This document shows positions 1 to 64,000 of a DNA stretch of 64,000 nucleotides, one piece after another. Where the stretch lies: contig NC_086097.1 in NCBI RefSeq assembly GCF_963921235.1, positions 24,802,001-24,866,000 on the forward strand. The letters are read 5' to 3'. The position numbers and the translations under genes are program-made. Each line of letters begins with the position of its first letter. Within the stretch, counting starts at the first letter, position 1. Below the pieces are notes generated by a model. The model was not told where the DNA came from. It was given only the letters and a program-made list of their open reading frames with translations, and did no database searches. The stretch is from Mobula hypostoma (Eukaryota).

Positions 1-661
1 AAAGCGGCGGTTCAGCCGGAACCAGAGGTGGACACACATACACACACTTTTGAGTGGCTGTAGGTCTCCAGCAAAACTTGGTTGAGCTGAAACCATTCTG
101 TAAATCTGTAAATAAAATAGTTCTAGCATTTTTACCCATGCAAGTTAGTCTTTGTTAAAGAACAAACATGGTGTTAGAAACCTCCATGAGGTCTGAATAT
201 AGAATGTAACTGAATACTGCGAGCAACTAATAAAAATGCTCATTTCCAACAGAGAGAAGCTGCCAGTAAGTTCACCAAAAAATGGTAGAAATTGAGGTAA
301 GAGCCTAAAAATCCCCACAATTAATCATCTTAGTCCTCTCACACCTATGCAGTTCACTAGGAATTTACTGATAACTGGAAATGCTTCAAACGGCTATTCA
401 ATATATATTTAGCATCGACCAGAGCAGGCAGGGCAGAGGAAAAATTGAAAGGTCCATCTTTCTACACATAATTGGTGAAAATGCTTTGGACATCTACAAT
501 AGTTTTCAAATTAATGAGATAGACTTCATATTAGACAAAATTTGAGGAGTATTTTGTTCCAAGTAAAAATGTCATGTTTGAGAGATATAAGATCTTTTCC
601 TGTGCACAGAAATGAGGTGCTAGCCTTGACCAATATGTAGCTAAGTTTCACACACTGGGAT

Positions 662-3600
662 TTGAAAGCCTCACTTGTCAGAGACAAAATAATTCGTGGA
701 ATCCCAGGTAATGGGCTCAGGGAAAATTTGCTCTGTGAAAAAGATTTCATGCTAGAAAAGGTTGTGAATATGGGTAGGGCAGTGGAGACCACACGAGCAC
801 AAGCAAAGAAGCTGCACAGCACAGAAACAATAGTGCATGCTGTGAAAATAGAGGAGCGGTGCACAAGGCATTTCCCAAAGCAAAAGCACAGCAAAGAGGT
901 GGGCTCAAAGAGCAAATGTGGAGGTAGGCACATCCCAAAGAAGTGTACTGCTTATGCAAAAAGTGTGGGGAGAAGAATCATTTTGCAAAGTGCTACAAAG
1001 CTAGTGCCTCCAAGAGGAAGGTGCAAACTGATAATGAGGAAATTGAGGGGAAATTTTGTAGATTCTCTACAGACTGCCAGTGCTGGTAAAACAGAATGGA
1101 TCTTTCCAGTGACTGTGAATGAGACAGTAATTCCATTCAAGCTTGACACCAGAGCCCAGGTGAATCAGTTATCCGTGGATGATTACAGGACTCTCAAAGT
1201 AAAGAGCAAGATATACCCTGTGAAGTTAAAAGTGACAGGCTATAGTGGAGAGGATGTTCCAGTAAAAGGGGTCTGTATAGTGACCTTCAAGCACAAGGGG
1301 CAGCACCTAAAGGCACAGCTAATGACTGTTGAAAAGAGAGTACAGCCAATATTAGGTCTGAGTGCATGTGAAAAGCTTAACCTGTTGAGAAGAACTTTCA
1401 TAGTGGCTTCACAGACCAAAGATGACCACTCTTCACTTGTGGAAGAGTACACTAATGTCTATGAGGGGCTCAGGTGGTTACCTGGTATACCCAAAATCCA
1501 CGTGGATGAGATAGTAACTTCTGTTGTCTTTGCATGCAAGAATGTTCCATTTGCACTTAGAAACAAACTTAAACAAGAACTAGCATGCATGGAATGGATA
1601 AAATATCATACAGAAAATTGAAGAACCAACAGACTTGGTGAGCTCACTGGCCATTGTGCAAAAGAAAAATGGAGCATTGCGGATATGTCTAGACCCAAGA
1701 GATCTCAATAAAGCCTTCAAGAAAGAACGTTTTAAATTGCCAACCAAGGAGGAGGTTATGTCCCAGTCTGCAGGTGCCAAGTGGTTTAGCAAACTCAACG
1801 CGTCATCTGGGTTTTGACAGACGAAGTTTGAATAGGCAAGTTCAAGACTGTGTACTTTTAACACATCAGAGGGTAGATATCACTGTCTTCAGTTACCTTA
1901 TGTGATCCTGTCCACGCTGGATGTCTACCATAAAACCATCTACATGATCTTTGAAGGCATACCTGGTGTCAAGACCTTAATAGATAATGTCATCACCTGG
2001 GGGTACATCAAGGAAGGACATGATACATGACTGACACAGGTGCTAGATGTAGTATGAAATATCAGTTTGAAATTAAGTAAAGAGAAATGTGAGTTTGTTG
2101 TTAGTACAATGACTCTCATAGGAGATGTCAAATTGGAAGAGGGAGTGAAGCCTGACCCAAGGAAGATGTCAGCCATTGAGAACATGGAGAGGCTCCAAAA
2201 AAAGATGAGGAGAGATGTTTCCTGGAAATGGCAACTTACCTAATAAGTTCATCCCCTGAATGGCTATTGTGTCAGCACCACATAGGTCACTCCTTGAGCA
2301 GCAAAATGAACGGATTCGGTCTCATGAGCAAGAAGAGTGTTTCCAGAGGCTGAGAAGAATCCTAACTGAGGAGCCGTGCTAAAGTTTTATGATCAGGAGA
2401 GGTGTACTAGGATTTTGGCTGAATGGCCTTGGAGTAGTACTACTTCAGCAGCATAATGGCACATGGCAACCTGTGGTCTATCCACCAAGAGCTTTAACAA
2501 GTGTGGAAGCCAACTATGCACAGACCGAGAAGGAGCGTAACAGCACATTGGCATGCGAAAGGCTCCATCAGCATATCTATGGACAAGCTTTTGAAGTGGA
2601 TTCAGACATAAACCATTGGTCTCAATTATGTCCAAACCACTGAATGACTGTCCCATAAGGCTACAGCACATGTTGATAAGGCTGTAGAAATATGATGTGA
2701 AGATGACCTACACACCAGGAAAATATATGTTTGCTGCTGATGCGCTATCTCGAGCAGTCAACAAGAAAGAAGAGAGTGACTAAGAGATTAATGTAGATAT
2801 ACAGGTCTATGTTGACATGATTGTCGCCTCCATTCCAGTATCTCCTGATAGAACAGAGAATAATAGGACTACAGCAGGAACAGATGAAACAAATAAAGTA
2901 CTCAAAGAGACAATACTGAAAGGATAGCCAGCAACTACTGTAAAAATGACTGTCCATTGTGTATTCGGGATTAGTGGGTATGCAGAGTTGAACTGTCAGT
3001 AGTGGAAGATATGATCTTCACAGGGATCAGGTTTGTGATTCCAGTGTCGCTATGCAAGGAAATGTTCCAGAAGATACATGAAGGGCATCTTGGTGAGAAA
3101 ATCGTAAACGTAGAGCTCATGAAGTAATGTACTGGCCAAGAATGAACCAAGACATCAGCCAGACCACTGCTTCATGTGAAATCTTTCTTACCTACAGACC
3201 AAAGCAGCAAGCGGTACCACTTACAACACACCCTCTACCAGACAGGCCGTATTCAAAGTTGGAGTGGATTTGTTTGAATGTAATGGGAAGAGTCACATTG
3301 TGTAACAGACTACTTTTCCAATTACCTAGAGGGCAATCAACATCCAGCAAAGCCGTCATCACCTTCCTGAAAGCTATGTTTGTGAGGCATGAAGTGGTAT
3401 CAGACAATGGTCCACAATCCTCGAGCTGTGAATTTGAGTCCTTTGCCAATGATTGGGGCGGGGGAGTTTTGACATATAAATTCAACCCTACCTCACTCAA
3501 AATTTAATGGTCTGGCAGAGAGTTTGGCCGAGGTAGTGAAGGGTCTCATGAAGAAAGTGCAAGATGGACAAGAAGATTTCCACAAAAGTCTGATGACTAA

Positions 3601-3823
3601 CAGAACTGCACCGCCACTGCAGAACAGCCTTTCACCAGCCCAAATGCTGATGGGTCAACGCATACACGATAACCTTCCAATCCATGAAAAACTGTTGACA
3701 TCTAAAGGAGCACACAAGATTAAATTGGCTAAAGTAAAAGGGAAGAAGAAACAGAAACAGTGTCACGACGAGACTAGGAAAAACCTACCAGTCCTGAAGC
3801 CTGGAGATCAAATGCGAATCTGA
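662..3823 (+). pseudogene. Gypsy gag-pol pseudogene (protease, RT, RNase H, integrase), many frameshifts and stops
   Basis: Protease-like FKLDTRAQVN; RT motifs KKNGALRICLDPRDLNKA and WFSKLNASSGF; RNase H GLGVVLLQ..EANYAQTEKE; integrase MYWPRMNQDI..CEI, VVSDNGPQ, SPAQMLMG; order PR-RT-RH-IN. Confidence 0.9.
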
Positions 3824-4272
3824 GATAACGATTCTGGCACATGGTCCATGCACATGTGCAAGAGGAAGTTGCTCCATGTTCCTGCCAGATCCAGAAGCAG
3901 CGAGGAACAGCTCTGAGAAGGAATCGTGTGGTTCTACAACCACAAGTTCCAACCCATAGATGTGATACATCACCTGTAAGTGTGCAAAAGGGGCCAGCAG
4001 ATGTAATGAATAAATGTTAATCAGAATTCTCAGAAAGACACAAATATTAAAGCACCAAATACAAGCAATGCACCTGTGGAAACATAAAGCAAACCAAAAA
4101 GGATGATTAAACCACCCCAGAGACTGATTGAGAGTTATTGAGTAAATAAGGAACTGTATTTGCTCATTACAATTGATGTTAATGCAAATATCTGTGTTGG
4201 AAAGCTTAATTGTTTCTGGCTGGATTATGGGGGCACAGTATTGTGTTTGTTTTTTTCTTTAAAGGTGGAAGA

Positions 4273-4508
4273 TGTGTTATTATGTGTGTACATAATAAAG
4301 AACTTCATTTCCCAGTGTGCTATGTGGCGGTTCAGTGGGAACTGGAAGTGACATTGGTGAATGGGACATACACACGCTTTTGGCAGGCTGAAGGTCCTAC
4401 TAGTTGAGTAGTGTGGTTGAGCTGAAGCCATTCTGTAAATCTGTGAATAAAATAGTTTGAGCGTTTTTACCCATGCAAGTTTGTTTTTGTTAAAGAACAA
4501 GCATAACA
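4273..4508 (+). repeat. 3' LTR of the Gypsy element
   Basis: TG..CA ends, preceded by a polypurine tract, contains AATAAA, homologous to 1-168. Confidence 0.88.
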
Positions 4509-4514
4509 CTAACT

Positions 4515-4800
4515 AATCAAAAACCTTTCAACCTCTGCTTTAAATGTACCCAATAACTTGGCCTCCACAGCTATCTACCACCATCTGGCTAAAAAAATTA
4601 CTCCTCATCTCTGTTTAATATAAAGGATCATCCTTCTACTCTGAGGTTGTGCTCTCTTGTCCTAGACTCCCTCACTGTAGGACACATCCTCTCCATGTCC
4701 ACTCTATCTAGGCCTTTCAATATTCAGCAGGTTTCAATGAGATCTCCCTTCATTATTCTAAACTCCAGTGAGTACAGGTCCAGAGCACTCAAACACTCAA
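4515..4800 (-). mobile_element. CR1 LINE 3' fragment
   Basis: Reverse complement of the CR1 RT C-terminus; matches other CR1 ends at 8900-9360 and 13725-14300. Confidence 0.75.
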
Positions 4801-5140
4801 CCACCACTGAGGACATCTCCAAGAGTTGGAATCTCAAGGAAGCAGTAACCATCACCAAGGATCCTCACCCCGGAACATGCCGTCTTCTCATACTACCATC
4901 AGGGAGGATGTACAGAGCCTGATGACCCACACTCTGTGTCTTAGGAGCAGCTTCTTACCCTCCACCATAAGATTTCTGAATGGTCCATAAACTCTATACT
5001 ATCTCACCATTTCTCTTTCTCACGGTTTATTTATTTCTGTAGTTGAGGATAATTTTATGTCTTTGGACTGTGTTGCTGCCGCAAAACAATACATTTCACA
5101 TAATCTAAGTTAGTGATAATGAATATGATTCTGATTCTGA
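4800..5140 (+). mobile_element. Rex1/Babar-like LINE 3' fragment
   Basis: Translates to ITKDPHPG..LLILPSGRMYR; ends in an (attctg)n tail. Confidence 0.7.
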
Positions 5141-6424
5141 CTCGTGCTATTTCCCCCCATTTTCTTTGTAGCCTTCTATTCAATGGCGATTCAATTATTT
5201 CTGGAAGCTTTCAAAGTTCAAACTTCAAAGCTCCTACCTTTTAGCCTGTTATGACAGCTGCCCTGACCTTTCCCCATGAACGGTCAGCCTTTGACCAATG
5301 CTGTGGGTAGATTTCAAAGGATGAGGTAAATATTTGATACCCCTCAAATGGATTTTACAGACACTTTGGTAATCTCATTCCATTTCTGGGTGTGACTGCT
5401 GAACTTTACTATTAATCTGTGGCCGTGAAGAGTTCTTCCAAGATTTAGTCTTGTCTGATAAACGAAGCAGACATTAATTATTCCACTAATGAAGATTATC
5501 ATTCCAGGAGCCACCGGTAAATGATTGCAGCTCAACAAAGTGAATTATCTCTGAACAGACCAATCTCGGAGATGCCTTTCAGAATGCACTTGAAGTGCAA
5601 AATGAACTCTCTGTCGAATAAATATCTCATCATTGATAGCACATTACTGGCATGGCTTCACTCATGTGAAAGGTCTGTTGTAAATCACTTATGAATCTGC
5701 CTGCTGTGAGTTATGAGGGTCCTTTTACCGTCTCGCATGACGTAATTTTGTCACTGCAGAAAGTGAGCTTTGCTTCACAATGAAGCAAAATTAAAAGATT
5801 AATTTGAAAATTCTAAGGATGAGGGGTTTCAGTTGTGAGGTTACTCAAGGGAAGCAGAGACTGTTCTCCCTAGAACAAAAATGGTTGAAGGGGCTTTTGA
5901 TTGAGGTGGACAAGATTATGACTGGTTTAAACTGGTTTAAATAAGGTAAACAGAAGGGAGCTGTTCCATTAACAGATGGGTCAAGGGTCAGAGTACCCTG
6001 GCTTAAATTTTGGATGTAAGATCCAAAGGGGATGGGGTGAGATAATTTTTTTTTCTTAAGTGTTTGAATTTTATTGCCTGCAAGCTGAAGGAAACAAATC
6101 GATCGTGCCAGCTCCATCGTGGGCACTAGGCACCCCAGCATCGAAGCTGTGTCTGGAGAAAGCAGCATTCATCGTGAAGGACCCCACCACACAGGACATG
6201 TCCTTTTCCCATTGCTGCCATCAGAGAGGGGGTACAGGTGCTTTAACATCTTAGAAACAGATTCTTCCCCTTCGCCATCAGGTTTCTCAACGGTCCATGA
6301 ACCCGTGAACTCTATTAGCTCTCTTTCTGCACAAATTACATTTTTATATTTCCTATTGCAACTTTTCATAATTTTTTACATATTCAGCTGAATTGCTGCT
6401 GCAAAACAAAAATTTCACAACCTG

Positions 6425-6658
6425 CACTCAGTGTCCACTTTATTAGATACACCTGTACACCCACTTGTTAATGGGAGAGGTCAGGGAGAATGGCCAGACT
6501 GATTCAAGCTGACCGGAAGGTGACAGTAACTCAAATAACTACACACTACAACAGTGGTGTGCAGAAGAGCACATCCAACTTTGAAATGGAAATCCACGAA
6601 CATACACTCAGTGGCCACTTTATTTGGTACAGGAGGTGCCTAATAAAGTGGCCACTGA
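6425..6658 (+). mobile_element. Non-autonomous Tc1-like element (internally deleted) ending in a mini TIR hairpin
   Basis: TIR-like cactcagtg.ccactttatt at 6425 and 6605, inverted at 6642-6658; internal peptide MARLIQADRKVTVTQITTHYNSGVQKS resembles a Tc1 transposase DNA-binding region. Confidence 0.75.
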
Positions 6659-6919
6659 ACATTGTTTCTGTAACTGGACAGTAATTCAAATCAAACACCT
6701 AACTCCAGAGAAGAGGTAAATGAAGATTTACTCACCACCTTCGCACTCTCCCCCAGCATTTTCCTATGATACCCCATTTTCAAACTCTTTGGCTCCTAAG
6801 GGCAGTGTAAACAGAACCTTTGAAAATCGTTTAAGGCACAGAGACATCGATTCCTGTTACAGGCAGTGATGGGACTGTGGAGCTGAATTTACAAACATAT
6901 TGTCCATGATCTTATTGAT

Positions 6920-7900
6920 AGCCCTGGGGTAAAGTGGAGAGCATCCTTACTAATTTAATCACAGTCTGGTATAGAAACTGCAATGCACAGGATTGAAAGA
7001 GGCTGTAGACGGTTGCAAGCTCAGCCAGCTCCATTATGGTGACATCCCTCCCCACCGTCAAGGACATATTCAGAAGGCAGTGCCTCAAGAAGGCAGCATC
7101 ATACATAGACTCCATTATTCCAAAGAAAAGTTGCACAGTTTCTACCCTGATGTTTCACCAGTTTGTAATAGATGTAAATCTGTGAACAGTAACTTGTCAC
7201 GTTCATTCTGGTCATGTTGTAAGCTTTATGCATACTGGAAAAGTATTTTTCACTGTTTCTCTGAGGCTTTTGGGAAGCGGTGGGAACCAGACCTGCTCAT
7301 AGCCATCCTTGGAGTAACAAGCTCCCTATCTTCAGCCAATATGTATGAAAAACTGGCTGTATCATTTGGAATGGTGATTGCTAACAAGTTAATCCTGCAA
7401 ATGTGGAAAATGGACTGTGCCTACGTACAATCTGTGGCTGAGAGAACTGGCAAATTCTTTACATTTGGAGAGACTGAGACTATGTGATGAGGACAGAGGG
7501 GACATCTTTAAAAGGATATGGGGCCCTGTATTGGACTTTCTTGCGGGGTGAGGACTGAGGTTTTTTGGTGCGGTGCACCTCTGCTGTGTATGTTTACTTT
7601 GCCTTTATATTTTTCTCCCTTTCGCTGCTCAATATTTAATTTGATTTTGTTATGGTTGTGGTTTTCGTGGATGTGCTTTTTTTTGTCCTTTTTTTTGTAT
7701 GTAATAAATAAAAATAAAAATATATAATTAAAAACAGAAGGCAGCATTCATCATTAAGAACCCTCACTATCCAGGACATGCCCTCTTCTCATTCCCACTA
7801 TCAGGGAGGAGATACAGGAACTTGAATTTCCACACTTAACGATTCAGAAACAGCTTGTTCTCTTCCCAGTGATCCATTAACCCATTAACAATAACTCACT
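6920..7900 (+). mobile_element. Rex1/Babar-like LINE 3' fragment split by an L1-type insertion
   Basis: gagagcatccttac..tggtatagaaactgc..caggattgaaagaggctg..aaggcagcatc resumes at 7748 with tcatcattaagaaccctcac..ccactatcagggaggagatacagg. Confidence 0.75.
7100..7735 (+). mobile_element. 5'-truncated L1/Tx1-type LINE (ORF2 C-terminal zinc knuckle plus 3' UTR)
   Basis: IHRLHYSKEKLH..CNRC..FWSC (homologous to 54170-54290); T-rich UTR, AATAAA and A-rich tail; 12-bp TSD agaaggcagcat at 7088-7099 and 7736-7747. Confidence 0.85.
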
Positions 7901-8612
7901 ATTGTCATTCTGACTGTGTCCTTCATTCTTTGGAATGCCAATCCTATATTCATTGCTTCATTGCATGATGGTGCTTGAGGGTCAGCACTCTCATGGTGGG
8001 CCGAATGGCTTGTTTATGACCTCCATGATCTTTAAAGCCTAACACTGATCATTGATTTAGTGATATTAGATTTTAATTGTCCAGTGTCAGGCACAAAGTA
8101 ACATTTACATATGGGAAACCAAGATGAGCTGATGCATGACGGACTAAATCTTTAACTTGAACTATTTTGTGGAGAGGAAGTGTTGTTTTATACCGCCTCT
8201 AGCTGCTTAGCTTTTCTGTGTTATATCTATTTCCCAATACTTGTGGTCCTAATCTATTTAAAGCTATTTTAGAAATGGGTACTTATGATACTAGTCAATG
8301 AATGTTTAATGTCTTGATCCAATCGTACTCCACTGTTTCAATATTATTATTATTTAATCAACAACTTAATGGTTCTGTATAAATTTTTATGTAAATGTGT
8401 TTATAACCTATTATCACTCATACAGTTTCTTTGCTTTATTTCCTTTCAAAGGAAGTTTAATTTCCCCATTACTTTGAATCTGGCTTGTTTCTCTTACAGT
8501 TAAATTTCCTCCGCTTTCACTCAATTTTTGCCTGGTTTTCATGATGCCCTTTGACTTGATAAATCTGCTGATGACTTGAACTCTCTGAGGGATGCTGGAG
8601 AAGCTCCCTCCC

Positions 8613-8840
8613 TGTGGTAAACCATATATATGTTGTAACTGGGTTAACTGTCTGGACACACCCCTCTGCTGACTGCCCCTGTGGCTCCTCCCACAGACCC
8701 CTGAATAAAGGTGATTTCGCCCTGCTCCTCCCCCTCAGTCCGGGGGCAGACACTCACCATGGAGGCCGTATTGTACAGCGAATAAAAGCCTCTCAGTATT
8801 TACCCTACTTCAGTCTTTTGGAGTTATTGAAGGTGCTTCA
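8613..8840 (+). repeat. Solo LTR (228 bp)
   Basis: TG...CA termini, internal AATAAA motifs, exact 5-bp TSD ctccc at 8608-8612 and 8841-8845. Confidence 0.88.
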
Positions 8841-8889
8841 CTCCCCAGCTCATCTACAGATCAAAAGCTCTGCCTACCATCAGACTGAA

Positions 8890-9360
8890 AGACTGTAAGA
8901 CAGAAGAGCAGAATTAGGCCATTCAGGCTATTGTGTCTGCTCCACCATTCCATCATGGCAGATTTATTACCCCTCTCAATTCTATTCTCCCGCTTTCTCC
9001 CCGTAGCCTTTGATGCCCTGACTATTCGAGAACTTATCAATCTTGGCTTCAAATATACCCAATAACTTAGCCTCCACAGACATCTGTGGCAATGAATTCC
9101 ACAGATTCACCATCCCCTAGCTAAAAAAAGAAATCTTTAACTCTGTTCTAAAGGGATGTCCTTCTATTCTGAGGCTGTGCCCTCTGGTCCTAGCCACCCC
9201 CCCCCCCCCAACTATTGGATCCATCCTCTCCATGTCTACTCTATCTAGGCCTTTCAGTATTGATAGGTTTCAATGAGATCCCCCCTCATTCTTCTAAACT
9301 CTAGTGAATACAGTCCCAGAGCCATCAAATGCTCCTCATACGTTAATACTTTCATTCTGG
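8890..9360 (-). mobile_element. CR1 LINE 3' end
   Basis: Reverse complement of the CR1 RT end and 3' UTR (gagcagaattaggccattc...ggcaatgaattccacagattcacca). Confidence 0.8.
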
Positions 9361-9899
9361 GGGTCTAATGCCCCAGAGAAAATTATTCAATCTGATAACC
9401 TCTATCAGATCTCCTCTCAGCATTCAATATTCCAGAGAAAATGATCCATTTTCCGAACCTCCCATGACTCACTTTGCTTCCTTTCTAATGGAATTTCTAA
9501 TACCTGACTTCATGACGGTAGAATTAAAATCATAAACCCCCTCCATACCTTGAGAAAATTCTCCTTTAGTCAAGCAAAGGCAACTCAATCCTGATCACTT
9601 TTGAGTAATTTCATGTGATGAAGATAATTACTAGTCTCAGTTATCTTTGCGATGAAGCTCGAATTGGATCCGGGCACTTCAAGGGATATGAATACAGGCA
9701 TTACCAGAGGAATAATTGAGGCACCAGGGACTGAAAATTCAAGAGAGGCACATCAAAGACAAGATGAAATATAAAAGTCTTTGGTCATTGGAAAGCAAAA
9801 TAATAGATGACTGGTGTCTCTTCCTCTTCTGGCTGGTTATGTACTGGATTGTGATTAACTAGCCGCTGGCCACAAACTGGAGCAGGAGCTGAGCACAGA

Positions 9900-10335
9900 G
9901 TTCAAAGTTCAAAGTAAATTAATTATTGAAGTATGTATATGTCATCATTTATTACCATGAGATCTGTTTTCTTGCAGGTATTAATTGCAAAGTAAAGAAA
10001 TACAATAGAACTTATAAAAAAAACTATCAAGACTGACAAGCAACCAATGTACAAAAGAAGACAAATCGTGCAAATAATACAAAACGTAAACAAATAATCC
10101 TGAGCGTAGAGTCCTTGAAAGTGAACCTATAGCAATTCAGCATTAGGGTCAGTGACATTATCTACACCGGTTCAGGAACCTGATGGTTGTGGGGTTATAA
10201 CTGTTCTTGAGCCTGGTGTTGTGGGACCTGAGGTTCCTGTATTTCCTGCCCGATGGCAGTAGTGAGAAGAGGACATGGCCTGGACGGTGGGGGCCCTTGA
10301 TGATGGATGCTGCTTTCTTTTGGCAGCGCTCTGTG
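9900..10335 (-). mobile_element. Rex1/Babar-like LINE 3' end
   Basis: ORF 10158-10349: KAASIIKGPHRPGHVLFSLLPSGRKYRNL; (ttcaaag) tail at about 9900. Confidence 0.75.
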
Positions 10336-11479
10336 CACAAATGCCCCACTTATTAACATAACCATGGATGACCATGTCTTTCACCTTCTTCCTCTTTTTC
10401 GGAAATCTTCGGAATCCAGGATGCCTTGTTTCCAATCCAGTTGTGTGGCTTCTGGGGTTGTCAATGAAGCCAAACTCTGCTTAAACCTTCCTTGCAGAAA
10501 CTTAGCAAGGTCTCAGACCCAGAGTCATAAAAGTGTATTTGAGGTGACACCAAAACCCTCACAGAGGAAGAACGTCTGGAATTCAGGCCTCCGCTTCACT
10601 CTTAAAGGCTAGCAACATGGATGGGTGGCGGACGACATCTGTGGATATTGGGCAGTTCAGGTTAGTAGGTCCCACTGCTGGATGTCCAGGGGAGCAGGCA
10701 GTACAAGGGACAGTTAGTCTGTGTACCCAAAGTTGTAGCCTGAAGGCTGGGGTCCTGTCATTGGCTAATTTGATTCTGAAGACTGAAGCCCGAAGGTCAA
10801 TTGGAAGTCCAAAGGTCAAAGCCCATTGGCTGAAGCCTGGAGACTAGATGCCTGTCCTGGAGGTGGAGGACAATCCATGTGTGTGGGTTGATGGGAGAGA
10901 TGAGCAGCGCTTGTTTCACTGTTGTTGCTTTGTTGCTTGTTGTGTTCAGCTTTGCTGTGTTATGGATGTTATTCTGCCAAGCACTGTGGGCACGCTATTT
11001 TGGCATTGGAATGTGTGGCGACACTTGCGGTCTGCACCTACCATGACACATCCCTAAGTGTGTTGGCTGTTAACACAAATGACACATTTCACTGTGTGTT
11101 TCGATGTACATATGATGAACAAACCTGAATCTGAATTTGAATCTAAATCAAGGCCATCCATCAGGGTACCAGAGAAGCTCTGCTTAAGCAGTGAAATGAA
11201 TGGACCCTCCCACAAGCTCCCCAGCTATCCATCTCATCGACCAATCCCTGCCCCATGTGTGGAACTATTTGTGATTACTACACTAGATTCAATGACATGG
11301 CCCAATCCTTGATATCACTCTGTTAAAAAATCCATCAAATCTACCCAGTAACCAAGTGTCCACAGCTGCCTTTGGTAGAGATGGGCAAAGAGCTGAACGC
11401 ATTTCTCCTCATATTGGTCCCAAACAGCCAATACATGGTCTAGTTCATTCCAGAATGTCTCCCTGGAGGAAGCAACCTC

Positions 11480-12000
11480 TTCAATTTCAAGTTTATTGGC
11501 ATTTAACCATATACGTATATGTCACCAAACGAAACAACGTTCCTCCAGACCAGGGTGCACAATACAGTGTATATAACACACATACAACATATAAAGTAAT
11601 ATTACCACAAATAAATTAACGAATAATAAGGTTGCATTTATGACACAATTTAAAAAGTAAGCCATATAACACTACTAGCGTTTGATACATGATGAGATCT
11701 GAGTGGTGGTGGGGAGTCTCATGGCCTGAGGGAAGAAGCTATTTCACATCCTAACAGTCCTTGCCCTAATGCTACAGTTCCACCCCCTGTTGGTAGGGGG
11801 TTGAAGAGATTGTTGGACAAATGGGAAGAATCATTGACAATGCTAAGGACGCTGCGTATGCAGTGCTCCTGATAAACATCTCAGAGAGGTGGTAGAGAGA
11901 CCTCGATGATCCTCTCAGCCATCCTCACAATCCTTTGCGAGGACTTGTGCTCAGATGCCTTGCAATTCCCATACCAGACCGTGGTCCAGCTGGTCAGGAC
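11480..12000 (-). mobile_element. Rex1/Babar-like LINE 3' fragment
   Basis: Same C-terminal motif family on the minus strand (ccataccagac..., gggaagaagct). Confidence 0.6.
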
Positions 12001-12011
12001 ATTATTTTATA

Positions 12012-13450
12012 TGTATTCATTTATGGGATGTGGGCATTACCAGCTAAGCCAGCATTTATTGCCCATCCCTAGTTGCCCTTGAGAAGGTGGTGATGAGCTG
12101 CCTTCTTGAACCGCTGCAGTCCCTGAGGAGTAGGTACACCCACAGTGCTGTTAGGGAGGGTATTCTGTGGTTTTGACCCAGCAACAATGAAGGAATGGCG
12201 ATATGTTTCCAATACAGGATGATGAGTGACTTAGAGGGGGATTTCCAAGTAGTGGCATTCCCACGTATCTGTTGTTCTTGTCCTAGATGGTAATGGTCAT
12301 GGGTCTGGAAGGTGCTTCCTTAAGAACTTTGGTATGTTGTTGTGGTGCATCTTGTAGATAGTGCACACTGCTGCAACTGTTCATCGATGGTGGAGGGATT
12401 GAATGCTTGTGGAAGGGATACCAGTGAAGTGGGCTGCCTTGTACGGGATAGTGTTAAGCTTCTGAGTGTTGATGGAGCTGCACTCATCCAGACGAGTGGC
12501 AAATATTCCATTACACTTCTGACCTGAGCCTTGTCGATGGTGGACAGGCTTTGGGGAGTCAAGAGGTGAGTTACACGCCACAGGATTCCTAGCCTTTGTC
12601 CTGCTCTGGTAGCCATGATGTTTATATGTCTTGACCAGTTCTGTTTCCTGTCAATGGTAACCCCTAGGATGTTGATAGTAGGGGATTCAGTGATGCTGAT
12701 ACCACTGAATGTCAAGGGACAATGGTTAGCGCCTCTCTTATTGGAGATGGTCATTGCCTGGCACTAGTGTGGCTCAAATGTTACTTGTCACCTGTCAGCC
12801 CAAGCCTGGATATTGTCCAGGTCCTGCTGCATTTGGGTATAAACTCCTTCACTATCTGAGGTGTCACGAATGGTGCAGAACATTGTGCACTCATCTGCGA
12901 ACGTCCCACTTTTGGCCTTATGATGGAAGGAAGGTCATTGATGAATCAGCTGAAGATGGTTGGTCCTAGGACACTTCCCTGAGGAACTCCTGCAGTGACG
13001 TCCTGAGGATGAGATGATTGACCTCCAACCACCACAACCATCTTCCTTTGTGCCAGGTATGATTCCAACCGAGGGGTTTCCCCCTAATTCCCATTGACTA
13101 CATTTTAGCTAGGACATCTTGAATCCATACTCAGTCAAGTGCTGCCTTGACGTCGAGAACTATCACTGTCACCTCACCTCCGGTATTTAGCTCTTTGGTC
13201 CATGTTTAGACCAAGGAGGTGATGAGGTCTGGAGTTGAGTGGCCTTGATGGAACCCAAACTGGGTATCCGTAAGCAGGTTTTTGTCCAGTAGGTGCTGCA
13301 TGATAGCACTGTTGATGACCTCTTCCATTACTTTGCTGATAGGCCGGTAATTAGCTGGACTGGACTTGTCCTGATTCTTATGTGCAGGATATACCTGGGC
13401 AATTTTTCACATTGCCGGGTAGATGCCAGTGTTGTAGCTGTTCTGGAACA
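12012..13450 (-). mobile_element. Non-CR1 LINE RT fragment (L2/Crack/Daphne-group-like)
   Basis: ORF 12320-12754: NILGVTIDRKQNWSRHI..RAGQRLGIL..KAQVRSVMEY, an RT C-terminus distinct from the CR1 and Rex families here; clade is tentative. Confidence 0.65.
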
Positions 13451-13724
13451 GTACTGGAACATTCTTGATGGTGCTTCTGTAAAAATCTCTTAGCATCTAC
13501 CCTGGAACAACTCCTGTTTGAGTACCCGTCTCATGTGACTTCTCCTGGTGGGAGAGATAGTTCAGATCAGAAACCAATCTGAGACACAAGTGGAGCCCAT
13601 CACTCCTGCAGCCAGAACTGGAATTAGAATTGGTTTACTGTCACATGTACCAAGGTAAAGTGCAGAGTTTGTCTGCATGTTCTTCATACAGATCTGATCA
13701 TTACACAGTGAATTAGGGTAGTAA

Positions 13725-15130
13725 GACCATTAGACATAGGAATAGAATTAGGCCATTCGACCCACTGAGTCTGCTCTGCCATTCTATCACGGCAGATTTG
13801 CTATCACTCTCAACACGATTTTCCTGCCTTCTCCCCATAATCTCTGATGCCCTTACTAATCAAGAACCAACCAACCTCCGTTTTAAATATACGCAAAGAC
13901 TTGGCCTCTACAGCTGTCTGTGGCAATGAATTCCATAGATTCTTCACCCCCTGGCTAAAGGAATTCCTCCTCATTTCTGTTCTAAGGGAATGTCCTCATA
14001 TTCTGAAGGAGTGCCCTCTGGCCCTAAACTGCCCCACTATAGGAAACATTCTCTCCGCATCCACTCTATTTCGGTCTTTCAATATTTGATAGGTTTCAGA
14101 GAGATTCTGCCCATTCTTCTAAACTCCAGCCAGTACAAGCCTAGAGCCATCAAACGCTTCTCAAATGCTAATCCTTTCATTCCCTGGATCATTCTTGTGA
14201 AGCTTCTCTGGGTCCTCTCCAATGCCAGCACATCCTCTCTTAAATGAGGGGGCCAATACTGCTCACAATACTCCCAAGTACAGTCTGGCCAATGCCTTAT
14301 AAAGCCTCAACTTTACATCCTTGCTCTTCTTTTTAGCCCTCTTGAAATTAATTCTAGCATTGCATTTACCTTTCTTATCACCAACCCATCCTGCAAATTA
14401 ACCTTTAGGGAATCATACACATGCAAGTTCCTTTGCACCCCTGATTCTGAATTTTCTCCCCATTTAGAAAATAGTCTATGCCTTTATTCCTTGTGCCAAA
14501 CTGCATGACCAAACACTTCCCTACACTGTATTCTGTCTACCACTTCCTTATCCATTCTCCTAATCTATTTAAGTCCTTCTGCAGATTCTTTGCTTCCGCA
14601 ACACTACCTGCCCCTCCACCTATCTTTGTATCATCTGCAAACGCGGCCACAAACCCATCAATTCTGTCATCCAAATTGTTAACGTATACTAATCAGCAGC
14701 TAGTAACCAGATAATGCATCCCTTATTCTCATTGTTTTCCTCGTGTCTGTCAGTCAATCTTCTATCTACATTAGTATGTTTCCTGTAATACCATGGACTC
14801 TTATCTTGCTTAGCAATTTATGTGTTGCACCTTGTCAAAGGCTTTCTAAAAACCCGAGTAAACAACCTCCACTGACTCTCCTTTGTCTATCCTGCCTGGT
14901 ATTTCCTCACAGAATTCCAACAGATTTGTCAGGCAAGATTTTGCCTTAAGGAAACCATGTTGACTTTGCCCTATTTTATCATGTGCCTCCAAGTACACCA
15001 AAACCTCATCCTTAATAATGGACTACAACATCTTCCCAATCACTGAAGTCAGGCTGACTCTCGTATAATTTCCTTTCTTCTGCCTCCCTCACTTGCTAAA
15101 ATTGGAGTTCCATTTGCAATTTTCCAGGCA
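13725..15130 (-). mobile_element. CR1 LINE RT 3' fragment
   Basis: Reverse complement of CR1 RT motifs (ADDTKIGG region at about 14620-14650) and 3' tail. Confidence 0.8.
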
Positions 15131-17446
15131 TGGAGTCATAGATTTATAGAACACTACATCATTGAAACAGGCCCTTTGGCCCAAACACTCTGTGGCGAAC
15201 CATTAACCTGCCTACTCTCATCGATCACCACCTGGACCATAGCCCTCATTACCCTTCCCATCCATGTACCAACATTTCTCTTCAATGTTGAAATCAACCC
15301 CATATCCAGCACTTGCCCTGGCAGCTCATTCCATACACTCATGACACCCTGAATGAAAAAGTTCCACCTTCTGCTCCCCTTAAACATTTCACCTTCCACC
15401 CTTAAACTGTGACCTCTAGTTGACCTCAGTGGAGAAAATCTGCATTAATTTACCCTCATAACTTTGTGTACCTCTATCAAATCTCCCCTCAGTCTTCTAT
15501 GTTCTAGGGAATAAAGCCCTAAACTATTCAAACTTTCTCTATACCTTAAGTCCTCAAGTCCCAGCAACAGCCTTGTAAATTTTCTCTGGACTCTTTCAAT
15601 CTTATTTACATCTCTCCTGTAAATAAAACTGGACATGTTCCAAAAATGTTCCAGATTAGGCCTCGCCAACACCTAATACAATTTCAACATAACATCCCAA
15701 CACCTGAACACAATACTTTAAATTATAAAGGCCAAAATGCCAAAAGCTTTCTTTACGATCCTATTTACCGGTGACAATATTTTCAAGGAATTATGCATCT
15801 GCATTCCAGATCCCTCTATTCTACTGCACTCCTCAGTGTCCTACCACTCACTGTGTAGGGTCTACTGGACGTTGGTCTGTCCTCCCAAAGTGTGACACCT
15901 CACATTTGTCAGCATTAAATTCCATCTGCCATTTTTCAGCTCATTTTTCCAGCTGGTCCAGATCCCGCCGCAAGCCATAATAGCTTTCCTGGTTGTACAC
16001 TACGTCCACAAACTTGGTGTCATCGATAATTTTGCTGATCCAGTTAACCATATTATCACCCAGATCGCTGATTTAGATAACAAACAACAATGGACCTGCC
16101 CAGCACCGATCCCTGTTGCACACCACTAGTCATAGGCTTGCATTCAGACAACTATCCACTACAACTCTCTGGCTTCTCCAGTGAAGCCAATGTCTAATCC
16201 AATTTACTACCTCATCTTCAATGCAATCAACTGAATATTCTTGACCAACTTTACATATGGGACCTTGCTAAAGCCCATCTAGACAACATCCACTGCCTTG
16301 CCTTCATCAACTTTCTTGGTAACTTCCTTGAAAAATGAAGATTGGTTAGACATGGCTTAACATGCACTAAGCCATGTTGACTATCCCTAATCAGCATCTG
16401 TCTATCCAAATACTTATATATCCGGTCCCTTACAATACCTTCCTATAACCTTCCCACTTCTGGTGTCAGACTCATGGCCTACAATTTCCTGGTTTATTCA
16501 TTAGCCCTTTCTTAAACAACAGAACAACATTAGCTATCTCCCAGTCCTCCGGCACCTGGCCCGTGGCTAAAGATGTTTTAAGTATCTCTTCTTGGGCCCT
16601 TGCAATTTCTGCTTTAGCCTCCCACAGGGTCCAAGAGATCACATTGTCAGGCCCTGGGAATTAATGCACCCTAATTTGCCTCAAGTCAGCAAGCACCTCC
16701 TTCTCTGTAATGTACAGGGTCCATGTCCTCACTGCTGCATTGCCTCACATTTATAGACCCTGTGTCCATGTCCCAAGTAAATACAGATGCAAAAAGATCC
16801 ATTTAAGATCTCCCCCATCTCTTCTGGCTCCATGCAAGATTATCATTCTGTTCTTCCAAAGGACCAATTTTGTCCCTTGCTATCCTTTTGCTCTTAATAT
16901 ATTCTTAGAAGCCCTTAGGATTCTCCCTCACCTTCTCTGCTAGAACAATCTTGTATCTTCCTTTAACCATCCTGATTTCCTTTAGTGTTATCTTATACTC
17001 CTCAAGTATCTCATTTGTCCATGCCTACCTATAGCTGCTGTACACCTCCTTCCTTTTCTGAACCAGGATATTAATATCTCTTGAAAACCAAGGTTCCTTG
17101 ACCTGTAATCCTTACCTTTTATTCTGACAGGAACAAACAAACTCAGTACTCTCATTATTTCAATTTTGAAGGTCCCACTCACCAAGTACACCTTTGCCAG
17201 AAAACAACCTGTCCCAATCCACACTTGCCAAATCCATTCTGATAGCATCAAAATTGGCTTTTCTCCAATTTAGAATCTCAACCAAAGGACCAGACCTATC
17301 TGTTTCTATAATTACCTTGAAACTAATGGCATTATGATTACTAGATGCAAAGTATTCCCCTACACAAACTTCTATTATCTGCTCTGTCTCATTCCATGAT
17401 AGGAGATCAAGTATCATACACCCTCTAGCTGGGACTTCAATGTACT

Positions 17447-19261
17447 TCAATGCAGTACAATGTAGTGAACGTAGGTCCCTTGGAGGATGAGGACAGAGGA
17501 TTGATATTGGGTAATGAGGAAATGGCAGAGGTTTTGAATGACTATTTTGTGTCGGTCTTCACAGTGGAGGACACATCTAACATGCCAAAGAGAGATGTTA
17601 TGGATGCGATGGGAGGTGAGGACCTCGATACAATAGCTATTACTAAAGAGGTAGTGCTGAGCAAACTTGCAGGCCTGAAGAGAGACGAGTCCCCTGGTCC
17701 TGATGGAATGCATCTCAGGGTACTGAAAGAAATGGCAGAAGTTATAGTAGAGGCTTTGGTGATAATTTACCAAAATGGTCTGGACTCTGGGCAGGTCCCA
17801 GCGGATTGGAAGATGGTGAATGTCACACCACTCTTCAAAACAGGATGTAGGCAAAAGGCAGGTAACTAGATGTTAGTTTAACATCTGTGTAGTTGAGAAA
17901 TGCTTGAAGCTGTCATTAAAGAAGAAATAGTGAGGTATCTGGAAAGAAATGGATCCATCAGGCAGACACAGCATGGATTCAGCAAAGGCAGCTCCTGTTT
18001 GACAAACTTACTGGAGTTCTTTGTTGATATAATGAGTGTAATGGATAGAGGGGAATTGATGGACATTATTTACTTGAATTTCCAGAAGGCGTTCGATAAG
18101 GTGCCGCATGAAAGACATCCATAAGATAAGGATGTATGGAATTGCAGGTGATGTATTAGCATGTATAGGGATTGGTTAACTGAGAGAAAGCAGAGAGTTG
18201 GGATACATGGGTGTTACTCTGGTTGGCAATCATTGGTGAATGGTGTGCAGCAGGGGTCAGTGCTGGGCCGGCGACTGCTCATGATATACATTAACGAACT
18301 AGAAGAGGAGATTGAGTGTACTGTATCTGAGTTTGCTGATGACACTAAATTGAGTGGAAAAGCAAATTGTGCAGAAGATACGGAGAGTCTGCAGAGAGAT
18401 ATAGATAGGTTATATGAGTGGGCAAGTGTCTGACAGACGGAGTACAATGTTGGTAAATGCGAGGTCATCCACTTTGGAAGAAAAAATGAAAGAGCAGATT
18501 ATTATTTAAATAGTAAAAAAAATGCAGCATACTGCTGTGCAGAGGGACTTGGGAGTGCTTGTGCATGAATCACAAAAGGTTGGTTTGCAGGTGCAGCAAG
18601 CTATCAAGAAGGCAAATGGGATGTTGGCCTTCATTGCTAGAGGGATTGAATTTAAGAGCAGGGAGGTTATGCTGCAATTGCATAGGAACTGGTGAGGCCA
18701 CACCTGGAGTACTGTATGCAGTTCTGGTCTCCTTACTTGAGGGAGGATATACTGGCTTTGGAGGTGGTACACAGGAGGTTCACCAGGTTGACTCCAGAAA
18801 TTAGAGGATTAGACTATGAGGAGAGATTGAGTCGCCTGGGACTGTATTCACTGGAAATCAGAGGAATAAGAGGAGATCTTATAGAAAAATATAGAAGTAT
18901 GAAAGGGATGGATGGTATAAAGGTAGGAAAGTTGTTTTCACTGGTAGGTGAGACTAGAGCTAGGTGACATAGCTCAAGATTCTAGGGAGTAGATTTAGAA
19001 CGGAGATGCAGAGGAACTGCTTTTCCCAGAGAGTGATGAATCTGTAGAATTCTCTGCCCAATGAAGCAGTGGAGGCTACCTCAATAAATATACTTAAGAC
19101 AAGGCTGGATAGACTTTTGCATAGTAGGGGAATTAAGGGTTATGGGGAAAAAGCAGGTAGGTGGAAATGAGTCCATGGCCAGATCAGCCATGATCTCATT
19201 GACTGGTGGAGCAGGCTTGATGGGCCAGATGGCCTACTCCTGCTACTATTTCTTATGATCT
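17447..19261 (+). mobile_element. 5'-truncated CR1 LINE inserted into an older CR1
   Basis: RT motifs SPGPDG, FQKAFDKVPH, FADDTKL, RPHLEYC; tcttatga tail; TSD atgtact at 17440-17446 and 19262-19268. Confidence 0.88.
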
Positions 19262-19477
19262 ATGTACTGATTAAGGAAACTTTCCTGAATACATTTGACA
19301 AACTCTTTTCCATCCAGCCCTTTGTAGCATGGGAGTCCCAGTCATTATGTGGAAGGTTAAAGTCTTTTACTATCACAACCTTAAGTTTCGTAAGTAACAA
19401 CAGTCTATGATCTCTCTACAAATTTGCTTCTCTAAATTCCATGGACTGTTGGCTGGTCTATAATTTAATCCTTTCTT

Positions 19478-20423
19478 TGTCATGGTCCGGACCGTGAAGT
19501 CCAGATTCCGGTTTGCGGTCCGGTCCATTATTCCTTATTCCAGGTTTTCTGGTTTTCCCTTTTTCTGTTGGGTGCTCTAATTGAGGCAGCTGGTTACATA
19601 AATAGTTCCTTGGTTCAGCTTTAGTTGCTGGATTGTTCTTGTCCAAACCTTCTGTGTGGATCCTTTCCCTTCACTTTCCTCCTGGAGCCCTGCCTGAAGC
19701 CTTGCCTGTAACCCCTGCCTGCACTGCTGTCAAGTTCAACTGCTGGAGCAAGTTAAGGAACTGTTTATTGTTGTTTTGAACTGTTTCTGTGTCCATGCCT
19801 TCACTAGCTAGGTCTGGCTTTTTGCTGCTACCTAGTGTTGGGAACTGTCTCTGTGTCCATGCCTTTGCTAGGTAGGTCTGGCTGTTTACTGCTACCTAGT
19901 GTTGGGAACTGTCTTGTCATGTTTAGCATTCTGTGTATGAGTCCCGGTCCTATGTCCTGTTCCCAAGGAGGGGTCCTGGCTCTGTGTTCCATGTCCCCGT
20001 GTTCCTGTCTCTCCCTTGACCAAGTCAAGGCTTCTGGCTTTGTGTTCTGAGATTTCTGTTTCCCAAGACCATGTCATGTCCTCACCTAGTTCTGGAGTCT
20101 GAGCCTGTGTCAAGACCCAGGTTCTGGGTCCTTGTCCTGTCTCTGGCTTGGACTCCAAACCCAGGCCCTTGCCTCGAGGAACCCAGGCCTGAATCAAGAC
20201 CCAGGTTCTGGGTCCTTGTCCTGTCTCTGGCTTGGAGTCCAAGCCCAGGCTCCCAGTTCCCAGTTCCTTGTCCTGGTTCTGCTGCCTAGCCAATGTCCTA
20301 GCCCATGTCTATGTTCTTGTCCCAGCTCCTAGTCTGCATCCAGTCATGTCCCTAACTCTAGTCTCTAGTACTTCAGTGTCTGTCTTGCATTTGGGTCTGC
20401 CACCAGTGCCCCCTGGTATGACA
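19478..20423. repeat. Solo LTR (946 bp) with internal tandem repeats
   Basis: Termini tgtcat...atgaca; 5-bp TSD ttctt at 19473-19477 and 20424-20428; internal repeats of about 68 bp and 84 bp. Confidence 0.88.
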
Positions 20424-22549
20424 TTCTTGTTCTGCAGTTCTATCCACAAAGCCTCACTAGACAGGATCTCCAGTCTGTCCTAACCGAGCATTGCCATGAC
20501 ATTATTCCCTGACTAGGAATGCCACCTCTCCCACTTTAATCCCTCCTACTCTATCACGTCTAAAACAACAGAACCATAGAATATTGAGCTGCCAGTCCTG
20601 CCCTTCCTGCAACCAAGTTTCACTAAAAGCTGCAATGTCATAATTCCATGTGCTGATCCATACCCTAAGCTTATCCACCTTTCCTACGATTCTCCTTGCA
20701 TTCAAATGTACACAGCTGAGAACATTAATCTCACCATGCTTGACCTCTTGATTCCTGACTTTATATGCAGGCTTAACACCACCTTTCTCCACAACGGCTA
20801 ATTAACTGTTCTGTTTCCCATCCCGCTGCAACTCTGGTTTAAACCGCCCCTGTGCACCACTAGCAAACCTTCCTGCTAGGATATCAGTCACCTTCCAGTT
20901 CAGATGCAAACTTTTCTTCTGTAGGGGTGATACCTTCCCTGGAAGACAGCTGAAAGTCCCAAAAATTTGAAGCCCGCCCCCCCCTCTTGCACTTACTCCA
21001 TAACCACATCATCTGTATGATCTCCCTAATTCTGGGCTTAATAGCATGCGGCGTGGGTAGCAACCCTAAGGTCACAACTCTGGAAGTCCTGCCCTTTAAA
21101 TTAGCACCTAACTCTCCGAACTCACTTTGCAGGACCTCATCATACATCCTACCCATATTATTGGTACCAATGTGGACCACAATCTCTGACTGCTCACTCT
21201 CCCACTTGAGAATGCTGCGGACTCGGACTGAGATGTCCCTGGCCCTGCACCCGGGAAGCAACAAACCATCCAGAAACCTTGTTCTCACCCAGAAAACCTC
21301 CTTTCTGTTCCCCTACCAATGAACCCCCTATCACTACAGCTCACCTCTTCCCTGCGCGCCGCCCCACCCCCCCCCCCGGTTCCCTTCCAGGTTGCACAGC
21401 TTATCTGAAAGCCAGAGACTTGACCTTTGGGCTTTCCTCTGCTGGGTCATACCCCCTAAGTTATCCAAAGCAGTACAATTGTTGTTGAGGGATTTGGCCA
21501 CAGAGGTACTCTGCACTGGCTGCCTATCCCCTTTCCCCCATGACTGTCGCCCAGTTACCTAGGTCTTGGGTGTAACTACCTCCTTGTACATCCTACCTAT
21601 CAACCCCTCAGCTTTCTGAATGACCCACAGTTCATCCAGTTCCAGCTGCAATTCCTTAACAGGGTTTGTTAGAAGCTGCAGCTAGGTGCACTTCTTGCAG
21701 GGGTAGTCGTCGGTGACGCCTCTCCCATTCCAATATTTTGTCTGGCATCCCCAATGCTCTAAATTAGGAAGAAATAAAGAATAAATAATAAAACAAATCT
21801 ACCTACAGCCTACACCCCTCCTCACTGAAGCCTCAATGAACCAAAACCTCAACTCCCCACAATCCAATGTCTCCAGGGGACTGTGGTGCACAAAAAGTCC
21901 TCCGTAACCATTCCAAGGGAATCTAGTAATTCTTCAAAGATCACTCATAATACCTCCTCAATCTGTACAGTTACCTCTTTCGAAACCTTGGCATGTAGTC
22001 TATCTGTTCCAGGTGACTTATCTACCTTCAGGCATTTCAGCTCCAAGCAGCTTCTCCTAAGTAATAGCAACTGCACTCACTTCTGCCCTCTGACATTCTC
22101 GAATTTCTGGCACACTGCTGGTGTCTTCCACAGTGAAGACTGACACAAAATACTTGCTGAATTCAAGGTAAAACAACAACAGAAGGCAGACTAAAGTGCA
22201 ACAGTTACAGAGAAAGTGCACTGCAGGTAGACAACACAGGTCATAACAAGATACACTGTGAAGTCAAGGGTCCACCTTATTGAACTCGGAAACTATTCAA
22301 TAAGTAAGGTGCTGCCCTTAAGCGTGATGGCACATGCTGTTGTATCTTCGGCCTGATTGGAAGAGGGAGAAAAGAGAATGTCTGGGCTGCTTTTAGTTAA
22401 GAAGCCATGATGTTACATACAAATTTAGTTGGTTGATTGCAAGTTAGCACACTGTACAGTCAATGGCTGTCATATACCTAGAGTTCATTGCTGCCGAAGG
22501 TGAAGTCCTCCCCAGCCAGCTCCTCCTCCTGCCAGGATGCATCTATGCA

Positions 22550-23190
22550 ATCAGAATCAGAACTAGATTGATTATCACTGACGTATGTCATGAAATTTGT
22601 TATTTTGTGGTAGCAGTACAATGCAGTGCATAAAATATACTATAAATTACAGTAAAAATATATCAAAGCAGAAGGTAATTAATACAAAAAGAGAGCGAAA
22701 ATAGGTAGTGATCGTGGGTTCATGTTTCTAAAACAGAGAGTGTGTTTCTTCAGGCTCCTGTGCATTCTGTCTGGTGGTAGTAATGAGAAGAGGGCATGTC
22801 CTTAATAATGGAGGCTGCCTTTTTGAGGCATCACCTTTTGAAGATGTCCTCGATGGCGGAGAGGCTAGTGTCTATAATGGAACTGTCTGAGTTCACAACC
22901 CTCTGCAGTTTTTTCCAGTCCTGTGCAGTAGCCCCTCCATACCAGGCAGTGATGTAACCAGTTAGAATGCTCTCCACTGTACATCTGTGTTTGGTGACAT
23001 AACCGATCTCCTCAAGCTTCTAATGAAGTATATCTGCAGGCATGCCTTCTTTGTGATTGCATCAGTCTTCTGGGCCCAGGATAGATCTTCAGAGACGTTG
23101 ACACCCAGGAACTTAAAACTGCTCATCCTTTTCACTGTTGACTCTTTGATGAGGACTGGTGTGCATTCCCTTGATTTCTACTTTCTAACC
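22550..23190 (-). mobile_element. Rex1/Babar-like LINE 3' fragment
   Basis: (tcagaa)n tail at about 22550; reverse of the ESILTG-ITAWYG-type region. Confidence 0.7.
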
Positions 23191-23639
23191 TCTCCAGCAG
23201 GACCTTAGACAGACTTCAGCAAACACAGCGCTCACAATCCTTTCACACTGGTGGTACAACAGTGGAAACTGCGAGCAGTTTCAAACTCCAGAGGGTGCAT
23301 ACCTCACACAATCTCTCATGGTCCCTGAACACATCCTCCACACTGAAGAAAGCTCACCAAGAAGGCTAAGGAGAGATGGACTGTGCAACCTTCTACTGAT
23401 AGACGCACAATTCAGAGCATCCCAACTTGCTGCATCATTGGTATGGAAACTGCACTGTGGTAGACCGGAGGGCTCTACAATCCCATCCACCCTGCTTATG
23501 GACTGTTTGACCTACTCCCCTCAGGGAAGAGGCTACACAGCACCACTAGACTCATATACCGTTATTTCCCCAAGCCATCAGGCTGATCAGCACCTCCACA
23601 CATTAACGCAAGTGTACCCCCTCCACCACTATATACGAA

Positions 23640-23860
23640 TCAAACACTCTTCTCCACAACCCCTCTGCAGCCTTTATCCATCCCCTCAACAACGCCCCCC
23701 CCAATGCACTGCCACTCGTACATTGCGTCCTACCAAAGGGTCTCGCCAGAAACGTCAACTGTACTTTTTTTCCATAGATGCTGCCTGACCTGCTGAGTTC
23801 CTCCGGCATTTTGTGTGTGTTGCTTGGATTTCCAGCATCTACAGATTTCCTCTTGTTTGT
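23640..23860 (+). mobile_element. Decayed Penelope terminal-repeat copy (hammerhead motif eroded)
   Basis: aagggtctcgccagaaacgtcaactg...gatgctgcctgacctgctgagttcctcc, matching the Penelope 3' repeat at 32497-32596. Confidence 0.7.
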
Positions 23861-23871
23861 ACATTGTGTTT

Positions 23872-24405
23872 TATAGAATAGTCCCTGGCTTTACGAGCGT
23901 TCGCTTTACGCCACTTCGCTTTCACGAAAGACCTACATTAGTACCTGTTTACGCTAACCGAACGAGGATTTTCACTTTTACGAAAAGTGAAAATAGCGGT
24001 CAGCGTTTGTTTTGCAGTGAGCCGTTATAGAAAAAGACTACCATGACCGTGAAGCCTTGCGCGGTCAGGTGTGTGCGCACGTGTGTGTGCCGATTTTTTT
24101 TCTACAAAACAGTTTTTGGCTAAATCTTCCCAATTCTGATAAGTGAAACTACACTGTACATTCATTATTTCTACTTCATATAGGCTGTGTATTTATCATA
24201 TCATTCCTGCTTTTACTATATGTTAGTGTTATTTTAGGTTTTATGCGCTATTTGGTATGATTTAGTAGGTTAGTTTTTGGGTCTGGGAACGCTCAGAAAT
24301 GTTTCCCATGTAAATTAATGGTAGTTGCTTCTTCGCTTTATGCCATTTCAGCTTAAGAAAGGTTTCATAGGAACGCTCTACCTTCATAAAGGGGGGGAAC
24401 CTGTA
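23872..24405. mobile_element. Tigger/pogo-like MITE
   Basis: Imperfect TIRs (tagtccctggctttacg / cataaagggggggaacctg-ta), repeated cgctttacg motifs, TA at the right end, no ORF. Confidence 0.6.
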
Positions 24406-24559
24406 TATTTATATTTACTATGTTCTTTCTGCTTATTATGTTTGCTAATGTTATAACAGATCTGGAGTAACAATCATTTCATTCTCACTTACACTGGTGT
24501 ACTGAAGAATGACAATAAACAATCCTGAATATTGAATCTTAAGTTAGCGAAGCTGATCA

Positions 24560-24970
24560 ATATCTGAGAATTTGACAGGATCGGGAAAAGCTGCAGAAAG
24601 CTGTAAACTCAGACAACTCCATCATGGGCACTAGCCTCCCCAGCATCCTGGACACCTTCAAAAGGCAATGCCTCAAAAAGGTGGCATCCACCATTAAGGG
24701 CACGGGAGATGCCTTACGTTTATTTCTACCATCAAAGAGGAGGTACAGGAACCTGAAGACACACATTTCAGAAACAGCTTTTTTTTCTCTGCCATCAGAT
24801 TTTTGAATCAACAATGAACCTATGAATACTTCCTCAGTATTTATTCCCTCTCGTTTTGCATACCTATTTAATTTAATTTTTATATATACTTATTGTAATT
24901 TATAGTTTTTATTAGCACAGTATGTATTGCGATTTCATGACCTATGCCGGTGATACTAAACCTGATTCTT
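24560..24970 (+). mobile_element. Rex1/Babar-like LINE 3' fragment
   Basis: QDREKLQKAV..MGTSLPSI..KVASTIK..LPSKRRYRNL. Confidence 0.7.
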
Positions 24971-25214
24971 ATTCCGAGAAATATCATTCTACCTCCCCAG
25001 ACAATTGCGCAGAGCCACAACGAGCTGCCGAGACAGGCGAGTTTCGTGGATGAGAACGAGAGGAAGAATCCGAGCGGGAATTCTAGAATTAAACATGATA
25101 TTCTTAAACAAAATCTGCCTATTACAACTAAGCACAAACACATCTACCTATGGTACAGTACCTAATTCAGGAAATGTCACAGGAAATCCTTCCTTTACAG
25201 CATAAGGTCATACA

Positions 25215-25470
25215 GTGGCAGTGTTCAATTCTTGCCACTGCCTGTAAGGAGTTCTTATGCTCTTCCCGTGACCACGTGAGTTTCCTCCGGATGCTCCGGA
25301 TTCCTCCCACATTCCAGAGACTTGCGGGTGAGTAGATTAATTAGTCACATGGGAGTAATTAGGTAGCACAGGCTTATTGGACTAGAAGGGCCTGTTACTG
25401 TGCTGTATATTGAAACAAACAAACAAGCAAGTAAGCAAACAAATAACTAAATAAATAATTAAATAAAATA
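25215..25470 (+). mobile_element. V-SINE (HE1-like) remnant
   Basis: B-box-like gttcaattc followed by the V-domain-like gtttcctccggatgctccggattcctcccacattcc; (aaac/aaat)n tail. Confidence 0.65.
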
Positions 25471-26328
25471 GATGTACTTCTGAGAAAAATGAATTTAATA
25501 TGCAGTCAGATTGCAACCTTTTCAATGAGTGAGTATTCCTCTGATAAATTTGGTTAGGCACAGCGTGTGCAGTCTCTAATGTGAGCTTTAATCCTTTAAT
25601 CTTTTAATACCTGCTTGCAACATTTCTCCAGCACCATCAATTGGATTCACCCAACTTCCAGCCACTCATTCTCATTGATAGAATTGCTCTTTAAGATCAC
25701 TGGGAGTCCATAAGACTATAAGATATTGGAGCAGAAGTAGGCCATTTGGCCTATTAAGTCTGCTCTGCATTCAATCATGGGCTGATCCAATTCTTCCAGT
25801 CATCCCCACTCCCCGGCCTTCACCCCATACCCTTTGATGTGCTGGCTAATCAAGAATCTATCTATCTCTGCCTTAAATATCCCCAATGACTTGGTCTCCA
25901 CAGCCGCTCGTAGCAACAAATTCCACAGATTTACCACCCTCTGACAAAAGTAATTTCTCCACATCTCTGTTCTAAATGGATGTCCTTCAATTCCGAAATC
26001 GTGCCCTCTTGTCCTTGAATCCCCTTCCATGGGAAATAACTTTGCCATATCTAATCTTTTCAGGCCTTTTAACATTTGGAATGTTTTTATGAGACCCCCC
26101 CGCCCCCATTCTTGTGAACTCCAGGGGATACAGCACAAGAGCTGCCAGACGTTCCTCACACAGTAACCCTCTCTTTTCTGGAATAATTCTCGTGAATCTT
26201 CTCTGAACCCTCTCCCGTGTCAGTATATCCTTTCTGAAATAAGGAGCCCAACACTGCACACAATACTCCAAATGTGGTCTCACGAGTGCCTTACAGAGCC
26301 TCAACATCACATCCCTGCTCTTATATTC

Positions 26329-28327
26329 CAAAGAAGAAGCATACAAATTAGCCAGAGAAAGTGGCTCACCTGAGGACTGAGAGAAATTCAGAGTTCAGCA
26401 GAGGAGGACAAAGGGCTTAATTAGGAAGGGGAAAAAAGATTATGAGAGAAAACTGGCAGGGAACATAAAAACAGACTGTAAAAGCTTTTATAGATATGTA
26501 AAAAGGAAAAGACTGGTAAAGACAAATGTAGGTCCCCTGCAGACTGAAACAGGTGAATTGATTATGGGGAGCAAGGACATGGCAGACCAATTGAATAGTT
26601 ACTTTGGTTCTGTCTTCACTAAGGAGGACATAAATAATCTTCCAGAAATAGTAAGGGACAGAGGGTCCAGTGAGATGGAGGAACTGAGCGAAATACATGT
26701 TAGTAGGGAAGTGGTGTTAGGTAAATTGAAGGGATTAAAGGCAGATAAATCCCCAGGGCCAGATGGTCTGCATCCTAGAGTGCTTAAGGAAGTAGCCCAA
26801 GAAATAGTGGATGCATTAGTGATAATTTTTCAAAACTCGTTAGATTCTGGACTAGTTCCTGAGGATTGGAGGGTGGCTAATGTAACCCCACTTTTTAAAA
26901 AAGGAGGGAGGGAGAAACTGGGAAATTATAGACCGGTTAGCCTAACGTCGGTGGTGGGGAAATTGCTGGAGTCAGTTATCAAGGATGTGATAACAGCACA
27001 TTTGGAAAGCGGTGAAATGATCGGACAAAGTCAGCATGGATTTGTGAAAGGAAAATCATGTCTGATGAATCTCATAGAATTTTTTGAGGATGTAACTAGT
27101 AGAGTGGATGGGGGAGAACCAGTGGATGTGGTATATTTGGATTTTCAAAAGGCTTTTGACAAGGTCCCACATAGGAGATTAGTGTGCAAACTTAAAGCAC
27201 ACGGTATTGGGGGTAAGGTATTGGTGTGGGTGGAGAATTGGTTAGCAGACAGGAAGCAAAGAGTGGGAATAAACGGGACCTTTTCAGAATGGCAGGCGGT
27301 GACTAGTGGGGTACCGCAAGGCTCAGTGCTGGGACCCCAGTTGTTTACAATATATATTAATGACTTGGATGAGGGAATTAAATGCAGCATCTCCAAGTTT
27401 GCGGATGACACGAAGCTGGGTGGCAGTGTTAGCAGTGAGGAGGATGCTAAGAGGATGCAGGGTGACTTGGATAGGTTGGGTGAGTGGGCAAATTCATGGC
27501 AGATGCAATTTAATGTGGATAAATGTGAAGTTATCCACTTTGGTGGCAAAAATAGGAAAACAGATTATTATCTGAATGGTGGCCGATTAGGAAAAGGGGA
27601 GGTGCAACGAGACCTGGGTGTCATTATACACCAGTCATTGAAAGTGGGCATGCAGGTACAGCAGGCGGTGAAAAAGGCGAATGGTACGCTGGCATTTATA
27701 GTGAGAGGATTCAAGTACAGGAGCAGGGAGGTACTACTGCAGTTGTACAAGGCCTTGGTGAGACCACACCTGGAGTATTGTGTGCAGTTTTGGTCCCCTA
27801 ATCTGAGGAAAGACAGCTTTGCCATAGAGGGAGTACAAAGAAGGTTCACCAGATTGATTCCTGGGATGGCAGGACTTTCATATGAAGAAAGACTGGATGA
27901 ACTGGGCTTGTACTCGTTGGAATTTAGAAGATTGAGGGGGGATCTGATTGAAACGTATAAGATCCTAAAGAGATTGGACAGGCTAGATGCAGGAAGATCG
28001 TTCCCGATGTTGGGGAAGTCCAGAACGAGGGGCCACAGTTTGAGGATAGAGGGGAAGCCTTTTAGGACCAAGATTAGGAAAAACTTCTTCACACAGAGAG
28101 TGGTGAATCTGTGGAATTCTCTGCCACAGGAAACAGTTGAGGCCAGTTCATTGGCTATATTTAAGAGGGAGTTAGATATGGCCCTTGTGGCTACAGGGGT
28201 CAGGGGGTATGGAGGGAAGGCTGGGGCGGGGTTCTGAGTTGGATGATCAGCCATGATCATAATAAATGGCAGTGCAGGCTCGAAGGGCCGAATGGCCTAC
28301 TCCTGCACCTATTTTCTATGTTTCTAT
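26329..28327 (+). mobile_element. Young 5'-truncated CR1 LINE, copy A
   Basis: Near-identical to 46404-48493; TSD tatattc at 26322-26328 and 28325-28331; ctatgttt tail. Confidence 0.93.
26558..28237 (+). CDS. CR1 ORF2 reverse transcriptase domain (559 aa open frame; endonuclease missing through 5' truncation)
   Basis: KSPGPDG, NYRPVSLTS, LDFQKAFDKVPH, GVPQGSVLGP, FADDTKL, RPHLEYC motifs, uninterrupted. Confidence 0.9.
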   Translation: MIMGSKDMADQLNSYFGSVFTKEDINNLPEIVRDRGSSEMEELSEIHVSREVVLGKLKGLKADKSPGPDGLHPRVLKEVAQEIVDALVIIFQNSLDSGLVPEDWRVANVTPLFKKGGREKLGNYRPVSLTSVVGKLLESVIKDVITAHLESGEMIGQSQHGFVKGKSCLMNLIEFFEDVTSRVDGGEPVDVVYLDFQKAFDKVPHRRLVCKLKAHGIGGKVLVWVENWLADRKQRVGINGTFSEWQAVTSGVPQGSVLGPQLFTIYINDLDEGIKCSISKFADDTKLGGSVSSEEDAKRMQGDLDRLGEWANSWQMQFNVDKCEVIHFGGKNRKTDYYLNGGRLGKGEVQRDLGVIIHQSLKVGMQVQQAVKKANGTLAFIVRGFKYRSREVLLQLYKALVRPHLEYCVQFWSPNLRKDSFAIEGVQRRFTRLIPGMAGLSYEERLDELGLYSLEFRRLRGDLIETYKILKRLDRLDAGRSFPMLGKSRTRGHSLRIEGKPFRTKIRKNFFTQRVVNLWNSLPQETVEASSLAIFKRELDMALVATGVRGYGGKAGAGF

Positions 28328-29339
28328 ATTCTATACCTCCAGAAATGAAGGCATTCACCTTCTTCACAACCGGATCAACCTGGAGGTTAATGAAACATGC
28401 TGACATATCGCAGAGAAAAAAAATCACCACAATGAGAGGACATGACAGATCCGGAACTCACTGCCTTGTCTGATCGGGCGAAAGATGAAGCTACACGTAC
28501 ATGTAGGTCAGTGACCCGCAGATCTGTGGGAAAACGTGAACAGGGAGCAGGATCACGTGACGTGTGGAGGTTCTCCCACCTGACCTGGTGAATCTGCTCC
28601 TCGCCCCTCACACGCTGCCTGACCCATCTGCCGCATTTCCCACATTATTCCATATTTACACTAGATACATATTTAGATTTTCCCTCCATATCTCTCCCCT
28701 CCCTTTCCCTCCACCTCCAGGTCATAGCGTCACCGGTTCAATTCCCATCCCAGTCCAATACACAATTCAGACCCAAACAGGAATTGTGCAGGTTTCATTT
28801 AAATCAGTCTGTGTTTATAAACACTAACTTCTATTCACATTCCTCTAGCCTCACTGGACAGGAACACTGAAACATCAAGTGAGAAACAGCAGGAGTTGGC
28901 CATTCAGCTCCTCTAAACATCAACAAGATGACGGCTGCTCTCCCATCTCAGACACATGTTTCTGCCCGATCCTCATTTCCTAGATCCCTCCAGTCTCCAC
29001 ATCTACCGGCCTCTGTTTTATGTGAGAACGATCACTGAGTCTTCACCGCCCTCTGTGGTGGAGATTTACAGACATTCACCACCCTCGGAGTGGAGACATT
29101 TCCCCTCATCTCAGTCCCGGACAGTCCATCCCCTTTTTCAGAGACGGGGATCCCTGGTTCGACTGGTAATGATGTTGTGCATTTCAATGTGTTCACCTCT
29201 CAGTCCTCGATTCTCTCAATGAAAGGGTTATCACATTTGATCTTTCTTCATATGATGACCCCACCACTCCAGGGATCAGTCTGGTGAATCTTCATTGCAC
29301 TCTCTGTAACAAATACTCTCCAACCTCTTTGTTCATCCT

Positions 29340-29620
29340 CTGTAGAATTAACTTCCATCTTCTGCAGCCCCGTGTTGCCCCAACCACTCACCTCCCACCC
29401 TGTCACTATTTCCACCTTCCCACCTCCCCCTTCACCTGGATCCACCTCTCACTCCCCAGCTCCTGCCCCAACCCCACCCCTCACCTCTCTTCTCTGACTA
29501 TTTCCTGTCCACTCTCAGTCTAGAGGGAGCGTCTCGGCCCAAAATGTTGACAGTCCATTTCCCTCCACAGATGCTCCCTGACCCGCTGAGTTCCTCTGGC
29601 AGTTTGTTCTTTGGTTCGTA
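29340..29620 (+). mobile_element. Decayed Penelope-type terminal repeat
   Basis: Pyrimidine-rich body then cagtc..gtctcggcccaaaatgttgacag..gatgct..gctgagttcctc. Confidence 0.6.
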
Positions 29621-29749
29621 TAAGGCCTCGTCACTAACATAGCGAGCTGTTTACTGTTTAACTACACTGTGCACTTCACATGCATTTTGAATTATATTTT
29701 ATTAACTTACTGTAATATTTTGTTTTATGTGCTGTGTATGATACAAGTA

Positions 29750-30325
29750 CTCTCCTATATATCGCTGCGACCCGGCGTAGATTGGGAGACCGCTTCGCCA
29801 AACGTCTGCGCTTCATCCACCAGAACAAGCAGGACCTCCCAGTGGCCACCTATTTTAATTCCGCTTCCCATTCCCATTCCCATTCCAATGCATCCATGAC
29901 CTTCTCCACTGTCATGATGAGACCACACTCAGGTTGGAGGAAAAACACCTTATGTTCCGCTTGGGTAGCCTCCAACCTGATGGTATGAACATCAATTTCC
30001 AGTAATGCCCCCCACCATTTCCCATCCCCTTTTCCTTCTCTGACCTTATCTCCTTTCCCGCCCAATGCCTTCCTCTGGTTCTCCTCCCCCCTGTTTTTTC
30101 TTCCATGTCCTTCTGTCACTTTCACCAATTAACTTCCCAGCACTTTACTTCATCCTTCCCCCATCACACCTTGTGTTTCTCTCTCTACTCCCCCACCTTT
30201 TAAATCTACTACTCATCTTTTTTTCTCCAGTTCCGCTGAAGGGTTTAGGTTCAAAACATCGACTGTTCTCTTTTCCTAGATGCTGCTTGGCCTGCTGAGT
30301 CCCTCCAGCATTTTGTTTGTGTTGC
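29750..30325 (+). mobile_element. Penelope-like element 3' part (GIY-YIG end plus terminal repeat)
   Basis: LLYIAATRRRLGDRF..DLPVATYFNS; terminal repeat with an eroded hammerhead at about 30228-30265. Confidence 0.8.
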
Positions 30326-30339
30326 TATGATATATGTAT

Positions 30340-30649
30340 GGTGTTGGCACGTGGCCAAGTGGTTAAGGCGTTGGTCTAGTGACCTGAAGGTCGCTAGTTC
30401 TACCCTCAGCTGAGGCAGCATGTTGTGTCCTTGAGCAAGGCACCTAACCACACATTGCTCTGCGACGACACCAGCACCAAGCTGTATCGGCCCTAGTGCC
30501 CTTCCCTTTGACAACATCGGTGGTGTGGAGAGGGGAGACTTGCAGCATGGGCAACTGCTGGTCTTTCGTACAACCTTCCCCAGGCCTATGGCCTGGAAAC
30601 CTTCCAAGGCGCAAATTCATGGTCTCACGAAATTAATGGATGCCTTTAA
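30340..30649 (+). mobile_element. tRNA-derived SINE
   Basis: A box tggccaagtgg at 30352-30362, B-box-like agttctacc at 30396-30404, gtgtccttgagcaaggcac core; 10-bp TSD atatatgtat at 30330-30339 and 30650-30659. Confidence 0.85.
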
Positions 30650-31775
30650 ATATATGTATTGTGGGTGCACCATGGTCCAGAGGAATATTGTTTCACTTGG
30701 CTATATATACGTACAGTCAGATTACAATAAACTTGAACTTGAAAGACCACACAACCCTAATCATCCGGACTATGCAACGGCAGTCACTGAGTCACAGAAA
30801 TGTGCAAGACAAAAACAGGCCCCTCAATCCACTTATGTCACAAAGTCTCTGAATCATAGAGGATTCGAGTCATACAGCACAAAAACAGGTGCTTTGGTCC
30901 ATGACAACAAGTGTCCCATCTAAGCTTGTCCCACTTGTGCTCATTTGAATTGAATTGACTTTATTTCTTACATCCTTGGTATACATGAGGAGTAAAAATC
31001 ACCAAGCTGTGATGCACTCAGATAGCATGTTATGGTGTATTGATAATAATTTCATATTTGTATCAAAAATGGATGAATCAATTCTTATCCATGTATACAT
31101 CCAATTACCCAAGTGCTTTTTAATGTTCATGTACCTATCTGAAAAACTTCATTCAGCTCATTCCATATACTGAGCTCTCTCTGGGTGAAAAAGCTGCCTG
31201 TCAGGTATCTATTATATCTCTCCTCTCTAATTTCAAATCTATACCCTCCATTTCTTGATTCCCCGACCCTGGGAAATAGATTGTGTGCATTCACCCTGTC
31301 TGTGCCTCAGGATTTTAATCACCATTGTGTTATTACCCCTCTTCTCCTGCACTCCAATGAATAAGCTGCAAGCCTACTCACTGTCTCCAATAATTCAGTC
31401 CCTCTGTTCATGCTGATCGATATTAATTTCCTCTACCCACATCAGAGCTCTGTCCTGTGCCTTGCCTATTCAAGTGCTCGTTTAAATGCCTCTTGTCATA
31501 TACCCCACTGTTCAATGAGATTCCTTGCTTGTGTGAAGCTCACACAATGTTTACATTGTAAATACATGTTCGTACTAATGTACTTATGCTCACTTCACTT
31601 CACATCCATATTCTAGCTTTATTTTTATATAATTATTTATTCTTTAAAATAGTTGAAGGTTGTTGGTTTTGTTGCATGTCCTGCCAACACACCACAGCAA
31701 TTTCCCAATGCATATCAACGTACATGGTGAATAAAGTTGATCTTTGTTCCTTGCTCCTCACATGAAGGATATTCA

Positions 31776-32596
31776 AGGTATCCCACTGATCTCCCTCCTG
31801 GCACTTACCCGTCTAAGCGGAACAAGTGCTACACATGCCCTTACACTTTCTCCCTCACCACCATTCAGGGCCCCAGACAATCCTTCCAGGTGAGGCGACA
31901 CTTCACCTGTGAGTCGGCTGGGGTGATATACTGCATCCGATGCTCCCGATGCGGCCTTCTATATATTGGCGAGACCCGACGCAGAGTGGGAGATCGTTTC
32001 GCTGAACACCTACACTCTGTCCGTCAAAGAAAGCAAGATCTCCCAGTGGCCACACATTTTAATTCCACATCCCATTCCCATTCTGACATGTCTATCCACA
32101 GCCTCCTCTACTGTCAAGATGAAGCCACACTCAGGTTGGAAAAACAACACCTTGTATTCCGTCTGGGTAACCTCCAACCTGATGGCATGAACATTGACTT
32201 CTCTAACTTCCGCTAATGCCCCATCTCCCCTTCGTATCCCATCCATTATTTATTTATTTATACACATTCTTTTTCTCTGTCCTCTTTCTCCCTCTGTCCT
32301 TCTCACAATACTCCTTGCCCATCCGCTGGGCTTTCTCCCCCCCCACCTTTTCTTTCTTTCTCCCTAGGCCTCCTGTCCCATGATCCTCTCATATCCCTTT
32401 CTCGGCTCCATCCCTCCCCCTCCTGTCTTCTCATATCATTTTGGATCTCCCCCTCCCCCTCCCACTTTCAAATCTCTTACTAGCTCTTCTTTCAGTTAGT
32501 CCTGACGAAGGGTCTCGGCCTGAAACATCGACTGTACCTCTTCCTAGAGATGCTGCCTGGCCTGCTGTGTTCACCAGCAACTTTTATGTGTGTTGC
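31776..32596 (+). mobile_element. Penelope-like element 3' part: GIY-YIG endonuclease plus terminal repeat
   Basis: ORF 31737-32216: CYTC..FTCES..GVIYCIRCSRCGLLYIGET..RFAEH..VATHF..LEKQH..GMN; followed by a pyrimidine-rich repeat and a hammerhead motif. Confidence 0.9.
32497..32534 (+). ncRNA. Minimal type I hammerhead ribozyme motif (AUC variant)
   Basis: agtc-CTGACGA-a-gggtctcggcct-GAAAC-ATC-gact: stem I agtc/gact, conserved core boxes, stem-loop II; the helix III palindrome is altered (acat instead of acgt). Confidence 0.7.
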
Positions 32597-32599
32597 CTA

Positions 32600-32980
32600 A
32601 CAAGGTTGCTTCATGTCCTTCCGGTAAAATAAAATCTCTTCCCCTCTCCTCTTCTTCAATTCCCTACTCTCGCCTCTTACCTCTTTCTCACCTGCCTATC
32701 ACCTTCCTCTGGGTCCCATCCTCCTCCTCTTTCTCCTATGGTCCACTCTCCTCTCCAACCAGATTCCTTCTTCTCCAGCCCATCGTCTTTCCAACCCGCC
32801 TAGGTCCACATATCACCTTCTAGCTATCCTCCTTTCCCTCCCCCCAGCTTTTTATTCTGGCATCTTCCCCCTTCCTTTTCAGTCCTGAAGAAGGAATTCG
32901 GCCTGAAACGTCAACTGTTTGCTCATTTTCATGGATGCTGCCTGACCTTGAGCTCCTCCAGCTTTTTGTGTGTGTTGCTG
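32600..32980 (+). mobile_element. Second Penelope-type terminal repeat (different subfamily) in tandem
   Basis: Pyrimidine-rich body, hammerhead motif at 32880-32917, gatgctgcctgacc..gagctcctccagc..tgtgtgttgc end. Confidence 0.75.
32880..32917 (+). ncRNA. Minimal type I hammerhead ribozyme motif
   Basis: cagtc-CTGAAGA-aggaattcggcct-GAAAC-GTC-aactg (one stem I mismatch). Confidence 0.65.
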
Positions 32981-33700
32981 CAGATGGAATTTAATTCAAA
33001 GTTAGATGTTGCACTTTGGGAGGACCAACCATGCTAGGGCTTACATGGTGAGTGGCAGGGCACTGAGGGGTGAGTTAGCACGGAGGAACCTGGGAAGACA
33101 GATTCACAGTTCCTGGAAAGTGGAATCACAGGTAGATAGGGTCATTAAAAAAAATCATTTGGCACATTGGCTTTCATAAATCAAAATATTGATTACAGGA
33201 ATCAGGATGTTATGTTGAAGTTGTATAAGACATTGGTGAGGCCTAATTTGGAGTATTGTATGCATTTTTGGTCACCTACCTACAGTAAGGATGTCAGTAA
33301 GATTGAAAAAGCACACAGAAAATTTAGAAGAATGTTGCCAAGACATGAGGACCTCAGTTATAGTGTAAGGCTGAATAGGTTAAGATTTTATTTCTTAGAG
33401 TGTGAGAAGAGAATGAGGGGAGATTTGATAGAGGTGCACAAAATTATGAGAGGTACAGATAGGGTAAATGCAAGTAGTATTTTTCCACTGAGGTTGGGTG
33501 AGACTAGGACTAGTAGTCATGGGTTAAGGGTGAAATGTGAAATGTTTAACAGGAACATGGGAGGGAATTCCTTCACAGAGAGTGATGAGAGTGTGGATTG
33601 AGCTGCTAGCAGAAGTGGTGGATGCACGTTTAGCACAGAATAGATGGGCCGAGGGACTTGTTTCTGTGCTGTACTGTTCTATGACTCTGTGACTCTATGT
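32981..33700 (+). mobile_element. CR1 LINE 3' fragment
   Basis: ORF 33167-33601: LYKTLVRPNLEYCMHFW..MRGDLIEV; atgactct tail. Confidence 0.8.
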
Positions 33701-33789
33701 TCTCATTTTTTTTATTATTTGCAGGATTTGCCTCCTTTGCACATATTTGGCAGACTTTACTCATGTATAGTTTTTCATAATTTCTTTTG

Positions 33790-34323
33790 TATTTGAAGCG
33801 ATTGGCATGTCAACAAATACACTCAAAATCTTCTATAGTTGTACTGTGGAGAGCATACTGACAGGCTGCATCACTGTCTGGTATGGAGGGCTACTGCACA
33901 GGACCGAAAGAAGCTGCAGAGGGTTGTAAATCTAGTCAGCTCCATCTTGGGTACTAGCCTACAAAGTACCCAGGACTTCTTTAGGGAGCGGTATCTCAGA
34001 AAGTCAGCATCCATTATTAAGGACCTCCAGCACACAGGGCATGCCCTTTTCTCACTGTTACCATCCGGTAGGATATACAGAACCCTGAAGGCACACACTC
34101 AGTGAATCAGGAACAGCTTCTTCCCCTCTGCTAACCAATTCCTAAATGGACTTTGAAGCTTTGGACACTACCTCTCTTTTTTTTAAAATACAGTATTTCT
34201 GTTTTTGCACATTTTTCAATAATCTATTTAAAATACATAATTGATTTACATGTTTATTTATTATTATGTTTTATTTTATTTATTTTTTTCTCTGTCTGCT
34301 AGATTATGTATTGCATTGAACTG
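33790..34323 (+). mobile_element. Rex1/Babar-like LINE 3' end
   Basis: AQDRKKLQRVV..ASIIKDLQHTGHALFSLLPSGRIYR; tail interrupted by an LTR at 34324. Confidence 0.8.
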
Positions 34324-36700
34324 TGTTACGAACCCACAGGTTTTGTTTATTGTGGACTGTCACCTCAAGAGTGTTTAAATAAGGTAGGACTATGATGTTG
34401 TTCACTGACTGACTTGCAGCTTGTTTAACTTTAAAACAAGGACACAGACAGACACGGTCAGAAGTCAGTCGAGAGAGAGAGAGAAACTGGGAAGCTGGTA
34501 GCTTCAGCTTGTTGCAGCTGAGGCTAGGAACTCTCTTATGCCCACAAGGGTGGGTTAAACATTGGCACGGAGTGCATAACAGAATGTGTGTCTGTCACTT
34601 TGTATAATCCTAATGGAGTGGATTTTTCGGGATATCCTGTGGAGACCATTCATGTGTTAACACTTGCCTGGTTATGTTGTGTGGTAATACCTTGAAGACG
34701 ATATCCCTGTGACAGATCACTTTCGGTGATAACTTGTATGTAGATTTGGAACAAAATGACGGACAAGATCTTCACGACAATTGTTTTGTTTGCCTGTAGA
34801 ATTCAACGTAACCACTTTTTTTTCTACGTTTCACCCTGGATTACAAATATCTCTCTCCTATCATACATTCCGTGGATAAACTGAACTTTCCTACTTTACC
34901 ATCTTAAGACTCTAAGCTTTGTTTCCCCAAGCTTAACTTAGTTTGGGACCAATATTACACATATACATACACATAATACTGTTAACATTTGTTTATCTTG
35001 GTTAAGTTACAATATTATAAATAGGTAATAATAAAGATCGAGGTTTTAACATTAAAACCAGACTCCAGTGTGAACTCTACTGCTGCTGGTTTGTTTCTAA
35101 AACATTTCAGTTCGTAACAAAATTGGGGGCTCGTCCGGGATATGAACAAATTCGGAGCTTATTGATCAATTGATTATCGATCTTATTGGCTACTTCTCTT
35201 TTGACTTATTTGTGTGTGGAAATCAGCAGCAATGGATATTGGTAAATTTCTGGCATCACCAGACCTTGGGGAATTGGGGGACGGCAGAAAAGATGATTTG
35301 GTGGCTGCTGCTAAAAAGCTGAGACTTGTTTCGATTAAGCAGTCTATGAGAAAGCCAGAGATTCAGAGCAAAATATTTGAGCACTATATAGCTGCGAAGG
35401 TGTTTGTTGAGGGGGCGTTAGATATGTTTCCTGAAAGTAAACCAGTTAGCCCCGAACTCCAGTTATAGCTGGACCAATTAAGGTTCGACCAAGAGAGACT
35501 TAGATTAAAAGCTGCTGAAAAAGACAAACAGAGGCAGTTTGCAGCTGAAGAAGCTGAAAAACAGATGGAGGAAAATGAAAGACAAAGGAGGTTTGAGTTA
35601 GAGAATTTAGATGAGTTAGGGAATTTAGATAAGCTAGAGCAAAGGGGTCTAGCTTTTGACTCTGGTGAGAAGTTTGTGGCCAGTCAGGAAGTTAAATTGG
35701 TCCCTCCATTTAATGAAGCTGAGGTTGATAAATACTTCCAACATTATGAGAAAGTGGCCGAAAGAAAGCTGGTCTCCTTTGTTACAGAGTGTATTTAGGG
35801 GTAACGTTCAACAAGCTTACTCTGCTTTGTCAATTGGAGATGCAGCTAATTACGAGACAGTGAAACAGGCTGTGCTTAAAGCCTATGAATTGGTTCCAGA
35901 AGCCTATGGACAAAGGTTTAGAAATTTGAGGAAATCTGTGAACCAGACTTATGTAGAATTTGCTTATGAGAAGCTTGCTTGTTTTGACCGATGGTGCACA
36001 TCTAAGAATATGGATGATGATTTTGACAACTTGAAACAGTTGGTTTTAATTGAAGAATTTAAAAGGTGCATCCCTGATGACATAAAGACATATTTAGATG
36101 AAAAGGATGCTGCCACTTTGCAGGAGTCTGCTAGATTAGCAGATGAATTTGCTTTAACCCACAAGGTTAAGTTTACCTTGAGTAAGAGCTTCCCAAAGAG
36201 TAGCATTGATATTCTGGGTAAACCAGAAATTAAATCTGGGACGAGTGACAAGTGTAAGGATGAAAGGAAGCAAATGAAGGAAAAATATTCTGGTCTTACT
36301 TGTTACTATTGTAAGAAAGCTGGTCAAATGGCTAATTGTTCCGTCCTGAAGAAGAAGAAGGAAAAGGAGGTAGTCCCAAATGCTTGTAGTCAGCGTTGTG
36401 AAACACCTATAAACTCACAGGGTTCTGCACATTCTGATGAGGCTCAATTAAGGACTGAGAAGTCTGACCGAGTTAAGAAAGGATCCAATCATTTTATGTC
36501 AGATGGGTTAATATCAGTAAAGGAATAGTCAACCCTGGTACCAGTGAAAATTCTTCGAGATACTGGGGCATCTCAGTCACTTATATTAGACAGCTTTCTA
36601 AAATTTGGTGATGAGACTGACACCAGTGAGGTAAATCTTATTAAAGGCAAAGATAATGTAATTGCTGATTGTTTTTCCAGATGTTAAGCTTGCAATGTAT
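34324..36700 (+). mobile_element. Gmr1-like Gypsy element: 5' LTR, tRNA-Pro PBS, SCAN-type gag, internally deleted pol
   Basis: LTR 34324-35119 with 9-bp terminal inverted repeats tgttacgaa/ttcgtaaca; PBS tgggggctcgtccgggat at 35124-35141; no 3' LTR seen. Confidence 0.88.
35232..36687 (+). pseudogene. gag (SCAN-like capsid CTD, degenerate CCHC knuckle) plus protease start fused to RNase H end
   Basis: VLKAYELVPEAYGQRFR..FDRWC..LVLIEEFKRCIP..ARLADEF; CYYCKKAG..NC; ILRDTGASQSL; IKGKDNVIADCFSRC*. Confidence 0.85.
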
Positions 36701-36789
36701 TTTTTTGAATAGTGAAGTAGAATCTGGTATTTGTAAACACTTCTGCAATATGTTTTATGATTATCATTATCATCTGTGGTGGCCAGCAT

Positions 36790-38200
36790 TAGATTTTGGA
36801 ATGGTTCTTAAGGACTGGAAAAGTGCAAATGTCATTCCACTCTTTAAGAATAGAGGGAGGCAGAAGAAAGGAAGTTATAGACCAATTAGCCTAACTTCAG
36901 TAGTTGGAAAGATGTCTTTATTAAGGATGAGGTTTCAGGGAACTTGGAGGCACATAATAAAATAGGCCGAAGTCTGCATGGTTTTCTAAAGGAGAATTCT
37001 TGACTCAAAAATCCGTTGGAATTCTTTGAGAAAATAACAAGCAAGATAGATAAAGGAGAGTCAGTGGGAGTTATTTATTTGGAGTTTCGGAAGGCCCTTG
37101 ATAAGGTACCACACATGAGGCTGCTTAACAAGATAAGAGCCATGGTATTACTGGAATGTACTAGCATGTATATAAAATTGGCTAACTGGCAGGAGGCAAA
37201 GAGAGAGAATATTGTGGGTCTTTTCTGGTTGGCAGCCAGTGACTGGTGGTGTGCCACAGAGATTGGTGTTGGGACCACTTCTTTTCACATTGTATGTCAT
37301 TGATTTGGATGAAAGAATTGATGGCTTTGTGGCCAAGTTTGTGGACAATACAAAGATAGGTGGAGGGGTAGGAAGTGCTGAGGAAGCAGGGTTTCTGCAG
37401 AAGGACTTTGATAGATTGGGGAAATGGGCAAAAAAGTGGCAGATGGAATATAATGTAGCGAGGTGCATAGTCATGCACTTTGGTAGAAGGAATGAAGGCA
37501 CGGACAATTTTCTAAGTGGGGAATTGCGGTTGAGTCAGTGGTAAGGAAGACTAATGCAATGTTAGCATTCCTTTTGAGAGGACTTGAATACCAAAATACG
37601 CATAATAATGAAAAGGTTTTATAAGCTATTGATCAGACTGCGCTTGGAGTATTGTGAGCAGTTTTGGGTCCCCTTATTTAAGAAAGGATGTGCTGGCATT
37701 TAAGAGAGTCCAGAAGAGCTTCACAAGGATGATCCCAGGAATGAATGGTTTAACAAATGAGGAGTGTTTGCTGTATTCATTGATGTTTAGAAGAATGAAG
37801 GTGGGGGAGGGGATCTCATTGCAAACTAGTGAATATTAAAAGGTCTAATTAAGGTGGATATGAAGAGAATGTTTCCTGTAGTGGGGGAGTCTAGAACCAA
37901 AGAGCACAGCCTCAGAATTAAGGGACGTCCATTTAGTACAGAGATGAAGGAAAATTTCTTGAGTTAGGGAGTGGTGAATCTGAGGAATTCTTTGCTACAG
38001 ATGGCTGTGCAGGCCAATTCATTGACTATATTTAAGGTAGAGGTTAATAGATTCTTCATTAATCAGGGTGTCAAATATTAAGAAAAGAAGGCAGGAGAAT
38101 GGGGTTTAGAAGGATAATAAATCAGCCGTGATAGAATGTTGGCACAGACACGATAGGCCAAATGGCCTAATTCTGCTCCCATATCTTATGGTCTTATGGA
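36790..38200 (+). mobile_element. Decayed CR1 RT 3' part
   Basis: YRPISLTSVVGK, ALDKVPH, FVDNTKIGG; tcttatgg tail. Confidence 0.82.
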
Positions 38201-38699
38201 CTAATTCTGAATTCCCCCGAGACACTTTAAATGAGTGCAGCTCAGACAAGATCTTCTGTTGCTCCCTGGAGTTGAAAGAGATCCGTGAATGGTAGTAGTT
38301 AGTGTTCAGGGCAGGCTGGAGTCCTCAGGATTCTCAAACTGTCATTGTCTGGCCTCAATAGGTGCCATCCCAACAGATATACTTGGGTATAACCTTTCCC
38401 TCAAGTATTTCCAGACTAATGTTTATATTAAGCAAAATACAAAAGGACGGCTAAAAATTAAACCATACAAACTTAAAACCACTGAGTATTTACTCTGCAA
38501 CCTTCCACTTTTGTGTCACTGAACTCATGATGACTGTTGTATTCCCTTCCATATAAAACTCTGTTACCAAGATTTCAAGCTTATTCTAAAACATACAAGC
38601 ACTCTTACGAACAAGTATGCTACTGCACAGTAGCCCCTCAACAAGTATACATGCACCCTTCTGTCATCCCAAATAATCAGTAACCATCTTTCACAACTG

Positions 38700-40258
38700 G
38701 TAGCCCCATCACACCAAACTACCCAAAAATGTCTGGTACCTTACACAAACACACATGCACATGCACACCACACTTTTATATCTACCAGTTCAGCTCTCCA
38801 CCGTGTTTGTTGATACTTTATGATCCCGTGGTCTTTGATCTGAACAGATCTTGGTGTGTGTGCTATTCTTATAAGTACTCACCCTCTTTCGACTGCTTAA
38901 GTTGCTGGCTGCACAGTGGGTCACAAACATATCCCGGGCAAGCCCCCAAATATTGTGTCTGTGCTATGATCAAAGTTACCAGAGAGACACTGAAGTTGGG
39001 ATGTAGCAGTCTTTATTCAGTACAACAAGTAGGCATTCTTCTGCAGACACTCTCAGTAGAAACTCGCAAATCCAAAAGTGCATCACATTTTTATTACCTT
39101 CTGATCAAAGGTAACAGGAAGTGATTCAATACAATTTCAATAGTTACTGTCAGTACCTCCAGTTGAACTCTGTCTTTTTGTGTGTTTCCCCCTAGCCATC
39201 ATTCTGTGTTTTTGTATTGCCATGTCCTCTTGCTTGTTTTCATGCCCCATGTACTCCTATTCCTGACCTTGCTCTACTCTGGCCTCTGTATCACTGAATA
39301 CTCTGCCCCTCACCTGTTTCCCATTATTACCTGTATTGCTGCCACCTGTGTCTCATTGTGTCCACCTATCATCTGCCTCTCTATATATTACTCTGTGTAT
39401 TTTAGTCCATTGTGCTAATGAGTTTTCCTCAGCCTTTCCAGCATTCATGTCTAAACTCTATCCTTCTAAGTATCAACCCTGCCTGTTTGTTGACTCTGAT
39501 TTTGCCTGTCTATCTTGATTGTTCTGGTTTTTGACTCTGCCTGTTTCCTGATTCTGATTTTTTGATTTCTCTGGAATTTTTTATCTCAATCTGAACTTTG
39601 ACACGCACTTTGTTTGCCCCTCTGGATTTGTTACTCAATAAGTATCACAGTGTGCATAGTACTTGGTCTGCGATTGGGTCCCTGCTCCAACGTCCTGACA
39701 AGTTACAATAACATTATTTGCTTCAATTCTTTTGGGTTGACACTACTTCCTTTGAATTACAGATCTACAATGAGAAACACCTCCAAATATTTAAATTGCC
39801 TTTGTCAAAAAGTAAGTCACACAACTTGTCTAAGAGCTTCTGAAGACAGGGAGCCAGACGCCAAAAAATAATATTGTCAGGATTGTCTCTGAATATCCTG
39901 ATTTCCTATACCTGTGACCATGTTTGGTATGCTAAGTAACAACATCAGTCTGGTCTGCCAGCTTGAACTCAAGTTACAATGGTGCAAACAACTTAAACCA
40001 TGTTGCCAGGTTCAATGCAGGCCAATTAACATAACCCCATTGTCTTAATATTTAGCTGATGTATATGCAAACATCTCTCAGTAACCATTTTGCAAACTCT
40101 TAGTCTATGAACAGCCTGTAATCCACATTTAGTGCACAGGTATGTTTTTAACTTCAATTTACTGCTTGCAGTTTACAATCCACATTAAGAACTGAAGACT
40201 AGTTCTTGTTTGAATTAATATCTGCTTTATTCACATAACTCCAGAACTCTCCCTAACA
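38700..40258 (-). mobile_element. LTR element 5' end (LTR about 38954-40258, tRNA-Pro-like PBS, leader), truncated
   Basis: Minus-strand PBS tgggggcttgcccgggat at 38931-38948 (16/18 to the PBS at 35124); minus-strand AATAAA at about 39012; tgttaggg start at 40258. Leader boundary uncertain. Confidence 0.65.
39148..39700. repeat. Solo LTR (553 bp) nested in another LTR
   Basis: Termini tgtcag...ctgaca; 6-bp TSD agttac at 39142-39147 and 39701-39706. Confidence 0.85.
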
Positions 40259-40269
40259 TTTTCTTTGTA

Positions 40270-40680
40270 CTGCTGCCATCAGGAAGGAGGTACAGGAGCC
40301 TTAAGTCCCACAAAACCAGGTTCAGGAACAGTTATTACCCTGCAATAATCAGACTCCTGAACCAGTGTGAATAACTTCGCTCACCTCAACACTGAACTGC
40401 TCACTGAACACAACCTATGGACTTACTTTCAATGACTTTACAACTCAGGTTCTCAGCATTATTTATTTACTTGTTATTATTTTTTAATTGTGTAGTTTGT
40501 CTTCTTTTACACATTAAGTTGCTAGTCATGCTTTGTGTTTAGTTCTTCATCCATTTCATTGTATTTCTTTATTCTACTGTGAATGCCCGCAAGAAAGTGA
40601 ATTTCAGGGTAATATATAGTGACATATACAGTATGTACTTTGATAATCAATCCACTTTGAACATTGAACTTTGAATCTTT
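40270..40680 (+). mobile_element. Rex1/Babar-like LINE 3' end
   Basis: ctgccatcaggaaggaggtacaggagcc..ttcaggaacagttattaccc; (actttga) tail. Confidence 0.7.
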
Positions 40681-41844
40681 TTCCCCACGTTGAAAAAAAT
40701 CAAGTATTTAATGACATGAAATTCAGGTGAGAGCAGAAAATTTTAACAGGTGCGAGGCAAGAGAGAGTGGTAGTTGCTTGAAGTGGGCTGTCAAATGCAG
40801 TGGTGGAAGGAGATACAATAGTGGTGTTTAACAGAATGTTAGATTAACTCATAAGTATGTAGAGAATAGAGGGCTACGGATCATATACAGGCAGTAGAGA
40901 TTTTGTTTAATTCAGCATTGTGCTCTGTACAAAGTTCAAATGAATTTATGTCAAAAATACTGTCATGGTGTGCGCTGGCAATATCAGAACCAAAGTGCTG
41001 AGGAAAGACAGACTCCAATGTAGAGATGGCAACCAGAGTTTGTTCATAAGAATGCCAACAGGACATCGGTGGCGCAGCTGAGCAACACCATGAGACGTAA
41101 CACTCTCAAAAATAGGACCCCGCGATTAGTATAGACCAGGTGTCCGCACGTAACACAGAATCCCCAAGCATATCAAAGTTCACTGAACAAGTTTAAACAG
41201 AGAGCACCAGAAGTCTGTATAACAAAAGAGCGGGTCGATTGAGAAAAATCACAAGTTAACTCTAAACGATTAACAATTCTCATTAAACAACAATTAATCC
41301 ATTCAGGTGCTCTTCAAAATCTCGAACCCTACTGTTCTTTGGCTCTCCACACAAGCCTTGACATTCATTTTTTTCAGGCATTTACTTGAAAAAAAGAAAT
41401 ACAATAGAATTTTATGAAGAACTATATATAAACAGACAAAGACTGACAATGAACAATTGCAAAAGAAAACAAACTGTGCAAATAAAAATAGTCTGAGCAC
41501 GTGAGTTATCAAGAGTCCTTGAAAGTGAGTCTGTAGGTCATAGAATCACTGCAGAATAGTGATGGATGATGCTATCTAGTGACGGATGAAGTTCAGGAGC
41601 CTGATGGTCATAGGGTAATAAATGTTACTCAACGTGGTGGTGTGGGACCTAAAGCTTTTGTATCTCCTGCCCAATGTTAGTAGCGAGAAGAGGGCATTCC
41701 TGGGCATTGATGGTTCTCAATGCATTTCCGAAACCTAACCTGCCGACAAACAGCTTGACTTTTTAGAAATACTCTTGGTCTATTATTGCCATATGTACCA
41801 AGATACAGTGAAAGTATTTGTTTGCCAACCATCCAGGCAGATCA

Positions 41845-44600
41845 TAAGACCATAAGACTATAAGATAGGAGCAGAATTAGGCCATTCAGCCCATCGAGTC
41901 TGCTCTGCCATTCCATCATGGCTGATCCTTGATCCCACTCAACCCCATACACCTGCCTTCTCGCTATGTCCTTTGATGCCCTGACTGATCAGGAAATCAT
42001 CAACTTCCACCTTAAATATACACACAGACTTGGCCACCACCGCAGTCTGTGACAGAGCATTCCACAGATTTACTTCTCTAGGACTAAAAAAATTCCTCTG
42101 TTCTAAAGGGTCGCCCCTCAATTTTGAGGCTGTGCCCTTGAGTTCTGGATACCCCCACCATAGGAAACATTCTCCCCACATCCACCTTATCTAGTCCTTT
42201 CAACATTCAGTAGATTTCAATGAGAACCCCCCCCCCACATTCTTCTAAATTCCAGTGAGAACAGGCCCATAGCTGCCAAATGCTCCTCATATGTTAACTC
42301 CTTCATTCCTGGAATCATTTTTGTGAACTTCCTCTGGACTCTCTCCAATTATAATACATTCTTTCTGAGATATGGGCCCCAACTCTGTTGACAATACTCT
42401 TACATGCAGCCTGACCAGTGTCTTATACAGGATCAGCATTATCTCCTTGCTTTTATATTCTATTCCCCTTGAAATAAATGCCAACATTGCATTTGCCTTC
42501 TTTACCACAGACTCAACCTGTAAATTAACCTTCTGGGAGTCTTGTACAAGAACTCCTAAGTCCCTCTGCACTTCTGATGTTTCAGCCTTCTCCCCATTTA
42601 GATAATAGTCCGCACCATTGTTGCTTTTACCAAAATTCATTATCATACAGTTCCCAACACTGTATTCTATCTGCCACTTTTTTGCCCAGTCTTCCAATTT
42701 GTCTATGTCCTGCTGCAATCACATTGCTTGCACAGCACTATCTAACCCTCCATTTATCTTCATATCATCCGCAAAGTTTCAATTCCTTTATCTAAATAAT
42801 TGATAAACAATGTGAAAAGCAGTGGTCTCAATACTGACCCCTGAGGATCACCACTAGTCACTGGCAGCCAACCAGAAAAGGCCCCTTTTATTCCCATTTG
42901 CTGCCTCCTGCCTGTCAGCCATTCCTCTATCCATGCCAGTATCTTTCTTGTAACACCGTAAGATTTTATCTTGTTAAGCAGTCTCACATGTGGTGCCTTA
43001 TCAAACACCTTCTGAAAATCCAAGAAAATGACATCCACTGCCTGTTACTTCCTCGAAGACCTCTAACAGATTTGTCAGGCAAAATTTCCCTTTATAGAAA
43101 CTATGCTGATTTTAACTTATTTTGTCATTAGTCTCCAAATACCTCGAAACCTCATCATTAATAATAGACTCCAACACTTTCCCAACCACTGAGGTCAGGC
43201 TAACTGGCCTATAATTTCCATTCTTTTGCCTTCCTCCCTTCGACAAGAGTGGAATGATATTTGCAATCTTCCAGTCCTCCAGGACCATGCCAGAATCAAA
43301 TGATTCTTGAAAAGATCATGACCAATGCATCTGTTATCTCTTCAGCAACCTTTTTCAGAACTCTGGGATGTAGTCTGTCTGGCCCAGGTTGACTTATCCA
43401 CCTTAAGAACATTGAGTTAGCCTAACACTTTTTCCTTTGTAATGACAATGGTACTCACTCCTGCTCCCTGACACCCATGGACCTCTGGCACACTGAAGAC
43501 AGATGCAGAGTACCCATTAAGTTCATCTGCTATTTCTTTGTACCCCATTAATACCTCACGAACCTCATTTTCCAGTGGTCCAACATCAACTCTCACCTCC
43601 CTTTTACTCTTTATATAACTAAACTTTTGGTATCCTACTTTATGTTATTGGCTAATCTGCCCTCATATTTCATCTTTTCCCTTCTTATAGCCTTTTCAGT
43701 TGCCTTTTGTTGGATTTTAAAAGCTCCCCACTCATCCAACTTCCCACTCACTTTTGCTACCTTATATATCCTTTCCTTGGTTTTTATGCCATCCTTAACT
43801 TCCTTTGTCAGCCACGGTTGCCTACCTCTGCCATTTGAAAACTTCTTCCTCTGTAGGTCATAGTCATATCTATCCTGCGCCTTGTGAACTATTCCCAGAA
43901 ACTTCATTCGTCTCTGTTCTGCCATAATACCCGCCAGTGTCCTTTTCCAATCTATCTGGGCAAGCTCCTCTCTCATGCCCTTGTAATTCCCTTTATTTCA
44001 TTGAGATAGAGATACATGTGACCTATGCTTCTCCCTTTCAAATTGCAGTATGAATTCAATCATGTTATTATCACTGTTTGCTAAGGGTTCCTTTATGTTA
44101 AGCTCCCTAGTAGGATCTGGGTTATTACGTACATAACACCCAGTCCAAGATAGCGTTTTCCAAGTAGGTTCAAGCACAAACTGCTCTAAAAAGCAATTTT
44201 AAGGGCATTCATCAAATTCCCTCTCTTGTGATTCGACATTAATCTGATTTTCCCAATCCCCCGGCATATTGAAGTCCCCCCATTACAATTGTGTTATTCC
44301 CCTTATTATATGCCTTTTCCTGCTCCCTTTGCAATCTCAACCCTATATCTTGGCTACTATTTGAAGGCCTATACACGATTCCCATAATGGTTTTTTTACC
44401 ATTGCAAATTCTTGACTCCACCCACAAAGATTCAACGTCCTCTTGACCCTATGTCACCTCTTTCTAAAGATGTAATTCCATCTCTTACCAACAGAGCCAC
44501 ACCACCATCTATGCCTTCCTGGCTGTCCTTTCGATACAAAGTATATCCTTTGATGCTAAGCTCCCAACTATGGCCTTCTTTCAGCCACAACTCAGTGATG
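41845..44600 (-). mobile_element. Decayed CR1 ORF2 (APE to RT) and 3' UTR
   Basis: MGIVYRPSNS, FLDFQKVFDKAPH, PQGSVL, VQRDLGVLV; (cataagac)n tail. Confidence 0.85.
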
Positions 44601-46403
44601 TTGAGGAAGTAAAATGAAAACAGAATTCAGAACATACAGTTACAGATGAGGTAGACATAGAGTGCTATGGCCACAACCATAAGACATAGCAGATAAATTA
44701 GACCATTGAATCCATATGGAGTCTGCTCGACCATTCCATCATGGTTGATTCATTGTCCCTCTCAACCCACTCTTCTGCTTTCTCCCGTAACCTTTGACAT
44801 AGAAATAGGCTGTCAGACCTTTCTGATGTGAACAGTTTAGGCACTTGAGAGGGACAAAATTAAGGGCTCTCAGGAGAGAACAGGCCAATGGGACTGATTG
44901 ACTCTATGGCTGTCTCCTATGCTATAGCAGTTCTCAGTTCTACAGAAGACCAAGTTTATATATTTAGTTAGCACAGTGTTTACAGGCATTGTCAAACCTA
45001 TCCTGAGATTGTGGAATTAAGAACTAGAGGGCATAGACTTAAGGTGAGAGACTTAATGGAGCTTGAGGGGAGAATGTTGTACACAATGAAGTGGTGCATA
45101 TGTAGGATGAGCTGGAGAAGGATGTAGTTGAGACAGGTACAATAACAACCTTCAAAGGACAGTTGCACAGGAAAGTTTACAGTAATATGATCAAATTTGG
45201 GTAAATGGACTATCTTGGAAGCAGCATTTTGGTCAGCTTGAACGAATTGGGCTGTGCTGTATGATTCTATATATGAACATAACATAAAAAGAAGGAGCAG
45301 GAATGGGTCACCTGACCTGTCAAGCCTGCTTTGCCATTCAATGAGATCATGGCTGATCTGGCCATGGACTCAGGTCCACCTACCTGCCTTTTCCCTTTAA
45401 CTCTTAATTCCCCTGCTATGCGGAAAAAAAAAATCCATTCTTCTGACTAACAATCTTTACTACTGCTACACACCACGTGTGTTACACCAGTCAAGACACT
45501 GCTGCCATCCTTATCCTATTCTATTGACAGTTTGGAAATGCCTGTTCAAATTACACACAGTTGGAAGGACCATTAGTTACTTCAGAAAAGTTTTCAACTA
45601 TGAAGTTGCCTTCAAGAATCGTAAATATTCAGATTATCCTTCCCAATCTCACTGGCTCCCCTACTCTATTTAGGGTTGGAAGATGCTGTCCCCTTGTGAT
45701 TCCAGACCCAGACCACCAGGACTAACCACTCTGATACACTGGTGTTGGCATTGGTATATTATTGTACACATACCGAGATACATAGAAAAGTTTGTCTGGC
45801 ATACTGTTCATACAGCTCAAATCATTACACAGTGCATAGGTCTAGAATAAGGCAAAACAACAGCAATGCAGAAGAAAGTGTAAAACTACAACAAAAGTGC
45901 AAGATCATAACAAGGTGGACTGTGAGGTTAAGAATCCATCTTATTGTACGAGAGGTCCATTCAATCGTCTAATAAAGGTGGGATAGAAGCTATCCTTCAG
46001 ACTGGTGGCACATGCTTTCAGGCTTCTGTATCTTCTGCCCATTGGAGACGGAGAATTTCAGGGCCTTTTTTTTTGCATCATATGCTTATGAATCAATGAG
46101 CCTTATGAAGCTGCTTTACTGAGGCAATAGGAAGTGTAGACAGCGTTCATGGAACCCTTTGACTACAGGGAACACCGGGTGCTACCCGGTGTGGAGAAAG
46201 TGCATTCTCCAAATTGAGTGAGTGTAGTTATCCCATTTTGTTCAATAGCCTGATGGTTGAGGAGTAGTAACTGTTCTTGTACCTGGTGATGTAAGTCCTG
46301 AGGCTCCTGTACCTTCTACCTAATGACAGTGGTGAGAACTGAGTATGGCCTGGGTGCTGAGGATTTCTGATGATGGAAGCTGCTTCCCTATGACAGTGTT
46401 TCA

Positions 46404-48493
46404 AGGAAGGTAGTGCACCCATGGCTGACAAGGGAAATTAGGGATAGTATCAATTCCAAAGAAGAAGCATACAAATTAGCCAGAGAAAGTGGCTCACCTG
46501 AGGACTGGGAGAAATTCAGAGTTCAGCAGAGGAGGTCAAAGGGCTTAATTAGGAAGGGGAAAAAAGATTACGAGAGAAAACTGGCAGGGAACATAAAAAC
46601 GGACTGTAAAAGCTTTTATAGATATGTAAAAAGGAAAAGACTGGTAAAGACAAATGTAGGTCCCCTGCAGACAGAAACAGGTGAATTGATTATAGGGAGC
46701 AAGGACATGGCAGACCAATTGATTATGGGGAGCAAGGACATGGCAGACCAATTGAATAATTACTTTGGTTCTGTCTTCACTAAGGAGGACATAAATAATC
46801 TTCCAGAAATAGTAGGGGACAGAGGGTCCAGTGAGATGGAGGAACTGAGCGAAATACATGTTAGTAGGGAAGTGGTGTTAGGTAAATTGAAGGGATTGAA
46901 GGCAGATAAATCCCCAGGGCCAGATGGTCTGCATCCTAGAGTGCTTAAGGAAGTAGCCCAAGAAATAGTGGATGCATTAGTGATAATTTTTCAAAACTCG
47001 TTAGATTCTGGACTAGTTCCTGAGGATTGGAGGGTGGCTAATGTAACTCCACTTTTAAAAAAGGAGGGAGAGAGAACCCGGGGAATTATAGACCGGTTAG
47101 CCTAACGTCGGTGGTGGGGAAACTGCTGGAGTCAGTTATCAAGGATGTGATAACAGCACATTTGGAAAGCGGTGAAATGATCGGACAAAGTCAGCATGGA
47201 TTTGTGAAAAGAAAATCATGTCTGACGAATCTCATAGAATTTTTTGACGATGTAACTAGTAGAGTGGATAGGGGAGAACCAGTGGATGTGGTATATTTGG
47301 ATTTTCAAAAGGCTTTTGACAAGGTCCCACATAGATTAGTGTGCAAACTTAAAGCACACGGTATTGGAGGTAAGGTATTGGTGTGGGTGGAGAATTGGTT
47401 AGCAGACAGGAAGCAAAGAGTGGGAATAAACGGGACCTTTTCAGAATGGCAGGCGGTGACTAGTGGGGTACTGCAAGGCTCAGTGCTGGGACCCCAGTTG
47501 TTTACAATATATATTAATGACTTGGATGAGGGAATTAAATGCAGCATCTCCAAGTTTGCGGATGACACAAAGCTGGGTGGCAGTGTTAGCTGTGAGGAGG
47601 ATGCTAAGAGGATGCAGGGTGACTTGGATAGGTTGGGTGAGTGGGCAAATTCATGGCAGATGCAATTTAATGTGGATAAATGTGAAGTTATCCACTTTGG
47701 TGGCAAAAATAGGAAAACAGATTATTTTCTGAATGGTGGCCGATTAGGAAAAGGGGAAGTGCAACGAGACCTGGGTGTCATTATACACCAGTCATTGAAA
47801 GTGGGCATGCAGGTACAGCAGGCGGTGAAAAAGGCGAATGGTATGCTGGCATTTATAGTGAGAGGATTCGAGTACAGGAGCAGGGAGGTACTACTGCAGT
47901 TGTACGAGGCCTTGGTGAGACCACACCTGGAGTATTGTGTGCAGTTTTGGTCCCCTAATCTGAGGAAAGACATCCTTGCCATAGAGGGAGTACAAAGAAG
48001 GTTCACCAGATTGATTCCTGGGATGGCAGGACTTTCATATGAAGAAAGACTGGATGAACTGGGCTTGTACTCGTTGGAATTTAGAAGATTGAGGGGGGAT
48101 CTGATTGAAACGTATAAAATCCTAAAGGGATTGGACAGGCTAGATGCAGGAAGATTGTTCCCGATGTTGGGGAAGTCCAGAACAAGGGGTCACAGTTTGA
48201 GGATAAAGGGGAAGCCTTTTAGGACCGAGATTAGGAAAAACTTCTTCACACAGAGAGTGGTGAATCTGTGGAATTCTCTGCCACAGGAAACTGTTGAGGC
48301 CAGTTCATTGGCTATATTTAAGAGGGAGTTAGATATGGCCCTTGTGGCTATGGGGGTCAGGGGGTATGGAGGGAAGGCTGGGGCGGGGTTCTGAGTTGGA
48401 TGATCAGCCATGATCATAATAAATGGTGGTGCAGGCTCGAAGGGCCGAATGGCCTACTCCTGCACCTATTTTCTATGTTTCTATGTTTCTATG
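46404..48493 (+). mobile_element. Young 5'-truncated CR1 LINE, copy B (frameshift near 47060-47075)
   Basis: ORFs 46413-47105 and 47111-48394 are near-identical to copy A; (atgtttct)n tail; sits inside a minus-strand Rex-like fragment (46225-46403 / 48494-48740). Confidence 0.93.
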
Positions 48494-50423
48494 TCGATGT
48501 GCTCAATGGTTGGGAGGGCTTTACCTGTAATGTATTGAGACGAATCCACTACCTTTTGTAGGATTTTCTACTTAAAGGTACTGGTGTTTCCAAACCAGCC
48601 ATGATGCAGCCAGTCAATACACTCTCCACCACACATCTATTGAAGTTTGTCGAAGTTCTTGATGTCATGCCAAATCTCCACAGACTCCTAAGGAAGTGGA
48701 GGTGCTGTCATGCTTTCTTCGCAATTGCATTTACTGCATGAAGAAGCTGTTTCTAAAATTATGACTGTGTATCTTGACTCCTGTACCTTCTCCCTGAAGG
48801 TAATAATGAGCAGAGGGCTTTTGCTGAGTGGTGATGGTCCTTAAACCAGGGTAGTGGAGGTATAATTTGTCCATCAGTGCTGATCACCCCATCCTTGACT
48901 AAGCTGTTCCACCATGAACACGATCTGTTATGAGTCAACATGATGCTTTCAGATCAGGTCATGCATAGCACATACCTCCTCTGCACCGTTCAGGTGTGTT
49001 TCTGGGGTACAGGGGCTAGCGACCCTTGTGCCTGTTTTGTGTTCTATCGCTGAGCAGCAGTGAACCATCTGATTGGCCTATCAGAGTTCTCTTTGGGAAC
49101 TAGTTGACTTGATCAGCATTTCTGATCTGGCTATTGTTCACGATTGCACTTAATTAAAAAAACATGAGCGCACGCACACACACAAGCACACGTGAGAGAG
49201 AGTGTCAGGAAAATGGCCATCCATCCGACCTGACTTACAAAGGGATGCTACGGACCGGAATGGAAATGTCTGTGTGTCAGTAAGTGTGCTGGAGCAGAAA
49301 TGCAGAGCATTCCCCACCTTGGCAGGCTGCCCCCACAAGCAACACGCAAAATAAATCAGCACTATCAACTTTTTTGAACCTGAAGATGATGAAATTCTCT
49401 GTGTCCTGTCCTGAAAATCTGCTTCATTGCTTCAGCTGTGAAGGTGTCATTCCCAAGAAATCCTGTTCTAAATCAAACAGGTCCTTCTTTGAAGTGTTAA
49501 TTTAAAGCTTGACCTAATTTATCTTGGCGTTGGTGTCTTTGCTGTGAAACATTGTCTTGTCTCCAGTTGCAAAGAGGTGACTGTGTACATTGGACAGATT
49601 TGCAATGGGTTGTTAGATTTTAATCCCAAGGTAAATATTTGGTCAGAGTCTGTGTAAATGAGTTTCCCAGTAGCTTGTAACACATTAATGGTGTTTGTCT
49701 TGCCGCTATGTTATTATTTTATTTGGTTGCCTCAGTGTTACCTTTGGCTGTGTGTGGGATCTCTGAGTGCCATTAGCAATCCTCTCCTGAAGATGTTCAG
49801 AGCTAATTGAATACTCTGCAATTTTTCTATTGGACACAACGGGAAAGGAGAAAGCCATTCAGCCCCTCTGGTCTCAGAATTGGAGTCAGGTTTATTATTC
49901 AAGTTCAAGTTTAATTGTCATTCAACCATACACATGAATACAGCCAAATTCCTCCAGGACCACTCAGCCCAAGATTCTGTGCCCATTGTTGGTTTTCTGC
50001 AAGGAAATGAATTCCGTGGTACCATATGGTAACATATACGTACTTTGATAATAAATTTACTTTGACGTTTGAATCACAACAGCAAATTAAACTAAATCTG
50101 CGGTTGAGACGTTCTCTGCTCTTGGCAACTAACTGGAAAACGTTTCAGCACCATGCGAGGGGACATCGTCAATCCGCTGTTGATCGTGGTGTGTCCTCCG
50201 AAAACTTAGCTTTTATATACATCTCAATCGCTGATTGGACATCATTTCGGAAACTCAGTTGTGATGTGGGGAGGAAATCTTATCACTGGTTGGCTATGCG
50301 GCTCTTCTGTCTGTGCATGATTCACATCCCTCAATTGCCTGCATATTCATGTACCTTGTTTAATAACCTCTATCATATCTGTCTCCACCGCTACTTGACA
50401 ATGTGTTCCAGGTACCCAGCACT

Positions 50424-50845
50424 CACATAAAAGTTGCTGGTGAATGCAGCACGCCAGGCAGCATCTCTAGGAAGAGGTGCAGTCGACGTTTCAGGCCGAG
50501 ACCCTTCGTCAGGACTAACTGAAGGAAGAGTGAGTAAGGGATTTGAAAGTTGGAGGGAGAGGGGGAGATCCAAAATGATAGGAGAAGACAGGAGGGGGAG
50601 GGATGGAGCCAAGAGCTGGACAGTTGATTGGCAAAAGGGATACGAGAGGATCATGGGACAGGAGGTCCGGGAAGAAAGACAAGGGGGGGGGACCCAGAGG
50701 ATGGGCAAGGGGTATATTCAGAGGGACAGAGGGAGAAAAAGGAGAGAGAGAGAAAGAATGTGTGTATATAAATAAATAACGGATGGGGTATGACGGGGAG
50801 GTGGGGCATTAGCGGAAGTTAGAGAAGTCGTTCATGCCATCAGGT
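50424..50845 (-). mobile_element. Penelope terminal repeat plus ORF end
   Basis: Reverse complement of about 32180-32593. Confidence 0.88.
50480..50517 (-). ncRNA. Minimal type I hammerhead ribozyme motif (best-preserved copy)
   Basis: Minus strand reads tagtc-CTGACGA-a-gggtctcggcct-GAAAC-GTC-gactg, with palindromic ACGT at helix III. Confidence 0.78.
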
Positions 50846-52120
50846 GTTTCACACATCTCCTTTAAATATCCCCTCTTCACTTCAAATGCATGACTTCTAG
50901 TATTGGCATTTCTACCCTGGGTAATAGGATGCTGACCGACGACCCTGTCAATACCACTCTTAATTTGATAAATTTACATCGAGCTCCCTTCAGGATCTGA
51001 CACTCCAGAGAGAACAGACCAAGTTTGTGCTGCCTCTTCTGACAGCTCATACCCTCCAATCCAGACAGCAAGTACAATCTCAAAGAGATGCAGGTTGGCC
51101 ACTGCAAATTGGCTCTAGTGTGTCGGTGAGTAGTAGAGTCTAGTGAGGAGTTAATGAGAAAGTTCAAGTTCAAAGTAAATTTATTATAAAAGAATGCATC
51201 TTCTTACAGGCAGCCACAAAACAAAGAAACACAGCAGAATCCACGAAAACCCCAGACAACAAAGACCAACAAACATCCAATATGCAAGAAAAGAACAAAT
51301 CATGCAAACCATTAAAAAGTGAACAAATCATACACGCTACGTGAACTGCAGGGTCCTCGAAAGTGAATCCACGGAGTCAGTTCTGTGCTGAGACAAACGA
51401 AGTGGGTCCAGGAGCCCCACAGCTGCAGAGGAACAAATATGAATATGGCGGCGTGGACCCAAGACTCCTGCACCATCTGCCCAATGGTAGAAGTGAGAAG
51501 AGAGAAGGAGGTCAAACCCAGGCAGACAGGTCAGGCTCAGTTGGGAAGCCAACACAAGATTAACGTAGGATTACTGAAAATGGCTGATTTCAGTTGTCCA
51601 AAGGACCTGTGGCTTCTCCCGAAGACTCTCTGAGAATACTATCATACTCCAGGTTTGTGGGATTAGGTGAACATAATGCTGGATATTTTGAACTTCTTGC
51701 TTTTAACCTTTGTCGCCCCAGGATCACAATCTGAGCCCAATGGGAGATAGATATTTGTAGATTATTTATTGTGAAGAACTGGTACAACTTCAACCTGGCA
51801 TCCTCAGGAGGCTAAAGGAATTTGGCATGTTCCCATCAAGCCTTGCCAATTTTTGTCAATGCACCTTAGAAAGCATCCTATCTGAATGCATACTGGCTTG
51901 GTCCGGCAATTGATCTGCCTGAGACCACAAAAATCTGCAGAGCTGTGGACACATTGCAGGAACCAGCCTCTGCTCTATGGACTCGATCTATACTTTTTGC
52001 TACCTCATTGAAGCAGCCAGCATAATCAGAGATCTCACCCACCTCATCAGTTCTTTCTCCTCCCTTCTCCCATTGGGCAGAAGATACACACCAGTAGGAT
52101 CAAAGTTTAAAGTAACATTT

Positions 52121-54978
52121 GATTCTAAATATATGAATGATTTTTTAGATAATCTAGACTTCCCTGAGATTTCACAGGATATGTCTTCTATGTTAGATAC
52201 TCCCATTACCACGGATGAGATTAAGAATGTTATTTTCTCTGTGAATTTGGGGAAAGCTCCTGGCCCTGATGGGTTTACCGTAGAATTTTATAAATGTTTC
52301 GCTCCTTCATTAATCCCTTGGTTCTGTAGGGTTTTTGAGGCTTCATTAAAACTTGGTAAACTTCCTGAATCTTTCAATAGAGCGTCAATCTCTCTAATAT
52401 TAAAGAAGGATAAAGATCCTGCTCAATGTGCATCTTATAGACCAATATCTTTATTAAATGTTGATTCTAAAGTTTTTTCTAAGTTATTAGCAAATAGATT
52501 AGAAAAAGTACTTCCTTCTATTATTTCGGAAGACCAAACGGGTTTTATTAAAGGTCGTTACTCTTTTTATAATATTCGCACACTGTTAAATATTGTTTCT
52601 ACTCCCTCACAAAATGTTCCTGAGTGTGTTATCTCTTTAGATGCTGAAAAAGCTTTTGATAGAGTAGAATGGCCTTATTTATTTAAGGTGCTTGAAATGT
52701 TTAATTTTAGCTCGAAATTTATATCCTGGATTAAACTGTTATATCATTCTCCTGTGGCCTCGGTCCGTACTAACTTTTTAAGTTCACCTTTTTTCCCTCT
52801 TTCTCGAGGTACTCGACAAGGTTGTCCTCTTAGTCCTTTATTATTTGATATTGCGTTAGAACCTCTTGCAATTGCCATTCGAGAATCTCCAAATATTACT
52901 GGGATAACTCGGGGCTTAAAGTCCCATAAAACATCACTCTATGCTGATGACTTACTTTTATATATTTCTAATCCCCAAAAATCCATCCCGGCTGTTTTAG
53001 AGCTATTAGCACAATTTGGTCTTTTTTCAGGTTATAAATTAAATCTTAGTAAGAGTGAACTTTTCCCGATTAATAAACAACTTCCCTTAGATCATAACTT
53101 TCCATTTAAATTGATTAATAATTATTTTTCATATCTTGGGATTAAAATTACTTGTAAATACAAAGATTTATTTAAGATTAACTTTTACCATTAATTGACC
53201 ATATTATTCAACTTTCATCTAAATGGTTTCCTTTATATTTAACTTTGATTGGTCGTATTAATGCAGTTAAGATGTTTTTTTTGCCAAAATTTTTATATAT
53301 ATTTCAGGCATTACCAATCTTTGTTCCAAAATCTTTTTTTGATAAAGTCGACTCCAAAATTTCTTCATTTATTTGGTAAAATAAAAACTCGAGACTGGGT
53401 AAAATACATTTACAGAAAGCTAAGAGAGATGGAGGCTGAGCATTACCTAACTTTAGATTTTATTATTGGGCAATTAATATTCGACATATGAAATTTTGGT
53501 TACTTGACCAGGATATACTATCCATTCCTAAATGGGTAGCATTGGAATTACAATCTGTTCAGGGTTATACACTTGGCTCTATTTTAGGTTCCTCTCTTCC
53601 TTTTGATTTGAAACGCCTTAAACAGGTGTCTAACCCGATAGTTAAATATACCTTACGTATTTGGTTTCAATTCAGAAAATTTTTTGATCTTAATAAATTT
53701 GGGTTAGCAATTCCTATTTTAGGTAACATATTTTTTCCTCCCTCTTTTACGGATCGTGCTTTTCAAATTTGGAAGACTAAGGGTATTTCACGGTTTTTGG
53801 ATTTATTTTTAGATGGTTCCCTTATGTCTTTTGAACAATTATCTAATAAATATAATTTATCAAGAATACATTTTTTTAGATATCTACAAGTTAGAAATTT
53901 CCTAAGTACTATACTTTCTTCCTTTCCAATGCTTCCTCCTACATACATTTTAGATACTATAATTAACCTTAATCCATGTCAGAAAGGTGCATCGGCTATG
54001 ATTTATAATATTATTATGAAACTTAGGAAAGCTCCATTTGATAAGATTAGGGTAGATTGGGAACAGGAATTGGGATTTATCATTTCCGTGGATGACTGGG
54101 GGCAGATTTTACAATTAGTCAATACTTCCTCTATCTGTGCTAAACATTCCCTAATTCAATTTAAAGTTGTTCCTAGAGCACATACGTCCAAAGATAAATT
54201 AGCTCACTTTTATTCTCATATTAATCCTTTTTGTGATAGATGTCCGGGGCAGATAGCCTCTTTAACTCATATGTTTTGGTCTTGTCCTACTCTGGAAACT
54301 TTTTGGAGAGACATTTTTAATATTATCTCCAAGGTATTGAATATAGATATCTCTCCTCACCCTATTACTGCTATCTTTGGACTACCTAAAATTTCCAGTA
54401 ATCTTTCCCCTTCAGCCCGTAGAATGATTGCATTTCTTACTTTAATGGCGAAAAGATGTATCTTACAACATTGGAGAGAGCTTAATGCTCCAACTACCTT
54501 TTTTTGGTTTTCTCAGACGATATTATGCTTGAATTTGGAGAAAATTAGAAGCAGTCTTTATGATTCCTCATTTAAATTTGAACAGACCTGGAGATCTTTT
54601 ATTCAATATTTTCATTTAATGTAATATATACCCTTCTTGTTTTTTTTTACTGTTTTTAATGGAGGTCGGGATTGAGGATGTGATTTTAAGTTTTTTAACT
54701 CTGCTTGGTTCCAAGTTAGCCCATTGCTTTGCTTTTAGTTAGTTGCACGGTGGGGTTTTTTTGGGGTTTTTTTTTTCCTTTTCTCTATTGATATATATAT
54801 ATAAAATTAGTATACTATTACGTTACCTTGGTACGTTATGTTTAAATTACATTGTTTGTATAATTTTTTTTGTATTAATATCTTCTGTAATTTTATTATA
54901 TTCTAACAGTGTATTAGTGCCTATATGGCTTACCTTTTTGTATACTTATTCAATAAAAAGATTTAAGAAGAAAAAAAG
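52121..54978 (+). mobile_element. 5'-truncated L1-clade LINE (RT, C-terminal zinc knuckle, 3' UTR, A tail)
   Basis: GKAPGPDGF, YRPISLLN, LDAEKAFDRV, RQGCPLSP, LYADD, CDRC..HMFWSC; AATAAA at about 54952; 19-bp TSD aaagtttaaagtaacattt at 52102-52120 and 54979-54997. Confidence 0.95.
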
Positions 54979-55643
54979 AAAGTTTAAAGTAACATTTATT
55001 ATCAGAGTATATGTCACCACATACAACCCTGAGATTCTTTTTCTATTGACATGCTTAGCAAATGTATAGATCAGTAACTGTAAATAGGATCAATGAACAA
55101 CAAACTGTGCAAATACAAATGTAAATAAATAGCAATAAGTAACGAGCACATGAAATAACAAGATAATGAGTCCTTAAAGTGACACCATCAACTGGCACAG
55201 GAAATGCAAGGCATCTAACCACAAGTCCGTACTAAGAATTGCGAGGACTGTTGAGAGGGTCATTGAGATCTCGTTTCCACCCATCAAGATATTTATCAGG
55301 AGCACTGCATACACAGTGCTCTTGGTATTGTTAATGACCATCCCATCCATCCTACAATCACTTTGACATCCTATCATCGGGCAGGAGGTACCATAACATT
55401 AGAACAAGGACTGTTAGGATGGGAAACAGCTTCTTCCCCCAGGCCATGAGACTACTGAACTCCTTGCTCCCACCCAGGTCTCATTATGTATGAAGTGCCA
55501 GTAGTGTTATACTGCTTACTTTTTAACTTGTGTTGTAAATGCACCTTGTTATTTCTAAATTCATTTGTGGTAATATTACTCTACGTGTTGTGTTGGAGTT
55601 ATATGTACTGTTTTGTTCTCCATGGTCCAGAGGAACATTATTT

Positions 55644-58600
55644 CATAGAAACATAGAAAACTTACAGCACAATACAGGCCCTTCAGCCCTCAATGCTGTG
55701 CCGAACATGTACTTAGAAATTACCTAGGGTTATGCATAGCCCTCTATTTTTCTAAGCTCCATGTCTCTATCCAGGAGTCTCTTAAGAGAGCCTATTGTAT
55801 CTCCCTCCACCACTACCGCCGACTGCCAATTCCATGCACTCACCACTCTCTGCGTAAAAAAAATTACCCCAACATCTCCTTTGTACCTACTTCCAAACAC
55901 CTTAAAACTGTGCCTCTCATGTTAGCCATTTCAGTCCTGGGAAAAAGCCTCTGACTATCCACATGATCAATGCTTCTCATCATCTAGTACACCTCTATCA
56001 TGTCACCTCTCATCTTCCATTGCTCCAAGGCAAAAAGGCCGAGTTCACTCAACCTATTCTCATAAGGCATGCTTCCCAATCCAGGCAACATCCTTGTAAA
56101 TCTCCTCTGCACCCTTTCTATGGTTTCCACATCCCTCCTGTAGTGAGGCGACCAGAACTGAGCACAGTACTCCAAGTGGGGTCTGACCAGGGTCCTATAT
56201 AGCTGCAACATTACTTCTCGATTCCTAAATGCAGTCTCACGGTTGATGAAGGCCAATGCACCATACGCCTTCTTAACCACAGTGTCAACCTGCACAGCAG
56301 CTTTGAGTGTTCTATGGACTCGGACCCCAAGATCTCTCTGATCCTCCACACTGCCAAGAGTCTTACTATTAATACTATATTTTGCCATTATATTTGACCT
56401 ACCAAAGTGAACCACCTCACACTTATCTGGGTTGAACTCTATCTGCCACTTCTCAGCCCAGTTTTGCATCCTATCAATGTCCCGCTATAACTTCTGACAG
56501 CCCTCCACACTATCCACAACACCCCCAACTTTTGTGTCATCAGCAAATTTACTAGCCCATCCCTTCACTTCCTCATCCAGGTTATTTATAAAAATCATGA
56601 AGAGAAGGGGTCCCAGAGCAGATCCCTGAGGCACACCACTGGTGATCAACATCCATGCAGAATATGACCCATCTACAACCACTCTTTGCCTTCTGTGGGC
56701 GATCCAATTCTGGATACACAAAGCAATGGCCCCTTGGATCCTATGCCTCCTTACTTTCTCAATAAGCTTTGCATGGGGTACCTTATCAAATGCCTTGCTG
56801 AAATGTACACTATATCTACTGCTCTACCTTCATCAACGTGTTTAGTCACATCCTCAAAGAATTCAATCACGTTCGTAAGGCACGACCTGCCTTTCACAAA
56901 GCCATGCTGACTATCCCTACTCATATTATGCCTCTCCAAATATTCATAAATCCTGCCTCTCAGGATCTTTTCCATTAACTTATCAACCACTGAAGTAAGA
57001 CTCACTGGTCTATAATTTCTGGGGCTATCTCCACTCCCTTTCTTGAATAAGGGAACAATATCTGCAACCTTCCAATCCTCCAGAACCTCTCCTGTCTCCA
57101 TTGATAATGCAAAGATCATCGCCAGAGGCTCAGCAATCTCCTTCCTCGCCTCCCACAGTAGCCTGGGATATACGTATCTTGTCCAGTCCTGGTGGCTTAT
57201 CTAATTTGATGCTTTCCAAAAGCTCCAGCACATCCTCTTTCTTAATATCTATATGCTCAAGTTTTTCAGTCCACTGTAAATCATCCCTGCAATCACCAAG
57301 ATCCTTTTCCACTGTGAATTCTGAAGCAAAGTATTCATTAAGTACCTCTGCTATTTCCTCCAACTTCATGCACACCTTTCCACTATCGCATCTGATTGGT
57401 CCTATTCTCAAAAGGCTGATCCTCTTGCTCTTCACACATTTGTAGAATGCCTTGGGGTTTTCCTTAATCCTGCTTGCCAAAGCCTTCTCATGGCCCCTTC
57501 TGGCTCTCCTGATTTCATTCTTAAGTTCCTTCCCGCTAGCCTTATAATCTTCTAGATCTCGATCATTTAGTACTTTTTGAACCTTTCGTTAAGTTTTTCT
57601 TTTCTTCCTGACTAGATATTCAACATCCTTTGTACACCACATTTCCTGTACCCTACCATCACTTCCGTCTCATTGGAACGTACCTATGCAGAACTCCACG
57701 CAAATATCCCCTGAGTATTTGCCACATTTCCCTGAGAACGTCTGTTCCCAATTTATGCTTCCAATTTCCTGCCTGATAGCCTCATAGTTCCCCTTGCTCC
57801 AATTAAATGCTTTCCTAATTTGTCTGTTCCTATCCCTCTCCAATGCTACGGTAAAGGAGATAGAATTGTGATCACTATCTCCAAAATGCTCTCCTACTGA
57901 GAGATCTGACACCTGACCAGGTTCATTTCCCAATACCAGATCAAGTACAGCCTCTCCTCTTGTACGCTTATCTACATATTGTGTCAACAAACCTTCCTCG
58001 ACACACTTAAAAAACTCCACCCCATCTAAACCGCTCACTCTAGGGGGATGCCAATGATTATTTGGGAAATTAAAATCTCCCACAACAACAACACTGTTAT
58101 TAATACACCTTTCCAGAATCTGTCTCCCTATCTGATCCTTGCTGTTCCTGTTACTATTGGATGGTCTATAAAAAACACCCAGTAGAGTTATTGACCTCTT
58201 CCTGTTCCACCCACAGAGACTCAGTAGACAATCCCTCCATGACTTCCTCCTTTTCTGCAGCCGTGACACTATCTCTAATCAGCAGCCCTCTCCTCTTTTG
58301 CCTCCCTCCCTGTCCTTTCTGAAACATCTATAGCCTTGCACTCTAAGTAACCATTCCTGTCCCTGAGCCATCCCTGCAATGGCCACAACATGATAGCTCC
58401 AAGTACTGATCCATGCTCTAAGCTCATCTGCTTTGTTCATAATACTCCTTGCATTAAAATAAACACATCTCAAACCATCGGTCTGAGCACATCCCTTCTC
58501 TATCACCTGCCTATCCTCCCTCTCGCACAGTCTCCAAGCTTTCTCTATCTGTGAGCCAACCATCCCTTCCTCCATCTCTTCAGTTTAGTTCCCAACCCCC

Positions 58601-59782
58601 CAGCAATTCTAGTTTACACTTTCCCCAACAGCCTTTGCAAACCTCCCTGCCAGGATATTTGTGCCCCTCGAATTCAAGGCAACCCATCCTTCTTGTACAG
58701 GTCACGTGCTCCCCAAAAGAGGTCCCAATGATCCAGAAATCTGAATCCCTGCCCCCTGCTCCAATTCCGCAGCTACGCATTTATCCTCCACCTCACTCTA
58801 TTCCTATAATCATTGTCACATGGCACAGGCAGTAATCCTGAGATTACTACCTTTGTGGTCCTGCTTCTTAACTTCCTTCCTAACTCCCTGTAGTTTGTTT
58901 TCAGGACCTCTCCCTTTTCCTACCTATGTCGTTGGTACCAATATGTACCATGACCTCATGTTGTTCCCCTTCCCATTTCAGGATATCGTGGATGCGATCA
59001 GAAACATCCTGGACCCTGGCACCTGGGAGGCAAACTACCATCTGTGCTTCTTTCCTGCATCCACAGAATCGCCTGTCTGACCCCCTAACTATAAAGTCCC
59101 TGATCACTGCTTCTATCCTCTTCCTTTCCCTACCCTTCTGAGCCACAGGGCCAGGCTCTATGCCAGAGGCACAGCTACTGTTGCTTCCCCCAGGTAGGTT
59201 GTCCCCCCCCAACAGTACTCAAACAGGAGTACTTATTGTTAAGGGGGACAGCCACAGGGGTACTCTCTAGTATCTGAATCTAGCCCTTCCCTCTCCTGAC
59301 TGTTACCCACTTATCTGTCTGCTGAGGCCCCAGTGTGACTACTTGCCTTTATCTTCTCTTTATCACTTCCTCCCTTTCCCTGACCAGACAAAGGTCATCA
59401 AGCTGCATTTCCAGTTCCCTATCCCGGTCCCTAATGAGCTGCAGTCTCCCAGACTTCCCACATCCAACACCCAGTACAGAACACCGGCCTCACAGATATA
59501 CTTCCTGTCTCTATTCTACACAGGCAACCTGCCTTGCCTCGACCTATTATCGCTGAAGCCCCATTGAGCCAAAGCCCTCCTACTCTGTCTCCCTCTACTG
59601 TACACCCACTCTATAAAGCTGTCTTCTTTTTAAACTCTTCTCGCTGTTCTATCTGGCTGACGTCCACGTGCTTGCACAGTCACGCTTCGATCAAACTGCT
59701 GAAGAAATAACTGTCTCCTTTTAAACTCTTTTGGCTGTTCTATCTGGCTGACATCCACGTGCTTGTGCAGTCATGCCTCGAT
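55644..59782 (-). mobile_element. Near full-length decayed CR1 LINE (5' UTR, ORF1 esterase, APE, RT, 3' tail)
   Basis: ORF1 CLPGARVQDV..VHIGTND; APE FNARSIMNK, GDFN, DSDHN; RT YRPVSLTS, PQGSALGP, FADDTK, RPHLEYC; (catagaaa)n tail. Confidence 0.9.
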
Positions 59783-60089
59783 TTCGTTGGGCAGTATACA
59801 TGTATAGTTGAATGGCAATTAACTGGAACTTGAACTTGAAAGCTTGAAAGCACTAGGCTCAAGGACAGCTTCTATCCCACTGTTATAAAAACTCCTGAAC
59901 AGACCTCTTGTATGATAAGGAGGACTCTAGATCTCACAATCTACCTTGCTATGATCTTGTACTTTATTGTTTCCTTGCATTGTATGTTTTATGAAGCTGT
60001 TACACTTTATTCTGCATTGTTATTGTTTTACCTTTTTCTACCTCAGTGTTCCGTGAAATGACTTGATCTGTATGAACAGTATGCAAAAC

Positions 60090-60755
60090 AAGCACTTCAG
60101 TTGTGAGTCTGTTGGGGTCATCTATTGCATCCGGTGCTCCCGGTGCAGCCTCCTCTACATCGGTGAAACCCGACGCAGATTGGGGGACCACTTCGTCGAG
60201 CACCTCCACTCCGTCCGCCACAACAGACAGGATCTCCCGGTTGCCACCCACTTCAACTCTGCTTCACATTCCCATTGGGATATGTCCATACATGGCCTCC
60301 TCTACTGCCATGACGAGGCCAAACTCCGGTTGGAGGAGCAACACTTCATATACAGTCTGGGTAGTCTCCAGCCCCTTGGCATGAACATTGAATTCTTCAA
60401 CTTCTGGTAATTCCCTCCCCCTCCCTTCCCCCATTCCTGTTTCTCTCTGCCCCCTCTTCCAGCTGCCTATCACCTCCCTCATGTTTCCGCCTCCTCCACT
60501 GTGTGTTCCCCTATTCCTTCTTCACCTTTCCTGCCTATCACCTCCCTGCTTCATCTCCCCCAGCCCTTGATCTTTCCCCTCACTGGTTTTTCACCTGGAA
60601 CCTACCAGCCTTCTCCTTCCCACCTTCCTTATAGGGCCCCTGCCCCCTCCCTCTTCAGTCCTGATGAAGGGTCTCGGCCCAAAACACTGACTGTTCGTTT
60701 CCATGGATGCTGCCCGACCTGCTGAGTTCCTCCAGCGTGTTGTGCGTGATGCAAA
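60090..60755 (+). mobile_element. Penelope-like element 3' part (GIY-YIG plus terminal repeat with hammerhead motif at 60656-60693)
   Basis: GVIYCIRCSRCSLLYIGETRRRLGDHF..GMN; cagtc-CTGATGA-agggtctcggccc-aAAAC-act-gactg (core mutated). Confidence 0.88.
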
Positions 60756-61124
60756 GCAAGCTTTTCTCCATACCTTGGTACACAGGGCAATAACAAACCA
60801 ATTTCAATTCCAATTCCTATTTAGCCTGGGCCAGCCTTAGATGTCCTGACAATAGATCACATAGTTTGATACTGGAGTGACATATCGACAGGCGAGATAA
60901 TGTCAGTGGGCTCACAGCACTGGAAACACTGGAAACACTGATGTATCAACAGGTGAGGAATGGTCTGTGGGCTCACAGTCTCAACAGAGTTGGGGGAGTT
61001 GGCTGAAGTGTTGAAAGAACTTGTTGCCATCCTGAACTCCATCTAGAGTTATAGAGAGATAAGGTACCTTTCAGCTTACTAAATCCATAGAAACCATTAA
61101 ACATACATTTACGCTAATCCTGAG

Positions 61125-61340
61125 CAATACAGAAAATGCTGGAGGAACTCAGCAACATCAGTGGAGGAAAATAAACTGTCAACGTTTCAGGCCGAGTCCC
61201 TTCATTAAGATTTGTCCTTCATCAGTGTCTTGGCCTGAAACATCAACTGTTCATTCCTCTCCATAGATGCTGCCATGCCTGCTGAGTTCCTCCAGCATTT
61301 TGTGTGTGGCTTTGGACTTGCAGCATCTGCAGAACTTATT
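61125..61340. repeat. Inverted pair of Penelope terminal-repeat ends (fold-back)
   Basis: Perfect 22-bp inverted repeat at 61133-61154 / 61280-61301 enclosing opposed hammerhead remnants. Confidence 0.75.
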
Positions 61341-61559
61341 GTGCCTCTGATTTACTCTAATCCTACACTCAGCCATTTTCTGTCCTCCCATGTTCCCATG
61401 AACACCTCCAAGATTATAAAACTCACCTGCAAACTAGGGACAATTGATAGTGGCCAAGTAATCTCCCAACCCACACCTAAGTGTACACCTGTACAGTCCC
61501 GAGAACTCCTGTGGTCTTCACAGAGGACCTACTTCCAAAAAGCCATTCCTCCAAACTGC

Positions 61560-62312
61560 AAACAAAGCCAAGAGACTCACCTATACAGAAAAACACAATG
61601 CTGGGATACTGAACAATGGCAGCAAAAGGTCTACTCTGATGAGACAAAATTTGACATTTTTGGCTCAAACAGTAGGCAGTCTGTCCATAGACGAGTTGGA
61701 GAGTTCTTCATGGTTGAGCATCTGTAACCAAGAGTGAAACATGCCGGAGATTCCCTGCAGGGTGGGGGCTGCATTTCTGCAGATGGCGATCTGGTCAGAA
61801 TTAATGTAATCCTCAGTGCTGAGAAGTACAAGCACTACACAATACCATCAAGCAGGGGTCTGATTGGTCCCATTCCGCAGCAGGACAGTGACCCGAAATA
61901 CACATCCAAAAACATAAAGAACTACCTTCAGCTAAAAGAAGAACAGGGAGTTCTGCAACAGATGGTCTGGTCTCCACAGAGCCCTGATCTCAACATCATT
62001 GAGGCTGCCTGGGATTACCTGGAGAAACAGAAGCAAGCCTGGAGACAGCCAAAGTCTGCAGCAAGTTTTCCAAGATGCTTAGAACAACACACCAGCCAAT
62101 TTTCTGATAAAAAATGCATGACAGTCTACCGAAGAGAATTGATGCAGTTTTAAATGCAAAGACGTCAAATATTGATTTTACTTGTTCACAGTTTACTGCT
62201 CCTTGTAGTAACTTTTTGATGTTTAGAAACTTCTCATTTCATTATTTTTGAAAGCATCTTTGCTTTACAGAATTTTCTTTACATGTGCCAAAGATTTTTC
62301 TACAGAACAGTA
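61560..62312 (+). pseudogene. Tc1-like transposase remnant with DD38E spacing (Intruder-type), probable right TIR at about 62285-62312
   Basis: VYSDETKF..VKHAG..QQDSDPKY..WSPQSPDLNIIE; 38 residues between D (61884) and E (62001). Confidence 0.85.
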
Positions 62313-62359
62313 GAAGCAGAATTAGGCCATTTGTTCTGCTCTGCCATTCTGTCATAGCT

Positions 62360-62645
62360 AGGATCCTCCCACTGGAATACATATGCAGCTTTAGGATGTA
62401 CCTATCCTGCACCTTCCAAAATGCCCCCAGAAGCTCCAGCCACTGCTGTTCTGCCGTCATCCCTGTTAGTTTCCCTTTCCAATCTACTTTGGCCAGCTTC
62501 TCTCTCGTGTCTCTGTATTTCCCTTTACTCCACCGTAATACTAATACATCTGATTTTAGCTTCTCCCTCTCAAATTGCAGGGTGAAGTCCATCATATTAT
62601 GATCACTGTCTCCCAAGTGTTCCTTTACCTTAAACTCCCAATCAA
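62360..62645 (-). mobile_element. CR1 ORF2 internal fragment
   Basis: HLGDSDHNMMDF..WSKGKY..KLAKVDW. Confidence 0.75.
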
Positions 62646-64000
62646 TATCCTGAAGTGAGAGGGTAAGCAGCCAGAGGTCGTGGTACATATTGGTACCAAC
62701 GATGTAGGTAGAAAAAGGGTGGAGGTTCTGAAAGCAGACGACAGGGAGTTAGGAAGGAAGCTGAGAAGCAGGACCTTAAAGGTAGTTATCTCAGGTTTGC
62801 TGCTTGTGCCACATGACAGTGAGTATAGGAATAGAAAGAGGTGGTGGATAAATGTGTGGCTGAAGGATTGAAGCAGGGAGCAGGGATTCAGATTTCTGGA
62901 TCATTGGGACCTCTTCTGGGGCAGGTGTGACCTGTACAAAAAGGACGGGTTGCACTTGAATCCGAGGGGGGCCAATATCCTGGTTGGGAGGTTTGGTAAT
63001 GCTATTGGGGAGGGTTTAAACTAGATTTGCAGGGGGGTGGGAACTGAATTGAAGAGGCAGAGGATGGGGCTGTTGGCACACAAGTAGAAACAGCTTGTAG
63101 GGAGTTTGTGAGGAAGGACAGGCAGATGATAGGGCAAAGATGCACTCAGCCTGATGGTTTGAGATGTGTCTATTTTAATGAAAGAAGTATCATAAACGAG
63201 GTGGATGAACTTAGAGCGTGGATCCATATGTGGAACTATGACATTGTGACCATTACAGAGCTTGGAAGTCTCAGGGGCAGGAATGGTGGCTGAGTTTGCC
63301 AGACTTTAGATGTTCAAAAAGGACAGGGAGGGAGGCAAAAGAGGTCTGCAGAAAAGCAGAAAATCATGGAGGGATTATCTACTGAGTCAGTGTGGGTGGA
63401 AATTAGAAACAGGAAGGGGGAAATAGCTCTACAGGATGTTTTTTATTGACCTCTCAATAGTAACAGCGAGGAGCAGATGGGGAGGCAGATTATGGAATGG
63501 TGTGATAATAATAAGCTTGTTGTGATGGTATTTTAACTTTCCTAATATTGATTGGCATCTCCTTAGAATGAGGGGTTCAGATAGGGTGGAGTTTATTGGG
63601 TGTGTTCAGGAAGGTTTCCTGACACAATATGTAGATAAGCCAACTAGAGAGAGGTTGTACCTGATCTGGTATAGGGAAATGGACCTGGTCAGGTGTCAGA
63701 TCTCTCTGTGGGAGAGCATTTTGAGGGTAGGATCACAACCCTATCTTCTTTACCATATCGCTGGAGAGGGATAGGAGCAAACAATTTGGGAAAACATTTA
63801 ATTGGGGTAGGGGGAAATATGATGCTATTAGGCAAGAATTTGGAAGCATAAATTGGGAACAGACGTTTTCAGGGAAATGCATGGCAGAAATGTGACAAAT
63901 GTTCAGGGAACATCTGCATGGCGTTCTGCATAGGTCTCTTCCATTGATGCAGGGAAAGGATGGTAGGGTAAAAGAACCATTGTGTACAAAGGATGTAGCA
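62646..64000 (+). mobile_element. CR1 LINE ORF1 esterase end and APE endonuclease (runs off the window)
   Basis: VVHIGTNDVGRK..VVISGLL; DGLRCVYFNERSIINEVDELRAWI. Confidence 0.85.

What the first reader, a model, noticed from the sequence alone, without database searches (positions are those of the whole stretch)
50480..50517. Hammerhead ribozyme motif in the dispersed Penelope terminal repeat
Seen: the minus strand reads agtc-CUGACGA-A-GGGUCUCGGCCU-GAAAC-GUC-gacu, giving stem I, the CUGANGA box, stem-loop II, the GAAA box and a GUC cleavage triplet, with helix III reduced to the palindrome ACGU. Related copies lie at about 23730, 29516, 30228, 32497, 32880, 60656, 61175 and 61225. Known: Penelope-like elements carry minimal type I hammerheads proposed to act as dimers. 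Inference: this genome holds a very abundant self-cleaving RNA motif that would cut any transcript running through an intact copy. The ORF track does not show it.
Basis: partly seen in the sequence, partly recalled or inferred. Interest (0 to 1): 0.75.

Follow-up and report, generated by a model that had tools for sequence, protein, structure and literature searches.

The report
Penelope retrotransposon hammerhead in a ray
This is a real, intact copy of the tiny hammerhead RNA motif already known from the end repeats of Penelope-like jumping genes, present in at least 45,000 exact copies in what is likely a ray genome; a lone copy like this one is predicted to fold into an inactive shape and likely does not cut host RNAs, so the finding is mostly ordinary.

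Summary
It ends a 421-bp, 5'-truncated fragment of an RT + GIY-YIG Penelope-like element (Neptune-type linker). Full-length copies (3,516-bp unit) carry it in both pseudo-LTRs. The genome, likely a ray near Mobula, holds 45,476 exact matches to a 34-nt pattern; about 77,000 copies would pass a strict descriptor. All eight other listed copies exist but are damaged. The catalytic boxes are constant across subfamilies, and stems covary across seven families. This is the published minimal hammerhead of Penelope-like elements. The claim that it cuts any transcript running through is unsupported: helix III is absent, the monomer is predicted to pair its core with the cleavage triplet, and published monomers need a partner or the element's protein. 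Insertions keep 60-100 nt beyond the cut site and show no pile-up of 5' ends there; 5' ends pile up about 25-fold at the front of stem I, so copies likely derive from uncut RNA that starts at the ribozyme. This scan noted the family (at least 21 genomes) and that pile-up before; I took that lead and re-tested it. Cleavage is untested.

The parts
50481..50516 (-). Minimal type I hammerhead motif (stem I, CUGACGA, bulged A, 4-bp stem II closed by G.U, GAAA, ACGU palindrome, GUC; predicted cut between 50485 and 50484)
50425..50845 (-). 5'-truncated 3' fragment of the Penelope-like element: last codons of the GIY-YIG ORF, pyrimidine-rich 3' UTR, hammerhead, and about 60 nt beyond the cut site; no tail; 91.8% identical to full-length copy L082 (positions -339..+87 relative to C3)
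50809..50845 (-). End of the RT-endonuclease ORF (stop codon 50811-50809, about 300 nt upstream of the hammerhead)
   Evidence: one search compared
50425..50480 (-). Conserved segment 3' of the cut site that leads to the first of two insertion 3' ends (likely reverse-transcription start region)
31782..32596 (+). Longer fragment of the same element: GIY-YIG ORF end (31731-32216) plus pseudo-LTR with a hammerhead at 32497-32534 that has lost the palindrome
23721..23859 (+). Decayed older copy of the pseudo-LTR end, core damaged
29515..29613 (+). Decayed older copy, core damaged
30178..30331 (+). Decayed older copy downstream of a GIY-YIG remnant (29756-29992), core damaged
32836..32981 (+). Older copy: boxes and GUC intact, stem I and stem II damaged
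60655..60754 (+). Older copy downstream of an ORF remnant (60093-60446); GAAA box and triplet damaged
61119..61344 (.). Head-to-head (inverted) pair of older copies, 61210-61119 on minus and 61213-61344 on plus, both damaged

Best explanation
The motif is an intact minimal type I hammerhead in the 3' pseudo-LTR of a 5'-truncated Penelope-like retrotransposon copy; it is likely silent as a lone copy and likely cuts only in the parent element's own RNA, as a pair or with the element's protein. Shown: full-length elements are partial tandems with the motif in both repeats, 3,516 nt apart, 166 nt before the ORF's Met and about 300 nt after its stop. Shown: insertions run 60-100 nt past the cut site and their 5' ends pile up at the front edge of stem I, not at the cut site. 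Inferred: the element's RNA starts at about the first base of stem I, the motif folds into a rod that hides the core, and most new copies are reverse-transcribed from uncut RNA. Inferred, untested: cleavage is a rare, gated event that would remove the first ~30 nt of the RNA and, if both repeats cut, free a unit-length RNA that could be ligated into the circle proposed to yield partial tandems. The tens of thousands of dispersed copies are by-products of 5' truncation, not a host RNA-cutting system.
For: Element identity: 50425-50845 aligns to the 3' end of full-length copy L082; L082 has one open frame of 1,043 codons with RT and C-terminal GIY-YIG between two repeats that each hold the motif; 3 of 3 long tandems fetched have this layout. 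Conservation: majority sequences of five subfamily groups (4-20% divergence, 210 of 212 copies) keep both boxes, both stems and GUC and differ only at N7 and 11.1; across 16 copies from 7 families 78% of stem cells pair (shuffles 55%, 0/500) with 26 two-sided changes. Silent monomer: rod fold -11.0 vs open core -7.0 kcal/mol; double hammerhead -11.5 vs two rods -22.0; published monomer inactive, dimer weak (PMC4209133); protein-assisted cleavage, not needed for insertion in vitro (PMC11167929). Uncut template: 30 of 30 copies continue 60-100 nt past the cut; 0 of 30 copies holding the ORF-side 5' junction begin at the cut; flank-type 5' starts, normalised, are 20, 186, 106, 106, 74 at +27..+31 (mean of +27/+28 = 103) against about 2,670 at -3.
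Against: No cleavage, transcript end or circle was observed here. Nearest-neighbour energies ignore tertiary contacts and Mg2+, and the same inhibitory pairing is predicted for 2 of 4 other families folded, so it may be a generic property of the CUGANGA/CGUC layout. The raw count at the cut site is about 2-fold above its neighbours (255 vs 88, 201, 176, 119); I attribute this to the CpG at +27/+28 but a small true excess (under about 100 copies) is not excluded. The pile-up was measured genome-wide at one position only (-3) and could be a reverse-transcriptase barrier rather than an RNA start. 17 of 30 copies with the ORF-side junction extend 25 to >1,378 nt upstream of C3, so an RNA starting at stem I cannot be the only template. 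The cross-family alignment was chosen by a core-only pattern and by eye.
Confidence: 0.65

Rival explanations
1. The motif descends from a hammerhead but is no longer a working ribozyme in the youngest subfamily; it is kept because it overlaps the transcription start, a promoter or a protein-binding site, or is merely carried along.
For: The youngest subfamily fixed U11.1 (24 of 24 copies; 83 of the first 100 matches listed, counted by eye) and mostly C7, which weaken stem II by about 1.9 kcal/mol and strengthen the inhibitory pairing by about 1.8. Cleavage was dispensable for insertion in vitro in the Anolis element; Naiad elements thrive without hammerheads and Craig et al. suggest hammerheads may parasitise PLEs (PMC8557442).
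Against: Every catalytic position and the palindrome are unchanged across subfamilies while only the free position N7 and a wobble-preserving 11.1 change; G.U closing pairs occur in published minimal hammerheads (supplement rows for cichlid and coelacanth); six other families keep the same core with unrelated stems.
Confidence: 0.25
2. One reading: dispersed intact copies cut host transcripts that run through them, making the family a genome-wide RNA-cleaving load.
For: About 77,000 copies would pass a strict descriptor (95% interval 45,000-123,000), so long pre-mRNAs may hold two same-strand copies, and the element's protein could act in trans.
Against: No helix III in a monomer; rod fold favoured by 4 kcal/mol; published monomer inactive; no reads ended at the site in Anolis RNA-seq; the only same-strand relative in this window (61210) is damaged.
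Confidence: 0.07
3. A chance resemblance to a hammerhead in a repeat.
For: Folding z-scores are unremarkable (-1.15 for the 40-mer) and Rfam finds nothing.
Against: 0 hits in 110 control sequences; covarying stems across families; position in the pseudo-LTR as published.
Confidence: 0.01

Closest known systems
Minimal hammerheads (min-HHR) in pseudo-LTRs of metazoan Penelope-like elements (Cervera and De la Pena 2014, PMC4209133; parts 1-2 of 4 read, supplement file 2 searched)
   Same: Type I topology, 4-5-bp helix I, extra nucleotide between 9 and 10.1, palindromic 15.2-16.2, no helix III, in both pLTRs, mostly found as single truncated copies, several families per genome; reported from Xena, Poseidon and Neptune elements of fishes, coelacanth (~4,000) and Xenopus (~9,000).
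   Different: Short 4-bp helix II (7-8 bp in the Schistosoma families); at least 45,476 exact copies, 5-10 times the published vertebrate counts; host is likely a ray, a group not named in the passages and supplement file searched.
Poseidon element of Anolis carolinensis, PAc (Frangieh et al. 2024, PMC11167929; parts 1-2 of 4 read)
   Same: Two insertion 3' ends about 35 nt apart (optional tail) downstream of the hammerhead; copies appear to come from uncut RNA.
   Different: In PAc the ORF starts inside stem II; here the Met lies at +166. This element has the Cys linker of Neptune/Nematis. Protein-assisted cleavage is shown for PAc, untested here.
Neptune-type endonuclease-positive PLEs (Craig et al. 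2021, PMC8557442; passages read)
   Same: RT + C-terminal GIY-YIG, CX2-5CxxC linker, partial tandems, inverted 5'-truncated copies, 30-40-bp tail, hammerhead in pLTR.
   Different: Clade not fixed by a tree here (Neptune vs Nematis).
Non-LTR retrozymes (bioRxiv 10.64898/2026.07.22.740005; parts 1-2 of 5 and passages read, supplements closed)
   Same: Type I hammerheads related to PLE pLTRs; reported in one chondrichthyan genome.
   Different: Retrozymes are ORF-less tandem repeats; this copy is the truncated end of an autonomous element and is not tandem.

Membership tests
min-HHR of PLEs | CUGANGA and GAAA boxes with NUH triplet | tested here: met
min-HHR of PLEs | Helix I of 4-5 bp closing the motif (type I) | tested here: met
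   4 Watson-Crick pairs plus U.G; compensatory change in a sister subfamily, L264
min-HHR of PLEs | [quoted passage not shown] | tested here: met
   A at 50505; present in all families aligned
min-HHR of PLEs | Helix II closed by a 10.1-11.1 pair (G-C typical, G.U in some published members) | tested here: met
   G.U in this copy and the youngest subfamily, G-C in older majority sequences; G.U rows in the published alignment
min-HHR of PLEs | No helix III; palindromic 15.1-16.1 | tested here: met
   ACGU at 50489-50486
min-HHR of PLEs | Covariation of stems across families | tested here: met
   (16 copies, 7 families); stem II >=3 bp in 18 of 30 and stem I >=3 bp in 12 of 30 core-selected loci, shuffle means 5.0 and 1.6, maxima 13 and 7
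min-HHR of PLEs | Located in both pLTRs of a PLE | tested here: met
   3 of 3 long tandems
min-HHR of PLEs | Self-cleavage as dimer or with protein | not testable with these tools
   needs an in vitro assay; only contig runs were available
EN+ Penelope-like element | Single ORF with RT and C-terminal GIY-YIG endonuclease | tested here: met
   L082 open frame 1,043 codons; RVT_1 E 2.5e-5 and GIY-YIG E 6e-4 in P0001, both under Pfam gathering scores; GIY-YIG above gathering score in window 31731-32213
EN+ Penelope-like element | Partial tandems, inverted 5'-truncated copies, optional 30-40-bp tail | tested here: met
   tail in 16 of 30 copies, counted by eye
Neptune clade | CX2-5CxxC linker between RT and EN | tested here: met
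   C-x4-C-x2-C at residue 910 of the L082 frame; shared with Nematis
Neptune clade | Placement in RT phylogeny | not tested
   no named reference PLE proteins on hand
Non-LTR retrozyme | ORF-less tandem units each with a hammerhead | tested here: not met
   no tandem at the locus; the copy carries the ORF end
Rfam hammerhead families | Match to a covariance model | tested here: not met
   no hammerhead family among 5 matches at E<=1

The most novel reading that the evidence does not exclude
The element's RNA begins at the first bases of stem I, so the hammerhead is a self-inhibited 5' switch: uncut, the RNA is translated and copied; cut with help from the element's protein or the second copy, it loses its cap and can become the circle that makes partial tandems. 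The most recently amplified subfamily fixed two changes predicted to damp cleavage, and tens of thousands of dated insertion ends record this, offering a direct test of what Penelope hammerheads are for.
Probability: 0.3. Interest if true: 0.55.

Novelty: new member of a known kind. Interest (0 to 1): 0.22.

Why it matters
The class is published, so the motif alone adds a host group and an unusually high copy number. Its value is as material: what PLE hammerheads do in vivo is open (PMC8557442, PMC11167929), and this genome offers young full-length elements, a graded series of subfamilies, and enough insertion ends to show that copies are made from RNA uncut at the hammerhead and that 5' ends gather at its front edge. 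If dispersed copies did cut host RNA it would be a large hidden load, but nothing here supports that.

Tried and rejected
Rfam scan: no hammerhead hit. Fossil footprint of cleavage: counted copies whose 5' end falls at +27..+31 and classified 170 loci; the excess at +28 is balanced by a deficit at +27; rejected as evidence of in vivo cutting. Full-length copies starting at the cut: 0 of 30. Cap-derived extra G before the -3 starts: G in 10 of 16 flank-type loci (p 0.01) but at least 3 lie inside target-site duplications; inconclusive. Splice acceptor at the front of stem I: 0 of 30 loci starting at -3 had element sequence upstream in direct orientation; not supported. Expression: no RNA holder listed; 18 of 23 runs only guessed to be RNA, all contigs; 4 runs laid show only that related organisms hold the family with CpG-type, N7 and 11.1 variants; no evidence on expression or RNA ends. 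Lunse et al. 2017 (PMC5785218) not held; seen only as cited in PMC6765202. PMC544870 and PMC6155905 passages gave nothing on G.U at 10.1-11.1 or on sharks. Not tested: 3' ends at the cut site, intron orientation bias, whether the window lies in a gene, RT tree.

Full report
Observation. The minus strand at 50516-50481 holds stem I, CUGACGA, a bulged A, stem II, GAAA, the palindrome ACGU and GUC exactly as reported. Positions below are relative to C3 (window 50512); the predicted cut is between +27 and +28. My strict descriptor found this one hit in the window and none in 100 Markov-1 controls, and 17 hits in 770 kb sampled at even steps on four contigs against none in 10 controls. The eight other listed places are all homologues but none passes the descriptor. 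Rfam gave five weak matches, none a hammerhead.

What carries it. The motif ends a 421-bp fragment (50845-50425) that starts in the last codons of an ORF and matches the 3' end of a long element at 91.8%. A sister fragment at 31782-32596 includes a GIY-YIG domain above Pfam's cut-off. Searching the genome with an ORF stretch (40 of 1,483 candidates scored, 30 loci) gave 3 loci with a same-strand hammerhead upstream; all 3 are partial tandems with the motif in both repeats and a unit of about 3,516 bp; L082 has one open frame of 1,043 codons, Met at +166, stop about 300 nt before the second motif. RT and GIY-YIG are detected, under gathering scores, in P0001; a C-x4-C-x2-C linker precedes the endonuclease, the Neptune/Nematis mark according to PMC8557442 (passages). 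Inverted 5'-truncated partners are common, and copies end at about +90 to +97 or about 35 nt later (14 and 16 of 30, by eye). The closest named proteins are from Mobula (92-94%), Hypanus (78-81%) and sharks (67-70%), so the host is likely a myliobatiform ray (inference).

Abundance. A 34-nt pattern with two free positions has 45,476 exact matches in 3.48 Gb, reversed control 0. Extrapolating the sample gives about 77,000 descriptor-passing copies (45,000-123,000) and about 740,000 fragments of the lineage (163 hits in 770 kb). Only 352 exact matches to the ORF-side 5' junction exist. Cervera and De la Pena report about 4,000 and 9,000 motifs in coelacanth and Xenopus.

Conservation. I grouped 212 copies spanning the motif (from the even sample, the window and 180 pattern-selected loci, so not an unbiased set) into subfamilies. 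Majority sequences of five groups with 4-20% internal divergence keep both boxes, both stems and GUC; they differ at N7 (U older, C younger) and 11.1 (C older, U in 24 of 24 youngest copies, despite a selection bias towards C) while the flanks differ more. A two-copy group has a compensatory A-U to G-C change in stem I. Core-only patterns revealed other families (554 matches vs 70 control). Among all 30 loci, stem II >=3 bp formed in 18 and stem I >=3 bp in 12, against shuffle means 5.0 and 1.6; both together in only 8, as many are decayed or mutant copies. In 16 hand-picked copies of 7 families, 78% of 106 cells pair and 26 show two-sided changes (0/500 shuffles), though the number of pairs with such a change (5 of 7) is not above shuffles and relatedness inflates the test.

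Would it cut? The monomer's predicted minimum is a rod in which G5-G8 pair with C15.2-C17 (-11.0 vs -7.0 kcal/mol for the open core; pair probability 0.98); the double hammerhead scores -11.5 against -22.0 for two rods and -30.3 for an extended duplex. In longer context other folds win. Natural variants show U11.1 weakening stem II by about 1.9 and C7 strengthening the rod by about 1.8 kcal/mol. These are secondary-structure estimates only. They agree with published work: a minimal monomer was inactive and dimers weak (PMC4209133); the Anolis PLE hammerhead cut only with protein, was dispensable for insertion, and no RNA-seq reads ended at its site (PMC11167929).

What insertion ends record. 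All 30 copies continue 60-100 nt past the cut, so their templates were not linear RNAs ending there. Of 30 copies holding the ORF-side junction, none begins at +28; 17 extend 25 to >1,378 nt upstream of C3, 4 begin at -13..-6 and 9 inside or after the motif. Genome-wide counts of copies whose family sequence starts at +27, +28, +29, +30, +31 were 88, 255, 201, 176, 119; of 30, 60, 30, 30, 20 loci classified, 3, 14, 7, 8, 4 join unrelated flank, giving normalised estimates 20, 186, 106, 106, 74. +27 and +28 form a CpG and average 103, so I read no pile-up at the cut; a small excess cannot be excluded. Earlier notes of this scan said copies start just before the motif. Testing that: among 100 distinct copies, 11 flank-type starts fall in -10..0 and 6 in -44..-11; genome-wide 1,270 copies start at -3, 16 of 30 with unrelated flank, about 2,670 normalised, some 25 times the level near the cut. 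The simplest reading is an RNA 5' end at the front of stem I; the sequence there fits an initiator consensus (recalled, no call), and Drosophila Penelope is transcribed from within its upstream pLTR (PMC2377424, passages). A reverse-transcriptase barrier is the alternative.

Mechanism. Most likely (0.65) the motif belongs to the element's own cycle: RNA starts at the motif, stays uncut in a rod fold, is copied from 60-100 nt past the cut site, and is cut only rarely with a partner or the protein, which would decap it or free a unit that could circularise, as Cervera and De la Pena proposed. The layout and the ends are shown; the RNA start, the fold and any cleavage are inferred. A catalytically dead relic (0.25) and cutting of host transcripts (0.07) are the rivals.

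Novelty. The class is published. I found no paper naming it in sharks or rays in searches for hammerhead + Penelope (25 of 45 listed), + shark (16), Penelope + Mobula (66), hammerhead ribozyme + cartilaginous fish (80), Penelope + elasmobranch (81); supplement file 2 of PMC4209133 has no shark, skate or Callorhinchus entry, file 1 could not be searched. Lunse et al. 2017 was not held and the closed supplements of the 2026 preprint, which reports retrozymes in one chondrichthyan, may bear on this. PMC3846280 (passages) already describes inverted pLTRs, tails and an Inr-like pLTR site in rotifer elements. This scan holds 62 findings with these words in at least 21 genomes. Verdict: real, new member of a known kind, interest 0.22.

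Noticed in passing
L291-L320, L271, L278 (genome-wide): At least six further minimal-hammerhead families with the same core and unrelated 3-8-bp stems; one (L297, L300, L312) closely resembles the cichlid row of the published alignment.
   Followed up: partly
L280:1440-1700: Tandem units of roughly 120 nt, each with a decayed hammerhead core; retrozyme-like.
   Followed up: no
G000:C2:157816713-157817366 and C2:122542752-122543047: The ORF-side 5' junction recurs at 310-bp and 262-bp spacing: short tandem arrays of pLTR plus ORF start, possible retrozyme precursors.
   Followed up: no
L082:3530-3605: Segment 3' of the cut site is nearly as conserved across subfamilies as the hammerhead and is predicted to form a long stem next to the two insertion 3' ends; candidate protein-binding or RT-start element.
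   Followed up: partly
L082:3479-3650: Three ATGs (+48, +84, +88) lie between the hammerhead and the ORF Met at +166.
   Followed up: no
L001/L002, L040, L047 and many others; window 61119-61344: Very frequent head-to-head fold-back insertions whose junctions use microhomologies inside the hammerhead.
   Followed up: partly
window 6598-6669: A 70-bp near-perfect inverted repeat with weak Rfam microRNA matches far below gathering score; likely a small DNA-transposon-type hairpin.
   Followed up: no
window 26381-28237, 46374-48394, 51923-54624, 35653-36528: Other retroelement remains: RT at 26381 (46374-48394 is a near-identical copy) and 51923 with zf-RVT at 53440, and a SCAN-domain gag-like frame at 35653; CR1, L1/Tx1 and Gypsy labels are recalled.
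   Followed up: no
P0008, P0032: Ray gene models named as host genes (a kinase-domain and a chitinase-domain protein isoform) contain long pieces of this PLE ORF; exonisation or annotation artefact.
   Followed up: no
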